Below, piece by piece: positions 1 through 64,000 of a stretch of 64,000 nucleotides of DNA. The position numbers and the translations under genes are program-made. The notes under the pieces were generated by a model. The model worked only from the letters and a program-made list of their open reading frames with translations, was not told where the DNA came from and did not search any database. The stretch comes from Pedobacter sp. (GTDB lineage: Bacteria > Bacteroidota > Bacteroidia > Sphingobacteriales > Sphingobacteriaceae), in assembly GCF_041645105.1 (NCBI RefSeq), contig NZ_JBAZQQ010000011.1, forward strand, positions 37,884-101,883, read 5' to 3'. Positions within the stretch are counted from its first letter, which is position 1; the number at the start of each line of letters is the position of its first letter.

Positions 1-2997
1 CAGAATATAACTGTCAAAGGTGTAGTTACAGATGGACAGGATAAGACGACAATTCCAGCTGTTAGTGTAACGATTAAAGGCACTAATAGCGGGGCCCAAA
101 CAGATGCTACCGGAAAATATTCCATTAGCGCAGCACCAAATAGCACATTAGTATTTAGCTATGTAGGATACGTAACACAGGAAATCCCTGTTAACGGTCA
201 GTCAACAATCAATGTTGTCCTCTCAGCTACTTCACAATCACTAGAACAGGTTGTTGTGGTAGGCTATGGAACACAAAGAAAGCTGGACGTCACAGGTTCA
301 GTAGCCAGCTTAAAAGGCGCAGAGATCTCTAAACAAGCTTCTACCAGTCCTGTGGGTGCATTACAAGGTAAAATAGCCGGTGTTTCCATTACCAACAACG
401 GAGCACCTGGTTCATCTCCACAAATCCGCATCCGTGGTTTGGGTACCATATTTGGCAACCAGGCCCCGTTATATGTGGTAGACGGCGTATGGTATAATGA
501 CATTAGCTTTTTAAGCCCGGGCGATATTGATAACATGAGCATTCTGAAAGATGCCTCTGCCCAGTCCATTTATGGTATACGTGCAGCAAATGGAGTGGTA
601 CTCATCACTACAAAAAAAGGGAAAGCCGGCATGCCAACTACTGTTAATTATGATGCATATGCCGGATTTCAAAAAACAACCAATAAAGTTAAAATGGCCA
701 ATGCACAAGAGTATGCTACCTTTACCAACGAACTGGCCGGACTAAACGGTGGCGCCCCTGTCTTTAGCGATCCTTCTACTCTTGGTCAGGGTACTGACTG
801 GTACGATCAGATCCTTAGAAACGGGTTTGTTACCAATCATAATTTATCAGTTGCCGGTGGCGGTGAGAAATCGACTTACAACATATCACTAGGTTTCCTG
901 GATCAGGACGGAAACGTTAAAACCAATAATTACAAAAGATATACAGCAAGGGTTTCTAACGACATACAGGTGTTTAAAGACCTGAAAGTAGGCTACAACG
1001 TTACAGGTCTGTCCAGTAAATCAAGGGACATACCTACAACCATTTATCACCAGTTGTATGGTGCAGCCCCAAGTGTACCTGTATTTAATGCAGACGGTTC
1101 TTATGGCGATCCAAAAACACAGAATCTTGGTGATGGAGCCAACTATAATCCACAGGCTTCAATTGATTTTTTTAACCAGCAAACCAAACAATACAGCGTA
1201 ACTGGTAATGTATATGCGGAACTGAAATTTGCCAAACATTTTACATTCAGAACAAGTTTTGGAGGAGAATTCGGACAAATAGAAAACAGGAAATACGCAC
1301 CCGTATATCGTGCAACAGAAGCACAAAAAGCTGATATCAGCACCCTCGATCTGAAACGCATAGAAACGCGCAACTGGATTGTAGAAAATACGCTTACTTA
1401 CGATAATACTTTTGCCGTAGATCATAAGTTGACGCTGTTACTAGGGCAATCTGCACAAAGTAATAAAGCCTATACCGTAAATGCCTCCGCTCAAAATGTT
1501 CCTTTCAACACCGAAGCCGATCTTTACCTGAGTTTGGGTGATGCAGCATCAAGAAGTGTAGCCGATCAAGGTTCTCTGATTAAATTTGCATCTTATTTCG
1601 CAAGGGCAAATTATGCATTCAAAAATAAATACCTGATCAACGCTTCAATGCGTGCCGATGGTGCCTCGCAATTTTTTGGTAGTTCGGATGCCTGGGGTTA
1701 TTTCCCCTCTGTAGGTGCCGGATGGGTAATTACCAATGAGGATTTTATGAAAGATCAGAAAGTTTTCAGCTCATTAAAACTAAGAGGTAGCTGGGGACTT
1801 ATAGGAAACGCAAGTGTCCCTATCAATGCTTCACAGCAAACACTTGCCCAAAATGGCAATCTTGTGGCCATCTTTAACAACACCCCTTACACCGGAAAAA
1901 GTATAAACACCTTAATTCCGCCTTCTATTGTATGGGAAAAAGGTATTGGAAGCAATGTCGGACTAGAAGCGGCGTTTTTAAACAACAGGTTAACTGTTGA
2001 GACCGATTTCTACAATAGAAAAACATCTAAGGCTATATTTAAGATTCCTGTTCTCGGATCTTTGGGAACTGAAGACAATCAGATGCTGGGGAACCAGGCC
2101 GACATACAAAACCGAGGTGTAGAATTCTCTGCCACCTGGAGCGATCAGACTAGTGGTGGTTTAGCCTACTCTATAAGTGGTAACATTAGCTACAATGCAA
2201 ATAAGGTGCTTAATGTAGCATCCGGACAAACACCCATCTTTAGCGGAAGTACGGGCGTTACCAATGGTGCCCTTGCCACAAGAACTATTGTAGGTGACCC
2301 TATTGGCGTATTTTATGGCTATAAGGTGGCTGGAATTTTCCAGAATGCAGCCGAAGTAGCCAGTTATTTCCCTCAATCTAACGCAGCTCCAGGAAACTTT
2401 AAATTTGAAGATTTAAACGGCGATGGCAGAATCACTTCACAGGATAGAACAGTAATCGGTAACCCGAACCCTAAATATACTTATGGGGTAAATACCAGTT
2501 TTGCTTATAAAAATTTCGATCTCGCTTTAGATTTCCAGGGTGTGGCAGGTGTAGACATCTACAATGCTAACCTTGCTTACCGTTTCGGTAATGAGAACAT
2601 AACTAAAGACTTTTTCGACAACAGATGGCATGGGGAGGGTACTTCTAATACCTATCCTTCTGCAAGGATAGGTGCGTCTCCAAATGCATCTCCAAACACA
2701 TTTTTTGTTTCAAGCGGTGCGTATTTTAGGGTAAGAAATGCGCAATTAGGTTATACCCTGCCAGGCAATATCCTTTCTAAATGGAAAATACAGAAGATAA
2801 GGTTCTACGCCAATGCTCAAAATGCGATTAACCTATTCGGCTATAAAGGATTTAGCCCTGAAGTAGGACCAGTTCCGGTTGACAATGCAGAGAAAATTAA
2901 AGCCACATTAACCAACACCGCCTTGAATGCCGGCATTGATGCAAATGTGTATCCGCTTTTTGCAACCTACAATTTCGGTATTAACCTTACTTTTTAA
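1..2997 (+). CDS. susC: SusC/RagA family TonB-dependent outer membrane transporter (5' end outside the window)
   Basis: Frame 1 is open from base 1 (QNITVKGVVTDGQD...LEQVVVVGYGTQ, a carboxypeptidase-regulatory-like N-domain), so the ORF-track start at 256 is internal. Plug motifs LYVVDG, ILKDASAQSIYGIRAANGVVLITTK; C-terminal Phe; followed by SusD. Confidence 0.97.
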   Translation, partial: QNITVKGVVTDGQDKTTIPAVSVTIKGTNSGAQTDATGKYSISAAPNSTLVFSYVGYVTQEIPVNGQSTINVVLSATSQSLEQVVVVGYGTQRKLDVTGSVASLKGAEISKQASTSPVGALQGKIAGVSITNNGAPGSSPQIRIRGLGTIFGNQAPLYVVDGVWYNDISFLSPGDIDNMSILKDASAQSIYGIRAANGVVLITTKKGKAGMPTTVNYDAYAGFQKTTNKVKMANAQEYATFTNELAGLNGGAPVFSDPSTLGQGTDWYDQILRNGFVTNHNLSVAGGGEKSTYNISLGFLDQDGNVKTNNYKRYTARVSNDIQVFKDLKVGYNVTGLSSKSRDIPTTIYHQLYGAAPSVPVFNADGSYGDPKTQNLGDGANYNPQASIDFFNQQTKQYSVTGNVYAELKFAKHFTFRTSFGGEFGQIENRKYAPVYRATEAQKADISTLDLKRIETRNWIVENTLTYDNTFAVDHKLTLLLGQSAQSNKAYTVNASAQNVPFNTEADLYLSLGDAASRSVADQGSLIKFASYFARANYAFKNKYLINASMRADGASQFFGSSDAWGYFPSVGAGWVITNEDFMKDQKVFSSLKLRGSWGLIGNASVPINASQQTLAQNGNLVAIFNNTPYTGKSINTLIPPSIVWEKGIGSNVGLEAAFLNNRLTVETDFYNRKTSKAIFKIPVLGSLGTEDNQMLGNQADIQNRGVEFSATWSDQTSGGLAYSISGNISYNANKVLNVASGQTPIFSGSTGVTNGALATRTIVGDPIGVFYGYKVAGIFQNAAEVASYFPQSNAAPGNFKFEDLNGDGRITSQDRTVIGNPNPKYTYGVNTSFAYKNFDLALDFQGVAGVDIYNANLAYRFGNENITKDFFDNRWHGEGTSNTYPSARIGASPNASPNTFFVSSGAYFRVRNAQLGYTLPGNILSKWKIQKIRFYANAQNAINLFGYKGFSPEVGPVPVDNAEKIKATLTNTALNAGIDANVYPLFATYNFGINLTF

Positions 2998-3009
2998 ACT
3001 GCAACAATC

Positions 3010-4497
3010 ATGAAAAAATATTTAAATCTATATAAAAATGCAGCATTGGGTATTGGTTTAGTCCTTGGCATATCCATACTTCCATCCTGCAAAAAAGGTT
3101 TCCTTGACGTTCCCGAAGAAGGAAAACAACAAAGTACAGTATTCTGGAAAACTGCTGATGATGCAGCAGCCGGTGTAAATGCCATATATGGCAGCCTTCG
3201 GTCATGGGAAAACACAGCGTTCCCTGCCATCGCCATTGAAAGCACAGGTTCTGATGACGCCGACAAAGGCAGTACTGCTTCAGATGCCAGCTTCTTCCTT
3301 GATTTTGACCTGTTTACCATAGACCCTGATCAGGGCAACATTGGTGGCTTCTGGAACGGACAATACCGCAATATCAACTATGCCAATCAGGTGCTGGATA
3401 ATGTTCCTGCTATTACTATGGACGAGAACCTAAAAGCAAGGTATCTGGCAGAGGCTAAGTTTGCCAGAGCTTATTCTTATTTTAGACTCGTGCGTGCCTT
3501 TGGTGGTGTACCATTGCGCTTACACGTTCCTAAAGATGCACAAACGGATTATAACCTGCCAAGAGCTGCTGTTTCAGAAGTATATGCTCAGATAGAAAAA
3601 GACCTGACAGAGGCTGCTGCTGTATTGCCTCCATCTTACACCACCGCAGATATAGGTCGTATCACAAAAGGCGCAGCCTTAACCATGCATGCCAAAGTTG
3701 CTATGTATCAGAAAAAATGGGCAAATGTATTGTCCCTTACCAATACGGTTATGACTATGGGCTATTCCTTGCTACCTAACTATGAGAAAGTTTTCAGAGT
3801 AGAAAATGAGAACAGTGTAGAATCAATTTTTGAAATCCAGTGTGCTTTATTGCCGAATAACAAAGATGCATCCAATTCGCAATATTCGCAGGTACAAGGT
3901 GTACGTGGTGTAACTGGCGGAGGATGGGGATTTAATGTCCCTTCTGCAAACCTGGCGGCAGCGTACGAGACCGGCGATCCCAGAAGAGATGCCACCATCA
4001 TATTTAGAGGTGAAACTACCCCTTCTGGTGATGTAATTGACCCAATAGGCGATAACCCTATGTACAACCAGAAATCTTATGTACCTTTTAACCTGTTTGT
4101 ATCGGGCTTTAATGAAGGTGCGCAACAAAATGTACGTGTGCTCCGCTATTCGGATGTCCTGCTGATGAATGCCGAAGCAGCTAATGAATTAAATAACAGT
4201 ACACAGGCAATTTCCTCTTTGGAAGAAGTACGAAAAAGAGCCCGTCAGGGAAACGCGGCTATCCTCCCAAAAGTTACGACGACCGATCAAGCAGCACTTA
4301 GAGCTGCTATATATAGAGAAAGACGTGTAGAATTCGCTATGGAGTTTGACCGTTTCTTTGATGTAATTCGTCAGGGTCGAGGAGCAGAGGTGTTCGGCCC
4401 GAAAGGATGGAAAGCCGGCCGAAACGAAGTTTGGCCGCTCCCACAAACAGAGATCGACCTGAGTGGAGGCGTACTTACGCAGAACCCAGGCTACTAA
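3010..4497 (+). CDS. susD: SusD/RagB family glycan-binding lipoprotein
   Basis: Lipobox ILPSC; motifs EAKFARAYSYFRLV.FGGVP, RYSDVLLMNAEA, ERRVEFAME, QNPGY C-terminus. Confidence 0.96.
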   Translation: MKKYLNLYKNAALGIGLVLGISILPSCKKGFLDVPEEGKQQSTVFWKTADDAAAGVNAIYGSLRSWENTAFPAIAIESTGSDDADKGSTASDASFFLDFDLFTIDPDQGNIGGFWNGQYRNINYANQVLDNVPAITMDENLKARYLAEAKFARAYSYFRLVRAFGGVPLRLHVPKDAQTDYNLPRAAVSEVYAQIEKDLTEAAAVLPPSYTTADIGRITKGAALTMHAKVAMYQKKWANVLSLTNTVMTMGYSLLPNYEKVFRVENENSVESIFEIQCALLPNNKDASNSQYSQVQGVRGVTGGGWGFNVPSANLAAAYETGDPRRDATIIFRGETTPSGDVIDPIGDNPMYNQKSYVPFNLFVSGFNEGAQQNVRVLRYSDVLLMNAEAANELNNSTQAISSLEEVRKRARQGNAAILPKVTTTDQAALRAAIYRERRVEFAMEFDRFFDVIRQGRGAEVFGPKGWKAGRNEVWPLPQTEIDLSGGVLTQNPGY

Positions 4498-4510
4498 TAT
4501 AAATGAATAG

Positions 4511-4544
4511 AGAGGTTGCTGATTAAGGTCAGCAGCCTCTTTTT
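4511..4544 (+). terminator. Intra-operon stem-loop / intrinsic terminator after susD
   Basis: agaggttgctga-ttaagg-tcagcagcctct (12 bp stem, one G-U pair) followed by TTTT. Confidence 0.7.
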
Positions 4545-4557
4545 ATCCGTATCAATT

Positions 4558-5937
4558 ATGGGAAAAAGCAAACTCTTCACGCTAGTATGTTTGGTGCTGA
4601 CCTCCTGTTCTACCGTAGTTCCGGAGCCAGTAGAAGCACAGCAAAAAAAGAGGCAGACCATTCCGGTCGACCTCAAAATACATAAAAATTTAAGCGACGA
4701 TCAGCTCCTGGACCTGGTACAAAAACAAACCTTCCGTTATTTCTGGGACTTTGCCCATCCTATAAGTGGCCTGGCAAGAGAAAGAAGCAATACAGCTTTT
4801 AATTACGGTGGCGAAGTAACAACGACTGGTGGTACTGGATTTGGCATTATGGCCACCATTGCCGCTACTGAGAGAAAATGGGTAAGCCGGGACAGTGCCT
4901 CCCGATTTCTACTTAAAATGGTTACCTTTTTAACCAAGGCTGATTCGTACCATGGTGTATTTCCGCACTGGCTAAATGGAGCCACAGGAAAAACGATTCC
5001 TTTTAGTCGCAAAGATGATGGCGCAGATTTGGTCGAGTCCTCTTTTTTATTTCAGGGACTGTTAACGGCCAAACAATATTTTAACGCTAATAATGCCGTA
5101 GAGCAAGAACTGCGAAACAAAATTACCTGGCTATGGGACGAAGTAGAATGGGATTGGTTCACCAAGGGTGGTGAAGAAGTACTGTACTGGCACTGGAGCC
5201 CCAACAACGGCTGGGCCATGAATTTTCCTTTACGGGGATACAACGAGTGTCTGATTACCTATGTACTCGCTGCATCGGCAAACAGATATCCGGTCTCTGC
5301 GGCAGTTTACCACAGGGGCTGGGCGCAGAGCAACTTTTTTATCAATGGCAAAGAGTTTTACGGACACAAACTCCCCTTGGGATTTGACAATGGAGGCCCA
5401 TTGTTTTTTTCTCACTATTCATTTCTAGGTTTAGATCCGAGAGGATTGAAAGACAAATATGCTGATTACTGGGAACAGAACAAAAACCACACTTTGGTAA
5501 ACAGAGCTTATTGTCTGGCCAATCCCAAAAAATACAAAGGTTATGGACCCAATTCCTGGGGCCTTACTGCTAGTGATAGCTGGCAAGGCTATGCGGCACA
5601 TTCGCCCAATAAAGATTTAGGAGTGATTACGCCTACTGCTGCATTATCAGCTTTCCCATACACCCCTGAATATTCTATGCAGGCACTACGGTATTTTTAT
5701 GAAGAAATGGGCTCAAAAATATGGACTGAATATGGTTTTACGGATGCATTTAGCGAACACCATAACTGGTACGCAAAATCACACCTGGCTATAGACCAAG
5801 GGCCAATCATTGTTATGATTGAGAACTACCGCAGTGGTTTACTATGGAAACTATTTATGAGCAGTCCGGAAATACAAAATGGCTTGAATAAGCTGGGTTT
5901 TAGCAGCCCGGCAATCCTTTCCACATCCAATAAATAA
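4558..5937 (+). CDS. GH144 endo-beta-1,2-glucanase (glucoamylase-like/DUF3131 family), lipoprotein
   Basis: Motifs GLARER, VTTGGTGFG, DLVESSFLFQGLL, GYNECLITYVL, LFFSHYSFLGLDP, WGLTAS, LAIDQGPIIVMIENYRSG. ATG 4558 is preferred over the track start at 4516, which lies inside the hairpin; it gives signal MGKSKLFTLVCLVLTSC. Confidence 0.88.
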   Translation: MGKSKLFTLVCLVLTSCSTVVPEPVEAQQKKRQTIPVDLKIHKNLSDDQLLDLVQKQTFRYFWDFAHPISGLARERSNTAFNYGGEVTTTGGTGFGIMATIAATERKWVSRDSASRFLLKMVTFLTKADSYHGVFPHWLNGATGKTIPFSRKDDGADLVESSFLFQGLLTAKQYFNANNAVEQELRNKITWLWDEVEWDWFTKGGEEVLYWHWSPNNGWAMNFPLRGYNECLITYVLAASANRYPVSAAVYHRGWAQSNFFINGKEFYGHKLPLGFDNGGPLFFSHYSFLGLDPRGLKDKYADYWEQNKNHTLVNRAYCLANPKKYKGYGPNSWGLTASDSWQGYAAHSPNKDLGVITPTAALSAFPYTPEYSMQALRYFYEEMGSKIWTEYGFTDAFSEHHNWYAKSHLAIDQGPIIVMIENYRSGLLWKLFMSSPEIQNGLNKLGFSSPAILSTSNK

Positions 5938-5943
5938 CACACA

Positions 5944-8247
5944 ATGAAATTCTTTTCTTTGCTATCACTATCCCTCCTGTTAGGTATTTATACCAGTTCA
6001 GGACAATATAAAAAGGTCGTTCTCCAAAATAATCAGAAAATGAACGTCTTTATCCAGTCGCTGATGTCAAAAATGACTTTAGACGAAAAGATAGGACAAT
6101 TGAATCTGCTTACCGGAGGTGAAGCAACCACGGGATCAGTAATCAGTACAGATGTTGAAACCAAGATTAAAAAAGGACAGGTGGGTGGCATTTTCAGCTT
6201 AACTACTCCTGCCCGGATTCGTAAGGCACAGGAAATTGCTGTTCAGCAAACCCGGCTTAAGATCCCCATCATATTTGGTCAGGATGTAATTCATGGCTAC
6301 AAAACCACCTTCCCTATTCCATTAGCACTGTCTTGTACCTGGGATATGGCTATGATTGAAAAAACAGCACGTATTGCTGCTACTGAAGCTACAGCAGATG
6401 GATTAAACTGGACTTTCTCTCCTATGGTTGATATTTCCAGAGATGCCCGATGGGGTCGTATTTCTGAAGGTTCAGGAGAAGATACATTCCTGGGTTCAGA
6501 AATAGCCAAAGCGATGGTAAAGGGATATCAGGGTGATGATCTTGCCAAATATAACACAATGATGGCTTGTGTAAAGCATTTTGCATTATATGGTGCTTCA
6601 GAAGCTGGTAGAGATTATAACACTACAGACATGAGTCTTGATCGAATGTACAATGAATATCTGCCGCCTTACAAAGCTGCCTTAGATGCAGGTGCAGGTA
6701 GTATCATGACTTCATTTAATGACATTAATGGTGTTCCTGCAACAGCCAATAAATGGTTAATGACTGATTTATTACGTAAAGAATGGGGTTTTAAAGGCTT
6801 TGTTGTAACCGATTACACTGCAGTAAATGAACTGATAGACCACGGCCTGGGTGATTTACAAGCTGTCTCTGCCTTGTCTTTAAATGCAGGTGTTGATATG
6901 GATATGGTTGGTGAAGGTTTCTTAACGACACTTAAAAAATCTGTAAAAGAAGGAAAAGTAAAAGTTGAGAAGATTGATCAGGCCTGCCGCTTGATATTAG
7001 AGGCTAAATATAAACTGGGCTTGTTCGAAGATCCTTTCCGTTATTGCAACGAGGAAAGGGCTAAAACAGAAATCTTAAAACCAGAGCATTTGGATTATGC
7101 ACGTAAGGTCGCCACAGAGTCTTTCGTTTTGTTAAAAAATGAAAACAACACGCTTCCGTTAAAGAAGAGTGGTACCATTGCATTAATTGGCCCATTGGCA
7201 AATACTGGAGCTAATATGCCGGGAACATGGAGTGTAAATAGTGATCTTGCGAATACAAAATCACTTCTACAGGGCATGCAGGCTGCTGCTGGCTCGGACA
7301 TTAAGATTTTACATAGCCTCGGTTCAAACTTACTTGCTGATGCCAAATACCAGGAACGTGCTACGATGTTTGGTCGTGATATTCCACGTGATAACAGACC
7401 TGAGGAAGTCGTTATTGCTGAAGCAGTAAAATTAGCTAAACAATCAGATGTAGTAGTTGCTGCATTAGGTGAAAGCTCGGAAATGAGTGGCGAAGCATCG
7501 AGCAGAACAGATATAGAAATTCCTGCTATTCAAAAACGTTTATTACAAGCTTTACTTAAAACAGGTAAACCAGTTGTATTGGTGCTATTCACTGGCAGAC
7601 CATTGGCATTGAAATGGGAAAGTGAAAACTTGCCAGCCATTTTAAATGTTTGGTTTGGAGGCACTGAAACAGCGAATGCTATTACTGATGTATTGTTTGG
7701 TCTGGTTAATCCGTCTGGTAAACTGACTACAACTTTCCCTCAGAATGTTGGTCAGCTTCCTTTATATTATGCGCATAAAAAGACTGGAAGACCGTTAGAA
7801 GAAGGCAAATGGTTTAGTAAATTCCGTTCTAATTACCTTGATGTAAGCAACGATCCCTTATATCCTTTTGGTTATGGCTTAAGCTATGCAACTTTTGCTT
7901 ACAGCAACTTAAAAGTAAGTAAAAACAGCTTCAAATCTGGAGAGTCTATTACAGCTAGTATAGAGATTAAAAACACAGGCATTGTTGAAGGTAAGGAAGT
8001 AGCACAATTGTACATTCAAGATTTAATAGGTAGTTCTACACGCCCAGTTAAAGAACTAAAAGGTTTTGAAAAGATCAGCTTAAAACCTGGTGAAAGTAAA
8101 ACCGTTAGTTTTAAAATTACTGAAGAGGACTTGAAATTCTATAATACCGCTTTGAAATTTGTTGCTGAGCCGGGCGATTTCAAAGTTTATATCGGAGGTA
8201 ATTCAAGAGATGTTATGGAGGCAAAATTTTCATTAGCCAACAAATAA
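5944..8247 (+). CDS. bglX: GH3 beta-glucosidase (BglX-like), periplasmic
   Basis: Signal peptide; MTLDEKIGQL, DVIHG, RWGRISEGSGED, KHF, nucleophile region VVTDY, C-terminal Fn3-like RPVKELKGFEKI. Confidence 0.95.
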   Translation: MKFFSLLSLSLLLGIYTSSGQYKKVVLQNNQKMNVFIQSLMSKMTLDEKIGQLNLLTGGEATTGSVISTDVETKIKKGQVGGIFSLTTPARIRKAQEIAVQQTRLKIPIIFGQDVIHGYKTTFPIPLALSCTWDMAMIEKTARIAATEATADGLNWTFSPMVDISRDARWGRISEGSGEDTFLGSEIAKAMVKGYQGDDLAKYNTMMACVKHFALYGASEAGRDYNTTDMSLDRMYNEYLPPYKAALDAGAGSIMTSFNDINGVPATANKWLMTDLLRKEWGFKGFVVTDYTAVNELIDHGLGDLQAVSALSLNAGVDMDMVGEGFLTTLKKSVKEGKVKVEKIDQACRLILEAKYKLGLFEDPFRYCNEERAKTEILKPEHLDYARKVATESFVLLKNENNTLPLKKSGTIALIGPLANTGANMPGTWSVNSDLANTKSLLQGMQAAAGSDIKILHSLGSNLLADAKYQERATMFGRDIPRDNRPEEVVIAEAVKLAKQSDVVVAALGESSEMSGEASSRTDIEIPAIQKRLLQALLKTGKPVVLVLFTGRPLALKWESENLPAILNVWFGGTETANAITDVLFGLVNPSGKLTTTFPQNVGQLPLYYAHKKTGRPLEEGKWFSKFRSNYLDVSNDPLYPFGYGLSYATFAYSNLKVSKNSFKSGESITASIEIKNTGIVEGKEVAQLYIQDLIGSSTRPVKELKGFEKISLKPGESKTVSFKITEEDLKFYNTALKFVAEPGDFKVYIGGNSRDVMEAKFSLANK

Positions 8248-8262
8248 AACATGATTGAATAT

Positions 8263-8298
8263 ATAGAAAGCCTTTCAAGGTCCTGAAAGGTTTTCTAT
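8263..8298. terminator. Bidirectional terminator between convergent GH3 and XRE genes
   Basis: atagaaagcctttca-aggtcc-tgaaaggttttctat inverted repeat, 15 bp stem with one wobble. Confidence 0.75.
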
Positions 8299-8745
8299 TT
8301 ATAGTAAATGACTTATTGAGTTTTTAAGGATCTCTATTTTCTCCTGTTCACAGACAAGTAGTCGCTCGTATAGCATCTTATTTTCTTCTAAAACCTGTAT
8401 TAGTTTATCTAATGGGTTAAAGTTACAGTCTTGATGAAGGTTACTATTAATTGTCTGAGGTTTCTGACTTATGCCTGAAGTATAGGAATTCAAATAATTA
8501 ACTACGGTATCTTCGTCGAAGTTTTTAATAGCATCCTCAGAAACATTCAAGGCAATTGCAACTCTGACTAACACTTCCGGCTCAATTTCTTCCCTGGTTT
8601 CCAATATAGAGATTCGCTTCTGGTGCCAATCCTCCCCCAATTGTATAGCAAGTGCTTCTTGTTTCATCCCGAGCATTTCTCGAAAGCGTTTTACATTTCG
8701 CCCCTGATGTATATTATTGAGAAGTCTTGTTCTTTCCTCAGCCAT
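8299..8745 (-). CDS. XRE-family HTH transcriptional regulator, Bacteroidota type with C-terminal coiled coil
   Basis: HQGRNVKRFREMLGMKQEALAIQLG...QKRISILE HTH; C-terminal FNPLDKL...EENKMLYERLL. Confidence 0.9.
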   Translation of the reverse strand: MAEERTRLLNNIHQGRNVKRFREMLGMKQEALAIQLGEDWHQKRISILETREEIEPEVLVRVAIALNVSEDAIKNFDEDTVVNYLNSYTSGISQKPQTINSNLHQDCNFNPLDKLIQVLEENKMLYERLLVCEQEKIEILKNSISHLL

Positions 8746-9052
8746 ATTTCATTGATTAAATTATCTGACAAACGTAATAAGACTAATAATTTATAGTGAC
8801 TACTAATTAAAACTTTGAGGAAAACACCAAGGAATTTAAAAAAGCTTTTATAAAATATGGTTTGTTCTTACTCATATGCACACTTTCAAAACATTATTCT
8901 GCAGTGATTACATCATGACTGATCTAATAAGCTAAAGGCACTTTAAAGGGCTAAAATAGACCGTTCGTATTCTACGATAGATCTTTTCTGAATTGGTTAG
9001 AAATTTAAGGTTATTGAATTTTGATTCATTAATTATCTCCCAATTTACAATT

Positions 9053-9817
9053 ATGAATAAACCAGAAGATGTTACCATTACCTACATTCCACATAATTTT
9101 AATGTCGCGTGTACCATATTCAATTTATCCATTCAGCGTTTTCTTCAGCAATTTATTGATCATGTTTCATTTTATGATATGATCTTTCCTACTGAAGTTG
9201 ATGCTTATGAACTTGCGACCCGTACACTTTCTAAGTATTCATATGACAAGAAAGAAACTCCTGATGATCAGAAAAATTATGGTATGATTGCAACTACAGA
9301 TCTGGAAGGTTCTGTTCAAGCAGTTAAGGGCATGCACATGATCTCTCTACAAACGGGGTTAAATAACAAACAAAGAAGAGAAAAAGCAGAAAAACTGGTT
9401 CAAAAACTTTTCTTTCATATTGGAAAAGATAAAGTTAAATCTAAAACCCTATATCTGGGAAAGGACCAGACACTGACCTTAAGTCCCGACTTCTGTTTGA
9501 TTTGTGAAATCCAACAGATCGGTCCAGTTGAACATCTTACCAATTTAATGGAGAACATATCCCTTGCTGATATGGAGGCTCGTACCAGCTTAGGTATGTC
9601 ACTTGAGAATCCTGCGATGGGCTTTTACATGAAAGGTCATAAAATATATAATGATCTCCGTAGTAATGAAGCAGTACATCCATTAACATTCAATTACATA
9701 GATGATCTGCAAGAATTGAGATTGCATTTATTCATTTATAGATCCTTAAAATTAAGAGTACAAAAACATCAGGAACTACTAGACAAATACTTTAACCTTA
9801 TAACCAATAAATTATGA
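9053..9817 (+). CDS. Hypothetical protein with two tandem copies of an uncharacterised ~125 aa unit
   Basis: Long ORF. ATG 9053 follows an A/T-rich leader and is preferred over the track start at 8993. Internal repeat PHNFNVACTIF...VSF / SPDFCLICEIQ...ISL. Confidence 0.8.
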   Translation: MNKPEDVTITYIPHNFNVACTIFNLSIQRFLQQFIDHVSFYDMIFPTEVDAYELATRTLSKYSYDKKETPDDQKNYGMIATTDLEGSVQAVKGMHMISLQTGLNNKQRREKAEKLVQKLFFHIGKDKVKSKTLYLGKDQTLTLSPDFCLICEIQQIGPVEHLTNLMENISLADMEARTSLGMSLENPAMGFYMKGHKIYNDLRSNEAVHPLTFNYIDDLQELRLHLFIYRSLKLRVQKHQELLDKYFNLITNKL

Positions 9818-10188
9818 ACCTAACAATTACCATTGACATCCCTGAAGACTTTAAACAATTATGCGATATTTTTGATTTTGATCCTGAAGATATCTTTCAG
9901 GCATTTGCAAATAAGATATCCTTTCCGGTTTTTTATAGTCAGCCAAATAGTCGGCATCGCTGGGCAAATTTCTTCTTTTTAGACTATTTAGTTGATACCT
10001 GTCGTAATGATACAACAAAATGGGAAATACATAAAGCCTTTATGGATAAAATGGTCCACTCCATTTCCAAGAGTGATGACAAGAGTGAAGAAGCAAATAG
10101 GACAGTGATGAAGGAATGGCATCAATTCATTTTGAATAAACGTACAGAAGATTTAATCAACAAGCTTATAGATGAACGTAAAAATTAA
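9814..10188 (+). CDS. Hypothetical protein with a single copy of the same unit (paralogue of the upstream gene)
   Basis: ATGA overlap with the upstream stop; PEDFKQLCDIFDFDPEDIFQAFANKISF aligns ungapped to both repeats of the upstream protein. Confidence 0.8.
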   Translation: MNLTITIDIPEDFKQLCDIFDFDPEDIFQAFANKISFPVFYSQPNSRHRWANFFFLDYLVDTCRNDTTKWEIHKAFMDKMVHSISKSDDKSEEANRTVMKEWHQFILNKRTEDLINKLIDERKN

Positions 10189-10241
10189 TAATAAACCCAC
10201 ATAATTTTCATTTATACTTCATAAATCAATAATTTTGCTAC

Positions 10242-11027
10242 ATGAAAACGTTCAATCTCACCTTCTCGTTGTTATTGCTTTTTGCTTTATACAGTAATGC
10301 CCAGGATTTTAATAAATATGAAAAAGGGAGCTTTCTGAAAGGAAAAGATAATATCGACTATAGGGTATTGTTTCCAGAGAACTTTGATGCAACAAAAAAA
10401 TATCCTATCCTCTTTTTCCTCCATGGCAGTGGTGAAAAGGGGAATGACAATCAATCACAATTGACCCACGGGGCAAAGCTGTTCTTAAGGGAAGATATAA
10501 GGAAGAATTTTCCTGCAATTGTAGTATTTCCGCAGTGTAGTCCAGATAGCTACTGGTCAAATGTAAATATTGTACCTGACGGCAAAGGTAAAAGAGAATT
10601 TATTTTTCAGGAAAAAGGCGAACCTAGCAAAGCCATGAATGCTTTGCTAGGTTTAGTAGATAGTTTTTTACAAAAAACTTATGTAGATACACAACGTGTT
10701 TATGTGGCAGGCTTATCGATGGGTGGAATGGGTACTTATGAATTGTTAAGACGCAAACCCAGGACATTTGCAGCAGCTTTTTCAATCTGTGGAGGTGATA
10801 ATGTAGCCAACGTACAGAAGTATAAGAACACCCCCTTATGGATATTCCATGGTGAAAAAGATGACGTAGTTCCGGTTGTTTTTTCGACAAGGATTGCAGA
10901 TCAATTAAAAGTACTTGGCAAACCTGTTAAATTAACATTATATCCAGAAGCCAACCACAACAGTTGGGACGCTACCTTTGCAGAACCGGAGTTATTACCT
11001 TGGTTATTTTCCAACAAAAAGAAATAA
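10242..11027 (+). CDS. Secreted alpha/beta-hydrolase (esterase / predicted peptidase family)
   Basis: Signal peptide; FLHGSGE, nucleophile elbow GLSMGG, HGEKDDVV, HNSW catalytic His. Confidence 0.88.
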   Translation: MKTFNLTFSLLLLFALYSNAQDFNKYEKGSFLKGKDNIDYRVLFPENFDATKKYPILFFLHGSGEKGNDNQSQLTHGAKLFLREDIRKNFPAIVVFPQCSPDSYWSNVNIVPDGKGKREFIFQEKGEPSKAMNALLGLVDSFLQKTYVDTQRVYVAGLSMGGMGTYELLRRKPRTFAAAFSICGGDNVANVQKYKNTPLWIFHGEKDDVVPVVFSTRIADQLKVLGKPVKLTLYPEANHNSWDATFAEPELLPWLFSNKKK

Positions 11028-11182
11028 GTTATTGAAATAGTCCGAAACGGTCTATACAAATAGACATTTATTCAGCTAAGTATCATTTTTATTGTAAAAC
11101 ATGTTTTTTTTTCAATAAAATCTAGCATTTCGTATATTCTTACTTATTTTGGAAGCTTCGCCTACAAAACAAACAAGATTAA

Positions 11183-13498
11183 ATGCTATTTATTGTACTG
11201 TCAGGAATAATCACTTCATGTCTTTTAGTCCCATTTGGAAAATTTTTCAAATCCAAATGGAGTGCTGCCTTTTCTATTTTGCCGATCCTATTATTCAGCT
11301 ACTTCTGCAGTTTCATTCCTTCTGTAATGGAAAGCAAAGTATGGTTTGAATCCTATAAATGGGTACCCTCTTTAGATATCAATTTTGATTTCAGACTGGA
11401 TGGGCTTTCGCTACTATTTAGTTTATTAATTACTGGTATAGGATCCTTTATTTTTATATATGCTAGCTCATATCTTAAAGGACATCAATACCTTGATCGC
11501 TTCTATGGCTACTTATGCTTGTTCATGTCGGCCATGCTGGGTGTAGTATTATCAGACAATATCCTTTTGTTATTTGTATTCTGGGAACTCACCAGTATTA
11601 GTTCTTTCTTTCTTATTGGCTTTAATAATGACAGCAACGAATCCAGAAAAAGTGCACTAACAGCACTTGGTGTAACTGGACTTGGAGGCTTTTTTCTCCT
11701 TGCTGGCTTAATTTTGCTGAGCCAGATAGCTGGAACTTACTCAATACAACAACTAATCTTACAAGCCGACCAAATCAGAGGACATAATTTATATCCTCTT
11801 GTATTGGGATTGATTTTTATTGCTGCTTTTACTAAATCGGCACAGTTCCCATTCCATTTTTGGTTACCTGGTGCGATGAAAGCTCCAACTCCTGTATCTG
11901 CTTACCTACATTCTGCAACAATGGTTAAAGCAGGAATTTTTCTGCTGGCCCGTTTTACACCAATTCTGGGAGGGACACCAGAATGGTCATATACCTTAAT
12001 GATTGTTGGTGGTATTACTATGCTTTATGCTGCGATACATTCCTTGTTCAGAACAGATTTGAAAGGTGTACTTGCCTATTCCACTATATCAGCACTTGGA
12101 ATACTCACTTTTTTAATTGGTCTTGGAACTGAAGCTGCTCTTATTGCCGCAGCGACTTTTATAATTGTCCATGCCTTATATAAAGCTGCTCTATTTTTAA
12201 TCACTGGCATCATTGATCATGAAACAGGCACCAGAGACCTGACCAAGCTATCGGGGCTCCGGAGTGTATTATTTCCTGTTTTTATTGCAGGATTACTGGC
12301 TGCACTTTCCAGTGCAGGTCTCCCACTCTCATTTGGGTTTATCGGAAAAGATCTTATTTATGAAGCGACATTGCATGCTGATCAAAAAATCGCAATATTT
12401 CTCACTATTGCAGCAGTCCTTACCAATGTTTGCCTGGTTGCCGCAGGTTTTCTTGCGGGGATAAAGCCTTTCACTGGCAAATTGCCCCACCGTTTTGAAA
12501 AGATTCATTTGCCTTATAAGTCAATGTGGATTCCACCCCTGGCGCTTGCCATTCTTGGCTTTGTATTTGGCTGTTTCCCTGGAATAATAGGAGATTATAT
12601 CATCTCCCCAACTGTACATGCTGTAGCCGGAACTGCAGTTGATTTTCATTTGAAAATATGGCATGGCTTTAACACCGTACTTATTTTAAGTCTGGTAACA
12701 CTTGCAGCTGGGACAGGGCTCTATTACGTAAATACACCTGACCATAAAAAAATGGTATTTGTAAGGCGTTTTAACTGGATTTCACCTCATAACATTTTTA
12801 ATAAATTGTCTGACGGTTTTGTTTCATTTTCCACGTGGTATTCGGCTACAATGCACAATGGCTTCCTAAGGTCTTATCTTCTTAAAATCATCATATTTGC
12901 TGAGGCTTTACTCTTGTATGAATTAATTATTGGAGGACCAATCTATATTGATTACAGTAAGCTATCAGAAATTAGTGTCTATGAAGCTGTAAATGTATTT
13001 ATCCTGATGGCTGCTGTAGTGCTTACTCTTCGTACTTCGTCAAGACTCACAGCAGTTGTTGGCACTAGTGTAATCGGATATGCCATTTGTTTAATGTTTG
13101 TTTTTTACAGTGCACCTGACCTGGCCATAACACAATTTACAATAGATACATTAACGGTAGTCCTGTTTGTATTTGTCTTATTTAATTTACCGCCATTCCT
13201 TAATTTCTCAACCAACAATTCAAGAACAATCACCAGAGATGCATTTGTAGCCATTACTTTTGGAGCAATCTTATCAGTTATTGCTATCAAAGTGTTGCAG
13301 GTACCAACTGTTATAGAAACCAGCGAGTTTTACGGAAAATATGCCTATACACTTGCAAAGGGAAAGAATGTAGTTAATGTTATTCTTGTAGACTTCAGGG
13401 GATTTGATACCATGTTTGAAATTGTAGTGTTAAGTATCGCTGCTTTAGGTGTATATAGTTTACTAAAATTAAGGTTAAAATCTTCAGAAAGGGAATAA
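11183..13498 (+). CDS. mrpA: Mrp Na+/H+ antiporter subunit A
   Basis: NuoL-like: [49 protein letters not shown]; C-terminal [15 protein letters not shown]. Confidence 0.97.
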
Positions 13499-13500
13499 TT

Positions 13501-13914
13501 ATGAGAAGTACTATTTTACAAACCGCATCAAATTATCTGCTCCCCATCTTATTGTTGTTCTCTATTTTCTTGCTGCTACGCGGGCATTATTACCCTGGTG
13601 GCGGATTCGTAGGTGGCTTAGTTGCTTCTATTGCCTTTGTCCTTCATAGTTTAGCTTATGGAACAGATAGTACAATGAAAATTCTTCGATATAAGCCTTT
13701 ATCACTGATTCCTGCAGGACTAATCATAGCTACATTAAGCATGTTTGCTCCAGTATTATTCGGATTGCCCGTAATGACAGGACTTTGGATAGAGCAGCCC
13801 ATTCCTGTTATTGGAATGATTGGTTCCGCACTATTCTTCGACCTGGGTGTTTATCTGGTGGTAATCGGTGTAGTATTAACTATTTTATTCACCATTTCTC
13901 TGGAAACCAACTAA
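13501..13914 (+). CDS. mrpB: Mrp antiporter subunit B
   Basis: [26 protein letters not shown]. Confidence 0.95.
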
Positions 13915-13915
13915 T

Positions 13916-14272
13916 ATGGAACTTATACTCGTCCTCCTTATTGGCGTTTTGTATGCCGCCGGTGTCTATCTGATTTTAAGAAGAAGTATGGTCCGCCTAC
14001 TTTTGGGTATCATACTTTTGGGTAATGGCACCAACATTCTGATATTTCTATTGGGTAATATTACCAAGGGCAAAGCTCCCATCATCGATGCTGACCTAAA
14101 AACCTTTGCTGACATTTATGCGGACCCCATTCCTCAGGCATTGATTCTGACTGCAATTGTGATCAGCTTTGGTCTTACCTCCTTTGCTATTGTTTTATTA
14201 AAACGTGTATATGCCTTATTAGGCTCAGATGACCTGGATGACTTAAACACACCAGAAGAAGAAGATTTATGA
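13916..14272 (+). CDS. mrpC: Mrp antiporter subunit C
   Basis: DPIPQALILTAIVISFG. Confidence 0.95.
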   Translation: MELILVLLIGVLYAAGVYLILRRSMVRLLLGIILLGNGTNILIFLLGNITKGKAPIIDADLKTFADIYADPIPQALILTAIVISFGLTSFAIVLLKRVYALLGSDDLDDLNTPEEEDL

Positions 14273-15771
14273 TTGATAACCAGATAATAGCAACAGTAAT
14301 AATTCATTTATTTACCGCCTTATTGCAACTGGCATTCTGGCGGAAAACTGTAACACAACGTGTATTAAGTATTACCGGAAGTTTTATCGGGCTTTTATTC
14401 TCTATACATTTATTTTCTAAAGTACTTCATGGTGGCATCTTAACGATGAATGCCGCAAACTGGCAGGCTCCGTTCGGAATTGTATTTGTGGCCGACCTGT
14501 TTAGCATTACGATGGTATTACTTACCTCTATCGCCGCCCTGGCCATTTCTTTATTTTCTGCACAGGGTGTAGGCCGGGCCAGAATGCTATATGGCTATTT
14601 CCCTATTTTTCATTTTCTGATCATGGGTCTGAATGGGGCTTTCCTAACAGGAGATATCTTCAATTTGTATGTATGGTTTGAGGTAGTTATCATTTCTTCA
14701 TTTGTTTTACTTACCCTTGGTGGGCGAAAGTCACAATTAGAAGGTGCTGTAAAATATATGGCCATGAATATTCTGGCCTCTATGTTCTTCTTAACTGGCA
14801 TTGGTATATTATACGGTATAACCGGCACTTTAAATATGGCCGACCTGTCGCTAAAAATCCCATTGGTCGAAAACCAGACTATTGTAAACCTGACTTCAAT
14901 GTTTTTCCTGATAGGATTTGGAATCAAATCGGCCGTATTCCCTCTTTATTTCTGGCTTCCTTCCTCTTATCATACGCCTCCCTCTGCTGTGGCAGCAGCC
15001 TTTGGCGGCTTATTAACCAAGGTGGGTATTTATGCTATGTTCAGAGTATTTACTTTGATTTTTATCCCGAATGATTTCATAAAAACCTTATTTATAATAA
15101 TGGGTATTATGACTATTCTGACTGGGGCTTTTGGTGCAGTAATTAAGAACAATATCAGGCGTTTGTTCTCATATTTAATTGTGTGCCATATTGGATTTAT
15201 TATTGGAGGACTTGGTTTATATACCAAACTGGCATTTACTGGTGCTATCTTTTACCTCATTCATGATATTATTGTTAAAACCAATCTATTTCTAATATCA
15301 GGACTAATCCAACAGTTACGTGGCACAATGAACATGTCCAGACTAGGTGGTTTATATGCAGAATACCCCAAATTATCTCTGTTGATCGCTATTGTCCTTT
15401 TCTCACTGGCAGGCATTCCACCCCTTTCAGGATTCTGGCCCAAAATTTACCTGATTGATGCGGCTTATGTTGGTGAAAACTACTTCCTTATTGCAGCCAT
15501 CATTATCGGTAGTTTTGTAACACTAATGATGGTCGCTAAAATGTGGTCAGAAGTATTTTGGAAAGACGCTTCTACAGAAGCCCCAGTAACAGATGCTTTC
15601 AAACCTTTGAGCTCTTTAAAAAAAACAATGTTGGTACTTCCAATCGGGATACTAGCTATGACAACTCTTTTTATCGGCCTTAATGCCGAAATGGTTATCA
15701 GAGTTGCCGAACAGATAAGTAATGAAATGTTAGATACCAGTCCTTATATAAAGGCAGTACTGGGTAAATAA
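14269..15771 (+). CDS. mrpD: Mrp antiporter subunit D
   Basis: TGDIFNLYVWFEV, KSAVFPLYFWLP, LLTKVG, GIPPLSGFWPK. Confidence 0.96.
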   Translation: MIDNQIIATVIIHLFTALLQLAFWRKTVTQRVLSITGSFIGLLFSIHLFSKVLHGGILTMNAANWQAPFGIVFVADLFSITMVLLTSIAALAISLFSAQGVGRARMLYGYFPIFHFLIMGLNGAFLTGDIFNLYVWFEVVIISSFVLLTLGGRKSQLEGAVKYMAMNILASMFFLTGIGILYGITGTLNMADLSLKIPLVENQTIVNLTSMFFLIGFGIKSAVFPLYFWLPSSYHTPPSAVAAAFGGLLTKVGIYAMFRVFTLIFIPNDFIKTLFIIMGIMTILTGAFGAVIKNNIRRLFSYLIVCHIGFIIGGLGLYTKLAFTGAIFYLIHDIIVKTNLFLISGLIQQLRGTMNMSRLGGLYAEYPKLSLLIAIVLFSLAGIPPLSGFWPKIYLIDAAYVGENYFLIAAIIIGSFVTLMMVAKMWSEVFWKDASTEAPVTDAFKPLSSLKKTMLVLPIGILAMTTLFIGLNAEMVIRVAEQISNEMLDTSPYIKAVLGK

Positions 15772-15781
15772 AATTTACGAT

Positions 15782-16258
15782 ATGATTAAGCACTTTTTAA
15801 TGAACCTATTGCTCTCCTTTATTTGGGTGGCCTTAACAGGTTCCATGTATTATTCCAATTTTGTATTTGGTTTTGCACTGGGCTTTTGTATCCTCTGGAT
15901 CATGAACCGGGATGAAACAGATCGACGCTATTTTTCACGTGTACCGAAGACCATTGGAGTTTTCTTTTACTTTCTATACGAAATGATTGTGGCGAATATT
16001 CAAGTCGCTTACGATGTAATTACTCCAAAATATTTTTTTAAACCTGGCATTGTCCGCTATCCACTGGAGGCTAATTCTGACTTGGAAATCAATTTATTGT
16101 CGACTATGATCTCACTCACTCCCGGAACTCTTATCCTCGATGTCAGTGAAGATAAAAAGTCACTGTTTATCCATGTGATGTATATGAAAGACAGGGAAAC
16201 ATTTATTGCGCAGATCAAAAACGGATTTGAGAAAAGATTATTAGAGATCATACGATGA
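15782..16258 (+). CDS. mrpE: Mrp antiporter subunit E
   Basis: PGIVRYPL, ISLTPGTL; position in the operon. Confidence 0.94.
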   Translation: MIKHFLMNLLLSFIWVALTGSMYYSNFVFGFALGFCILWIMNRDETDRRYFSRVPKTIGVFFYFLYEMIVANIQVAYDVITPKYFFKPGIVRYPLEANSDLEINLLSTMISLTPGTLILDVSEDKKSLFIHVMYMKDRETFIAQIKNGFEKRLLEIIR

Positions 16259-16521
16259 CATTAGCAACATATTTAGACTACGTAATTTTACCGATATTGA
16301 CTATTTCAGTCATTTTGGTATTTATCAGATTATATAAGGGTCCTGAAGTGGTAGACCGTGTTGTAGCACTGGATTTGCTGATTACAATCGGTATTGCGCT
16401 GATTACCGTATACAGCATCCGTTCTCTGGAGCCCATTTTTCTGGATGTGGCTATGATTTTGGCCCTAATCGCTTTTTTGGGTACTATTTCATTTTCATTT
16501 TATTTAGATAAGAAAAAGTAA
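16255..16521 (+). CDS. mrpF: Mrp antiporter subunit F
   Basis: GPEVVDRVVALD, ALIAFLGT. Confidence 0.93.
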   Translation: MTLATYLDYVILPILTISVILVFIRLYKGPEVVDRVVALDLLITIGIALITVYSIRSLEPIFLDVAMILALIAFLGTISFSFYLDKKK

Positions 16522-16523
16522 TT

Positions 16524-16883
16524 ATGACAGATATTTTAATTGGTGTAATAAGTACCATTGGCGCTCTGGCCATATTATTTGCTTCTATAGGGATCCTAAG
16601 AATGCCAGATTTTTATCTGCGTCTTTCAGTAACTGTAAAGGCCTCAACGATGGGCGTAGGTCTGTTTCTGACATGCGCAGCAATCATATTCCCTGATGTT
16701 TCTGTTACCACTAAAGCCATTGCAACTGTATTTTTCCTTGTATTGACTGCACCTGTAGGGGCACATATGATTGCAAGAACCGCGTATCACAAAAGAATTG
16801 CTATGTGGAAGGATACGGTAATGGACGAATACGAAAACAACATTGAAGAGAAAGACACTGAACAAAAAGAGCAGGAACATTAA
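16524..16883 (+). CDS. mrpG: Mrp antiporter subunit G
   Basis: GILRMPDFYLRL, LTAPVGAHMIAR. Confidence 0.93.
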   Translation: MTDILIGVISTIGALAILFASIGILRMPDFYLRLSVTVKASTMGVGLFLTCAAIIFPDVSVTTKAIATVFFLVLTAPVGAHMIARTAYHKRIAMWKDTVMDEYENNIEEKDTEQKEQEH

Positions 16884-16920
16884 ATGCCCTGCTCTTTTAA
16901 TTTTATCCTTTTCAGATCAC

Positions 16921-17649
16921 CTATTCTGCCATATTGTGATAAACAGCCTGAACGTCGTCATCTTCTTCTAATTTATCAATCAGTTTCAAAACATCAGCTG
17001 CCTGCTCCTCTGTTACTTCATGGTGCGACAAAGCAATTCGCTCTAGTTTAGAGCTCTTCAATTCTATACCTTTTTCTTCCAGTGCTTTTTGTAGTGTACC
17101 AAAGTTTTCAAAAGGGCCTTGTGCAACCGCAATATCATTTCCTTCTTCATCCGCCTCTACGTATAATTCTTCTAGTCCGGCATCAATCAGTTCAAACTCT
17201 AATTCTTCCAGATCCATATCATCAGAAGGAACAAATCTGAATACCGATTTTCTGTTGAACACAAAATCAAGTGATCCCGTTTTACCTAAAGTGCCGTTTG
17301 TTTTATTGAAATAACTACGCACATTCGCAACAGTTCTGTTTGTGTTATCTGTAGCTGTCTCAATCAAAACCGCAACACCATGTGGCGCGTATCCCTCATA
17401 AACGATTTCTTCATAATTGGCCATGCTCTTATCAGAAGCTCTTTTAATAGCTGCTTCTACACGGTCTTTTGGCATATTTACCGCTTTAGCATTTTGCATT
17501 GCGGTACGCAAACGTGAATTGGTTTCGGGATGTGGCCCGGCATCTTTTACCGCCATCACGATATCTTTACCTATCCTGGTAAACTGCACAGCCATTTTGG
17601 CCCAACGTTTAAACTTTCTTTCTTTTCTAAATTCGAATGCTCTTCCCAT
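16921..17649 (-). CDS. yebC: YebC/PmpR family protein
   Basis: MPKDRVEAAIKRA, YEGYAPHGVA, TDNTNRT, LEEDDDVQAVYHN. Confidence 0.95.
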   Translation of the reverse strand: MGRAFEFRKERKFKRWAKMAVQFTRIGKDIVMAVKDAGPHPETNSRLRTAMQNAKAVNMPKDRVEAAIKRASDKSMANYEEIVYEGYAPHGVAVLIETATDNTNRTVANVRSYFNKTNGTLGKTGSLDFVFNRKSVFRFVPSDDMDLEELEFELIDAGLEELYVEADEEGNDIAVAQGPFENFGTLQKALEEKGIELKSSKLERIALSHHEVTEEQAADVLKLIDKLEEDDDVQAVYHNMAE

Positions 17650-17691
17650 TTTTTAATTTTATTACTAGTAGCCAGTATTCAAAGCCAGCCT

Positions 17692-17699
17692 CAAAACTA
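17692..17699 (-). promoter_or_regulatory. Bacteroidota -7 promoter element for yebC
   Basis: TAGTTTTG on the minus strand matches TAnnTTTG, about 40 nt upstream of the start. Confidence 0.5.
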
Positions 17700-17704
17700 G
17701 ATAT

Positions 17705-18649
17705 TTATTTTTTTAAATTCTTCAACATATCTGAAGTTAGTTTAGACAAATCAAACTCGGGTTTCCATCCCCAGTCTTTAGCGGCATAACTATCATCTAT
17801 AGAACGTGGCCAACCATCAGCAATCAACTGACGTGGATCATTTTCAGTGTAAGTTAACTTAAATTCAGGAATATGTTTTCTGATTTCTGCAGCAAGTATT
17901 TCCGGCGTAAAGCTTACACCTGTAAAATTATAACTAGAACGAATCGAAATTTTGGAAGCTTCCGCATCCATCAATTCTATTGTCCCACGTATTGCATCGT
18001 CCATATACATCATTGGTAATTCAGTTCTTTCGTTTAAGAACGAAGCATAACTCCCTTTCTTTAGTGCATCATGAAAAATATGAATGGCATAGTCTGTTGT
18101 ACCACCACCTGGCGCAGCTTTCCAGCTGATTAATCCCGGGTAACGGATACTACGTACATCTAGTCCATACTTTTGAAAGTAATACTCGCACCAACGCTCA
18201 CCTGCCAATTTACTAATACCATATACTGTATTAGGATCCATTACACTGAATTGCGGGGTAACATCCTTTGGTGAGTTAGGACCAAATACAGCAATAGAAC
18301 TTGGCCAGTAAACTTTTGCTGTTTTATAAGTAATAGCCAAATCCAAAATATTCAAAAGACCATTCATATTCAGATCCCAGGCTAATTTAGGATTTTGTTC
18401 TCCCGTAGCTGACAATAAAGCGGCTAACAGATATACCTGCGTAGGCTTATATTTTCTAAAGATATCATTTAAGGTTTCCTTTTCAAGCACATTCACAAAC
18501 TCGAAAGGGCCTGAATTCTTGATGTCATAATCGGGTCTGCGAATATCACAGGCTATGACATTATTTTCACTATAAGTTTTACGTAAAGCGGTTACCAGTT
18601 CTGTGCCGATCTGACCATTAGAACCTAATACCAATATTTTTTCACTCAT
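17705..18649 (-). CDS. tdh: Extended SDR (NAD-dependent epimerase family), probable L-threonine 3-dehydrogenase
   Basis: GSNGQIG Rossmann motif, YGISK, and the PGGGTTDY motif typical of SDR-type threonine dehydrogenases. Confidence 0.75.
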   Translation of the reverse strand: MSEKILVLGSNGQIGTELVTALRKTYSENNVIACDIRRPDYDIKNSGPFEFVNVLEKETLNDIFRKYKPTQVYLLAALLSATGEQNPKLAWDLNMNGLLNILDLAITYKTAKVYWPSSIAVFGPNSPKDVTPQFSVMDPNTVYGISKLAGERWCEYYFQKYGLDVRSIRYPGLISWKAAPGGGTTDYAIHIFHDALKKGSYASFLNERTELPMMYMDDAIRGTIELMDAEASKISIRSSYNFTGVSFTPEILAAEIRKHIPEFKLTYTENDPRQLIADGWPRSIDDSYAAKDWGWKPEFDLSKLTSDMLKNLKK

Positions 18650-18920
18650 AAATAAGTTAGGATTTGTACAAAAGTAAATAAATGAGCAAACCTATTCAAA
18701 AATGTTTATAACGACCAAAAGATAAAGACGATTATTTGTGCAACGTACAAGATTTATTTTTAGCTGAGTTACTAATGTTATATGTTAAAAAATTGATTTA
18801 GTAACAAAAACATTATATATTTACTTTATGGTGTATTTATAACACTATCTATTTTTATTTGCTTAATATTACAAAACAAAATATAGTTTAAACACATAAT
18901 ACCAACCTTAATAACCGAAT

Positions 18921-19610
18921 ATGAACAGAAGAGAAGCGGTGAAAAGTGTTGCCTTTTTAATGGGCGGGGCACTTTCAGCAACTACAATCGGCGTATTTCT
19001 GGAAAGTTGCAATTCAACATCCACTCCAACAAAGGGCAGTTTATTTACCGATAATCAGCAAAACCTGATTACCGAAGTTGCGGATATTATTATCCCTACT
19101 ACAAAAACTCCTGGTGCAAAAGCCGCTGGTGTAGGACCATTCATTTCAATGATGGTAAAAGATTGTTATCCTGATGATGCCCAAAAAGCCTTTATAAAAG
19201 GGCTGGATGATTTGGAGAAACAATCGAAAGATGAATACAAAAAAGGTTTTCTGGAACTCAGTGTAAAAGAGCGTCAGGATTTACTTGGCAAGCTTAGGGA
19301 TGAGACTGTCGCAGCAACTAAAACTGAAAAGGAAAACCTGGACAAGCAGGAACAAGCTGAAAAAGATAAGCAGCTAACAAATCCTGATGAAAAAGCAACA
19401 TCACAGACAGAGAATACAGGTACAATATCCATTCTTCCTAAAGACAAACCTAAAATGGAACCTCGTTTCTTCTCTATTATCAGAGATTTAACCCTATTGG
19501 GATATTTCACTTCAGAAATTGGTGCAACACAGGCTTATGAATTCGTAGAAATACCTGGTCGTTATGACGGCTGTGCAGATATGAAGCCTGGGCAAAGAGT
19601 TTGGTCGTAA
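18921..19610 (+). CDS. Gluconate 2-dehydrogenase subunit 3 family; small Tat-exported subunit of glycoside 3-dehydrogenase (LacC-like)
   Basis: MNRREAVK twin-arginine, FLESC lipobox, ADIIIPTTKTPGAKAAGV, LTLLGYFTSEIG, IPGRYDG. Confidence 0.88.
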   Translation: MNRREAVKSVAFLMGGALSATTIGVFLESCNSTSTPTKGSLFTDNQQNLITEVADIIIPTTKTPGAKAAGVGPFISMMVKDCYPDDAQKAFIKGLDDLEKQSKDEYKKGFLELSVKERQDLLGKLRDETVAATKTEKENLDKQEQAEKDKQLTNPDEKATSQTENTGTISILPKDKPKMEPRFFSIIRDLTLLGYFTSEIGATQAYEFVEIPGRYDGCADMKPGQRVWS

Positions 19611-19630
19611 ACCTTTTATATCATAAATAA

Positions 19631-21334
19631 ATGAGCAATTTAAATGTTAAAGCAACAGCGCAGAATACTTATGATGCGATTGTTGTAGGATCCGGAATTA
19701 GTGGTGGATGGGCAGCAAAAGAATTAACGGAAAAAGGTCTGAAAGTTTTACTACTTGAAAGAGGCAGAAACGTTGAGCATATAAAAGACTATACCACGGC
19801 AATGAAAAAGCCATGGGAGTTTGAACATAGAGGTCGACTAACCGAAGAACAAAAGGAAAGTCACCCAGTACAAAAAAGAGATTATCCTTACCAGGAATTT
19901 AATGAAAGCTTTTGGGTAAATGACCACGATTGTCCATATACCGAGGTTAAACGTTTTGACTGGTACCGGGGTTTCCATGTTGGTGGTAAATCACTAATGT
20001 GGGGTAGACAGAGCTACCGTTTCAGTGATCTGAACTTTGAAGATAACCTTAAAGACGGGCATGGTGTTGATTGGCCAATCAGATATAAAGATCTTGCACC
20101 ATGGTACGATTATGTAGAGAAATTTGCAGGTATCAGCGGACAAGCCGAAAACTGGCCGGCATGTCCAGATGGTCAGTTCCTTCCTCCTATGGAGATGAAC
20201 TGTGTAGAGAAAGAAGTTAAAAAACGTATTGAAGCCAAATGGAGCAAGTCGCGAATTATGACCATTGGCCGTACTGCCAACTTAACTGTTGAACATGGTG
20301 GCCGTGGCAAATGTCAATACCGTAACCTTTGTAGCAGAGGTTGTCCTTTTGGTGCATATTTCAGTACGCAATCCTCTACATTACCTGCAGCTGTAGCAAC
20401 TGGTAATTTAACCTTGCGTCCATTCTCACTTGTAAACTCTATCATTTACGATAAAGAAACTCAAAAAGCAAAAGGTGTTGTAGTTATAGATTCAGAAACA
20501 ATGGAAACCACTGAATTTTTTGCAAAAATTGTATTCGTAAATGGTTCAACCCTTGGCAGTACTTTCGTTCTGTTAAACTCAGTATCAGACGAACATCCTA
20601 ATGGTTTGGGCAATGGTAGTGGTCAATTGGGACATAACTTAATGGATCACCACTTCCGTGCCGGTGCAAATGGAAGATTTGAGGGCTTTGAGAATAAATA
20701 TACTTACGGAAAGAGAGCCAATGGTATTTATATCCCAAGATATCAAAATATGGGTAACGACAAACGTGATTACCTGAGAGGATTTGGCTACCAAGGTGGT
20801 GGAAGTCGCGGTAACTGGCATGCTGATGTTGCTGAATTAGCTTTTGGGGGTGACTTCAAAGATCAAATGACTGTGCCAGGTTCATGGAATATGGGATTAG
20901 GCGGATTTGGTGAAGCATTACCATATTTTGAAAACAAAGTGTATATCGATAAAAGCAAGAAAGATAAATGGGGACAACCTGTTTTGGCTATTGACTGCGA
21001 ATTTAAAGATAACGAGCGCAAAATGCGTGTTGACATGATGAATGATGCAGCAGAAATGCTGGAAGCATCAGGCGCTAAAGATATCAAAACATTTGACAAT
21101 GGTTCTGCACCAGGTATGGCCATACATGAAATGGGAACAGCTCGTATGGGACATGATCCTAAAACGTCTGTTTTGAATAAATGGAACCAGATGCATGAAG
21201 TAAAAAATGTTTTTGTAACCGATGGTTCATGTATGGCTTCAGCCGCATGTCAGAACCCATCATTAACTTATATGGCACTAACTGCCAGAGCGTGTGACTT
21301 TGCTGTTAGTGAATTAAAAAAAGGAAACCTTTAA
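19631..21334 (+). CDS. GMC oxidoreductase; FAD catalytic subunit of glycoside (lactose) 3-dehydrogenase (LacA-like)
   Basis: VGSGISGGWAAKEL FAD motif, VGGKSLMWG, Cys cluster CQYRNLCSRGCP, IHEMGTARMG, NPSLTYMALTARA; no signal peptide of its own. Confidence 0.92.
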   Translation: MSNLNVKATAQNTYDAIVVGSGISGGWAAKELTEKGLKVLLLERGRNVEHIKDYTTAMKKPWEFEHRGRLTEEQKESHPVQKRDYPYQEFNESFWVNDHDCPYTEVKRFDWYRGFHVGGKSLMWGRQSYRFSDLNFEDNLKDGHGVDWPIRYKDLAPWYDYVEKFAGISGQAENWPACPDGQFLPPMEMNCVEKEVKKRIEAKWSKSRIMTIGRTANLTVEHGGRGKCQYRNLCSRGCPFGAYFSTQSSTLPAAVATGNLTLRPFSLVNSIIYDKETQKAKGVVVIDSETMETTEFFAKIVFVNGSTLGSTFVLLNSVSDEHPNGLGNGSGQLGHNLMDHHFRAGANGRFEGFENKYTYGKRANGIYIPRYQNMGNDKRDYLRGFGYQGGGSRGNWHADVAELAFGGDFKDQMTVPGSWNMGLGGFGEALPYFENKVYIDKSKKDKWGQPVLAIDCEFKDNERKMRVDMMNDAAEMLEASGAKDIKTFDNGSAPGMAIHEMGTARMGHDPKTSVLNKWNQMHEVKNVFVTDGSCMASAACQNPSLTYMALTARACDFAVSELKKGNL

Positions 21335-22494
21335 TGGAGAATAGAAAAATTAGAATGGGCATGATTGGCGGCGGTAAAGATGCATTTATCGGCGCCATAC
21401 ATCGTATCGCGGCAAACATTGACGGACAAGTTGAGTTTTGCTGTGGAGCACTAAGTATTAATCCAGAAGTAGCCAAAGAATCTGGTAAAATATTGTTTCT
21501 TGATGAAGACAGGACTTACTTAAACTATGAAGAAATGATTACGCAGGAAAGTAAACTACCTGCTGACAAACGCATAGATTTCGTAACCATTGTAACTCCA
21601 AATTTTGCTCACTTTGCTCCTGCAATGATGGCATTAGATCATGGTTTTAACGTAGTAATAGAAAAACCTATCGCCTTATCACTTGATGAAGCAAAACAAT
21701 TGCAACAAAAAGTTAAAGAAACAGGTTTAACATTATGCTTAACTCACACCTATTCAGGTTATCCAATGGTTAAGCAAGCCAGACAAATGGTTGCAGATGG
21801 CAACCTTGGTGCAATCAGAAAAATTATGGTTGAATATCCTCAAGGTTGGCTAAGCACACTTACTGAACGTGAAGGTAATGCTGGCGCTGCATGGCGCACA
21901 GACCCATCAAAAAGTGGAAAAAGTGGAGCGATGGGCGATATTGGCACACATGCTGCACAATTAGCTGAATATATTTCGGGCTTAAAAATCAGTAAACTTT
22001 GTGCTGATCTGAACATTGTTGTTCCAGGTAGAGGTTTGGATGATGACGGAAATGTGTTGCTTAAATTCGACAATGGTGCAAATGGTATTTTGGTAGCATC
22101 ACAAATTGCTGCAGGCGAAGAAAATGCATTAAAAATTAAAGTATATGGTGAAAAAGGTGGATTAGAATGGCACCAAATGGAACCAAATACATTAGTCGTA
22201 AAATGGTTAGACCAGCCAGCACAGATTTACCGTGCAGGTCAGGCATATTTATCAGATATAGCTAAACACAATACCCGCACACCTGGTGGTCACCCAGAGG
22301 GATATCTTGAAGCTTTCGCTAACATCTATAAAAATTTCGTACTTACTTTAAGAACAAAATTAGCTGGAGGCACTCCAACAGCAGCAATGCTAGACTTCCC
22401 TACAGTTGAAGACGGCGTACGTGGAATGGCATTTATTGAAAACGCAGTGGCTTCAAGCCAATCAGATCAAAAATGGTTTGATTTTAAAATATAA
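21334..22494 (+). CDS. Gfo/Idh/MocA oxidoreductase (cytoplasmic)
   Basis: MIGGGKDAFIG, VTPNFAH, EKP, GAMGDIGTHA; no signal peptide. Confidence 0.9.
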   Translation: MENRKIRMGMIGGGKDAFIGAIHRIAANIDGQVEFCCGALSINPEVAKESGKILFLDEDRTYLNYEEMITQESKLPADKRIDFVTIVTPNFAHFAPAMMALDHGFNVVIEKPIALSLDEAKQLQQKVKETGLTLCLTHTYSGYPMVKQARQMVADGNLGAIRKIMVEYPQGWLSTLTEREGNAGAAWRTDPSKSGKSGAMGDIGTHAAQLAEYISGLKISKLCADLNIVVPGRGLDDDGNVLLKFDNGANGILVASQIAAGEENALKIKVYGEKGGLEWHQMEPNTLVVKWLDQPAQIYRAGQAYLSDIAKHNTRTPGGHPEGYLEAFANIYKNFVLTLRTKLAGGTPTAAMLDFPTVEDGVRGMAFIENAVASSQSDQKWFDFKI

Positions 22495-22500
22495 CGAATC

Positions 22501-23559
22501 ATGACTACAATTAAAGGACCTGGAGTATTTCTAGCCCAGTTTATTGGAGACGAAGCGCCATTTAATTCTTTAGAAGCCATTTGTGAATGGGCAGCAGGAC
22601 TTGGCTTTAAAGGGATACAAATGCCAACGCTTGATGCAAGGTTTATTGACTTGCAAAAAGCGGCAGAGAGTAAAACCTATGCAGATGAACTAAAAGGAAA
22701 AGTAGCTTCGTACGGACTGGAAATTACAGAGCTGTCAACTCACCTACAGGGGCAGTTGGTTGCCGTAAATCCGGCTTATGACCTTGCTTTTGATGCTTTT
22801 GCACCGGATGCTTATAAGAACAATCCAAAAGCAAGAACAGAATGGGCTGTACAACAATTGAAATATGCTGCAAAAGCTTCACAAAACTTAGGCTTAAATG
22901 CTCATGCTACTTTTAGCGGATCATTATTATGGCATATGTTCCATCCATGGCCTCAACGCCCGGAAGGTTTGGTTGATGCCGGCTTTACTGAACTTGCTAA
23001 AAGATGGACACCTATCTTGAATGAATTTGATACTTGTGGTGTTGATGTTTGTTATGAAATACATCCTGGTGAAGATTTATTTGATGGCATCACTTATGAA
23101 ATGTTCCTGGAGAAAGTAAACAACCACCCACGTGCTTGTCTTTTATATGACCCATCACATTTTGTATTACAACAACTGGATTACATTCAATATATTGATT
23201 TTTATCATGAACGTATCAAAGCTTTCCATGTTAAAGATTCTGAATTTAATGCCACAGGAAAGCAGGGAACTTTTGGTGGTTACCAAAGCTGGGCAAACCG
23301 TGCCGGAAGATATCGTTCTCCTGGTGATGGACAAGTAGACTTTAAAACAATCTTCAGTAAACTTGCTCAATATGACTATACCGGTTGGGCTGTAATGGAA
23401 TGGGAATGTTGCATTAAAGACGCTCAGGTTGGCGCCAAAGAAGGTGCAGAATTTATTACAAAAAATATTATTAAAGTAACAGACAGGGCTTTTGATGATT
23501 TTGCAGCTTCCGGTGGAAACGAAGATTTCAACAATAAAATCCTGGGTGTAAATCAATAA
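22501..23559 (+). CDS. Sugar phosphate isomerase/epimerase TIM-barrel protein (IolE/xylose isomerase-like), cytoplasmic
   Basis: CYEIHPGED, YDPSH, AFHVKD, PGDGQVDF, VMEWE. Confidence 0.88.
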   Translation: MTTIKGPGVFLAQFIGDEAPFNSLEAICEWAAGLGFKGIQMPTLDARFIDLQKAAESKTYADELKGKVASYGLEITELSTHLQGQLVAVNPAYDLAFDAFAPDAYKNNPKARTEWAVQQLKYAAKASQNLGLNAHATFSGSLLWHMFHPWPQRPEGLVDAGFTELAKRWTPILNEFDTCGVDVCYEIHPGEDLFDGITYEMFLEKVNNHPRACLLYDPSHFVLQQLDYIQYIDFYHERIKAFHVKDSEFNATGKQGTFGGYQSWANRAGRYRSPGDGQVDFKTIFSKLAQYDYTGWAVMEWECCIKDAQVGAKEGAEFITKNIIKVTDRAFDDFAASGGNEDFNNKILGVNQ

Positions 23560-23565
23560 ATTAAA

Positions 23566-23973
23566 ATGAAACAGACACTATTTATCCTAGGCTGCTTTGT
23601 ATTAGCAATAGCCTCATGTTCAAGTCCTGAAGAGCGTGCAGCATCTTCAAACACGACTACCACAACTGAAACCCCAGCAACAAGTACAGAAACAGCTGCA
23701 CCTGCAACAGCAGTAAAGAGTGATGGTGAGAAATTAATTGCAAAATCAGACTGTATCGGATGCCACAACAAAGTGCAAAAGGTAATTGGCCCTGCATATG
23801 TAGATATTGCAGCAAAATATCCGTTAAACGATGAAAATGTTAACCATCTGGCAGATAAAATTATTAAAGGTGGCCAAGGTGTTTGGGGTGAAATACCAAT
23901 GACTCCACATGCATCTTTAAGTCATGATGATGCCAAAACAATGGTGAAATACATCTTATCTCTTAAAAAATAA
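23566..23973 (+). CDS. Monoheme cytochrome c lipoprotein (electron acceptor, LacB-like)
   Basis: Lipobox IASC, T/A/P-rich linker, CIGCH heme motif, IGPAY, distal ligand PMTPH. Confidence 0.92.
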   Translation: MKQTLFILGCFVLAIASCSSPEERAASSNTTTTTETPATSTETAAPATAVKSDGEKLIAKSDCIGCHNKVQKVIGPAYVDIAAKYPLNDENVNHLADKIIKGGQGVWGEIPMTPHASLSHDDAKTMVKYILSLKK

Positions 23974-23989
23974 CGAACCACACACACAA

Positions 23990-25450
23990 ATGGGAGAAAT
24001 CAACAAAAACCAGGATGCTACGTCGAGACGTAATTTCCTCAAAACCACAGCTATTGCAGCTTCTGCATTTATGATTGTTCCTCGCCATGTATTAGGCGGA
24101 CCTGGATTTTTAGCACCTAGCGACAGACTGATTGTTGCTGGTATTGGTGCTGGAGGTAAAGGCTTCTCGGATATAAAAGCTTTTGCAGATAGTGGTAAAG
24201 CAGACATCGGTTTCCTTTGCGACGTTCATGATAGCAGAGCAGCAAACAGTGTAAAGGCATATCCTAAAGCAAAATATTACAGGGATTACCGTGAAATGTT
24301 CGATAAAGAAGCTAAAAACTTTGATGCTGTTTCTATTTCAACACCAGATCATAGTCACGCTATACAGGCCATTGCTGCCATGCAATTGGGTAAACATGTT
24401 TATGTTCAGAAACCATTAACACACGATATTTATGAGGCACGTGCATTAACTGCAGCTGCAGAAAAATATAAAGTGGTAACACAGATGGGAAATCAAGGCG
24501 CATCAAATGATGGCCCCAGGTTAATGAGGGAATGGTATGACGCTGGTTTAATTGGAGATGTTCATACTGTTTATGCGTGGACAGATAGACCGGTATGGCC
24601 ACAAGGTATTCCATGGTCTGCTAATAAAGCTGCTGTACCTTCAGATCTTGACTGGGATCTTTGGTTAGGTACTGCTCCATACAAAGAGTATGTAGATAAA
24701 CTAGTGCCTTTTAACTGGCGCGGATGGTGGGATTACGGGACTGGTGCATTGGGAGATATGGGCTGCCACCTTTTAGAAGCTCCTTTCAGTGTATTAGATT
24801 TAAAATATGCTACTGAAGTTCAGGCTAGTGTAGGTTCTGTATATGTTGATGAGTTTAAAAGAGGATACTTCCCTGATAGTTGTCCTCCATCAAGCCATGT
24901 TACTTTAAAATTCCCTAAAACCAAAAAAACCAAAGGAGATATCGTTGTACACTGGATGGACGGTGGTATACAACCTGAAAGACCAGAAGAGTTAGCCGCT
25001 AATGAATCATTTGGCGACGGTGGTAATGGTACTTTATTTATTGGAACAAAAGGTAAAATGATGGCTAATACTTATGGTTCAAACCCTCGTCTATTGCCTT
25101 TAAGCAGAAATGAAAATATAAAGGTAAAACAGAAATTTGAGCGTGTAGCTGGTGGTGAAAAAGGTCATTACGCACAATGGGTTGAGGCATGTATTGCAGG
25201 ACATGGTAAAAAAGAGGTAAGCTCTCCATTCTCTATTGCTGGTCCACTTACTGAATCTCTATTAATGGCTAACCTTGCCATTAGAGGAACAGATATACAA
25301 GGTCCTAAAAATGATAAAGGAAAATTCACCTATCCTGGTAGAAACATCAAATTACTTTGGGACAATGCCAATATGAGAATTACCAATTTCGATGATGTAA
25401 ACCAATTTGTAAAACGCGAATACCGTAAAGGCTGGACACTTGGAGTTTAG
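23990..25450 (+). CDS. Tat-exported Gfo/Idh/MocA oxidoreductase
   Basis: SRRNFLK Tat motif; GIGAGGKG, STPDHSH, YVQKPLTH, GALGDMGCH. Confidence 0.9.
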   Translation: MGEINKNQDATSRRNFLKTTAIAASAFMIVPRHVLGGPGFLAPSDRLIVAGIGAGGKGFSDIKAFADSGKADIGFLCDVHDSRAANSVKAYPKAKYYRDYREMFDKEAKNFDAVSISTPDHSHAIQAIAAMQLGKHVYVQKPLTHDIYEARALTAAAEKYKVVTQMGNQGASNDGPRLMREWYDAGLIGDVHTVYAWTDRPVWPQGIPWSANKAAVPSDLDWDLWLGTAPYKEYVDKLVPFNWRGWWDYGTGALGDMGCHLLEAPFSVLDLKYATEVQASVGSVYVDEFKRGYFPDSCPPSSHVTLKFPKTKKTKGDIVVHWMDGGIQPERPEELAANESFGDGGNGTLFIGTKGKMMANTYGSNPRLLPLSRNENIKVKQKFERVAGGEKGHYAQWVEACIAGHGKKEVSSPFSIAGPLTESLLMANLAIRGTDIQGPKNDKGKFTYPGRNIKLLWDNANMRITNFDDVNQFVKREYRKGWTLGV

Positions 25451-25487
25451 GAGCTATACATGCTCCTTTATCCTTAAAACCATAAAT

Positions 25488-26180
25488 ATGAAAAATTATA
25501 TTTCAGCAATGATACTCACCGCAGTTATCTCTGGTGGTATTGCACAAGCTCAATCAAGTAAGAAGGGATTTACCAAAATATTTGATGGAAAAACTACTAA
25601 AGGTTGGCATACTTACGGTAAAACAACCGCAGGGTCAAAATGGACGGTTGAAGATGGAGCATTGCACTTTAATCCTGCTGGAGACAAAAGCGGTGGTGGC
25701 GATTTAGTGACAGACAATGAGTATAGTAATTTTCACTTGAAAATAGATTGGAAGGTTGCGCCAAAAGCCAATAGTGGGATTATTTTCTATGTGAAGGAAG
25801 ATCCTGCTAAATATGCCAAGACTTACAGCACTGGTTTAGAAATGCAGGTTTTGGACAATGATGGCCATCCTGATGGAAAAATCACTAAACATCGTGCTGG
25901 TGATTTGTATGATCTGATTAAAAGCACATCAGAACCTGTAAAACCAGTTGGCGAATGGAATACTGCTGAGATCATTTGTAAAGATGGTAAATTAGAGCAT
26001 TATCTTAATGGTGTAAAAGTTGTTTCTACTACATTGTGGGATGCTAACTGGACTTCACTTGTTGCTGGCAGTAAATTTGGCGGCTGGAAAGATTGGGGTA
26101 CTTTTAAATCGGGTAAAATTGCGCTTCAAGATCATGGAGACAATGTTTGGTACCGCAACATCATGATTAAAAAGCTGTAA
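25488..26180 (+). CDS. DUF1080 family protein (3-keto-disaccharide hydrolase/hydratase)
   Basis: Sec signal from ATG 25488 (the track start at 25440 overlaps the upstream gene); IFDGKTTKGW, NSGI, EMQVLD, GEWN, ALQDHG..VWYRNI. Confidence 0.9.
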   Translation: MKNYISAMILTAVISGGIAQAQSSKKGFTKIFDGKTTKGWHTYGKTTAGSKWTVEDGALHFNPAGDKSGGGDLVTDNEYSNFHLKIDWKVAPKANSGIIFYVKEDPAKYAKTYSTGLEMQVLDNDGHPDGKITKHRAGDLYDLIKSTSEPVKPVGEWNTAEIICKDGKLEHYLNGVKVVSTTLWDANWTSLVAGSKFGGWKDWGTFKSGKIALQDHGDNVWYRNIMIKKL

Positions 26181-26213
26181 AAAATCAAAGAAATAAAAAA
26201 TAAAAAACCAAAC

Positions 26214-27446
26214 ATGAATTTAAACAACCGCATCAAATTATCGGTCATGATGTTCCTGGAATTTTTCATCTGGGGCGCATGGTTTGTTACACTGGGGACT
26301 TTCCTTGGAAGTAATTTAAGTGCCACAGGTGCTGAAACAGGCTCTGTATTTTCAACACAATCCTGGGGTGCAATCATTGCTCCTTTTATCATTGGATTAA
26401 TTGCCGACAGATATTTCAATGCTGAAAAAATCCTTGGGATCCTACACATTGTAGGTGCGATATTAATGTATCAAATGTATAATGCTACAGACATCTCGGT
26501 ATTCTACCCTTATGTACTGGGTTATATGATTTTATTTATGCCTACACTGGCACTTGTAAATTCTGTTTCGTTTAATCAGATGAAAGACCCTGAAAAAGAG
26601 TTTTCTTCTATCAGGGTATTTGGAACAATCGGCTGGATCGTTGCGGGTCTTTTGATCAGCTTTGTATTTCATTGGGATTCTCCAGAAGGCATTACAGCAG
26701 GTTTATTGAAGAACACTTTTATGATGGCTGGAGTTAGTTCTCTTATTTTAGGACTGTTTAGCTTTGCACTTCCTGCGACTCCACCTAAAGTTGCAAAAGG
26801 TGAAAAAATCAGCATCAATGAGATATTAGGTTTAGATGCACTTAAACTATTGAAAGATAAAAACTTTGCCATATTCTTTATCTCTTCAATTTTGATTTGT
26901 ATCCCTTTGGCATTCTATTACCAGAATGCGGGTGTTTTCCTTGCGGATATAAAAGTGACAAACCCTACAGGTAAAATGGCAATCGGACAGATCTCTGAAG
27001 CACTATTCCTGTTAGCTATTCCTGTATTCTTTGCCAAGTATGGTTTCAAAAAAACCATATTGGTTGGTATGTTGGCCTGGGCAGTACGTTATGTATTATT
27101 TGCATACGGAAATGCAAGTGATTTAAGTTTCATGCTAATTATAGGAATTGCATTACATGGTGTTTGCTATGACTTTTTCTTTGTATCAGGTCAGATTTAC
27201 ACCAACTCAAAAGCTGGAGAGAAATTCAAAAGCTCTGCACAAGGTATGATTACCTTAGCTACTTATGGCGTAGGTATGTTAATCGGGTTTAAAGTTGCCG
27301 GTCTGGTAACAGACATGTATAAATCTGATGGTATTACCGATTGGAAAATGATATGGATAATACCAGCTGTAATTGCTGTTGTAGTCTTCTTGCTATTCAC
27401 TGTTCTTTTTAATGAGAAAAAGAAAATAGAACCAACCGTAGTATAA
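26214..27446 (+). CDS. MFS transporter, nucleoside:H+ symporter (NupG/XapB-like) family
   Basis: LSVMMFLEFFIWGAW, RVFGTIGW, GQISE, LHGVCYDFFFV; 12 hydrophobic segments. Confidence 0.9.
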   Translation: MNLNNRIKLSVMMFLEFFIWGAWFVTLGTFLGSNLSATGAETGSVFSTQSWGAIIAPFIIGLIADRYFNAEKILGILHIVGAILMYQMYNATDISVFYPYVLGYMILFMPTLALVNSVSFNQMKDPEKEFSSIRVFGTIGWIVAGLLISFVFHWDSPEGITAGLLKNTFMMAGVSSLILGLFSFALPATPPKVAKGEKISINEILGLDALKLLKDKNFAIFFISSILICIPLAFYYQNAGVFLADIKVTNPTGKMAIGQISEALFLLAIPVFFAKYGFKKTILVGMLAWAVRYVLFAYGNASDLSFMLIIGIALHGVCYDFFFVSGQIYTNSKAGEKFKSSAQGMITLATYGVGMLIGFKVAGLVTDMYKSDGITDWKMIWIIPAVIAVVVFLLFTVLFNEKKKIEPTVV

Positions 27447-27456
27447 CAATTTTGAG

Positions 27457-28338
27457 ATGAGTAAAGATCTAAGCAGAAGAACTGTGTTAAAGAATATTGT
27501 TGCCGGAACCGCTGCATTAGGCGTTTCGGCAACAATACCTGCTTTTGCACTGCAACAATCAGAGTCCAATAAGCTAAAAGGAAACGTAAATCATTCAGTA
27601 TGTCGCTGGTGTTTTGGAAAATTGAGTTTGGATGAACTGTGTATTGAGGCGAAAAAGATTGGCATCAAAGCGATTGACCTTGTGGGCCCTAAAGACTGGC
27701 CAACTTTAAAAAAGCATGGCCTTTATTCTTCTATGTGTAATGGAGCTGAGATTAATTTGGTGGACGGATGGAATGATCCTAAGTTTCATCCAACATTGAT
27801 TAAAAACTATACGGAAATGATTCCTAAAGTTGCTGAAGCAGGCTATACTCAACTGATCTGCTTTAGTGGTAACAGACGTGGTAAAGATGATGAAACAGGG
27901 CTTAAAAACTGTGTTGATGGTTTGAAGCAAATAATGCCTCTAGCAGAAAAACATGGTGTTGTACTAGTGATGGAATTACTGAACAGCAAAGTAAACCATA
28001 AGGATTATCAATGCGACCATACAGCTTGGGGTGCTGAACTGGCAAAAAGACTTGGATCAGAAAATTTCAAGTTGCTGTTCGATATTTATCACATGCAGAT
28101 TGATGAAGGCAATGTGATCAGTAATATTCAGACCTTTCATCCTTACATCTCACATTATCATACAGCTGGAGTGCCCGGAAGAAATGAAATTGATGATACT
28201 CAGGAATTATTTTATCCTGCTATTATAAGGGCAATTCTTGCTACGGGATTTAAAGGCTATGTAGCACAAGAATTTATTCCCAAATATTCAGATAAAATTA
28301 AATCACTTAGAGATGCCGTAAATATTTGCGACGTTTAA
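27457..28338 (+). CDS. Tat-exported hydroxypyruvate isomerase-like TIM-barrel protein
   Basis: SRRTVLK Tat motif; MELLNSKV, FDIYHMQI, HTAGVPGRNE. Confidence 0.85.
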   Translation: MSKDLSRRTVLKNIVAGTAALGVSATIPAFALQQSESNKLKGNVNHSVCRWCFGKLSLDELCIEAKKIGIKAIDLVGPKDWPTLKKHGLYSSMCNGAEINLVDGWNDPKFHPTLIKNYTEMIPKVAEAGYTQLICFSGNRRGKDDETGLKNCVDGLKQIMPLAEKHGVVLVMELLNSKVNHKDYQCDHTAWGAELAKRLGSENFKLLFDIYHMQIDEGNVISNIQTFHPYISHYHTAGVPGRNEIDDTQELFYPAIIRAILATGFKGYVAQEFIPKYSDKIKSLRDAVNICDV

Positions 28339-28349
28339 ATTAAATCAAT

Positions 28350-29231
28350 ATGAACTCAAGAAGAACATTCATTAAACATGCTGGTCTTGCGGCAGCAGGA
28401 GCAATTTTTCTTCCATCCTTTGCATGTACTGCAGCTACAGCTAAAAGAAATGTAGGCTTACAGTTGTATTCACTTAGGGAGCAAATTCCTCATGATGTAA
28501 AAGGAGTAATTGAAAAAATTGCCAATGCAGGGTATAAAGAAGTAGAAACTTACAGCTATTCTAAAGAGGCTGGCTATTGGGGGCTTGATGCAAAGTCATT
28601 TAAAAATTTACTTAAAGCGAATGGCTTAACTTCACCTAGTGGTCACTTTGTTATTGATAATTTCATTACCAGTGGTGATAAAGAATTACTAAAACCTTTA
28701 ATAGAAGGAGCTGCTGCAGTTGACAATCACTACTTTACTGTGGCATGGATGAGTGAACCGATAAGAAAAACTCTTGAAGATTATAAGAAAATTACAGCTC
28801 GCTTAAATGAAGCTGCAGAATTGGTAAAACAGGCGGGAATGAAATTAGCTTATCATAACCATGATTTTGAGTTACATAAGCATGAAGGAGGAACTACAGG
28901 TTACGAAATTATGCTGAATGGTACAGATAAAAACCTGATCAATTTTGAAATGGACCTTTACTGGATAGTACGTTCAGGAAATGATCCTGTTACATTTTTC
29001 AATAAGTATCCGGGACGTTTTGTAATGTGGCATGTTAAAGATATGGACAAAGCTAATCATGCACTAAATACTGAGGTGGGCACTGGTACTATCGACTTTA
29101 AGAGCATTTATGCACATGCAAAGCAATCTGGTCTTGAGCATCTGATTGTGGAGCAGGAGAATTTTAAGAAGGATCCGTTTGTAAGCATTAAGGAAAGCTT
29201 CGATTATGTAAACCGAGAACTGATAAAATAA
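28350..29231 (+). CDS. Tat-exported sugar phosphate isomerase/epimerase TIM-barrel protein
   Basis: SRRTFIK Tat motif; GLQLYSLR, YHNHDFE, EMDLYW, WHVKD, VEQE. Confidence 0.88.
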   Translation: MNSRRTFIKHAGLAAAGAIFLPSFACTAATAKRNVGLQLYSLREQIPHDVKGVIEKIANAGYKEVETYSYSKEAGYWGLDAKSFKNLLKANGLTSPSGHFVIDNFITSGDKELLKPLIEGAAAVDNHYFTVAWMSEPIRKTLEDYKKITARLNEAAELVKQAGMKLAYHNHDFELHKHEGGTTGYEIMLNGTDKNLINFEMDLYWIVRSGNDPVTFFNKYPGRFVMWHVKDMDKANHALNTEVGTGTIDFKSIYAHAKQSGLEHLIVEQENFKKDPFVSIKESFDYVNRELIK

Positions 29232-29251
29232 GAAATAGCTTATTAAATTAT

Positions 29252-29286
29252 AAGGGATTGGTTACTAAAAGCCAATCCCTTTTTTT
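29252..29286 (+). terminator. Intrinsic terminator of the 3-keto-glycoside operon
   Basis: aagggattgg-ttactaaaag-ccaatccctt followed by a T run. Confidence 0.85.
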
Positions 29287-29383
29287 ATGAGTAAAAAAAT
29301 GCCCATATTTGGGGACTTATTATTTCACCATAAAATACAATTGATAAATAATTAAAAACAAGTAAAACAACTAATTAGAAAAA

Positions 29384-30376
29384 ATGAAGATTGCAGTAGT
29401 TGGAGCCACCGGCCTGGTAGGCACCGTAATGTTAAAAGTATTAGAAGAGCGTAACTTCCCGTTAACTGAATTGATCCCTGTAGCCTCTGAGAAGAGTGTT
29501 GGTAAGGAAATCACGTTCAAGGGTAAGAAGTATGCTGTTGTAAACATGGATACTGCGATTTCGATGAGACCTGATATTGCGTTGTTTTCTGCAGGTGGTA
29601 GTACATCATTAGCTGAAGCACCTCGCTTCGCTGAAGTTGGCACTACAGTAATCGACAATTCATCTGCATGGCGCATGGATCCGTCGAAAAAGCTGGTAGT
29701 CCCTGAAGTAAATGCACATGAGTTATCTGCCGATGATAAAATCATTGCAAACCCTAACTGTTCAACGATTCAAATGGTAGTGGCCTTAAAACCACTTCAT
29801 GATAAATACAAAATTAAACGTGTAGTAGTTTCAACTTACCAATCTGTTACAGGCACAGGTGTAAAGGCTGTTGAACAGATGATGAATGAGCGTAAAGGTA
29901 TTACTGATGGCCCTATGGCTTACGCTTACCCTATCGATTTAAATGTAATTCCTCAGATTGATGTATTCCAGGATAATGGATATACTAAAGAGGAAATGAA
30001 AATGATATTGGAAACTCAGAAAATCATGAGTGATAACAGTATTAAAGTTACAGCAACTACAGTACGTATTCCTGTAATGGGAGGTCACTCTGAATCAGTG
30101 AACATTGAGTTTGAAAATGATTTCGATGTAACTGAAGTAAAAGAATTACTGGCAGCTACACAAGGTATCATCGTAGTTGATGATCCGGCGAACCTTAAAT
30201 ATCCAATGCCAAAAGATGCACACGAGAAAGATGAGGTTTTTGTTGGAAGAATAAGACGTGATGAGTCATTACCAAATACATTGAATATGTGGATTGTAGC
30301 AGACAACCTGCGTAAAGGTGCTGCAACAAATGCAGTTCAGATTGCAGAATACCTGGTAAATAACAAACTGGTTTAA
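29384..30376 (+). CDS. asd: Aspartate-semialdehyde dehydrogenase
   Basis: GATGLVG, NPNCSTIQ, STYQSVTG, GHSE, DNLRKGAATN. Confidence 0.98.
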   Translation: MKIAVVGATGLVGTVMLKVLEERNFPLTELIPVASEKSVGKEITFKGKKYAVVNMDTAISMRPDIALFSAGGSTSLAEAPRFAEVGTTVIDNSSAWRMDPSKKLVVPEVNAHELSADDKIIANPNCSTIQMVVALKPLHDKYKIKRVVVSTYQSVTGTGVKAVEQMMNERKGITDGPMAYAYPIDLNVIPQIDVFQDNGYTKEEMKMILETQKIMSDNSIKVTATTVRIPVMGGHSESVNIEFENDFDVTEVKELLAATQGIIVVDDPANLKYPMPKDAHEKDEVFVGRIRRDESLPNTLNMWIVADNLRKGAATNAVQIAEYLVNNKLV

Positions 30377-30399
30377 TTCAATTAAAACCAATTCATATT

Positions 30400-30442
30400 A
30401 ACGGCCATCATCCTGATAACAAATCAGCATGATGGCCGTTTT
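30400..30442 (+). terminator. Terminator hairpin after asd
   Basis: aacggccatcat ... atgatggccgtt, perfect 12 bp stem plus an inner ctgat/atcag stem, then TT. Confidence 0.75.
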
Positions 30443-30456
30443 AATTTTAAAAGCTT

Positions 30457-31869
30457 ATGTCTAAAAGATCTATTCCATCTCTTTTAATCCTGTTCTTCAT
30501 CGGCAGTTTCGCTATCGCACAAACTCCAATACAGAAACTGGAAAAAGCTTACAACACCTTTCAATCAGACCCGCAGACAAAATATGCCATTTCATCACTT
30601 TGTGTTTTGGATGCCAATACTGGTACCCCCCTTTTTGTAAAGAATGAACAAATAGGTCTAGCTACTGCTTCAACCTTAAAAGTAATAACTGCTGCGACCG
30701 CTCTAAGTATTCTGGGAAAAGATTTTCAATATCAGACGACATTGGCCTACACTGGTAATATTACAAATGATGGTATTTTAAAAGGCAACCTGGTTATCAT
30801 TGGAAGTGGTGATCCAACTTTAGGTTCCGATCGCTATCAGAATAAAGAAAATGTTGTTTTAACCGAATGGGTTAATGCAGTAAAAAAGACTGGGATTAAA
30901 AGAATAGAGGGAGCCGTTATTGGAGACGATCGAATTTTTGGAACCCAGACTACTCCTGAGGGCTGGACCTGGCAGGACATGGGCAATTACTACGGAGCAG
31001 GCACTTCAGGATTATCATGGCGTGAAAATCAATTTGACATCCATTTAAAAGCAGGTTCAAGACAGGGGGATGAAGCCACAATGATAAAAACAGTTCCAGA
31101 AATGCCCTATTTAAAACTGAGGAATGAGTTAAAAACAGGAGTTTCGGGTAGTGGTGATAATGCTTATTTATTTTTACCCCCTTACGGAAACACCGCTTAT
31201 TTAAGAGGAACCTGGGGCATTGGAATCCGTAAAAGTAGCATTTCTGGTGCGATCCCAGATCCTGCTTATGATTGTGCCTATAGATTGCAGGATACTTTAA
31301 AGCTTTTAGGAATTGTAAGTACACAACCTGTTACAACAACAAGAATCATGGCTTTAAATGGACAGGACATAGCAAACATTACTCAGAAAATCAGTACCAT
31401 TACCTCTCCTACCTTATCGGAAATTACTTATTGGTTTTTAAAAAAGAGTGTTAACCTATATGGGGAGACCATGTTGAAAACCCTTGCATTAAAATCAGGA
31501 AAAACGGCCAGTACAGCTGATGGCGTAGATACAGAACTGAAGTTCTGGGCTGCAAAAGGAATTGACAAAAATGCACTGAATATAATTGATGGAAGTGGTC
31601 TTTCACCAGCAAACCGGATAACAACCCTGGCTGTAGCAGACGTGTTATTTCAGGCTCAAAAAGAAAACTGGTTTGGCGATTATTACAAAGCTTTTCCAGA
31701 ATATAATGGCATGAAAATTAAAAGTGGAACGATAAACAATGTTTCAGCATTTGCAGGATACTATACCAGCACAGCAGGAAATAAATACATTATTGTAATC
31801 AATGTCAATAATTATTCAGGTTCAGGAATAAATAAGAAACTATTTACCGTATTGGATGCACTAAAGTAA
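30457..31869 (+). CDS. dacB: D-alanyl-D-alanine carboxypeptidase/endopeptidase (PBP4, peptidase S13)
   Basis: SxxK (ASTLK), GSGDPTLG, SxN (SVN), DGSGLS, KSGT. Confidence 0.93.
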   Translation: MSKRSIPSLLILFFIGSFAIAQTPIQKLEKAYNTFQSDPQTKYAISSLCVLDANTGTPLFVKNEQIGLATASTLKVITAATALSILGKDFQYQTTLAYTGNITNDGILKGNLVIIGSGDPTLGSDRYQNKENVVLTEWVNAVKKTGIKRIEGAVIGDDRIFGTQTTPEGWTWQDMGNYYGAGTSGLSWRENQFDIHLKAGSRQGDEATMIKTVPEMPYLKLRNELKTGVSGSGDNAYLFLPPYGNTAYLRGTWGIGIRKSSISGAIPDPAYDCAYRLQDTLKLLGIVSTQPVTTTRIMALNGQDIANITQKISTITSPTLSEITYWFLKKSVNLYGETMLKTLALKSGKTASTADGVDTELKFWAAKGIDKNALNIIDGSGLSPANRITTLAVADVLFQAQKENWFGDYYKAFPEYNGMKIKSGTINNVSAFAGYYTSTAGNKYIIVINVNNYSGSGINKKLFTVLDALK

Positions 31870-31921
31870 TTGGTAAATTGCAGCCGTTTTAAGCATATAA
31901 CATCCGAAAAACACATCATCA

Positions 31922-33913
31922 ATGAAGAATATCCTTTCTGCCCTATTTTTTCTACTGTTTAGCTGTTCCGTTTTAGGACAAACATCAATTCCACAGATCA
32001 CGAGTACTTCAGAGTTCAATAATCCGCTAAATAATATACCACCGGATATAGCTATTATTCCAGAACCTGTAGAAGTTTCTAAAAAGGAAGGATACTTCGT
32101 TTTACCAGCTAATGTGATTATTCAATGTACGGCTACCCCTGAAACACATCAGGTACTTACCTTTTTACAAGAAAAACTATCTGTTCCTACCGGCAGCTTT
32201 GTTACTTCTGTAAGTGGCAAATCCGAAAATGCACAGATACATTTATTAATAAATGACAAAATAAATCACACGCTTGGCAATGAGGGTTACCAATTGACGG
32301 TTACTCCAAATCACATCACTATTAAAGCCAATCAGGCAGCTGGTTTGTTTTATGGTGTACAAAGTCTGCTTCAATTGTTCCCAGCCGCGATTGAAAGCAA
32401 AGAACCATTCGAGGCAGAGCATACAAGAAGTACTGAACTAACAGAATGGAAAGTTCCTTGTGTTGAGATTACAGACTACCCACGCTTAGGCTGGAGGGGT
32501 TTAATGTTTGATGTTGCCCGTCACTTTTTTACTAAGGAGGAAGTAAAACAGTATTTAGATGCAATGGTACGTTACAAATACAACATCTTACATTTACATC
32601 TAACTGATGATGAGGGCTGGAGAATAGAAATCAAGGGTTTTCCTAAGCTAACTGAAATAGGCGCATGGAGTGTAAAAAAAGTAGGTGATTTTGGAACTTT
32701 CCCAGCTCCTGCGGCTGATGAGCCTCGTAATTACGGTGGTTTTTACACACAGGAAGACATTAAAGAGATCGTGCAATATGCCAAAGAACGTTTTGTTAAT
32801 GTTCTTCCTGAAATAGATGTCCCAGGTCATAGTCTTGCCGCAATCAGCTCTTATCCTGAATTATCCTGCACGCCTGGTGCTGAAAATTATAAGGTACGCT
32901 CTGGAGAACGCATTATGGACTGGTCAAGAGGTGCACCACCAACTGCTTTGGTAGACAATACACTGTGCCCTGCTAATGAAAAAGTATATGCGTTCTTAGA
33001 TTCTGTTATTACCCAGGTTGCAGCCCTTTTCCCATTCGAATACCTACACATGGGTGGAGATGAAGCTCCTTTCAATTTCTGGGAGAAAAATGAAGCCATA
33101 AAAGCACTGATGCTTAAGGAAGGTTTGAAGAATATGCATCAGGTACAAGGGTATTTTGAAAAGCGCGTTCAAAAGATTGTTGAATCAAAAGGGAAAAAAT
33201 TTATAGGCTGGGATGAAATATTGAATGGCAATATGTCGCCCAATACAGCTGTTATGGCTTGGCGAGGAATGAAATATGGCATTGAAGCTGCAAGGAATAA
33301 GCATGAGGTGGTAATGAGCCCAACGGAATTTGCATACCTCGATTATATGCAAGCTGACGTAATCACTGAACCTCGTGTTTATGCTTCCCTTAGGTTAAGC
33401 AAAGCTTACCAGTTTGACCCTGTACCATCGTCTGTTGATCCTAAATATATTAAAGGAGGCCAGGCAAATTTATGGACAGAACAAGTGTATAACATCCGTC
33501 AGGCCGAATACATGACCTGGCCAAGAGGTATGGCTATTGCAGAATCGGTTTGGTCTCCTCCGGCTAAAAAAAACTGGCCAAACTTTTTCAGCAGAGTAGA
33601 ACAACATTTTAAGCGTCTGGACGCAGCGGAAACGAAATATGCGCCAAGTGTGTATGACCCTATATTTAAAGTCAGCAGATCAGCAGATAAACAACTTCTG
33701 ATTGATTTGAGTACAGAGGTTGCAGGATTGGATATTTACTACAGTTTCGACAACTCATTTCCTGATCGCTTTTATCCAAAATATACGGAAAAATTAACAC
33801 CTCCAAAAGATGCGACCATGTTAAAAGTCATTACCTACAGAGGTAAAAAACAGATTGGTAGAATGATGAATATGCCAATTGAAGAATTGAACAAAAGGGC
33901 AGGAAGAAAATAG
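31922..33913 (+). CDS. GH20 beta-N-acetylhexosaminidase
   Basis: DYPRLGWRGLMFDVARHF, HLTDDEGWR, PEIDVPGH, catalytic HMGGDEA, ANLWTE. Confidence 0.95.
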   Translation: MKNILSALFFLLFSCSVLGQTSIPQITSTSEFNNPLNNIPPDIAIIPEPVEVSKKEGYFVLPANVIIQCTATPETHQVLTFLQEKLSVPTGSFVTSVSGKSENAQIHLLINDKINHTLGNEGYQLTVTPNHITIKANQAAGLFYGVQSLLQLFPAAIESKEPFEAEHTRSTELTEWKVPCVEITDYPRLGWRGLMFDVARHFFTKEEVKQYLDAMVRYKYNILHLHLTDDEGWRIEIKGFPKLTEIGAWSVKKVGDFGTFPAPAADEPRNYGGFYTQEDIKEIVQYAKERFVNVLPEIDVPGHSLAAISSYPELSCTPGAENYKVRSGERIMDWSRGAPPTALVDNTLCPANEKVYAFLDSVITQVAALFPFEYLHMGGDEAPFNFWEKNEAIKALMLKEGLKNMHQVQGYFEKRVQKIVESKGKKFIGWDEILNGNMSPNTAVMAWRGMKYGIEAARNKHEVVMSPTEFAYLDYMQADVITEPRVYASLRLSKAYQFDPVPSSVDPKYIKGGQANLWTEQVYNIRQAEYMTWPRGMAIAESVWSPPAKKNWPNFFSRVEQHFKRLDAAETKYAPSVYDPIFKVSRSADKQLLIDLSTEVAGLDIYYSFDNSFPDRFYPKYTEKLTPPKDATMLKVITYRGKKQIGRMMNMPIEELNKRAGRK

Positions 33914-33920
33914 AAAGAAA

Positions 33921-34730
33921 TTGAGATACTTTGTTCACATAGGTTACAACGGTTTAAATTATAGTGGATGGCAAAAACAGCCAGGAATAATGAATGTACA
34001 GGGTGTTTTGGAAAAAGCACTTACTGATATATTAAAGACTCCTATATTTATTAATGGTTGCGGCCGTACTGATGCACAGGTTCATGCCAGTCAATTCTTT
34101 TTCCATATGGATGTGGAACAGCCCTGGGATTTCGACCTGATGTTTAGGATTAATAAATCCTTACCGGGCAATATTGCGGTCTTCGATATCATTCCTATGG
34201 ATGGACAACAGCATGCCCGATTTGATGCTGTACAACGATCGTATGATTATTTCCTGCATACCTATAAAAATCCATTTCTGAATGGATTGAGTTCATTTTA
34301 CTTATTAGATAAGCTTGACTTTGATAAAATGAAACAAGCTGCTGCAATACTTCCTAATTACAAAGATTATAAAGCTTTTTGTACCAGCCCTGATAAATAT
34401 GAACATACCCTCTGTTTTGTGAGATCTGCAAGTTTATCTGTAGATGAAAATGGAGATCACCTTCGTTTTCAGATATCCTCCAATCGTTTCTTAAGTAAAA
34501 TGATCAGGATTATCATGGGACAATTGTTAAAGATTGGGAAAGGAGTTTTGAGCGTTGATGAATTTGAAAGTTATCTCATCGAAAATAGAACACCAGAACT
34601 AATCACCCCAGCTCATCCACAGGGACTTTATTTATCGAAAGTAACCTATCCTTATCTGGATTTGCCCCCAAGACAGCAATTTTCTTCTGTTTTGCAACAG
34701 CAGGCTGACTTAACCTGGAAAATACTTTAA
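33921..34730 (+). CDS. truA: tRNA pseudouridine(38-40) synthase
   Basis: TTG start; YNGLNYSGWQKQP, GCGRTDAQVHA, HARFDA, PQGLYL. Confidence 0.92.
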   Translation: MRYFVHIGYNGLNYSGWQKQPGIMNVQGVLEKALTDILKTPIFINGCGRTDAQVHASQFFFHMDVEQPWDFDLMFRINKSLPGNIAVFDIIPMDGQQHARFDAVQRSYDYFLHTYKNPFLNGLSSFYLLDKLDFDKMKQAAAILPNYKDYKAFCTSPDKYEHTLCFVRSASLSVDENGDHLRFQISSNRFLSKMIRIIMGQLLKIGKGVLSVDEFESYLIENRTPELITPAHPQGLYLSKVTYPYLDLPPRQQFSSVLQQQADLTWKIL

Positions 34731-34819
34731 TTACTTAATTATTAAGAATTTACTCTTGTTTTTTTCATAGCTTTTCATTAACTTTAATAGAGGACTTCAT
34801 TAAAAAGAAGGCATTCTAT

Positions 34820-35275
34820 ATGACAGTTATTCAAAAAATTGAGCACTGGGGTGACGTTCATCGTACCAAATGGCTTGATGTGATACGCATCGTATTAGGC
34901 ATACTTATCTTTAGCAAAGGCATTGCCATCGTAAGCAATACAGCTGCATTACAAGACATGTTATTACAAAACAACACTTATGCTTTCTCGGGATTAATGT
35001 CTAGCCTTGGACTGCATATTGTTGGCTTTATACATCTTGTAGGAGGTATTTTAATCACTATTGGCCTACTTACGCGTTTTGCTGCTGTAATACAGATTCC
35101 AATATTGATCATTGCTGTATTTTTTGTAAACCTTTCAAGAGGGTTCTCAGTCCTTAACAATGAGTTATGGCTTTCAATCCTTGTTTTATTGCTACTCGTC
35201 TTGTTCTGGGTAGTGGGCTCTGGTCCGCTCTCCGTAGATCAGGCTATGAAGAAAAGACCAAATATCTATAGATAA
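34820..35275 (+). CDS. DoxX family membrane protein
   Basis: RIVLG, GLLTRFAA, GSGPLSVD; four hydrophobic segments. Confidence 0.85.
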   Translation: MTVIQKIEHWGDVHRTKWLDVIRIVLGILIFSKGIAIVSNTAALQDMLLQNNTYAFSGLMSSLGLHIVGFIHLVGGILITIGLLTRFAAVIQIPILIIAVFFVNLSRGFSVLNNELWLSILVLLLLVLFWVVGSGPLSVDQAMKKRPNIYR

Positions 35276-35294
35276 ATTAAGCTAGTCATAGACT

Positions 35295-35804
35295 TTATTG
35301 CCAGCTTAAAACTGCTGCCCTCATCGCATCAGCGGTGAGGTTTATGCCATTTATCTTAAGCAATGCACGTTGATAAAACACGTTGCGTTCATTGAGTTTG
35401 TTCTCAATAAACTCGATCATCTGTGCTTCAGTCAGATCTTTAAGCAATGGCCGTTTATCTTTTCCACTTTCCAGGCGCTTTGCTAAGGCTGCAGGAGACA
35501 TTTCTATGTATAAGGATAAGCCATTTTCATTCATCCAGTCCATGTTATCGAAAAAGCAAGGAGCCCCACCACCTGTTGCTATTACAGCATTCGCCGGATA
35601 ATCAAAAGTCTTTAACGTTTCACTTTCCAATTCCCTGAATGCATCCTCACCATGACTAGCAAAATATGCACCTATTGTGCTTCCAAGACTTTTTTCTATC
35701 TCATGATCAAGATCAACAAATGTATACCCCAACTTTTGAGCAAGCTTTTTGCCCATTGTACTTTTCCCGCAGCCCATAAAGCCTATCAGAAATATTCTCA
35801 TCAT
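35295..35804 (-). CDS. aroK: Shikimate kinase
   Basis: GFMGCGKST P-loop, DLD, FRELE, ATGGG, RPLL. Confidence 0.96.
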   Translation of the reverse strand: MMRIFLIGFMGCGKSTMGKKLAQKLGYTFVDLDHEIEKSLGSTIGAYFASHGEDAFRELESETLKTFDYPANAVIATGGGAPCFFDNMDWMNENGLSLYIEMSPAALAKRLESGKDKRPLLKDLTEAQMIEFIENKLNERNVFYQRALLKINGINLTADAMRAAVLSWQ

Positions 35805-36860
35805 TTATGCAAGTTTTACCCTTGGATCTGCAAAGGCATATAATATATCAACCAAAATATTAATTATCACAAATATAAAGGCTATAAAAAGAATAGAGCC
35901 CATAACAACAGGAAAATCAGACATTTCCAGTGCATTTACAGTAGTACGCCCAAGTCCGTTATAGCCAAAAATGTATTCTACAAAAAATGACCCTGCCAAT
36001 AAAGAAGCAAACCAACCTGATATAGCTGTAATAACAGGATTCAAAGCATTTTTTAATGCATGTTTATAAATAATTACGTTACGGCTCAAGCCTTTCGCCT
36101 TGGCCGTTCGGATATAATCCTGAGCCAGCACATCTAACATAGCACTACGCGTTAACTGCACTATAATTGCTAGTGGCCTTAAGCCTAGTGTAACCATGGG
36201 AAGCCATAAGTTTTTCCAGGTCATAATTTCTCCTTTAAATGGATCATAACTATACAGACTACCTGACATATTAAGACCTGTATAATCACTTAAAACAAAA
36301 CCAAAAAGCCAGGCTATGATAATTCCTGCAAAAAAAGAAGGTGCTGAAATTCCTAATATAGCAAAGGAGTTGGCCGCTTTATCAATCCAGGTATCCTTAT
36401 TTACTGCTGATATTACGCCTAAAAAGACACCTATAACCGTTGCAAATACCATTGCAGTAAAAGCCAGGATAAAGGTATTGGGAACCGTCTCAGAAAGAAT
36501 AGTTGTAACATCCCTTTTCGTTTGATAAGATCTCCTTAGGTAAGGCCATTTAAGGGCCAGTACATGATCGCCAACAGCAATCAGCTTTAAATAGTTGTAT
36601 TTCTCCTTATCGGTTACAGTATCTTCATGATAACCAATCGGAGAAAGATCATTAAGATAAAGAAAGAACTGCGTAGGCTTAGACTTATCTAGTCCAAACT
36701 CCTTTCTTACTGCCTCAAGAGAAGAAACATCAGCCCGTTGTCCCATTGTCATCCTTGCCGGATCACCCGGCAGGATGTTAAACAAAATAAACACCACTAC
36801 AATTACGCCAGCCATTACGGCAAATCCATACAAGATCTTTTTAATGGCGTATTGCAGCAT
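35805..36860 (-). CDS. ABC transporter permease (DppB/OppB-like)
   Basis: PGDPAR, LTRSAMLDVLAQDYIRTAKAKGLS (EAA loop), HALKNAL, NILVDILY..DPR. Confidence 0.92.
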   Translation of the reverse strand: MLQYAIKKILYGFAVMAGVIVVVFILFNILPGDPARMTMGQRADVSSLEAVRKEFGLDKSKPTQFFLYLNDLSPIGYHEDTVTDKEKYNYLKLIAVGDHVLALKWPYLRRSYQTKRDVTTILSETVPNTFILAFTAMVFATVIGVFLGVISAVNKDTWIDKAANSFAILGISAPSFFAGIIIAWLFGFVLSDYTGLNMSGSLYSYDPFKGEIMTWKNLWLPMVTLGLRPLAIIVQLTRSAMLDVLAQDYIRTAKAKGLSRNVIIYKHALKNALNPVITAISGWFASLLAGSFFVEYIFGYNGLGRTTVNALEMSDFPVVMGSILFIAFIFVIINILVDILYAFADPRVKLA

Positions 36861-36862
36861 AT

Positions 36863-38014
36863 TTATTTACTAAAATATTGATCAGTCAATTTATCAAAAG
36901 TTGGCATCGTATTGAAATGCCATTTATTGATAACTACACCATTTTTAAGCAACAACACTCCAGGATTTGATCTAACCATGCTCTTTAATGGTACTGCATC
37001 AGCATAAAAAACCTCTGCAAACAACTTCATCCGTTTACTAAACTCATCAGCATCACTCGCTGAATTTGAAGTAAGTAAAACCGTTCTGATATTAAATTGT
37101 TCCGTTGCATTTAAAGCAATTGCATTAATCTTAGCAATAGCATTCTCATTTACATCCTTAAGATTATAGGCTACTATAACCAGGTTGTAATATGGATTTT
37201 CTATCAATTCCTTGGTATAATCTGTTCCCGATGCATCACTAATCATCAAGTCCATAATTTTAGGCGTATATCCTTTTTTTACAAGTACTTTCTCTGGTTC
37301 ACCTACAATCTCCCATTTTTCATCTTTCCAGATTTCGGTTTTCAGGTAATCTTTATCGCTCATCACCTTTTTCTCATTAGTTGTTTTGTTGTGCATGTTA
37401 TACATGATTGCATACTCATCCCCTTTTTCTCCTTCAGGAATTTTCATCAATTGAGGTAGATTTGCTCCAACTTTATAAGGTAAGAAGTCAATAACTGGAA
37501 GTGTACTATAGGTGTAGATACCAAATAATGTTGATGCCAGCGTCACAATAATTAATAATGCAGATTGTAACTTAGAATTTTCTGTAAGCGGCTTGATCAA
37601 CTTATGTTGCATAAACAGATAAATGATCAGGACCAGTAAAACCAGATCTTTAGAAAACGACTGCCATGGAGTTAAAGGAATAGCATCCCCAAAACAACCA
37701 CAAGAAGTCACCACTTTAAATGCAGCAGATACAAAAGTTAAAAAAGTAAAAAATATAATTACAAGCAATAATCCGCCTGTAACCTTTTTACTCCAAAAGC
37801 CAAATAGCAGTAAAGCGCCAAGTACAATCTCCAATACACAAAGTAATACAGCAATACCTGTAGCAAATTCGCCCAGGAACGACATGCGGAATACCTCAAA
37901 ATACTCCTGCAATTTGTAACCGAAACCAAGTGGATCATTAGCTTTAATTAATCCCGAGAATATAAAAAGGATCCCAACAAATATCCTTGAAAAGTTTAAC
38001 GCGATCTTCTTCAT
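36863..38014 (-). CDS. BT_3928-family DoxX/MauE-like membrane protein with a C-terminal soluble domain
   Basis: RIFVG..FIFSG..KANDP, CGCFGDA, DFLPYKVG, RSNPG. Confidence 0.8.
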   Translation of the reverse strand: MKKIALNFSRIFVGILFIFSGLIKANDPLGFGYKLQEYFEVFRMSFLGEFATGIAVLLCVLEIVLGALLLFGFWSKKVTGGLLLVIIFFTFLTFVSAAFKVVTSCGCFGDAIPLTPWQSFSKDLVLLVLIIYLFMQHKLIKPLTENSKLQSALLIIVTLASTLFGIYTYSTLPVIDFLPYKVGANLPQLMKIPEGEKGDEYAIMYNMHNKTTNEKKVMSDKDYLKTEIWKDEKWEIVGEPEKVLVKKGYTPKIMDLMISDASGTDYTKELIENPYYNLVIVAYNLKDVNENAIAKINAIALNATEQFNIRTVLLTSNSASDADEFSKRMKLFAEVFYADAVPLKSMVRSNPGVLLLKNGVVINKWHFNTMPTFDKLTDQYFSK

Positions 38015-38556
38015 TACTGTACTTCCAATTTAATCAATGCAAACACTGAATAATTCAGCATATCCTGATAATTCGCTTTCACCCCTTCAGACGCAATTGT
38101 TTGTCCCATATTATCTTCAATCTGTTTCACTCTAAATACCTTCATCAGGATGAGGTCCGTTAATGAGCTAATCCTCATATCCCGCCATGCTTCTCCATAA
38201 TCGTGGTTTTTATTGAACATAAGTTCCTTGTTTTCGTTTACCAGTTCCTCATATTTTGCTTCCACCGCTTTCAATTCCATTTCCAGCGGGTCACTTTCAT
38301 TCAGTTCCAGTTGCATCATTGCTATTATACAATAATTTATAATGCCGATATATTCAGGAATAATTCCTTCCCCTACTTTAGAGATTTTCTTTTCTTCCAA
38401 CGTACGAATGCGCTGAGCTTTGATAAAAATCTGGTCAGTAATAGACGCTGGTCTTAATATGCGCCATGCCGTACCATAATCTTTTGTTTTCTTTAAAAAA
38501 AGCGATTTACAAACCGCTATAACAGCGTCGAATTCCTGAGATGTATTTGTTGCCAA
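38014..38556 (-). CDS. DUF1599 domain protein
   Basis: Duplicated motif KKTKDYGTAWR / KNHDYGEAWR; ANYQDMLNY; TTG start. Confidence 0.85.
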   Translation of the reverse strand: MATNTSQEFDAVIAVCKSLFLKKTKDYGTAWRILRPASITDQIFIKAQRIRTLEEKKISKVGEGIIPEYIGIINYCIIAMMQLELNESDPLEMELKAVEAKYEELVNENKELMFNKNHDYGEAWRDMRISSLTDLILMKVFRVKQIEDNMGQTIASEGVKANYQDMLNYSVFALIKLEVQ

Positions 38557-38608
38557 AACAATTAATATAATAAGTTAAAACCCGTTTTAATACCAGTCCT
38601 TTTTTATC

Positions 38609-38616
38609 TAAGTTTG
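38609..38616 (+). promoter_or_regulatory. -7 promoter element for folP-cdaA
   Basis: TAAGTTTG, 10 nt upstream of ATG 38627. Confidence 0.55.
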
Positions 38617-38626
38617 CATTAAAACA

Positions 38627-39484
38627 ATGGCTAAAGATACATTTTTAAACCGAAAGACCACACTAAACGTTAAAGGCCGAATCGTTGATTTGAGCAGTCC
38701 ATCTGTGATGGGAATACTTAATCTTACCGATGATTCATTTTACAGCAATAGCCGTATCAGTTCATTAGAACTGGCTTTACAACGCGCTGAAACCATAATC
38801 AGTGAAGGCGGTAAATTCATAGATATTGGGGCATATTCTTCTAGACCAGGTGCAATTGATGTGACCGCACAACAAGAAATTGACAGGATTGTGCCCGTAA
38901 TGGAGTCCATTGCAAAAAACTATCCAGATGTCTTGATTTCGATTGACACTTTTCGCGCTGAAGTAGCCCGTTATGCAATTGAAGCAGGGGCACATATTAT
39001 AAATGATATTGCTGCTGGTAATATGGATGAAGCTATGTTTCAGACTGTAGCAGATTTAAAAGTTCCATATATTATGATGCATATGAGAGGGACACCACAA
39101 ACCATGCAACAGCATACAGATTATGATCATTTGATGCTGAATATGATTAGTTATTTTTCGGTTAAAGTGGATGAATTAAAAAAATCAGGAGTGAACGATA
39201 TTATTCTGGATCCAGGATTTGGTTTTGCAAAAACCCTTGAACAGAATTACGAAGTATTAAAGCACATGACTGACCTTGATATCCTTGAACTTCCTGTTCT
39301 TGCCGGATTATCAAGAAAATCAATGATTTATAAATTCCTTGGTGGTGGCCCGGAACAAGCATTAAATGGAACAACAACCCTAAACACCATCGCGCTATTA
39401 AAAGGGGCCAATATTTTAAGAGTCCATGATGTAAAAGCAGCAGTAGAATGCATTGCATTGGTTACAAAGATGCAACACCAATAA
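38627..39484 (+). CDS. folP: Dihydropteroate synthase
   Basis: MGILNLTDDSF, DIGAYSSRPG, SIDT, DPGFGFAK, GLSRKS, RVHDV. Confidence 0.98.
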   Translation: MAKDTFLNRKTTLNVKGRIVDLSSPSVMGILNLTDDSFYSNSRISSLELALQRAETIISEGGKFIDIGAYSSRPGAIDVTAQQEIDRIVPVMESIAKNYPDVLISIDTFRAEVARYAIEAGAHIINDIAAGNMDEAMFQTVADLKVPYIMMHMRGTPQTMQQHTDYDHLMLNMISYFSVKVDELKKSGVNDIILDPGFGFAKTLEQNYEVLKHMTDLDILELPVLAGLSRKSMIYKFLGGGPEQALNGTTTLNTIALLKGANILRVHDVKAAVECIALVTKMQHQ

Positions 39485-39554
39485 TATGGCTAAATTTCCT
39501 AACTTGGCATTAAGAAAATAAAGCTGATTTTATAGACAGCATAATAAAACACAG

Positions 39555-40346
39555 GTGAAAACATTAGAATTTGATTTCTTAAAAATAACAGTTACAGATG
39601 CAGTAGATATCATTCTGGTTGCACTGATCATATATTACATTTACAACCTGATTAAAAACACGCTGGCTGTAAACCTATTATTGGGAATGGTTATTATCCT
39701 GGTAATATACTGGGTTGTTGCTGCCCTTAACATGAAGCTGCTTTCGAATATCCTAAATCAGTTCATGAATGTAGGGATTATTGCCTTGATTGTTATATTC
39801 CAACCGGAAATCAGGCGATTCCTCCTATTAATTGGAAAAAATACATTTTTACAACAAAACAAAGCCTGGTGGGGTTATTTATTTGGCAGCAAGAATATTG
39901 AACAAAATAACCTGATCAGAATTAAACCTATCATTGATGCTTGTAAAAGCATGAAAAAGACCAGAACAGGTGCTTTGATTGTATTTGTTAAGTTCTATGA
40001 TGATCAGCTATTTGCGAATAGCTGCGAGCTAATCGATTCTAAAATATCAAAACGATTACTTGAAAGTATTTTTCAAAAGTACAGTCCACTTCATGATGGT
40101 GCTGTAGTTATTGCAGAAAATAAAATTAAAAGTGCCAGCTGCATTCTTCCTCTAACTGATAATGATAAACTACCTCCGCAATTTGGCCTCCGCCATCGTG
40201 CAGGTATAGGCATTTCAGAAACCGCTGATGCTGTAGCAGTTATAATTTCAGAAGAGACAGGAGAAATTGCCTATGCCAAACAAGGAAGAGTGCGAATGAA
40301 TGTTTCATTCGGAGAATTAGAAAAATTATTAAATAAGGACTTCTAA
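39555..40346 (+). CDS. cdaA: Diadenylate cyclase CdaA (DisA_N/DAC domain, membrane anchored)
   Basis: Three N-terminal TM segments, FQPEIRRFL, catalytic HDGA, GLRHRAGIG, SEETG; GTG start. Confidence 0.93.
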   Translation: MKTLEFDFLKITVTDAVDIILVALIIYYIYNLIKNTLAVNLLLGMVIILVIYWVVAALNMKLLSNILNQFMNVGIIALIVIFQPEIRRFLLLIGKNTFLQQNKAWWGYLFGSKNIEQNNLIRIKPIIDACKSMKKTRTGALIVFVKFYDDQLFANSCELIDSKISKRLLESIFQKYSPLHDGAVVIAENKIKSASCILPLTDNDKLPPQFGLRHRAGIGISETADAVAVIISEETGEIAYAKQGRVRMNVSFGELEKLLNKDF

Positions 40347-40446
40347 TTTTTTGCTATTAACTTGTTAATTAACATATATTAGCGCAAAAATTAAAATCAT
40401 TAATCGATTAACCCTACACCGTTAATTAAGTATTTTAATATTCTTA

Positions 40447-42810
40447 ATGGAGTTAAGTAAGTGTTTTTATAGCGTATGGCTAATGCTATGCTGCTTTACA
40501 AGTTGTGTATTTGCAAATTCTAATGTAGAAATCCCTGTCGCAAAAAATGGGGTAATAGATCTTCGCGAACAAAATTTAGAGAACAAAATCCCTCTTAAGG
40601 GCGAATGGTTATTTTACTGGAACCAACTGTTAGATCCTAAAAATATAGAAAATGGTAATGCTGAACTGGTAGACTTTCCTTACAGCTGGACAGATAAAAA
40701 AAATGGGAAAAGCTTACCTGCATTTGGTTATGGTACTTATTCTGTCAAAGTTATATTACCAAAATCACGACAGTCTTTAAAAATTGCTATGCCAGATGTT
40801 TATTCAGCATACAAACTATACGTGAATGGGCGTTTAGTGGGAAAAAATGGAAAAGTTAGTACTGTTGCCGATAACTTCATTCCATATTGGGAACATAAAA
40901 CAATAGATGTGCCAGGTGGCGCAGATACATTAAACCTCGTATTGCAGGTTTCAAACTTTACCCATAGAAAGGCGGGGATTAAGAAAAACATCTGGATTGG
41001 CAATAAGGATAAGGTTATTTTAGACAGAAAACAAACCGAGGCCATTGATCTTTTATTGACAGGATGCCTGATTATGGGTGGTCTTTTCTTCTTAGGATTA
41101 TACCTGATGGGTAACAGAGACAAGCCCATTTTATTGTTCGCTCTATTCTCTATAGTGTATAGTTATAGAGTAGCAGGAACAGACAATTATGTACTGCATA
41201 CAATACTTCCAGATGTAAGTTGGGACCTAATGATCCGGCTTGAATATTTGAGTCTATTTTTAGGAATTAGTCTATTTACTTTATATACCAGATACCTATA
41301 TCCAGGCGAAGTAAATAAAATAATTATATGGGCTATTGGATCATTGTGTTTCGGCTTCTCCGTTGCAAGTATGATAATATCGCCGTATTACTTTTCGCAG
41401 CTAACCAATCCATTCCTGATCGTAATGACTTCTTGCTTGATTTATATACCTTATGTATATATCATTGCCTACAAAAGAAAAAGACCAGGAGCAATTTACA
41501 CGCTATTAAGTACGATTGCATTAATGCCTGTCTTTGCAATTACTTTACTTAATTATTGGTCATTCATTCCAACATTCCAACTATTGTGTTTTGTGTTATA
41601 CATTAGTTTTTTCTTTCTTCAATCACTCATCTTATCTCACAGAGTATCTTTTGATCTCAAGAAGTCTAGAATTGAAGCAGAGGAAGGACTCAGGGCAAAA
41701 AGTGAGTTTTTAAGCACCATGAGCCATGAAATCAGAACTCCGCTAAATGCCGTGATTGGGATGAGCCATCTTTTGCTAAAAAACACCCCGAGAAACGATC
41801 AGAAAGAGCAGCTTGATGTGATGCTTTTTTCAGCAAACAACCTTCTCTCTATTGTTAATGACATTTTAGATCTGAATAAGATTGAAGCAGGGAAAGTTAC
41901 CTTCGAAAGAATTGAAATGGATGTAGCCTCCATTGCAGGTAACATTGTTTCCGGAATGCAAAGTGCAGCCAATGATAAAGGAATTGGCCTGATGCTTCAT
42001 GTAGATCAGAGATTGAACAATAAATTACTTGGTGACCCTACCCGATTATCACAAGTGATGACAAATCTTGTTCATAATGCTATAAAATTTACCAATCAAG
42101 GCTTTGTACAAGTGGCGGTAAATCTAACCACACAAACAGAAACATTTGTCACCTTAACTATTGAAGTAAAAGACACAGGGATAGGCATTTCTAAAGATAA
42201 ACAGAAGATTATTTTCGAACGGTTTACTCAAGCTGACTCCTCCACCTCCAGAGGTTTTGGAGGTACAGGTTTAGGATTGTCTATCTGTAAAAGAATACTT
42301 GAATTACAGAACTCATCATTAAATGTAATTAGTACCGTAGGCAAAGGTTCTACGTTCTATTTTGTACAGACTTTTGAAAAAAGCCATAAGACCCTTGAAC
42401 ATAAAAAACAAGAACTTTTACCAACAGAAAGTGACAAACCTCTTTCAGGAATACATATCCTGCTTGTTGAAGACAATCTGATGAATGTATTAGTGGCTCA
42501 AAGATATCTGGAACGTTGGGGAGCAACAATCGAGGTTGCATTGAATGGGCAGGAAGCTTTAGATAAATTAGATGTAAACAGGCATAAATTGATATTGATG
42601 GATTTGCACATGCCTGTAATGGACGGCTATAAATCAAGCATGCAAATGCGACAGAATGGTGTTACCTTGCCTATTGTTGCACTAACTGCAAACCTGCCTG
42701 ATGAAATAGAGGACAGGGTGTTTGCAGCGGGAATTGATGACATAGTGATCAAACCATTTTTACCGGATGAACTGTATAGAAAAGTACTATACCATATTTC
42801 CGAAAAGTAA
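40447..42810 (+). CDS. Hybrid sensor histidine kinase/response regulator with an extracytoplasmic sugar-binding-like domain and a 7TM-DISM region
   Basis: LKGEWLFYWNQLL, GYGTY; seven TM segments; H-box MSHEIRTPLN; N-box NLVHNAIKF; DTGIG; GTGLGL; REC ILMDLHMP. Confidence 0.93.
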   Translation: MELSKCFYSVWLMLCCFTSCVFANSNVEIPVAKNGVIDLREQNLENKIPLKGEWLFYWNQLLDPKNIENGNAELVDFPYSWTDKKNGKSLPAFGYGTYSVKVILPKSRQSLKIAMPDVYSAYKLYVNGRLVGKNGKVSTVADNFIPYWEHKTIDVPGGADTLNLVLQVSNFTHRKAGIKKNIWIGNKDKVILDRKQTEAIDLLLTGCLIMGGLFFLGLYLMGNRDKPILLFALFSIVYSYRVAGTDNYVLHTILPDVSWDLMIRLEYLSLFLGISLFTLYTRYLYPGEVNKIIIWAIGSLCFGFSVASMIISPYYFSQLTNPFLIVMTSCLIYIPYVYIIAYKRKRPGAIYTLLSTIALMPVFAITLLNYWSFIPTFQLLCFVLYISFFFLQSLILSHRVSFDLKKSRIEAEEGLRAKSEFLSTMSHEIRTPLNAVIGMSHLLLKNTPRNDQKEQLDVMLFSANNLLSIVNDILDLNKIEAGKVTFERIEMDVASIAGNIVSGMQSAANDKGIGLMLHVDQRLNNKLLGDPTRLSQVMTNLVHNAIKFTNQGFVQVAVNLTTQTETFVTLTIEVKDTGIGISKDKQKIIFERFTQADSSTSRGFGGTGLGLSICKRILELQNSSLNVISTVGKGSTFYFVQTFEKSHKTLEHKKQELLPTESDKPLSGIHILLVEDNLMNVLVAQRYLERWGATIEVALNGQEALDKLDVNRHKLILMDLHMPVMDGYKSSMQMRQNGVTLPIVALTANLPDEIEDRVFAAGIDDIVIKPFLPDELYRKVLYHISEK

Positions 42811-42822
42811 ACAAAAACAGAA

Positions 42823-42844
42823 GGGCTACCTTTTCAGATAGCCC
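42823..42844. terminator. Terminator hairpin between the convergent kinase and brx genes
   Basis: gggcta-ccttttcaga-tagccc flanked by A-rich and T-rich tracts. Confidence 0.55.
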
Positions 42845-42863
42845 CAGTCATTATTTTTTGTGA

Positions 42864-43274
42864 TTAGCAGTATTGATCAAATGCTCCAATTAAGCTATCA
42901 GCGATCATTTGAGCGGGACGCCCTTCAATTTGATGACGTTCAATCATATGAACCAATTTACCATCTTTAAACAAAGCCATTGCTGGTGATGATGGTGGAA
43001 AAGGCATCATATACCCTCTTGCTCTATCAACTGCTTCTTTTTCCATCCCTGCAAATACTGTTACCAGCTTATCAGGATGTTTTTCGTTAGCTGCGGCCAG
43101 TCTCGCTGCCGGACGTGCATTAGCAGCAGCACAGCCACATACAGAGTTTACAACTACGAAGACAGTTCCCTTGCCAGTGATGGCATTGTCCACATCTTCT
43201 GCAGTTTTTAATTCTTCAAAACCTACTTTAGTAAGTTCTGCACGCATCGGTTCTACTAAATATTCTGGATACAT
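42864..43274 (-). CDS. BrxA/BrxB family bacilliredoxin
   Basis: MYPEYLVEPMRAEL start (ATG 43274), NSVCGCAA (CGC motif), VTVFAG, PSSPAMALFKDG, IEGR. Confidence 0.92.
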   Translation of the reverse strand: MYPEYLVEPMRAELTKVGFEELKTAEDVDNAITGKGTVFVVVNSVCGCAAANARPAARLAAANEKHPDKLVTVFAGMEKEAVDRARGYMMPFPPSSPAMALFKDGKLVHMIERHQIEGRPAQMIADSLIGAFDQYC

Positions 43275-43401
43275 ATACTTTAGTTCTTTATTAATTTCTA
43301 TTTCAATATACAAATGTACAGCACTTGTAGTTAGCATCAAAGGTTATCAGCTTTATGCTTTAGTTTTTACCGTTAAATTACTTTAGGATCAGATTATTCC
43401 A

Positions 43402-43409
43402 TACTTTTG
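43402..43409 (+). promoter_or_regulatory. -7 promoter element for ahcY
   Basis: TACTTTTG matches TAnnTTTG. Confidence 0.55.
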
Positions 43410-43466
43410 CATAACGAAATCCCGTTCTAGAACAACTTGGATTTCATAAACTTAAAAAATAATAAT

Positions 43467-44783
43467 ATGTCATCAGTAGAGACAACTTACGTTCCTTACA
43501 AAGTTAAGGACATTTCACTGGCAGAATGGGGCCGCAAAGAAATCGGATTGGCAGAGGCAGAAATGCCAGGATTGATGTCATTACGCGAAGAATTCGGACC
43601 ATCAAAACCTTTAAAAGGTGCACGCATTGCAGGATGTTTACACATGACCATCCAAACTGCGGTTTTAATCGAAACATTGGTAGAACTAGGTGCTGAAGTA
43701 ACCTGGTCTTCATGTAATATCTTCTCCACACAAGATCATGCCGCTGCTGCAATTGCTGCTGCAGGTATTCAGGTTTATGCCTGGAAGGGGTTAGACGAAG
43801 AGAGCTTCGACTGGTGTATTGAACAAACTTTACACTTCGGACCAGAGCGTCAGCCATTAAACATGATTCTTGATGATGGCGGCGATTTAACTAATATGGT
43901 GTTCGACAAATTCCCTGAGCTGATTCCAGCGATTAAAGGTTTATCTGAAGAAACGACTACAGGAGTACACCGTTTATATGAGCGCATGAAAAATGGCACA
44001 TTGCACTTACCTGCAATTAATGTAAACGATTCTGTTACTAAATCTAAATTTGACAACAAATATGGTTGTCGTGAGTCATTAGTTGATGCGATCCGTCGTG
44101 CAACTGACGTAATGATGGCTGGTAAAGTTGCTGTTGTTGCAGGTTATGGTGATGTTGGTAAAGGTTCTGCAGAATCTTTAAGTTCACAAGGTGTACGTGT
44201 TATTGTTTCTGAAATTGACCCGATCTGTGCATTACAAGCTGCAATGGAAGGATATGAAGTAAAGAAATTTGCTACAGCTGTTAAAGAAGCTGATATCATT
44301 GTAACCACTACTGGTAACTGTGACATCGTTCGTGCTGAACACTTCAAAACCATGAAAGACAAAGCTATCGTTTGTAATATTGGTCACTTTGATAATGAGA
44401 TTGATGTTGCCTGGTTAAATAAAAACTATGGTGATACTAAAGTAGAGATCAAACCTCAGGTTGATAAGTATACTATCGACGGCAAAGATATCATCTTATT
44501 GGCTGAAGGCCGTTTGGTAAACTTAGGCTGTGCAACTGGTCACCCAAGCTTTGTAATGTCTAACTCATTTACAAACCAAACATTAGCGCAATTGGAATTG
44601 TGGACAAACACTGATAAATATGAGAACAAAGTATATGTTCTTCCTAAATATTTAGATGAGAAAGTTGCACGTTTACACCTGGCTAAAATTGGTGTTGAAC
44701 TGGATGTATTAGATCAGCATCAAGCAGACTATATTGGTGTTCCTGTTGAAGGTCCGTTTAAACCTGAAGCATACAGATACTAA
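43467..44783 (+). CDS. ahcY: Adenosylhomocysteinase
   Basis: [58 protein letters not shown]; ATG 43467 preferred. Confidence 0.99.
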
Positions 44784-44790
44784 GAAAGAA

Positions 44791-44853
44791 TAAGCCTAAG
44801 TGAATCGGCTTAATGAACGGTCAAGTAGAACATGGTTTTACTTGACCGTTTTT
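44791..44853. terminator. Two tandem hairpins terminating convergent ahcY and susD
   Basis: taagcc..ggctta (44791-44812) and aacggtcaagta..tacttgaccgtt (44816-44850) followed by a T run. Confidence 0.8.
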
Positions 44854-44867
44854 ATTAGCAATGGATT

Positions 44868-46388
44868 CTAGAAAGTATACCCAGGATTTTGTTCAAGGGC
44901 TCTATTTCTTTCCCATGCCTCCCGTGGAATTGGCAAACGTATAGGCTTAGTTTGAAGCCATGGTTTATTCGCCACATCTAAGGTTGAATAATTGGGTCTG
45001 TTGTCACGAATAAAGTCCAGGAAACGACCTCTGCGATTTAAATCAGAGAAAGCACCAGCAGATTCCCAGATAAATTCCATTCTTCTTTCATAAAATATAG
45101 CATCAAGAACATCGTCTTTACCCAAGGTAAGTGGTTTTGGATCTAATTTAGCACGCTTACGGATACGATTCACTTCAATCATGGCATCCTGACTGCGACC
45201 CACTTCATTTAAAGCTTCAGCGTAATTCAATACCACCTCGGCATAGCGCAATACAGGTGCATTTACGCCAGAATTTCCAATAGTTGCTTTTTGCCAATAT
45301 TTAGTGAGAATATAACCCGATTTAGACCAACCGGCAGGAACATTAACAGGCATTACAAACGCTGCCATATCCTGATGAGGTTCTCCTGGACCAATGATAG
45401 CTCTCCAATAACGATCATCTTTGATTCTGCCAGTCTGATCCTTTTCAAATGCTTCTACCCAATGTGCCTGTGGAACAAAATTACTCCATGCTCCGGAACC
45501 TGTAAATTGAGATGGAGCTCCACGAGGTGCTGTTCTGTAAACAATGTTACTACCCTCGCCATCATTTCCTCCACGAAACTGAGTTGCGAAAAGCATTTCT
45601 TCATTTCCTTCATTAGTTTCCAAAAATACATCTCTGAAATTCGGTACAATATCATAGATTTTTAAATCATTGATATCCTCACTTGCCTTAACAGCGTCGG
45701 GCCATTTCTCCTGCCATAAATAAGCTTTCACTAAAAAACCTAAAGCCGCACCTTTGGTAGCACGCCCTAAGTCCTTTCCCTGCCAGGTTGGAGGTAAAAC
45801 AGCAATTGCATCATTTAAGTCTTTCTCTACCTGCACCCAGATATCCTTAGCACTGGCTCTCGGAATTTCCATGTTTGAAGAAGCATCAAGCTCATCCAGC
45901 ACTAAAGGAACACCACCGAAATAGTTCACCAGGCGATAATAATAGATAGCCCTTAAAAATTTTGCCTGAGCAACAATTTTTGCTTTCACGTCATCAGCTA
46001 AACCCTCCATTTTACTTACTCTGGAGATCGTTAAATTAGCACGACTTATTCCAATGTAGGTTTGACTGTACACATCTCTTATTTTTGTATTGCTGGCAGG
46101 CAAGTTCAGGGAATGGATTTCAATCCTCGCTGCAGATCCGTCCATTTCATACAAATCACCACTCATAGCCCACTCAATATCGGCAGCATCTATAGATACA
46201 CCATAAGTTTCATTAGGCTGTAATTGTCCATAAACACCGGTAAGGGCTGATTGAGCATCTTTTTCAGTTTGAAAAAAATTAGCATCCGTTAACTGATCCT
46301 TAGGTGTTAAGGTTAGAAAGTCTTTGGTACATGAAGAAAAAATGCCTATGCTTATAAAAAGCATTATATATTTAAATCCTGTTTTCAT
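44868..46388 (-). CDS. susD: SusD/RagB family lipoprotein
   Basis: Lipobox FSSC; QAKFLRAIYYYRLVNYFGGVP, RYAEVVLNYAEA, ERRMEF, QNPGY. Confidence 0.95.
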   Translation of the reverse strand: MKTGFKYIMLFISIGIFSSCTKDFLTLTPKDQLTDANFFQTEKDAQSALTGVYGQLQPNETYGVSIDAADIEWAMSGDLYEMDGSAARIEIHSLNLPASNTKIRDVYSQTYIGISRANLTISRVSKMEGLADDVKAKIVAQAKFLRAIYYYRLVNYFGGVPLVLDELDASSNMEIPRASAKDIWVQVEKDLNDAIAVLPPTWQGKDLGRATKGAALGFLVKAYLWQEKWPDAVKASEDINDLKIYDIVPNFRDVFLETNEGNEEMLFATQFRGGNDGEGSNIVYRTAPRGAPSQFTGSGAWSNFVPQAHWVEAFEKDQTGRIKDDRYWRAIIGPGEPHQDMAAFVMPVNVPAGWSKSGYILTKYWQKATIGNSGVNAPVLRYAEVVLNYAEALNEVGRSQDAMIEVNRIRKRAKLDPKPLTLGKDDVLDAIFYERRMEFIWESAGAFSDLNRRGRFLDFIRDNRPNYSTLDVANKPWLQTKPIRLPIPREAWERNRALEQNPGYTF

Positions 46389-46412
46389 TTTCGTTAAGAT
46401 TATTTTTGAATA

Positions 46413-49400
46413 TTATAGCGTAAGATTAATACCTGCGGTGAAAGTTCTTGGCATTGGGTAAACACCATCGTCAACTCCTGCCCTAATCGGGTTTGTACTA
46501 CCGACTTCAGGGTCAAATCCGGAATATGAAGTGAAAGTGAACAGGTTTTGAGCACTTACATAAAACCTCAGGCTCTTAAAGGACTTTAATTTGTTAAAGA
46601 CAGAGGAAGGTAAACTATAACCCAAAACAATATTCCTAACTCTCATATAATCGCCTTTTTCCACATAAAAAGAAGAAGCATTTGCATAATTCCCATTGGC
46701 GTCCACATATTTCAATGCTGGGATTTCATTTTTACCGCTTCCCGGTGTCCACCTTTCTAAAACATTTATAGAGCTGTTCACAACTCCTGTCCCACCAAAA
46801 TACTTCATTGGATAGATAGAAAACTTATTAGAATGGAAGATCTCATTTCCGGCTACACCCTGTAGTAATATGTTTAAATCAAACCCTTTATAAGATAAAT
46901 CCAGGTTCATTCCATACATGATTTCCGGCCATGGTGTCCCCAATTTCACTTTATCAAGGTCAGATAGAATATTATCGCCATTGATGTCTTTAAACTTAAA
47001 ATCTCCCGCTACTGCATTAGGCTGCAAAGTTTTATTGACTTCTTGATTAGTCTGATAAATTCCATCTACCACATAACCTCTATAATATCCTATTGGCTGG
47101 CCAACTTCCGTATAAGAAGAGCTCATACTGGTAAAGTTAATTGTTGGTCCGTTGATTGGTCTGCCCACACCTAAACTAGTTACCACATTGGTTAACGTTG
47201 AAATATTTCCATTGACATCAATTTTCAATCCTCCTACTTCAGTTTTGTAACCAAGCAATAATTCAAAACCTTTGTTTTGTACCGCCCCTCCATTTACAGA
47301 TGGAGCTGTAGTAAAACCAGCTTCATAAGAAACGGGAAGGTTAACTAACATATCCTTTGTGTTCTTAACATAATAATCGGCTGTCAGGTAAACCGAATTA
47401 TTAAATAAAGAGGCATCTATACCAATATTTGTTTGTTCTGTAGTTTCCCATTTTAAATTAGGGTTCCCCGGTCTCGACATAGAGGCTCCTAAAATTAAAT
47501 CCTGGTTTGGTCCGAACACATAGTTATCACTTGCAGTTCCACTTCTAATGGTGTTTAAATAACCGAAGGCACCTATGGCATCATTACCCAATTGTCCCCA
47601 GCTACCTCTAATTTTCAATGCATTAATAAAAGATACTTTTTTAAGGAAATTTTCTTCTGAAATGTTCCACCCTGCAGATACCGATGGGAAATTACCCCAT
47701 TTATTATTTGGCCCAAAATTAGAGGAACCATCTCTTCTGATACTTACCGAAAATAAATAACGATCATTAAAACTATAATTTACACGTGCCAGATAAGAAG
47801 CCAGGGCATAATCGCCTCTTGTACCACTTGCTTCTCGCAAATCTGTTTTACTACCATTAATAACTTGTAATTGCTCATTAGAAAATTCCCTCCCCACAGC
47901 AGTAATCCAGTCAGTTTCACTTTTTTGTGCAGTTTGTCCAACAACAGCCGATATATTATGCTTGTCAATAATTTTGTTAAAGGAAAGTGTATTCTCAATT
48001 AACCAGGTTAAATCAACAGCTGCAGTTTCACTTAAATAAGCCTGAAGATTTCTATAATGTCCACGTTCTGCGGTAGGCTCCCAGGAAGTATTTCTATTGT
48101 TATCGTTGTCAATACCCAAACTTGTCCTGAATTTCAATCCAGGGATAATTTCATAAGCACCAAACACATTTCCGAAAACCCTTGAATTTTTTAAACGATT
48201 GTCCATTGACCTTGCCCGAAGCACTGGATTATCTCCCTGTGTGGTATAATAAGCGGAAGAACCATTGATGACTGCATCAGGACCAAGCGTAGGATAAAAT
48301 TGCTGTGCCAGGTTAAAAATACCATAATTCATTACCTGGTTCTGCTGACCTTGCGATTGTGTGATGGTATAAGCAAGGGAACCACCAAATGACAATTGAT
48401 CACTTGCTGCTAAATCTGCTGTAAATCTACCTGTATAGCGTTTATAGTTTGTTTCAATCATGGTTCCTTCCTGATCCAGAAAGCCCAGAGAAACGGCAGC
48501 TTTTAATTTCTTTGTACCTCCAGAAGCACTAAAATCATAATTTTGAACTGGAGCATTTCTAAAAACCTGATCAATCCAATTTGTACCTTCTCCAAAAGAA
48601 GCAGGATTTGCCCATTCAGGATTGGGCGTCATATTTGAATTGGTATAAAGTTCATTCGCTAAGGTTGCAAATTGTTCCGCATTTAAAAACTCAGGTTTTT
48701 TCCACAGCTGAGCCATACCAAGTGAAGAGTTAAAATTAACTTTTGCCTGCCCCTCTTTACCTCTTTTAGTGGTCACTAAAATAACTCCATTCGCCGCCCT
48801 TGAGCCATAAATCGCCGCTGATGCTGCATCCTTCAACACTTCGATAGATTCGATATCATTAGGATTAATAACAGATAAGCCATCAACTTTATCTGAACTC
48901 CGACCAGTTCCCATACTTCCACTACTTATTGGAAAACCATCAACCACATATAAAGGTTGGTTACCTCCAGTTGTACCAACGCCTCTGATCCGTACGGAAG
49001 AAGAGCCTCCTGGAGCGCCTGAAGTTTGTGAGACATATACACCAGGTATTTTACCCTGAATAGCAGATGTAAAACTTGGCGTAGCTACCTTTACCAAATC
49101 TTCTGACTTAATGGAAGATACCGCTCCTGTCATGTCTTTCCTACGTTGAGTTCCATAACCTACTACCACAACCTCATTTAAATTACTCGATTCGGGTTCT
49201 AGTTGAACTGTTAAATCGGTTTGGTTATTTACACCAACCTGTTTACTTTGATATCCGATAAAAGAAAAAACTAAGGTATCGGTTGATTTTGTAGCAATCT
49301 GAAAATTTCCGTTCACATCGCTGGACGTACCGCCACTGCTTCCTTTTATTTTTATACTTACACCTGGCAAAGTAATTTGATTAGTTCGATCTACAACTTT

Positions 49401-49505
49401 TCCACTCACATTTAGAGGCCCCTGGGCATAACCTACTCTTGGGATTAAAGCAAATAGAATCCCGAAAAGGAAACATGTTGCAGTAAAATTCTTTGTTTTC
49501 ATCAT
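46413..49505 (-). CDS. susC: SusC/RagA family TonB-dependent transporter
   Basis: LNEVVVVGYG, PLYVVDG, DIESIEVLKDAASAAIYGSRAANGVILVTTK, WETTEQTNIG, YPMPRTFTAGINLTL. Confidence 0.97.
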   Translation of the reverse strand: MMKTKNFTATCFLFGILFALIPRVGYAQGPLNVSGKVVDRTNQITLPGVSIKIKGSSGGTSSDVNGNFQIATKSTDTLVFSFIGYQSKQVGVNNQTDLTVQLEPESSNLNEVVVVGYGTQRRKDMTGAVSSIKSEDLVKVATPSFTSAIQGKIPGVYVSQTSGAPGGSSSVRIRGVGTTGGNQPLYVVDGFPISSGSMGTGRSSDKVDGLSVINPNDIESIEVLKDAASAAIYGSRAANGVILVTTKRGKEGQAKVNFNSSLGMAQLWKKPEFLNAEQFATLANELYTNSNMTPNPEWANPASFGEGTNWIDQVFRNAPVQNYDFSASGGTKKLKAAVSLGFLDQEGTMIETNYKRYTGRFTADLAASDQLSFGGSLAYTITQSQGQQNQVMNYGIFNLAQQFYPTLGPDAVINGSSAYYTTQGDNPVLRARSMDNRLKNSRVFGNVFGAYEIIPGLKFRTSLGIDNDNNRNTSWEPTAERGHYRNLQAYLSETAAVDLTWLIENTLSFNKIIDKHNISAVVGQTAQKSETDWITAVGREFSNEQLQVINGSKTDLREASGTRGDYALASYLARVNYSFNDRYLFSVSIRRDGSSNFGPNNKWGNFPSVSAGWNISEENFLKKVSFINALKIRGSWGQLGNDAIGAFGYLNTIRSGTASDNYVFGPNQDLILGASMSRPGNPNLKWETTEQTNIGIDASLFNNSVYLTADYYVKNTKDMLVNLPVSYEAGFTTAPSVNGGAVQNKGFELLLGYKTEVGGLKIDVNGNISTLTNVVTSLGVGRPINGPTINFTSMSSSYTEVGQPIGYYRGYVVDGIYQTNQEVNKTLQPNAVAGDFKFKDINGDNILSDLDKVKLGTPWPEIMYGMNLDLSYKGFDLNILLQGVAGNEIFHSNKFSIYPMKYFGGTGVVNSSINVLERWTPGSGKNEIPALKYVDANGNYANASSFYVEKGDYMRVRNIVLGYSLPSSVFNKLKSFKSLRFYVSAQNLFTFTSYSGFDPEVGSTNPIRAGVDDGVYPMPRTFTAGINLTL

Positions 49506-49572
49506 TTTGTTTAGGGATTTAGATTTACACTGTATGGTTAATTATGCTTGTTTAATTAAATAATAGATTATT

Positions 49573-49694
49573 CGGTTACGTACCCGTCAATTGAGATCTG
49601 TTGTTTCTTTCATCCTTTATCCAGATGATTAATTCGCAGTACGTTAATTAAGATTGTTTTTAAGAGACAAAACGGTTACGTTACCGTAAATCTA
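49573..49694 (-). promoter_or_regulatory. Putative LacI-type operator pair and -7-like element upstream of susC
   Basis: CGGTTACGTTACCG (49673-49686, one mismatch from a perfect palindrome) and CGGTTACGTACCCG (49573-49586) start exactly 100 bp apart; TAGATTTA on the minus strand at 49694-49687. Confidence 0.5.
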
Positions 49695-49791
49695 AAATAC
49701 CTTTTATTTTTCACATTTTAGTACCTTATGGAATAATGAATCGAAATTTTGGACGAATACAAAAAACAGGTCTTAAATCTGTTCGAAAATT

Positions 49792-49827
49792 AAAAAGGGA
49801 TACAGTTAAAAAACTGCACCCCTTTTT
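49792..49827 (-). terminator. Terminator hairpin after the mini-SusC-like gene
   Basis: aaaaaggg..cagtt-aaaa-aactg..cccttttt imperfect stem with a T run on either strand. Confidence 0.6.
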
Positions 49828-49848
49828 GCTATAAAACATTTTTACCTT

Positions 49849-51873
49849 TTAAAAGCTAGCATTTAAAGCAATACCAACTGTTTTAGATAAAATAACATCA
49901 TTTACATATCTTTTATCTAGAACCAGGTTTCTGGCAACAAGACTTATATTCAGATCTTTTAGTTTTTTATCGGAAATCTGATCTTTAAAGTTATAGCCAA
50001 ATGATAAATAATTTAAATTGATAAAAGTAGCTTTTTCACTCCGCAATAGAACCATGTTTCCAGAATAATCAGGGCTGATTACAGGATGATTAAAATAAGC
50101 ACTACCATTTAGATTCAAAGAAAAGTTATCATAAGAGAAATGCTGTTGCATACCTGCTTGAAGTACAAGTTTAAAATCAACATTAGAATTCAAGTCCACC
50201 TGATTACCTGAGACCATTTTAGTTTTATTCTTAAAGAAATTCAATCCAGTATTCCACCTAAATAAAGCATTTTTAAAAACATCTGCTGATCCCCAAACTC
50301 TCCACCCGCTATATGCTACTCTAGCTTGAACCACCATTGTCTCAAACCCATTACCAACCGAAGGTATACTTACGCTTATAAAGGCATTATTATCATTTTT
50401 ATACCAATCAGCTGAGAGCTTTAATCTATCAAAAAATATAGTCTTCAGACCAAAGTTCCGCACTTTTACTTTATCTAAATCATCATTTAAATTCGCATTG
50501 ATAAACATATTAGCGAATTCGTCAGTAATACCTATCATGTTAGATTCAGTAATTAAAGGGACAAATGAACGATATTCACCATAAGATCCAAACAAGCGAA
50601 TTTCATTCACCTCATTTACATCTTTTAGTAAAACCTGTTTAAAATTCAAATCAGCATAGAAAAATGGTGCATAAATAGCTTTTGTCAATGATTTTTTATA
50701 CTTGTCTGAACGAACACCACCTTTTAAGAACAAAACATCATAAAAGTTAACAGAAAGATCACCTACAAGTGTGTAATACTCAAGCCAACTTTTAGTTAAA
50801 TTCTCAAATGAATTTGATTGTTGTCCATTAAAAAAACTCTTAGATACCACTTCGTAATCTGAATTGAATTTATGGTACTGAAAATTTGCTCCAGCTTTAA
50901 ATCTGATCTTATCTTCATCTACGTTAAAACAATAACTTAAATCATCCTGAAAAGACAAATATTTATACTTGCCACTCCTCAATTCGTTTGAATGAGACTC
51001 CGCAGTATAACTGGTATCATAATAACGAGAGGTTTCAGTATTCAAGCCTTGATCAACGACTGTTTTCCCTTTTAAGACTTTAATTTCATTTATCAAACCC
51101 TTAACCGGTTTGACATTCATATAAAATGTACCATTCCAAACATCGTGTTTAATTTTAGCATGAGAATTCATTGTACTAGAATTAGCAAGCTGAATATTAC
51201 CTATTTCCAGACTTCCTTTAACAGGGGCATAATTTGCATTCAATCCAAGATCTAACCATTTTAAGGGTGAAAACCGTAAATCTCCATTCAATTGAAATTG
51301 TCTGGTAAAATCATAACCTGTAATGTTTCTGGTCCCACTGTTAAATCCAGCAGATACACGCCATGAAAATTGATCTAGTCCTTCCGATAAAGCCACATGA
51401 TAGCTTTGCAGCATGCGGTCTTCCTTATTAACCAACTCTTTCTTATAAAAGTTGTTTCCCAATACCGTATTTACATCTAACCTTAGCGGCTGCTTCAATT
51501 TAGCTGTCTTTGTAGTAATTAAAATTACTCCATTAGGTGTTTCGTTCTGAATACCAAGCTTAGCATTTAAACCTCCGCGGTAATAAGCAATCTGTTCTAT
51601 GTTATTAATATTAATTGCATCAATGCTTTTCCATACAAAACCATCTACAATAAATACAACCTGAGATTCCAAATTCGTAGTATTGATATGGTCTATTCCC
51701 GGCAGTCTCCCAATTAGCATTTCACTTAATTGTCCACCAGGGAAATTCTTCAGTTCATCCCCTTTGATTATAAAGTCTGGATGTTCCATCCAAGTATTTT
51801 GACCTGATATATCTTGCGCACTCGCAACAAAAGTAAATATCATTGCGAAAAATGATAAGAGCGTTATTTTCAT
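49849..51873 (-). CDS. Divergent, shortened SusC-like TonB-dependent receptor (plug plus reduced barrel)
   Basis: Signal peptide from ATG 51873; plug-like FIVDG...INNIEQI...NGVILITTK; alternating beta-strand patterns; C-terminal Phe (ALNASF). Only about 674 aa, with no N-terminal extension domain. Confidence 0.7.
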   Translation of the reverse strand: MKITLLSFFAMIFTFVASAQDISGQNTWMEHPDFIIKGDELKNFPGGQLSEMLIGRLPGIDHINTTNLESQVVFIVDGFVWKSIDAININNIEQIAYYRGGLNAKLGIQNETPNGVILITTKTAKLKQPLRLDVNTVLGNNFYKKELVNKEDRMLQSYHVALSEGLDQFSWRVSAGFNSGTRNITGYDFTRQFQLNGDLRFSPLKWLDLGLNANYAPVKGSLEIGNIQLANSSTMNSHAKIKHDVWNGTFYMNVKPVKGLINEIKVLKGKTVVDQGLNTETSRYYDTSYTAESHSNELRSGKYKYLSFQDDLSYCFNVDEDKIRFKAGANFQYHKFNSDYEVVSKSFFNGQQSNSFENLTKSWLEYYTLVGDLSVNFYDVLFLKGGVRSDKYKKSLTKAIYAPFFYADLNFKQVLLKDVNEVNEIRLFGSYGEYRSFVPLITESNMIGITDEFANMFINANLNDDLDKVKVRNFGLKTIFFDRLKLSADWYKNDNNAFISVSIPSVGNGFETMVVQARVAYSGWRVWGSADVFKNALFRWNTGLNFFKNKTKMVSGNQVDLNSNVDFKLVLQAGMQQHFSYDNFSLNLNGSAYFNHPVISPDYSGNMVLLRSEKATFINLNYLSFGYNFKDQISDKKLKDLNISLVARNLVLDKRYVNDVILSKTVGIALNASF

Positions 51874-52097
51874 GTAAAATATTTTTTGAGCAAAAATAGG
51901 AATATTCACCACATATCATAAAGTTTTATGCTTATCCTTTATTTACAACCACAGTATTCTGTATGGCACTTCGAAGAATTATATTTTGCATATACTTATA
52001 GGTAATATCATCTTCCAAATTTTATGAAGGTTTGCTTAAGAAAAACTGCAGATTGCTCTGATTTTCTAAAATTGTAGATTACCGTTATATTTCATGA

Positions 52098-52105
52098 TAG
52101 CTTTG
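52098..52105 (+). promoter_or_regulatory. -7 promoter element upstream of the Rpn-like pseudogene
   Basis: TAGCTTTG, 21 nt upstream of ATG 52127. Confidence 0.5.
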
Positions 52106-52126
52106 TTGAAACCTTAACCAGCAAAA

Positions 52127-52761
52127 ATGTCAGAACAACAAGATTTTACGACGGAATACCTTACCCGCAATGGATAACAGAATGCTATCTTACCGGGTAA
52201 TGCTCCGGCGCAAATATCAACTTCCGGTAAAGCAATACGTGATCTTCTGGCAAGACCAAAATCAACCATGCCATATGTCATTAATGAAGAGCATTTACAG
52301 TTCCAATATCATTTAATTGCATTACAGCAATATAGCCATAAGCTATTTTTAAACTCCCCGATACCAGAACAGAAACTGATGGCAATATTTGGTAACTTTG
52401 AAGAAGAAGCACCTGTCGAAGTGATTAAAAAAATATTACAGGGAGTAGAAGAGCAAGGCAATGGAGCATTAAGTAAAAATCGATATAGAGAACAATTAAG
52501 AGGATTAATACAATTACGTAAACTGGGTAAAGAATTTAAAATAGCTATGGGAACGATCACAAAATTTAAAGTTGAAAAAGATCCTTTTTATCAGGATGGG
52601 ATAAAAAAAGGAACTGAAAAAACTGAAGCACGGAAAAATCACGATTTTGTAGAGAACTTGATACTAGAACTGAATTTATCTGATGAAAAAATAGCGCGTA
52701 TTGTAGAAGTATCAGATGAATACGTAAAAAAATTCGCAAAGAAATTGCTTCCAGAAAATAA
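52127..52761 (+). pseudogene. Decayed Rpn/YhgA-like (PD-(D/E)XK, putative transposase family) gene with frameshifts and a probable internal deletion
   Basis: Pieces in successive frames: MSEQQ / KILRRNTLPAMDNRMLSYRVMLRRKYQLPVKQYVIF / LARPKSTMPY...RYREQLRGLIQLRKL...DPFYQDG...NHDFVENLILELNLSDEKIARIVEVSDEYVKK / IRKEIASRK-stop (52759-52761). Family assignment is from recalled Rpn-like C-termini, not a search. Confidence 0.65.
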
Positions 52762-53403
52762 AAGCATCATATTATTTTATCAAATCCGCTGGATCAATTC
52801 GTCATCATAAAGGATTTATCTTTCCTAAATACTCCCTGTTTGCTGCCTTTTATCATTTAAGGAAACCACATGTATGGGACCTAATATCCCACTTCTTTAT
52901 TCTTGCCATGATTAATTGATTTAAAGTTTTTATTAGATTTTTTTGGGATTCGTCAGGAGACGAATAGTACCTTCTTAAACTATTTTTATACTGCTTCTGT
53001 AAGGAATTACTATGAGTTGGATTTTCCCGAACAAAGCAGAGCGAGAGAGCAAGGAGGTCCCTCTTAAATTCGACTTTGCTATTAAGCTGAATACCGCCAT
53101 CCTATAAGCCTGACATTCATCCAAAAAAATGTTAAAAAAAGTTTTTCTTCTGTTATGTTTTTGATTCATAACCCAAAAGTAGGATGAAGAAAAAACGGCT
53201 TGTCGCAGGACGTCCCGATATGACGGTTTATGTCGTAATTGTCGTAATAATAACTTTGTTACACAATCACACCTCACAAAATATTAAATAACGTGAGTTC
53301 AGATAGAAATGTAAGACAGCGAACTTGTAGGAGCAATAATAGGGTTATAATAGTATTAACATCAAAACCAGCTGATGGAAATATAAGTGAAGGATAGGCT
53401 ATA

Positions 53404-54972
53404 TTAGTTTGTATTCTGCAAGGTACTTGCGTTTCCATCTCTGATAGCCTGGTAATGTGGCGACATAATCTCTATCCCTGCTGCATCAAAAGCCATGTGA
53501 ATATTTTTATGAATTTCGGAATAAATAGCTGGCATCCGCTTAGGGTTGTTGATATAAGCATTCAACTGATAACACACGTACCAGTCTTCCAATCCGGTTT
53601 GCAATACAAAAGGCTGTTTCTCTTTAATCACTCCTTCAGAAGCCATTGCTGCACCAATTAACAATTCATGAATCTGATTCCATGGAAGGTCATAACCTAA
53701 GGTGACAGTGGTGTGGATAATCAAGTCATCCTGATTTGCCATACTACTATAATTCACAGTATTACCACTTAATATAGCACTATTAGGAATAGTAATCAGT
53801 TCATTTTTAAAGGTTAGCACCCTAGTTACCAACAATGACTTTTCCTGAACTGCTCCTGTTGTGTCACCAATCTTCACAATATCTCCTATTTTAAAAGGGC
53901 GCATATAAGTAATCACCATTCCTGCTACCCCATTACTTATAGCGGATGAAGAACCAAAGGAAATCAACAGTCCTAAAAACACAGAAACCCCCTTAAATAT
54001 TCCAGAATCCGAACCTGGTATAAATGGCCATATAACTACTATCATAAAAGCATTTAATACTAGTTTAACTATATTATATGTTGGCCTTGCCCAGTCAGCA
54101 TAGAAGCCATTGATATTAAGTCTTTCTGATTCTATTTCAGTTGCCAGAAATTTAATTGCCTTTTTAAGGTAATGAAATACCAGTACAACAACCCCTATGG
54201 TAATCAAATCAGGAATAAAAGCTATAATTGCGCTAAATATATTTTTCAAGGGGTTGAGTACAAAACCTATCAAACTATCACTCCACGGTTTGGTCCATGG
54301 GAAAAGTCTGAACACAATAGGCAAAGTCAGATAGACAAGAATAAATATTATGAATACTTTAATAAGATTAAGCAGCTTACGAATAATAAGCATTTCAGTT
54401 CTGCTATTAATCAGCTCATAATTTTTGATTTTAAAGCCTGAAATTTTTGCGTGTAACTTAACCCTTAACCAGGCATTAAAACGATTCGAGTATTTATTCA
54501 GGAAAAATATACACATCCCCAATATTGAAATTATTAGAAGACCAAGTGCCGCACGCTTTAACAGCTCCGTTACATCAGTCTCCTTTTTATATTTATCTAT
54601 ATTATTCAGGATAATTTCCTGGTAAGCTTTAGCCATCACCTCCCTATCCATCTTTACAGAATCTGCATCTGCCTGTGACAAACTCAATATCACATTACCC
54701 TTATAAGCGACTGCGATCAGACTTGAATCACGTTCAGTAATTAAAGAATCAGGTACAAAAAGCATATCTTCAGCTAATTCTTCAACTTTTGTGGACGTTC
54801 TCTCTGCTCTTTCTGCGGCAGACAAAGAGCCCAGTTTATTTTTAACAAAAAACAATGTATCCGAATGAGCCACAACAGGATATCCCTTAAAAATAGCTGT
54901 TTCGGTTTGGGCATAAGCTAAATTGTAAATGATAGTTAGAACTACAAAAACAAGCAGAGATCGTTTCGACAT
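53404..54972 (-). CDS. mscS: MscS family mechanosensitive channel with a large N-terminal periplasmic domain
   Basis: [39 protein letters not shown]. Confidence 0.93.
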
Positions 54973-54985
54973 AGGTTATTTATTT

Positions 54986-54993
54986 TATATTTG
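54986..54993 (+). promoter_or_regulatory. -7 promoter element directly abutting the pdxJ start
   Basis: TATATTTG ends 3 nt before ATG 54997. Confidence 0.55.
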
Positions 54994-54996
54994 TGC

Positions 54997-55716
54997 ATGG
55001 CACATCTATCCGTAAATATCAATAAAATAGCTACGCTTCGCAATAGCCGTGGCGGTAATAATCCCGATCTTGTAAAAGTTGCTTTAGACTGTGAGCGCTT
55101 TGGTGCTGAAGGCATAACCGTACACCCCAGGCCTGATGAGAGACATATACGTTATCAAGATGTTTATGATTTAAAAGCTGTGATTGCTACAGAATTTAAC
55201 ATTGAGGGCAATTGCAGAGAGCAGAAATTTGTTGACTTAGTATTAGCAAACAAACCAGCACAGGTTACATTAGTACCAGATGCAGATGGACAAATCACAT
55301 CCAATCATGGCTGGGATACCATAAAACATACCGATTATTTAAAGGAAATGGTATCCATCTTTAAATCTGCAGGTATTAGGGTTTCGATCTTTGTTGACCC
55401 TGTAGTAGAAATGATTGAAGGCGCAGCAATTACTGGTACAGACAGAATTGAATTGTATACTGAAGCATATGCTCAAAATTACTTCGGTAACAGAGAAAAA
55501 GCTATTTTACCTTATGTTGCAGCTGCCCATAAAGCGAATGAACTGGGTCTAGGAATCAATGCCGGCCATGATCTTGATTTACATAACCTTAAGTATTTTG
55601 CAGAAAGCATCCCTGGACTCCTGGAAGTAAGCATTGGTCATGCATTAATTAGTGACGCTTTATATTTTGGCCTTGAAAACACCATACAAATGTATCTGCA
55701 AAAGTTAAAACACTAA
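54997..55716 (+). CDS. pdxJ: Pyridoxine 5'-phosphate synthase
   Basis: [57 protein letters not shown]; ATG 54997. Confidence 0.97.
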
Positions 55717-55728
55717 ACAGAGTAAACT

Positions 55729-56292
55729 ATGAAAGCACATATCCCTTTGTTCCTTTTATTACTGATTTTTATAAGCAGTTGTGGAAACAATGCAGTCCTG
55801 GAACAATCTGCTGCTTCTGACATTGTTGCTGCTTATCTAAAATCGAATCCTGTGTATGAATCGGAAAAGATAGATCTTGGAGAGATTAAATTCAAAAGTG
55901 GTTCAGACAAAAAAGAGCTGGCTAAGTTCAAAGAACTTAGTAACAATGGATATATAGAGATGCAGTTACAAAAACAAAAGAAAAAATTCCTGTCTAAAGA
56001 CAGCTCCTATGTTTATATGATTACGCTGACAGACAAATCAAAACCTTACGTGTTAAAACAAGAGCAAAACAAAGCTATTGTAAAAGTAATGGAATATGTA
56101 TTGGACAATGACAAGCCTGCAACCTTAGATAAGGTAGGAAATAAAACGGCCAAAGTAACGATCATGCTTAAAAAACAACAAAATTCTTTTACCGTTTTTT
56201 ATAAAGACAAAAATACAGGCAGCAATTTCATCACTAAAACCTACAAATTAAAATATAATAAAAAGGAAGGCTGGGCAGTAGCCGGGGAATAG
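55729..56292 (+). CDS. Hypothetical lipoprotein
   Basis: Lipobox ISSC after a hydrophobic core; Lys-rich soluble domain; no recognisable catalytic motif. Confidence 0.75.
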   Translation: MKAHIPLFLLLLIFISSCGNNAVLEQSAASDIVAAYLKSNPVYESEKIDLGEIKFKSGSDKKELAKFKELSNNGYIEMQLQKQKKKFLSKDSSYVYMITLTDKSKPYVLKQEQNKAIVKVMEYVLDNDKPATLDKVGNKTAKVTIMLKKQQNSFTVFYKDKNTGSNFITKTYKLKYNKKEGWAVAGE

Positions 56293-56350
56293 CCTATTAA
56301 TTCTTACCTATTTATGAAGTGTTTTGACTGAAGCTAAGGGTATTTTTTAT

Positions 56351-56358
56351 TACCTTTG
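56351..56358 (+). promoter_or_regulatory. -7 promoter element for gcvP
   Basis: TACCTTTG, 24 nt upstream of ATG 56383. Confidence 0.55.
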
Positions 56359-56382
56359 CGCAACTTTTTATTCATACACTGC

Positions 56383-59259
56383 ATGAGCTTAAATATTCAT
56401 TACCAAGAGAACTTTAAAGACCGTCACATTGCACCTAACACACAGGACACCAATGCAATGTTAAACACCATAGGAGTTAAATCTATTGACGAACTAATTG
56501 AACAAACAGTTCCTCAATCTATCAGATTAAAACAGCCATTAAATTTACCAAAAGCTAAATCTGAGACTGATTACCTGGCTGCGTTGAAACAAACAGCATC
56601 TTTAAATAAAGTTTTCAAATCTTATATTGGTCAAGGTTATTATGATACGATAACCCCAGGAGTGATATTACGTAATGTAATGGAAAACCCAGGATGGTAT
56701 ACCCAATATACCCCTTACCAGGCAGAAATTGCACAAGGCCGTTTACAAGCCTTATTAAATTTCCAGACTACAGTAATTGACCTTACAGGTATGGAAATTG
56801 CAAATGCATCTTTATTAGACGAGGGTACTGCTGCTGCTGAAGCTATGTTCATGCAATACAGCTTGCGTAAAAACCAGGTGGCAAAGAAATTCTTTGTTTC
56901 TGAATTGTTATTCCCTCAAACGATTGATATTCTAAAAACCCGTGCCAATCCTTACGGTATTGAATTGGTTATTGGTGATCACCAGTCGTTTGAACTTACT
57001 GAAGAGTTTTTTGGTGCAATCATCCAATACCCTGCAGGTAATGGTGAAGTGTTTGACTACAGGACTTTTGCTCAAAATGCACACACTAAAAACGTAAAGG
57101 TTACAGTTGTAGCCGACTTAATGAGCCTTACCTTATTAACTCCTCCTGGAGAATGGGGTGCTGATGTTGTAGTAGGTACAACTCAGCGTTTTGGAATTCC
57201 AATGGGATTTGGTGGCCCACATGCTGCTTACTTTGCGACAAAAGACGAATACAAACGTTCTATTCCGGGCCGTATTATTGGGGTAACAATAGACAGCAAT
57301 AACAATTACGCTTTGCGTATGGCATTACAAACGAGAGAGCAACATATCCGTCGTGATAAAGCTACTTCCAACATTTGTACTGCACAGGCATTGTTAGCGA
57401 TTATGGCTGGTTTCTATGCAGTTTACCATGGTCCAAAAGGATTAAAATTAATAGCAGAACGCACACATGGTCTTGCCGTTACTCTTGCTACATCTCTAGA
57501 GAAAATAGGATACAAACAACTAAACAAATCTTATTTTGACACAATACAATTAGATTTAGGCAGCTTAGTTGACTCAATACACAGAGAATGTATAGACAAC
57601 GAGCTTAATTTACATTACAACGGCAGCATTGTTACCATTGCAGTAGATGAGACTACTTCCTTTGAAGACATTAAATTACTGACTAAAATCTTTGCTAAAG
57701 TAAAAGCTGTTGCAGCTGATGCAGTAGAGATTGAAGATAAAAATATAAAGTCTGTAATCCCTACAGCTTTACAACGTACTTCTGATTACTTAACACATCC
57801 AGTATTCAATTCGCACCATTCTGAACATGAGATGTTGCGCTATATCAAATCACTGGAAACTAAAGACCTTTCACTTTGTCATTCAATGATTGCCTTGGGT
57901 TCATGTACAATGAAGCTAAATGCAACTACTGAAATGATTCCCGTAACCTGGCCAGAGTTTGGAAAAATGCATCCATTTGCACCTGCAGATCAAGTTTTAG
58001 GTTATTATAATGTATTTAATGAGTTGAACAAATGGTTAAGTGAAATTACTGGCTTTGCAGCTATGAGTTTCCAACCAAATGCTGGTGCTCAAGGCGAATA
58101 TGCAGGTCTAATGGTTATCAGAGCTTATCACCAGGACCGTGGTGATCATCACCGTAATATTGCTTTAATTCCTTCATCTGCTCATGGAACCAACCCTGCT
58201 TCTGCAGCAATGGCTGGAATGAAGATCATTATTGTTAAATCTCTTGAAAATGGAAATATTGATGTTGATGATTTAAGAGAAAAAGCTGAAGCAAACAAAG
58301 AGAATCTTTCCTGTTTAATGGTTACTTACCCATCTACACATGGTGTATTTGAAGAAAGCATCATCGACATCTGTAACATCATCCACGAAAATGGAGGACA
58401 AGTTTATATGGATGGAGCAAACATGAATGCTCAAGTTGGATTAACTAGTCCTGGTCATATTGGTGCAGATGTTTGCCACTTAAACTTACATAAAACATTC
58501 TGTATTCCTCACGGAGGTGGTGGTCCGGGCATGGGTCCTATCGGAGTTGCAAAACACCTGGTTCCTTATTTACCAGGACATGCGGTAGTTGACATCAACA
58601 ATGAGAAATCTATCCACGCAGTATCTTCTGCGCCATGGGGTTCAGCTTCAATATTAATTATCTCTCATGCTTATATCGCAATGATGGGTGCTGAAGGATT
58701 AACTAACGCGACAAGATATGCGATTACCAATGCCAATTATATGAAAGCGCGTTTGGAACAGCATTATCCAGTACTATACTCAGGAGCTAACGGCCGTTGT
58801 GCACATGAAATGATCCTGGACTGCAGAGGTTTTAAAAACTTTGGAATTGAAGTGGTTGACATTGCTAAACGTTTAATGGATTATGGCTTCCATGCACCTA
58901 CAGTATCTTTCCCTGTAGCTGGTACATTAATGATTGAGCCTACTGAAAGTGAGCCTAAGCATGAACTGGACCGCTTCTGTGATGCCTTAATCGCAATTAG
59001 AAAAGAGGTTGCAGCAGTTGAAAGTGGGGAATTAGATAAGTTAGACAATCCATTAAAAAATGCACCACATACAGCAGCAGTTGTTACTGGTAATGATTGG
59101 AACCATAACTATAGCAGACAAACAGCTGCTTTCCCACTACCTTATGTAGCTGCCTATAAATTCTGGCCTTCCGTAGGTAGAGTAAATGATTCATATGGAG
59201 ACAGATCATTAGTTTGTGCTTGTCCTCCAATTGAAAGTTATCAGGAAGATTTCGCTTAA
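56383..59259 (+). CDS. gcvP: Glycine dehydrogenase (decarboxylating), glycine cleavage P protein
   Basis: [57 protein letters not shown]-lysine [17 protein letters not shown]; ATG 56383. Confidence 0.99.
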
Positions 59260-59295
59260 CAATTAGGTAACGAAAAAAATATCATAGATCAATTT

Positions 59296-59361
59296 AACCA
59301 GTCAAACCTTTTGATACATTTGCTGTCATATACAATGTATCAAAAGGCCATGACTGGTTTT
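59296..59361. terminator. Long inverted repeat between gcvP and yceI (terminator and/or operator)
   Basis: aaccagtca / ccttttgatacatt - 13 nt loop - aatgtatcaaaagg / tgactggtt: perfect 14 bp and 9 bp stems. Confidence 0.7.
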
Positions 59362-59383
59362 TCATTTAAAAAAATCTAAAACA

Positions 59384-59971
59384 ATGAAATTAAAACTTAC
59401 ATCCTTAGCACTACTCCTGGTAGTTATCGCAACTTCTGCTTTTAAAGCACCTGTAAAACCTATCACCTATAAAGTAGATGCTTCACAATCAACACTTACC
59501 TGGATTGGCAAAAAAGTAACTGGAAGCCATAATGGTACAATTGCTTTACAATCAGGAAGCCTTTTATTTAATGGTAAAAACTTATCTGGGGGAAACTTTG
59601 TAATTAACATGACTACAATTAAAGACGCTGATAAAAGTGAGAAACTGGAAGGCCATCTAAAAGCTGACGATTTCTTTGGTGCTGATAAATTTGCGACTTC
59701 TACTTTCGTTATTAAAAAAGTTGCCGCAGCGGGAAAACAAGTAAATGTAACAGGAGACCTGACTATAAAAGGCATAACCAATTCAATTACTTTTCCAGCT
59801 AGTGTAGTGTGGAATGCAGATGGTTCTGTAACAGCAATTGCAGAAAAGGTAATTGTTGACCGTACTAAATATGGCATTAAATACAGATCTAAGGGTATGT
59901 TCCCTGATGTTGGAGACAAAATGATCTATGATGATTTTGAACTGAGCATTAAGCTAGTAGCTAAAAAATAA
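59384..59971 (+). CDS. yceI: YceI family periplasmic lipid/polyisoprenoid-binding protein
   Basis: Signal peptide; WIGKKVTGSHNG, HLKADDFF, GDLTIKG, DRTKYGIKY. Confidence 0.92.
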   Translation: MKLKLTSLALLLVVIATSAFKAPVKPITYKVDASQSTLTWIGKKVTGSHNGTIALQSGSLLFNGKNLSGGNFVINMTTIKDADKSEKLEGHLKADDFFGADKFATSTFVIKKVAAAGKQVNVTGDLTIKGITNSITFPASVVWNADGSVTAIAEKVIVDRTKYGIKYRSKGMFPDVGDKMIYDDFELSIKLVAKK

Positions 59972-59997
59972 GGAGCTATTTAGCTCAACTTTACTAT

Positions 59998-60026
59998 AGG
60001 CTGCACCATTTATTATGATGCAGCCT
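59998..60026 (+). terminator. Terminator after yceI
   Basis: aggctgca-ccatttattatga-tgcagcct followed by a T-rich tract. Confidence 0.65.
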
Positions 60027-60130
60027 TATTTATTTTAATAAAAAATAAAAGCTAACCATATAAACCTAATTTCCGACATATTTTATAACTTTATGTCCAT
60101 ACCCATTTTTGGATAGGGACCAAACAAATT

Positions 60131-60535
60131 ATGATGGATAATATAATTAACCTTCTCGTTATTGATGACGATGATATTAACATCTTTATTATTAATAAAA
60201 TCGTTGAAAAAACAGGCTATAATGTAAAAATGGTATCCAAAGCAAATGGCTTACTTGCTATTGACCATTTAAAAAACACAATAGATCAGAAAGACTTTCC
60301 AGATCTTATTTTAATAGATATTAATATGCCCATTTTAAATGGATGGGAATTTCTTGATGCTTATGAAGAGCTGCATATTTCAAAAAATATAGACATGTAC
60401 ATGCTTTCTTCATCTGTATATGAGAATGATATAGAAAAAGCAAAGACCTATTCAAAAGTTAAAGGCTTTATCTCTAAACCCTTATCTATAGAACGATTAA
60501 TAGAACTCTTTAATGAACTTCAACTGGCAAATTAA
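60131..60535 (+). CDS. Stand-alone response regulator receiver protein
   Basis: VIDDDD, LILIDINMP, MLSSS, SKPL; no output domain. Confidence 0.93.
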   Translation: MMDNIINLLVIDDDDINIFIINKIVEKTGYNVKMVSKANGLLAIDHLKNTIDQKDFPDLILIDINMPILNGWEFLDAYEELHISKNIDMYMLSSSVYENDIEKAKTYSKVKGFISKPLSIERLIELFNELQLAN

Positions 60536-61296
60536 GTGATTTGAAACTGACCGTCAGATAAACTCACATAACCTGTAGCTTTAGTTTTCGCATGATAAAA
60601 TAAACAGTTCCAGTTCTCTGCTGCTGCTCTTTTACCAAATTCTTCCCTTAGCTCCATTGCTTTTCTTCCATCAAAATCATACTTAGCAATAAATTTGCGT
60701 AACAACTCCTCTGGTTCAGGCAAAACATCACCTCCAAAAAACACTTTATCTTTCCCGTCATCCAATAAATAAACCTGATGAAAAGGTGTATGTGCGCCGG
60801 TTAACTCATAACTAATTTCATCTGTTAACTGTCCAGAACCTTCAATAAATGTTAATTGTGCATTGCGTTGTAAAAACTCAAATATTTCAGTTTTGTAGGA
60901 AGATGAACTATTCGTAAAAGCACTCTCCCACTCTCCACGTTGAATTACATAATTGGCGTGAGGAAAGCTGAGTTCCATCTTTTCACCAACATGGTGAACC
61001 ATACCGCCAGAATGATCAAAATGTAAATGTGACATCAGTACTAAATCTACGTCATCTGGTTCGAAACCTGCTTTTCTTATATTTTCATGTAAAATCAACT
61101 GTCCTTTATCATTACTATATCCCAATCCTGTATCAATCAGGACAAGTGAATTCTTCAACTTCAGCAGAAATGGTTGAATATGCACAAACAAAGATGCTGG
61201 ACGGCTTTTAGGATCGTCCGTCTCCGGATTAAATGGGACAAACTTTTTGCTTATATCTACAGAATAAGAACCTTCGTATAAAGTGAAAACTTGCAA
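60532..61296 (-). CDS. MBL-fold metallo-hydrolase
   Basis: IDTGLG, SHLHFDHSGG, GAHTPFH, GDV; TTG start. Confidence 0.9.
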   Translation of the reverse strand: MQVFTLYEGSYSVDISKKFVPFNPETDDPKSRPASLFVHIQPFLLKLKNSLVLIDTGLGYSNDKGQLILHENIRKAGFEPDDVDLVLMSHLHFDHSGGMVHHVGEKMELSFPHANYVIQRGEWESAFTNSSSSYKTEIFEFLQRNAQLTFIEGSGQLTDEISYELTGAHTPFHQVYLLDDGKDKVFFGGDVLPEPEELLRKFIAKYDFDGRKAMELREEFGKRAAAENWNCLFYHAKTKATGYVSLSDGQFQIT

Positions 61297-61347
61297 TGTC
61301 GTAGTTATTAGTTAGAAGAAATTAAATGATATATTTACGAATCAATG

Positions 61348-61355
61348 CAAAGATA
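61348..61355 (-). promoter_or_regulatory. -7 promoter element for the MBL hydrolase
   Basis: TATCTTTG on the minus strand. Confidence 0.45.
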
Positions 61356-61391
61356 TGGAACCTGCATGAAAAAATAGACAAACACATAACA

Positions 61392-63095
61392 ATGAAGAAA
61401 AGATGGGTGCAGGCAAGTCGGGCAAATCCGGAAACAACAACTTTGCTTGCACAAAATTTAAATATAGACTACAGTTTAGCACAAATATTAGTTCAAAGAG
61501 GCGTTTCTACTTTTGACGAAGCTCGTGAATACTTCAGACCTCAAATGAGCAAACTACATGATCCTTTTCTTATGAAGGACATGCATAAGGCAATTGAACG
61601 TATTGATAAAGCTTTAAAAAGCAATGAAAAAATACTTATCTATGGCGATTATGATGTAGACGGAACGACCTCTGTAGCTTTAGCATTTAGCTTTTTCAGT
61701 CAATTTACCCAACAAATTGAATATTACATACCAGACCGACATAAAGAAGGATATGGAATTTCGACAACAGGAATTGATTATGCCAAAGCAAATGGTTTCA
61801 GCTTAATTATTGCATTGGATTGCGGTATAAAGTCTGTCGATAAAATTGCATATGCCAATGATCTGGCTATAGATTTTATCATTTGCGACCACCATTTACC
61901 CGGGGAGGAACTACCAGCAGCCGTGGCAGTGCTGGACCCAAAACGGGATGATTGTCCCTACCCCTTCAAAGAACTTGCGGGTTGTGGCATTGGATTTAAA
62001 CTGGCCCAGGCCTATTGTCTATCCCATAATTTACCCGCAGAAAAATACGAAAGGTATATTGATCTTGTGATGGTAAGCATTGCCGCAGACATTGTTCCGG
62101 TAGAAGATGAAAACCGAATATTGGCATATCATGGACTAATAAAGCTGAATACTAATCCTTGTATGGGACTGAAAGCGCTTATAGAAGTCACTGGAAAAAG
62201 TAAAGATTATACCTTAACAGATGTAGTTTTTAACCTTGCACCACGCATTAATGCCGCAGGAAGAATGGATCATGCCAATCAGGCTGTCAAAATGTTATTA
62301 TGCACCGAACGTGATCTGGCATTAGAGCAAAGTTTAATCATCAACATTCAGAATACAGACCGTAAAACCTCAGATCAGAGCATTACAGCTGAAGCACTTG
62401 CTCTAATTGGCGAATGCAATATTCTGATGAATAAAAAAACGACAGTGGTGTACCATGAAGATTGGAACAAAGGTGTAATTGGTATTGTTGCATCCAGACT
62501 TACAGAAACGTACTATCGGCCTACTATAGTCTTCACCAAATCAAACGGTCTATTAACTGGCTCAGCCCGTTCTGTTGCAGGTTTTGACCTTTACGAAGCC
62601 TTGCTAGCCTGCAATGACCTCCTTGTACAATTCGGAGGTCATAAGTTTGCTGCCGGTTTAACCATGAAACCCGAAAACATTAATCAGTTCACAGATCGAT
62701 TTGAGGAACAAGTAAGAGCTACAATTACAGACGATCTGCTTACTCCTGAAATCAGGATTGACAATGAAATTAATCTTTCGCAAATAGACGGGAAATTTCA
62801 ACGGATTATTGCCCAAATGGCACCTTTCGGCCCACATAACCCCGCTCCTGTTTTTGTTAGTAATGATGTAACTTTTGTAGGACAGCCTTTTGTTGTGGGG
62901 ACAAAACATTTAAAATTATCTGTAAAGCAACAAAATTCCCCTATTTTTGACTGCATCGGATTTGGAATGGCAGAAGAGTATGCTCTACTGTTACAGCCAA
63001 ACAAACCTTTTTCTATTTGTTATACCATTGAAGAAAATGTGTGGAAAGAACAAAAAAGGTTGCAGTTAAACATTAAAGGAATTAAACTAGATTGA
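61392..63095 (+). CDS. recJ: Single-stranded-DNA-specific exonuclease RecJ
   Basis: YGDYDVDG, YIPDRHKEGYG, LDCG, DHH, APRINAAGR, GSARS, FGGHKFAAG; ATG 61392. Confidence 0.98.
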   Translation: MKKRWVQASRANPETTTLLAQNLNIDYSLAQILVQRGVSTFDEAREYFRPQMSKLHDPFLMKDMHKAIERIDKALKSNEKILIYGDYDVDGTTSVALAFSFFSQFTQQIEYYIPDRHKEGYGISTTGIDYAKANGFSLIIALDCGIKSVDKIAYANDLAIDFIICDHHLPGEELPAAVAVLDPKRDDCPYPFKELAGCGIGFKLAQAYCLSHNLPAEKYERYIDLVMVSIAADIVPVEDENRILAYHGLIKLNTNPCMGLKALIEVTGKSKDYTLTDVVFNLAPRINAAGRMDHANQAVKMLLCTERDLALEQSLIINIQNTDRKTSDQSITAEALALIGECNILMNKKTTVVYHEDWNKGVIGIVASRLTETYYRPTIVFTKSNGLLTGSARSVAGFDLYEALLACNDLLVQFGGHKFAAGLTMKPENINQFTDRFEEQVRATITDDLLTPEIRIDNEINLSQIDGKFQRIIAQMAPFGPHNPAPVFVSNDVTFVGQPFVVGTKHLKLSVKQQNSPIFDCIGFGMAEEYALLLQPNKPFSICYTIEENVWKEQKRLQLNIKGIKLD

Positions 63096-63098
63096 GCA

Positions 63099-63133
63099 AA
63101 TCAATAATCGTAATTCGTAAATCATAATTATAA
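63099..63133 (+). repeat. Five degenerate tandem heptamers filling the recJ-lptB spacer
   Basis: aatcaat aatcgta attcgta aatcata attataa, then ATG at 63134. Confidence 0.55.
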
Positions 63134-63868
63134 ATGATATTAAGAGCTGAACATCTGATAAAAAAATATAAACAACGTACTGTTGTTAATGACGTTTCGT
63201 TTAATGTCAGTCAGGGAGAAATTGTGGGTCTGCTGGGACCAAACGGAGCCGGAAAAACAACTTCCTTCTACATGATTGTGGGATTAATAAAACCCAATGA
63301 AGGCACTATCTTTTTAGATGAACAAGATATTACCAAGGATCCTATGTATAGAAGGGCACAAAAAGGAATCGGATATCTGGCACAAGAAGCATCCGTTTTC
63401 AGGAAACTTTCAGTTGAAGACAATATCATGGCCATATTGGAAATGACCAAAATGAGTAAGGAAGAACGCCATGAACAATTGGAAGAGCTAATCACCGAAT
63501 TCAGTTTACATAAAGTACGTAAAAATCGTGGAGATTTGCTTTCTGGTGGAGAGAGAAGGAGAACCGAGATTGCAAGAGCACTTGCAGCAAGTCCTAATTT
63601 CATTTTACTTGACGAGCCATTTGCAGGAGTTGACCCAATTGCAGTCGAAGAAATCCAAACGATTGTGGCTAAGCTGAAACAAAAAAATATAGGTATATTG
63701 ATTACCGATCATAATGTTCAGGAAACCCTATCTATTACAGACAGAGCTTATCTTCTTTTTGAAGGAAAGATACTCGAATCAGGCACACCTGAAGTACTTG
63801 CTGCAAACGAAATGGTTAGAAGATTATATCTCGGCTCAAACTTCGTACTTCGCAAGAAAAACTTATAA
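63134..63868 (+). CDS. lptB: LPS export ABC transporter ATP-binding protein
   Basis: [60 protein letters not shown]. Confidence 0.97.
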
Positions 63869-63889
63869 TCCTTATTCAAAATATAACGC

Positions 63890-64000
63890 ATGGCAATTGT
63901 AAATTCAATTTTCACCTGGTATATGAAAAAGCGAGTTCATCAGATCGAGCTTTTTATGAAATATCCTCATGATGTACAAGAAGAGTGGTTTCATAAACTT
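63890..64000 (+). CDS. GH3 auxin-responsive promoter family protein (acyl-adenylate synthetase-like), N-terminal fragment cut by the window edge
   Basis: Open frame MAIVNSIFTWYMKKRVHQIELFMKYPHDVQEEWFHKL runs to the window end and resembles the N-terminus of Bacteroidota GH3-auxin family proteins; only 37 codons are visible. Confidence 0.65.
   Translation, partial: MAIVNSIFTWYMKKRVHQIELFMKYPHDVQEEWFHKL

Follow-up and report, generated by a model that had tools for sequence, protein, structure and literature searches.

An XRE-linked gene pair of Pedobacter built from three homologous units whose relatives adjoin HEPN-domain proteins in Bacteroidota

Proteins with a HEPN domain play central roles in toxin-antitoxin, abortive-infection and CRISPR-associated systems. 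To our knowledge, few neutralizers of these proteins are known (MNT, RnlB-like). The described systems closest to the locus reported here, a Pedobacter cassette consisting of an XRE regulator and two coupled genes termed A and B, are the HEPN-MNT modules (HepT/MntA, type VII) and FhepTA, in which MNT and HEPN are fused and which sets a recent precedent for toxin-antitoxin proteins of this kind (PMC3710099; PMC13000451). As in these modules, a PF05168 HEPN domain is found behind an N-terminal domain in proteins encoded by relatives of the cassette, this domain being MNT-like in one member, and the modules are small, coupled and patchily distributed, with the HEPN gene going first and its partners staying. 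However, the window (i.e., the whole 64-kb stretch of DNA that was analyzed) carries no HEPN gene, the partner is a new helical unit instead of an MNT protein, and the regulator is a divergent XRE protein. Furthermore, the RNase motif of the relatives' HEPN proteins is inconsistently conserved and the proteins themselves represent tandem-duplicated pseudo-dimers.

Two further comparisons can be drawn. Modules organized around XRE regulators (HigA, MqsA or HipB-type, XRE-linked cassettes) likewise contain a Cro/C1 helix-turn-helix protein adjoining small accessory genes and are gained and lost as blocks, but the XRE gene of the window is divergent and not co-operonic, and the window harbors no known toxin family. 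Kanamycin nucleotidyltransferase is a dimeric enzyme consisting of an NTase and a HEPN-like helical domain. The partner proteins found in relatives show a matching two-domain order and their fused 580-aa form mimics the dimer, whereas the Pedobacter proteins have a degenerate NTase catalytic motif and an antibiotic-resistance context is missing; this comparison was made by motif inspection and from the literature (PMC3710099), not by a fold test.

In the window, the cassette and its boundaries comprise the following features:

8240-10153: block that is present or absent as a whole, delimited by comparison with the nearest relative (L025)
8271-8290: terminator-like hairpin between the stop codons of the convergent GH3 (8247) and XRE (8299) genes, on the XRE side
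8299-8745, minus strand: XRE/Cro-C1-type helix-turn-helix regulator, 148 aa, with a coiled-coil-like C-terminal tail
8746-9052: divergent control region between the XRE gene and gene A, 307 bp, 27% GC
9053-9817, plus strand: gene A, 254 aa, two homologous ~125-aa units (aa ~1-128 and ~129-254)
9814-10188, plus strand: gene B, 124 aa, acidic (pI 5.3), a single unit

These gene coordinates, including the minus-strand position of the XRE gene, agree with an earlier, sequence-only reading of the locus, and the AT-rich spacer of about 300 bp described there matches the measured length. The DNA derives from a groundwater metagenome, and synteny assigns it to Pedobacter. The ATGA sequence at 9814-9817 places the start codon of B over the stop codon of A (pI of the A protein, 6.8), and the two genes are translationally coupled. 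The pair had also been described as ending at its own terminator. A terminator scan revealed nothing terminator-like 3' of B, and its only candidate was the hairpin at 8271-8290, which belongs to the space between GH3 and XRE, so that this part of the description had to be abandoned. The downstream esterase gene starts 53 nt past the end of B and has its own TAATTTTG box.

The XRE protein matches HTH_3 at a borderline level (E 1.2e-4, 22.5 bits, with a cutoff of 23 bits), its orthologues reach 24.1 and 23.4 bits, and a PHROG transcriptional repressor profile was matched with an E-value of 3.9e-5. Sequence comparison assigned it to the same family as a 176-aa XRE protein encoded upstream of a HEPN gene, A and B in another locus (L004). 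Alignment of three orthologous spacers, together with a motif scan, identified two conserved blocks in the control region. The first one (8765-8786) contains, at a distance of 23 nt from the XRE start, the upstream minus-strand sequence TACGTTTG (8776-8769), and the second one (8988-9023) ends in GAATTTTG, 30 nt before the start of A. The -7 promoter consensus of Bacteroidetes is TAnnTTTG, and we take the TACGTTTG box near the XRE gene to fit it. A search for operator DNA shared between this spacer and the spacers of other locus layouts yielded short chance words only, and a search for RNA-seq runs returned only DNA or metagenome runs.

At the level of sequence profiles, A and B were found to comprise three homologous units of ~120 aa, two in A and one in B, and the homology extends beyond the 28-residue motif that had first drawn attention to the pair. 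The motif itself is present as described (A 13-40, A 144-171 and B 10-37) with its F, C, I and S residues. Alignments of 44 A-family and 10 B-family sequences were compared using hhalign, which related the N-terminal to the C-terminal unit of A with 97% probability (E 4e-11, 113 columns), the N-terminal unit to B with 99% (E 6.5e-18, 104 columns) and the C-terminal unit to B with 98% (E 3.6e-13, 109 columns). Therefore, B is homologous to either half of A along its full length, and the proposal that the large protein amounts to about two copies of the small one holds for whole units. The scores of these comparisons (63, 94 and 78, respectively) lie far above those of 80 column-shuffled controls, whose means were 10-12 and whose maximum stayed below 20, in answer to the earlier question of whether the segments would outscore shuffled profiles. 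With close homologues alone, A-N and B were still related (E 1.4e-7), and the comparison of A-N with A-C was not significant (E 0.2). A plain A-family HMM matches every B protein with 30-51 bits over B residues 4-110. The Cys of helix 1 is kept in 40/44 first units, 39/44 second units, 9/10 B proteins and all eight distant single-unit proteins, and the Ser after helix 2 shows similar conservation across the unit types.

An exhaustive profile search collected 81 clusters of relatives (50% identity), nearly all of them ~250 aa in length, and a further homologue search with the 44-sequence alignment added one protein only. The family was described as lacking a known function, and this is borne out: A and B have no match in Pfam, NCBIfam, PADLOC or PHROGs, PDB sequence-profile searches with both families were empty, and no recurrent Pfam family emerged among the 44 members at E <= 10. 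The defence profiles of PADLOC-DB 2.0 matched neither XRE, A and B nor three of the 580-aa HEPN proteins (HEPN580), and tblastn of A against plasmid and phage collections gave no match. The unit family is undescribed; the system is of a known kind, as it belongs with the small XRE-linked, HEPN-associated accessory modules.

The linkage of A to B, which was postulated from the window alone, recurs in relatives. The two genes are adjacent and coupled in the window, in all eight loci holding one of 11 close homologues (L001-L008) and in eight further A+B loci from a genome scan, and A adjoins B in every locus with a B-type gene. Four layouts can be distinguished:

(i) XRE / A / B: the window
(ii) XRE / 580-aa HEPN protein / A / B: L004 and L010, as well as L006 and L008 without a visible XRE gene
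(iii) small HTH_26 gene / 220-aa protein without assignment / decaying HEPN gene / A / B
(iv) arrays of two or three A-like genes plus a small, weakly HTH-like gene, without HEPN: L017-L023

Linkage to XRE genes, also predicted earlier, was found as well, with Cro/C1-type regulators recurring in at least four locus layouts and in distant Bacteroidota. A Pedobacter hiemivivus MAG (T2.bin.227) contains both the XRE-A-B (L009) and the XRE-HEPN580-A-B arrangement (L010), and the XRE proteins of these two loci belong to one family. Among ten small genes located beside the module in distant loci, eight encode a Cro/C1 HTH protein; nine of the ten are divergent, the exception being a co-directional gene in L132. 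An HMM built from the module XREs matches 53 of 796 genes in HEPN loci versus one of 792 control genes, a contrast that is somewhat inflated since the model was trained on module XREs.

No HEPN gene was detected within the 64-kb window, and a HEPN gene beside an A/B-type partner was found only in relatives, namely L004, L006, L008 and 12 further loci. The sequence-only reading, made from the letters of the window, could not have shown this partner. The HEPN580 proteins of L006 and L008 match PF05168 with E-values of 1e-10 to 2e-11, and that of L004 (E 1.9e-4, 22.0 bits) lies exactly at the 22-bit cutoff. Within HEPN580, a ~290-aa module carrying a PF05168 HEPN domain at its C-terminus is duplicated in tandem (probability 95%, E 2.5e-8), and the MNT-like G-T...D-x-D pattern of the N-terminal domain is kept in one of the HEPN proteins encoded by relatives of the cassette. 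The N-terminal domain of one HEPN partner also bears a weak resemblance to TM1812, a CRISPR-associated family (E 4e-4), which falls well short of the cutoff and was given no weight.

A genome scan with HEPN580 identified 79 loci across Bacteroidota. In 14 of these a unit-like gene adjoins the HEPN gene, versus none of 79 controls (Fisher 6.5e-5), and 12 of 77 remain after removal of the two loci from which the query derives (Fisher 1.3e-4). Across several Bacteroidota classes, genes of the unit family neighbour HEPN genes. In Niabella, Flavisolibacter, Chitinophaga and Chryseolinea, single-unit proteins of 137-168 aa are encoded next to single HEPN proteins of ~290-310 aa, and the two-unit A proteins pair with the duplicated HEPN580. 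The A profile matches these single-unit proteins with E-values of 4e-6 to 5e-3, and the reverse profile, built solely from single-unit proteins, matches Pedobacter A with 3.7e-6. The single-unit relatives are basic (pI 9.4-9.9 in seven of eight listed proteins, 8.26 in Chryseolinea, L171) and carry Lys/Arg-rich tails. In Parapedobacter and Olivibacter, XRE and HEPN580 occur without A and B; considering also the A-like arrays without HEPN, neither partner strictly requires the other.

Whether the HEPN partner acts as a toxin is uncertain from its sequence. The Rx4-6H motif reads R-x4-H in L006 and L008 and K-x4-H in L004 and L016, the Niabella-type proteins have no Arg, and the His is invariant. 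Catalytic inactivity is frequent among HEPN domains with an MNT-like fusion partner (PMC3710099), and the RNase motif is inconsistently kept, so that the toxin label would have to be applied with caution. The HEPN gene was also observed in different stages of loss, encoding 418 aa in L016 and 239 aa in L015 and being absent from L011-L014, with the A-B pair intact throughout. By analogy, this stepwise loss of HEPN with retention of A-B resembles toxin-antitoxin decay.

XRE, A and B are gained or lost together. The segment corresponding to window positions 8240-10153 is lacking in the nearest relative (Pedobacter sp. ASV1-7, L025), which shares 92-97% identity with the window in the flanking proteins. 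At this site, ~35 nt resembling the 3' end of B are fused to the end of GH3, and this retained remainder identifies L025 as a deletion derivative. In most Pedobacter, GH3 and the esterase gene are directly adjacent (80 loci with an orthologous esterase gene). XRE-A-B was found at this junction in only one locus of the genome collection (L026, the same place as L009) and in three metagenome contigs (L001-L003). The junction carries unrelated cargo in other species, including a PD-(D/E)XK transposase, a polyvalent-protein kinase and an AraC regulator. The block differs from its surroundings in GC content (33.5% versus 37.5-39.1% in the two flanking genes) and in protein identity (60-71% versus 80-89% for the flanks), with amino-acid change in A and B being 2-4 times faster than in the flanking genes. 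The dN/dS values of A and B, obtained where HEPN is absent and with dS saturated, amount to 0.10-0.20, and the reading frames are intact in three species differing by 30-40% in protein sequence. A and B are under purifying selection and persist after HEPN loss. The junction between them varies from the ATGA overlap of the window to gaps of 6 and 18 nt in the orthologues of L001 and L009.

As the unit domain adjoins HEPN proteins in relatives, the cassette is probably a stripped-down conflict or regulatory module and not a DNA-binding complex. The explanation tentatively preferred here, with somewhat less than even confidence, is that XRE-A-B represents the reduced version of a Bacteroidota accessory module whose fuller form comprises a divergent XRE regulator, a HEPN protein with a Rossmann-like/MNT-like N-terminal domain and one or more copies of the unit; A and B would ancestrally bind the HEPN protein and would be orphaned in the window. 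In this model, A would adopt an intramolecular pseudo-dimer fold and form a complex with B, the ancestral task of which would have been to bind a dimeric HEPN protein in an antitoxin-like, immunity-like or regulatory manner. The XRE protein would repress the divergent promoters of the 307-bp spacer. The HEPN gene would have been lost from the locus of the window, and the orphaned A-B pair may still matter, perhaps by acting on a HEPN paralogue encoded at another genomic site or on incoming HEPN proteins.

A more far-reaching version, which is possible but already rather doubtful, regards the A/B unit as a new Bacteroidota-specific superfamily of partners of MNT-like-HEPN proteins (antitoxin, immunity protein or adaptor) that would bind domain for domain. 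According to the proposed scheme, a HEPN protein in single form would be bound by a single unit, and HEPN580, being duplicated, by the duplicated A along with B. With XRE included, this would constitute a new three-component conflict system, and the orphans would be anti-addiction or immunity modules.

The alternative that survives best, although it is judged unlikely, holds that A and B function independently of HEPN, either as orphan immunity-like or anti-addiction arrays or in an XRE-controlled stress or accessory role, and that their adjacency to HEPN genes reflects common residence in variable spots. The HEPN-free arrays (L017-L023), in which two or three divergent A paralogues accompany a small HTH-like gene, are consistent with this idea, as are the purifying selection on XRE-A-B without HEPN, the acidic, helical and fast-evolving nature of the proteins, and the other accessory cargo at the GH3/esterase junction. 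Several observations also speak against a HEPN-partner reading as such: a unit gene is present in only 14 of the 79 HEPN loci, the window itself is without HEPN, both HEPN580 without A/B and A-like arrays without HEPN exist, and the RNase motif is variable. Mere co-residence, however, does not readily account for the overlaps or short gaps with HEPN genes in both gene orders, for the match in copy state (single or double) between unit protein and HEPN protein, or for the enrichment of adjacency over controls.

An improbable alternative is that the units open with a ribbon-helix-helix (RHH) domain, A being a single-chain pseudo-dimer and B a dimer or partner, and that the proteins bind DNA, serving as regulators or as antitoxins of the RHH type in which the Cys would act as redox or metal switch. 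In this respect, the units resemble RHH proteins (Arc/MetJ/CopG; RelB/ParD-type antitoxins) in the strand-helix-turn-helix predicted at their start. The AlphaFold2 model of A (pLDDT 74, pTM 0.73) contains, within ~45 residues at the opening of both units, the strand-helix-helix elements E7-9/H14-22/H27-37 and E139-142/H145-154/H158-167. Each A unit is thereby predicted to consist of strand, helix, turn and helix followed by three or four further helices. As only the strands in 132-142 are available for pairing with E7-9, the model suggests a sheet shared between both units. TraY of the F plasmid, an RHH pseudo-dimer in a single chain, provides a precedent for two units in one protein (bioRxiv 10.1101/2024.12.19.629322). 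In addition, the Cys is kept in all unit types, and the distant single-unit relatives, in which Lys/Arg-rich tails immediately precede the strand, recall RHH antitoxins whose partner-binding part is C-terminal. For these basic proteins, an RHH-antitoxin-like role is plausible.

For A and B themselves, the evidence points the other way. The strand-helix-turn-helix layout claimed for all three units is predicted in both units of A, whereas the poor monomer model of B (pLDDT 64) shows two helices and no strand, and conservation across the family is poor at the strand positions. Membership in the RHH superfamily, which the sequence-only reading had deduced from this layout, was not supported: RHH Pfam families were found in neither A, B nor the 44 family members at E <= 10, and Foldseek searches against PDB with the A and B models, and against viral structures with A, gave no match below E 0.2. 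The best PDB hits (E 0.9-1.1) included no RHH entries, the method being weak on 45-residue domains. Moreover, the units differ from RHH proteins in their length of ~120 aa and their three or four extra helices, the helix-turn-helix spacing suits the motif equally well, and the module already has a dedicated DNA-binding protein in XRE. DNA binding by A and B was only predicted in the earlier reading and fits poorly with the motif segments, whose net charges are -3, -5 and -6, and with the median pI of 5.0 for B-type proteins (A-type proteins, 6.0). The charge pattern lacks the basic or polar surface expected to contact DNA on the ribbon and at the N-terminus of helix 2. Direct DNA binding by the acidic A and B proteins of the window is thus unlikely. 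A redox or metal site at the invariant Cys was considered and rejected, as each unit has a single Cys, a Cys/His cluster is lacking and the position suits a small residue at a helix crossing. Such a small-residue position is common to RHH and HTH motifs, so that a structural role explains the Cys equally well.

That the pair is a decaying, functionless remnant left after HEPN gene loss is very improbable, since the dispensability of the cassette in the nearest relative, its lower GC content and its faster divergence are outweighed by frames that stay open in three species, low dN/dS, retained coupling (by ATGA or short gaps) and conserved upstream sequence blocks.

If the preferred reading of XRE-A-B as the reduced form of a HEPN-associated module is true, the new partner domain would represent a new mode of HEPN protein control, distinguished by being confined to Bacteroidota, by its duplication in step with the HEPN partner and by its survival as orphan cassettes. 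The unannotated family, with ~80 clusters at 50% identity, could provide a profile for genome annotation, and the cassette may offer a way into the turnover of accessory genes in Pedobacter from soil and groundwater.

The cassette formed by the XRE gene, the two-unit gene A and the one-unit gene B lies at a spot between a GH3 gene and an esterase gene that is variable among Pedobacter:

Window 8247-8299 and 10188-10242: GH3/esterase junction, on either side of the cassette

In most Pedobacter species this junction holds no cargo, while other cargo (a PD-(D/E)XK transposase, polyvalent-protein kinase, AraC regulator, symporter or sulfatase) occupies it at L027, L030, L044, L103 and L104. The nearest relative, Pedobacter sp. 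ASV1-7, lacks the cassette itself and retains about 35 nt similar to the 3' end of B (L025:5900-5960), and this remnant now supplies the final codons of its GH3 gene. Upstream of the cassette, the window carries a SusD-like gene and glycoside hydrolases; at 11183 begins an operon for an Mrp-type antiporter. Across the entire window (1-64000), no tRNA genes were found and no Rfam family reached its gathering score.

An exhaustive profile search for relatives of A identified two very long proteins in which A positions ~162-204 are matched repeatedly, in 11 separate stretches of P0055 (4429 aa) and six of P0078 (1744 aa). Either a helical motif that recurs along these proteins or an artefact of composition could account for the multiple matches.

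At the loci of relatives, several further proteins accompany unit or HEPN genes:

L011:7266-7928, with orthologues in L012-L016: 220-aa protein, conserved in the P. gandavensis group
L155:3994-4944 and L178:3652-4635: ~320-aa conserved protein between a unit-like gene and a HEPN gene
L171:4692-5600: HEPN partner protein
L004:4240-5982 and L006:4252-5997: 580-aa HEPN protein upstream of A-B, absent from the window

The 220-aa protein of L011-L016, placed between a small HTH gene and the HEPN-A-B genes, of which HEPN is decaying, showed no family match; a segment resembling an HTH is hinted at by its sequence. The ~320-aa protein derives from MAGs of an uncultured Sphingobacteriales (L155) and a Flavisolibacter (L178), and a scan of the L155 copy returned no Pfam or NCBIfam match. 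In the L171 HEPN partner, the N-domain retains an MNT-like G-T...D-x-D pattern and matches the CRISPR-associated TM1812 family weakly, at a sub-threshold E of 4e-4. The 580-aa HEPN protein (L004, L006) consists of a ~290-aa module, Rossmann-like plus HEPN, duplicated in tandem within the one protein, a parallel to the duplication within A.

Follow-up and report, generated by a model that had tools for sequence, protein, structure and literature searches.

Ten genes on the + strand of the window, a 64,000-nucleotide stretch of Pedobacter sp. DNA, very probably form one operon (18921–29231) for the non-hydrolytic cleavage of small glycosides via 3-keto intermediates, with the chemistry shared between periplasm and cytoplasm. 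Given that the gene set recurs, that its export signals are conserved and that the cytoplasmic enzyme pair is linked to a transporter, this two-compartment reading is supported, where the chemical steps, the localization and the permease cargo are those that we infer by sequence analysis. The open reading frames (g1–g10, in order) are co-directional and tightly packed, with spacings of at most 34 nucleotides and a 1-nucleotide overlap at 21334, and the operon ends at a strong intrinsic terminator (about 29252–29291, + strand) with a 12-bp stem containing 5 GC pairs followed by TTTTTAT. The flanks are unrelated, and encode an Mrp antiporter, YebC and an NAD epimerase upstream and asd, an S13 peptidase and a GH20 protein downstream. 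An earlier note on this DNA had described a ten-gene cluster, and Pfam analysis returned exactly the families it named: Gluconate_2-dh3, GMC_oxred N and C, two GFO_IDH_MocA proteins, three AP_endonuc_2 TIM barrels, Cytochrom_C, 3keto-disac_hyd (DUF1080) and Nuc_H_symport.

The first gene (g1, 18921–19610) encodes a Gluconate_2-dh3 small subunit (PF13618, 128 bits) that is likely the Tat carrier of g2 (19631–21334), an FAD-dependent GMC catalytic subunit (GMC_oxred_N and GMC_oxred_C) without a signal peptide and a putative glycoside 3-dehydrogenase of the LacA/GlycDH type. Among solved structures, g2 comes closest to the large subunit of fructose dehydrogenase (7w2j, 1e-32), followed by that of FAD glucose dehydrogenase (6a2u, 7e-28). 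A cysteine triad, C228-x5-C234-x3-C238, is invariant among 61 g2 sequences, and is spaced like the one that binds the 3Fe-4S cluster in FAD glucose dehydrogenase. The likely electron acceptor for the GMC enzyme is g5 (23566–23973), a monohaem cytochrome c lipoprotein of 135 residues (Cytochrom_C) with a lipobox (AIASC), a Thr/Ala/Pro-rich linker and a single CxxCH, the haem motif (C63-x2-C66-H) being kept in 98–100% of 49 sequences. In fructose and glucose dehydrogenase complexes the cytochrome is a membrane trihaem subunit. Given that g5 is unlike that subunit, it is by assumption that we pair it with the GMC enzyme; its gene adjoins g6, not g2. Together, g1, g2 and g5 constitute a putative LacABC/GlycDH-type glycoside 3-dehydrogenase. 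A signal-less GMC catalytic subunit, a Tat small subunit of the Gluconate_2-dh3 family, the Cys-x5-Cys-x3-Cys motif and a c-type cytochrome acceptor are common to the window and to FAD-dependent complexes (fructose dehydrogenase 7w2j, Burkholderia 6a2u and gluconate 2-dehydrogenase). However, the identity is distant (1e-32), the window cytochrome is a small monohaem lipoprotein, and the expected substrates are glycosides, with oxidation at C3.

Beside this cytochrome-linked route, an NAD-linked periplasmic oxidation had been proposed, and g6 (23990–25450) supports it. This Tat-exported Gfo/Idh/MocA protein of the BT2158/AL3 type aligns with AL3 (PDB 8tdf/8tdh, 7e-98) and keeps the AL3 substrate residues (MGNQG, DRPxW, GDMxCH and a Tyr). 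Since its score of 477 bits against NF058561 (BT_2158_fam) is below the 750-bit NCBIfam cut-off, g6 is by sequence a relative of that family and no equivalog; it is a putative periplasmic glycoside 3-oxidase/3-keto-glucose reductase with tightly bound NAD. For g7, a Sec-exported DUF1080 protein of the BT2157/AL2 type, the open reading frame list begins at TTG 25440. Given that orthologues begin at a Met matching ATG 25485, the latter is most likely the true start, and g7 would span 25485–26180 (PF06439, 184.6 bits). Its alignment with BT2 (PDB 8tda, 2e-43) places identical residues at 7 of 8 conserved active-site positions, consistent with a putative 3-keto-alpha-glycoside lyase and glucal hydratase. 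The last gene, g10 (28350–29231), encodes a Tat-exported TIM barrel of the BT2156/AL1 type (PDB 8tcd/8tcs/8tct, 1e-35 to 1e-33) in which the metal and catalytic residues of AL1/BT1 (HxH, DxxW, His and the catalytic Glu) are conserved, and is a putative 3-keto-beta-glycoside 1,2-lyase.

The counterparts of g10, g7 and g6 thus lie in the Bacteroides thetaiotaomicron BT2156–BT2160 and Alistipes AL1–AL5 clusters, with which comparison was made through structures 8tcd, 8tda and 8tdf (Nasseri et al.), and the Tat signal is common to g6, BT2158 and AL3. These gut clusters are without the GMC/cytochrome route, a linked permease, an AtHYD-like hydratase and g9, whereas the window has all four. Their cytoplasmic Gfo (BT2159/AL4) belongs to another family than g3, for which an NCBIfam profile search gave no BT_2159_fam match, and the SusR/DUF6377-type regulator of the BT/AL clusters is absent from the window.

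A second, cytoplasmic reductase/lyase pair, as the earlier note envisaged, is supported by g3 and g4. The former (21334–22494; GFO_IDH_MocA; PDB 3v5n, 2e-108) is a Gfo/Idh/MocA oxidoreductase and likely an NAD(P)H-dependent 3-keto-glucose reductase. The latter (22501–23559) is a TIM barrel of the AtHYD type that aligns over residues 1–349 with PDB 8ro4 (1.7e-159), a solved "2-hydroxy-3-keto-glucal hydratase", and is assigned this putative function. The two genes are adjacent in 60 of 63 Bacteroidota loci and also in Proteobacteria, where g3 is 46–55% identical and plasmid genes are 65–69% identical to g4. Given that g4 is present in 62 of the 63 loci, including loci without DUF1080 in the cluster, un-hydrated glycal is suggested to reach the cytoplasm. 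The AtHYD/Gfo pair of Agrobacterium tumefaciens converts glucal to glucose with NADH (PMC10628242), and g3 is placed like the Gfo of that pair. The GlycDH operon of A. tumefaciens and Rhizobium sp. GIN611 (GlycDH with a TAT protein, AtOGE, AtHYD and a Gfo oxidoreductase; Bitter et al. 2023, PMC10628242; 8bvk, 8ro4) has in common with the window a GMC flavoenzyme paired with a Tat small subunit, and a beta-eliminase and a glucal hydratase that are both TIM barrels, the Gfo reductase lying beside the hydratase in each. By contrast, the BT2158-like Tat oxidase, DUF1080, the cytochrome c lipoprotein, the NupG-like permease and a second Tat TIM barrel are extra in the window, and g10 resembles AL1/BT1 (1e-35) more closely than AtOGE (8bvk, 1.8e-21).

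Export signals were assessed by eye and by conservation among orthologues. The four twin-arginine N-termini previously claimed (MNRREAVK, in g1, and SRRNFLK, SRRTVLK and SRRTFIK), a Sec-type signal on g7 (MKNYISAMILTAVISGGIAQA) and the lipoprotein signal of the cytochrome were all found. The RR motif was present in 65/65 orthologues of g1, 64/64 of g6 and, for the Tat TIM barrels, 67/70 of g9 and 54/57 of g10. At the N-termini of the g2, g3 and g4 products (starts at 19631, 21334 and 22501), inspection revealed no signal, as had been stated, and the RR motif occurred in none of their orthologues (0/57 for g2, 0/71 for g3 and 0/75 for g4). As judged from these counts, the export signals are conserved and not due to chance.

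The two tiers are putatively bridged by g8 (26214–27446), an MFS permease of the nucleoside:H+ symporter (NupG/XapB/YegT) family with a full-length match to PF03825 (391 bits) and a score of 383 bits against TIGR00889, under the 446 cut-off. Identity is 33% to Escherichia coli NupG and 72–87% across four Bacteroidota orders. The NupG sugar contacts and proton site are kept (R136, T140, E264, Q261 and D323) and two base contacts are altered (Q225 to Ala, and Y318 to His, as in YegT). No member of this nucleoside-transporter family is known to carry a sugar. The setting of g8 is one of sugar oxidation, in contrast with the nucleoside salvage of the E. coli family (PMC8042404), and g8 is a putative importer of a keto or anhydro sugar intermediate. 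Because both lyase candidates (g7 and g10) carry export signals, whatever is imported would already be at the monosaccharide level. The chances that it is the glycal are about even; 3-keto-glucose is a plausible cargo, and anything else an improbable one.

Although rearranged, the gene set is found again in 80 Bacteroidota loci. Among 63 full-length loci, in which at least three different gene orders occur, 38 have all ten genes. In Proteobacteria, the g3–g4 pair always adjoins a transporter, although the transporter type varies, and the bridging role proposed earlier for the permease fits this invariant linkage across phyla. Pseudoalteromonas has the order Gfo-TIM-MFS-DUF1080-GMC-small subunit-TIM, and in Phyllobacterium TIM-Gfo is followed by a sugar ABC system. 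The binding protein of the latter (∼315 residues) is presumably similar in size to the ribose/galactofuranose type, which suggests a monosaccharide-sized cargo. Within the genome, g3, g4 and g9 are single copy, whereas there are 4–5 GMC/small-subunit pairs, several BT2158-like genes and nine DUF1080 proteins. Given these many periplasmic paralogues, the periplasmic tier looks like a variety of front ends that supply a single back end in the cytoplasm.

These assignments can be arranged in the following pathway. In the periplasm, C3 of the terminal sugar would be oxidized by the GMC flavoprotein, which its Tat small subunit would bring across the membrane, with electrons passing to the cytochrome c lipoprotein, probably via an Fe-S cluster; alternatively, the Tat-exported BT2158-like enzyme would perform this oxidation with bound NAD. 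Beta-elimination of the 3-keto-glycoside, by g10 on beta-linkages and g7 on alpha-linkages, would yield the aglycone and a 2-hydroxy-3-keto-glycal, which g7 may hydrate to a 3-keto-sugar; the reduced BT2158-like enzyme may in turn convert this to the free sugar. Glycal and/or 3-keto-sugar would be taken up by g8, and in the cytoplasm g4 would hydrate the glycal to 3-keto-glucose, which g3 would reduce to glucose with NAD(P)H.

The chemistry might instead be completed in the periplasm, with glucose entering by other transporters and g8, g3 and g4 salvaging leaked intermediates or serving another substrate. Three enzymes matching g6, g7 and g10 suffice in vitro, the DUF1080 protein of the BT/AL system being an efficient hydratase (bioRxiv 10.1101/2024.03.25.586180), 3-keto-glucose reduction by a BT2158-like enzyme has already been proposed for B. 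thetaiotaomicron, and a g7 hydratase with a g6 reductase function could in principle finish the pathway outside the cytoplasm. This explanation is nevertheless unlikely: no genes of the cluster are better conserved or more constantly linked than g3, g4 and g8, g3 and g4 being single copy, and fitness phenotypes are reported for MFS, IolE-like and MviM-like genes (10.1101/573055). Moreover, because GMC electrons leave to cytochrome c, the 3-keto product of that route requires a reductant that the periplasm is without.

Import of an intact 3-keto-disaccharide or 3-keto-glycoside with cleavage in the cytoplasm would accord with the weak similarity of g8 to LacY and an oligosaccharide transporter (PF01306, 43.9 bits; TIGR00882, 39 bits), but is very improbable given the conserved export signals of g7 and g10, the inactivity of AtHYD, a close g4 relative, on 3-keto-phlorizin (PMC10628242), and the size of the Phyllobacterium binding protein. 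We give equally little credence to other small molecules amenable to the same chemistry, for example levoglucosan, 1,5-anhydro sugars, inositols or nucleosides, as the main substrates in place of O-glycosides. The partial match of g3 to a model for levoglucosan dehydrogenase (111.6 bits; cut-off 650), weak IolE matches for g4 and g10 and the nucleoside symporter family of g8 point that way; however, the levoglucosan dehydrogenase and IolE matches fall far under family cut-offs, for six of the proteins the closest characterized relatives work on O-glycosides and the products of these, and another Pedobacter strain depends on its LacABC-type dehydrogenase for lactose, salicin and other glycosides. 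Levoglucosan is also no substrate for the BT/AL enzymes (Nasseri et al., bioRxiv 10.1101/2024.03.25.586180).

The operon, read as a two-compartment system, is a complete and well-conserved example of a known pathway and no new system. A 2019 preprint (Liu et al., 10.1101/573055) on Pedobacter sp. GW460-11-11-14-LB5, Caulobacter and Echinicola proposed periplasmic LacABC oxidation, DUF1080 cleavage, MFS keto-sugar uptake and cytoplasmic epimerase/dehydrogenase steps, and a two-compartment model with fitness data was put forward in 2019–2022 for the homologous Pedobacter lacABC cluster. The lacABC clusters of strain GW460-11-11-14-LB5, Caulobacter crescentus and Echinicola vietnamensis (10.1101/573055; Cell Rep 2021, PMC8121099; Price et al. 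2022, PMC9007349) are like the window in their kinds of genes, namely a LacABC-type dehydrogenase, DUF1080, IolE-like TIM barrels, MviM/Gfo dehydrogenases and an MFS transporter. The window comes from another assembly (29 contigs) than GW460, and among named relatives those closest to it are Pedobacter sp. ok626 and P. hiemivivus. Whereas those papers term DUF1080 a hydrolase and leave the TIM barrel roles open, g7 is read here as a candidate lyase/hydratase.

The earlier note left all three TIM barrels without roles; this no longer holds for those at 28350 and 22501, the candidate beta-lyase and hydratase, but stands for g9 (27457–28338; PF01261). This Tat-exported protein belongs to a hydroxypyruvate-isomerase-like branch, with weak matches, far under cut-off, to Hyi, OtnI and psicose-epimerase models, and is a candidate isomerase or epimerase of keto-sugars in the periplasm. 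The proposed pathway contains no step for g9, the metal site of which is of the isomerase/epimerase type. Residues E173, D209, H235 and E272, invariant among 31 orthologues, align with the metal ligands of g10, with the first His replaced by Glu, and the gene adjoins g8 in 57 of 63 loci.

The ten genes of the operon, referred to here in order as g1 to g10, were located on the plus strand between 18921 and 29231, with gaps of at most 34 nt and a 1-nt overlap of the second and third genes. A strong intrinsic terminator lies 3′ of the operon at 29252-29281, and the flanks consist of housekeeping genes unrelated to it (Mrp antiporter, YebC, and NAD epimerase upstream; asd, S13 peptidase, and GH20 downstream). 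Pfam assigned exactly the same set of families that the earlier note had named for all ten genes, and every N terminus quoted there was found. The most likely start of the DUF1080 gene, g7, is ATG 25485, and its orthologues start at the equivalent Met. Among named organisms, Pedobacter sp. ok626 and P. hiemivivus supply the closest homologues, and the most closely related loci also belong to Pedobacter. Examination of the flanking genes revealed no regulator gene adjacent to the operon. A LacI-type operator, TGnAAnCGnTTnCA, was sought upstream of g1; no match was present near the operon, and the three matches in the window equal the chance expectation. A σ70 promoter scan returned 24 sites versus 34.5 in shuffled sequence and is uninformative for a Bacteroidota genome. 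A 6-bp GC-rich hairpin with a T-rich tract was observed at 25449-25467, overlapping the g6 stop codon and just 5′ of the g7 start; it may act as a weak attenuator inside the operon, or it may have arisen by chance.

The permease gene, g8, was used to search for related loci, and 80 were recovered in Sphingobacteriales, Flavobacteriales, Chitinophagales, and Cytophagales. Linkage was counted in the 63 loci with full flanks. All ten genes were present in 38 of these, 34 of which have the order seen in the window. The genes for the Gfo enzyme and TIM barrel that lack signals, g3 and g4, were adjacent in 60/63 loci, and g8 was adjacent to the exported TIM-barrel gene g9 in 57/63. Both linkages survive at least three different arrangements; the Chitinophagales type is divergent, and the Mucilaginibacter type places g6, encoding an exported Gfo enzyme, between the GMC and small-subunit genes. 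The latter order (g2 g6 g1) was found in loci L009, L022, L028, L033, L034, L058, and L074, a set of Mucilaginibacter, Pelobium, and related loci in which DUF1080 is usually absent from the cluster. Such placement of g6 hints at a closer functional tie of the NAD-bound oxidase to the flavoprotein and cytochrome than is currently described.

The product of g2 contains the N- and C-terminal GMC domains (PF00732 and PF05199, both above cut-off) and an FAD-binding GxGxxG motif (VVGSGISGG, residues 18-26), and, of the solved structures, those closest to it are the fructose dehydrogenase and FAD glucose dehydrogenase large subunits. The cysteines of C228-x5-C234-x3-C238 are invariant, with a spacing that we take to be that of the 3Fe-4S ligands in the FAD glucose dehydrogenase complex. 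The g1 protein is a Gluconate_2-dh3 small subunit (PF13618, 128 bits) with a twin-arginine signal, and the RR motif was found in all 65 of its orthologues versus none of the 57 GMC orthologues. The g5 protein is a monohaem lipoprotein with one CxxCH. Given these domains, signals, and the cysteine and cytochrome features, g1, g2, and g5 are assigned as a putative glycoside 3-dehydrogenase of the LacABC/GlycDH type, for which oxidation at C3 is predicted; the LacABC subunit names are those used in papers that cite Arellano et al. 2010. Only 57% of the g1 orthologues retain the Cys that follows the Tat signal (FLESC, encoded within 18921-19010), and 63% of those of g5 retain its lipobox Cys; membrane anchoring of both proteins is therefore lineage-variable.

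A putative second oxidase is encoded by g6, which carries a Tat signal (SRRNFLK; RR motif in 64/64 orthologues) and matched the structures 8tdf and 8tdh of the Alistipes enzyme AL3 at 7e-98. Its score of 477 bits against NF058561, the NCBIfam equivalog model for the BT2158 family of Bacteroides thetaiotaomicron, lies below the cut-off of 750 bits (profile positions 1-437 of 487); by sequence, it is a clear relative of BT2158 and not an equivalog by the NCBI threshold. The g6 motifs MGNQG, TDRPVWPQG, and GDMGCH align with those of AL3 in 8tdf; the Tyr of AL3 “CYG” likewise has a Tyr counterpart in g6. When these motifs were placed on the published residue numbers by spacing, the AL3 substrate and catalytic set (Gln161, Arg192, Trp195, Asp248, His252, and Tyr349) was found in g6. 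The g7 protein (PF06439 at 184.6 bits, cut-off 26.8) has a Sec signal and matched BT2157 (8tda) at 2e-43. With the numbering of the BT2 channel in the 8tda alignment counted by hand (offset 9), g7 has an identical residue at seven of the eight positions (Asn134, Glu164, Gln166, Tyr190, Lys245, Gln273, and His275); at the eighth, Glu103, the loop is shorter in g7 and an Asp is nearby. The exported TIM barrel g10 (28350-29231; RR motif in 54/57 orthologues) matched the AL1/BT1 lyases at 1e-35, its YHNHDFE, EMDLYW, MWHVKD, and IVEQE segments aligning with theirs. It keeps the HxH, DxxW, His, and catalytic Glu, comprising the His-Asp-His metal ligands and the substrate His and Trp. In the characterized set, BT2158/AL3 carries a non-exchangeable NAD with which it oxidizes glycosides at C3, 3-keto-β-glycosides are cleaved by the TIM-barrel lyase, and DUF1080 acts both as a 3-keto-α-glycoside lyase and as a glucal hydratase (Nasseri et al., bioRxiv 10.1101/2024.03.25.586180).

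The RR motif was found in no orthologue of g2, g3, or g4. The g4 protein, which has no signal, matched 8ro4 (“2-hydroxy-3-keto-glucal hydratase,” to judge from the molecule name AtHYD itself) over its full length at 1.7e-159 (query 1-349, chain 1-348), and the adjacent Gfo enzyme g3 is closely related to 3v5n (2e-108). In the presence of NADH, glucose is formed from 3-keto-phlorizin by AtOGE, AtHYD, and the neighboring Gfo enzyme (Bitter et al., PMC10628242). The adjacency of g3 and g4 is shared with Proteobacteria, where genes on plasmids and chromids encode proteins 65-69% identical to g4. Three annotated examples were considered for gene context. In Pseudoalteromonas, an AraC gene accompanies Gfo, TIM, MFS, DUF1080, GMC, small-subunit, and TIM genes, and a tblastn comparison of the MFS protein with g8 gave no match (E cut-off 1e-5). 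The Phyllobacterium order is LacI, TIM, Gfo, and then a sugar ABC transporter, and in Croceicoccus, Gfo, TIM, small-subunit, and GMC genes lie beside MFS genes. Thus, in these examples the pair is never without a linked transporter, although the family of the transporter differs, as would be expected if the substrate of the pair is imported. The identity of g4 (22501-23559) was 65-69% between Bacteroidota and Alpha- or Gammaproteobacteria and 70-94% inside Bacteroidota, an unusually high conservation that exceeds that of every other enzyme of the cluster.

On the Croceicoccus marinus plasmid pCME4A9I (locus L081, 1097-13378), this block is joined to a TIM barrel and DUF6379 protein, GH3, a ThuA-domain protein, and a GPH symporter. 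The TIM barrel and DUF6379 pair is presumably of the C-glycoside deglycosidase type, and the plasmid appears to carry a mixed O-/C-glycoside locus. C-Glycoside cleavage was rejected as the main role of the Pedobacter operon, because the operon is without a DUF6379-type β subunit such as the Croceicoccus locus has and because AL1/BT1-type lyases do not cleave 3-keto-C-glycosides (Nasseri et al., bioRxiv 10.1101/2024.03.25.586180). A link to the β-1,2-glucan locus at 1-11 kb was likewise rejected, since it is separated from the ten genes by the Mrp antiporter operon and by two genes on the opposite strand.

For TIGR00889, the nucleoside permease model, the permease g8 scored 383 bits, under the cut-off of 446, and it is 33% identical to Escherichia coli NupG; by sequence, it belongs only to the wider PF03825 family and not to the NupG/XapB nucleoside:H+ symporters. 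Compared with the NupG binding site as defined in PMC8042404, g8 retains the ribose contacts R136, T140, and E264, together with Q261 and D323, the proton site, whereas the base contacts are changed (Q225 to Ala and Y318 to His, the latter as in YegT). This pattern fits a sugar-like cargo, although it is not proof of one. Given that both lyase candidates are exported and that AtHYD is inactive on the intact 3-keto-glycoside (PMC10628242), the imported compound should be at the monosaccharide level. Retention of g4 in 62/63 loci, including those without a clustered DUF1080 gene, suggests that an un-hydrated glycal enters the cytoplasm, as far as we can infer.

Homology and comparative genomics (conserved signals and linkages) support well the two-compartment model of the earlier note, in which exported enzymes act in the periplasm and g8 delivers an intermediate to a cytoplasmic pair, taken here as the putative 3-keto-glucose reductase g3 and putative hydratase g4. 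Essentially the same model, backed by fitness phenotypes, was put forward for Pedobacter sp. GW460-11-11-14-LB5, Caulobacter, and Echinicola in 2019; in it, oxidation by LacABC in the periplasm and cleavage by DUF1080 are followed by import of the keto sugar through an MFS transporter and by IolE-like and MviM-like steps in the cytoplasm (10.1101/573055). Later enzymology has refined its hydrolysis to elimination and hydration. The operon reveals no new kind of system. Only recently has the route of oxidation, elimination, hydration, and reduction been established as an alternative to glycoside hydrolases, and here one transcription unit unites both of its known versions, respiratory (GMC; Agrobacterium and Caulobacter) and NAD-bound (gut Bacteroides), with the transporter and cytoplasmic finishing enzymes. 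The operon offers a convenient natural template for annotating the many genes of soil and aquatic Bacteroidota now named “sugar phosphate isomerase,” “hydroxypyruvate isomerase,” “nucleoside permease,” or “Gfo/Idh/MocA oxidoreductase.”

The roles of the three TIM barrels had previously been left open; two can be assigned because of their homology to the enzymes of Nasseri et al. and Bitter et al., g4 as the hydratase and g10 as the β-lyase. For the third, g9 (27457-28338), an RR motif was present in 67/70 orthologues. Matches to hydroxypyruvate isomerase, 2-oxo-tetronate isomerase, and psicose epimerase models were weak and far under the equivalog cut-offs; those to TIGR03234 (81.7 versus 353 bits) and NF043033 (80.4 versus 325 bits) span only the C-terminal half. 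A homologue search returned only near-identical Pedobacter proteins annotated “hydroxypyruvate isomerase family,” a label uninformative as to function. Residues E173, D209, H235, and E272 are invariant and, in the alignment, occupy the metal-ligand positions of g10, with Glu replacing the lyase His, which we take to be the pattern of isomerases and epimerases of the TIM-barrel fold. A few Pedobacter loci lack the gene, as do the proteobacterial clusters. A g9-like TIM barrel with 27% identity was observed in the C. marinus pCME4A9I locus. Our best guess is that g9 is a periplasmic keto-sugar isomerase or epimerase, an activity that no established pathway step needs. More tentatively, and with considerable doubt, it may be an undescribed enzyme of this kind; one possible reaction would be epimerization of C4 beside the 3-keto group, from galacto to gluco. 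Galacto-configured 3-keto products or glycals would then be converted to the gluco form, which would pass through the single permease g8 to the single hydratase/reductase pair. If true, many periplasmic oxidases would be served by one cytoplasmic back end, and the entry of lactose-type substrates into a glucose-type pathway would be explained.

Genome-wide, nine DUF1080 proteins (11 domains), five small subunits, four or five GMC partners, and several BT2158-like genes were found; g3, g4, and g9 are each present in one copy. One satellite module is an orphan GMC/small-subunit pair with a GMC protein 80% identical to g2. Another, on contig C2 of the same genome at about 520900-527100 (L086:3891-10130), contains the gene for an 1140-residue HEAT-repeat protein with two C-terminal DUF1080 domains. 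This gene lies between those of two Gfo enzymes, one of them BT2158-like and sharing 69% identity with g6, and a ROK-family gene reads divergently. Neither module has a cytoplasmic tier of its own. The HEAT/DUF1080 locus looks like a satellite periplasmic 3-keto module, and the genome as a whole looks like one in which many periplasmic front ends feed one back end. Such an arrangement would account for the lack of a lactose phenotype for single DUF1080 genes in published screens.

A paralogue of g8 (53% identical) was observed on contig C23 of the same genome at about 721000-726200 (L084:7039-12140). It lies between a gene for a 919-residue exported fusion of a PQQ-type glucose/sorbosone dehydrogenase, PKD, cytochrome c, and CBM6, and a signal-less Gfo gene, which is followed by an ADP-ribosylglycohydrolase-family gene, as in E. 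coli yegTUV. The locus repeats the layout of a cytochrome-linked periplasmic sugar oxidase, an NHS-family permease, and a cytoplasmic Gfo enzyme.
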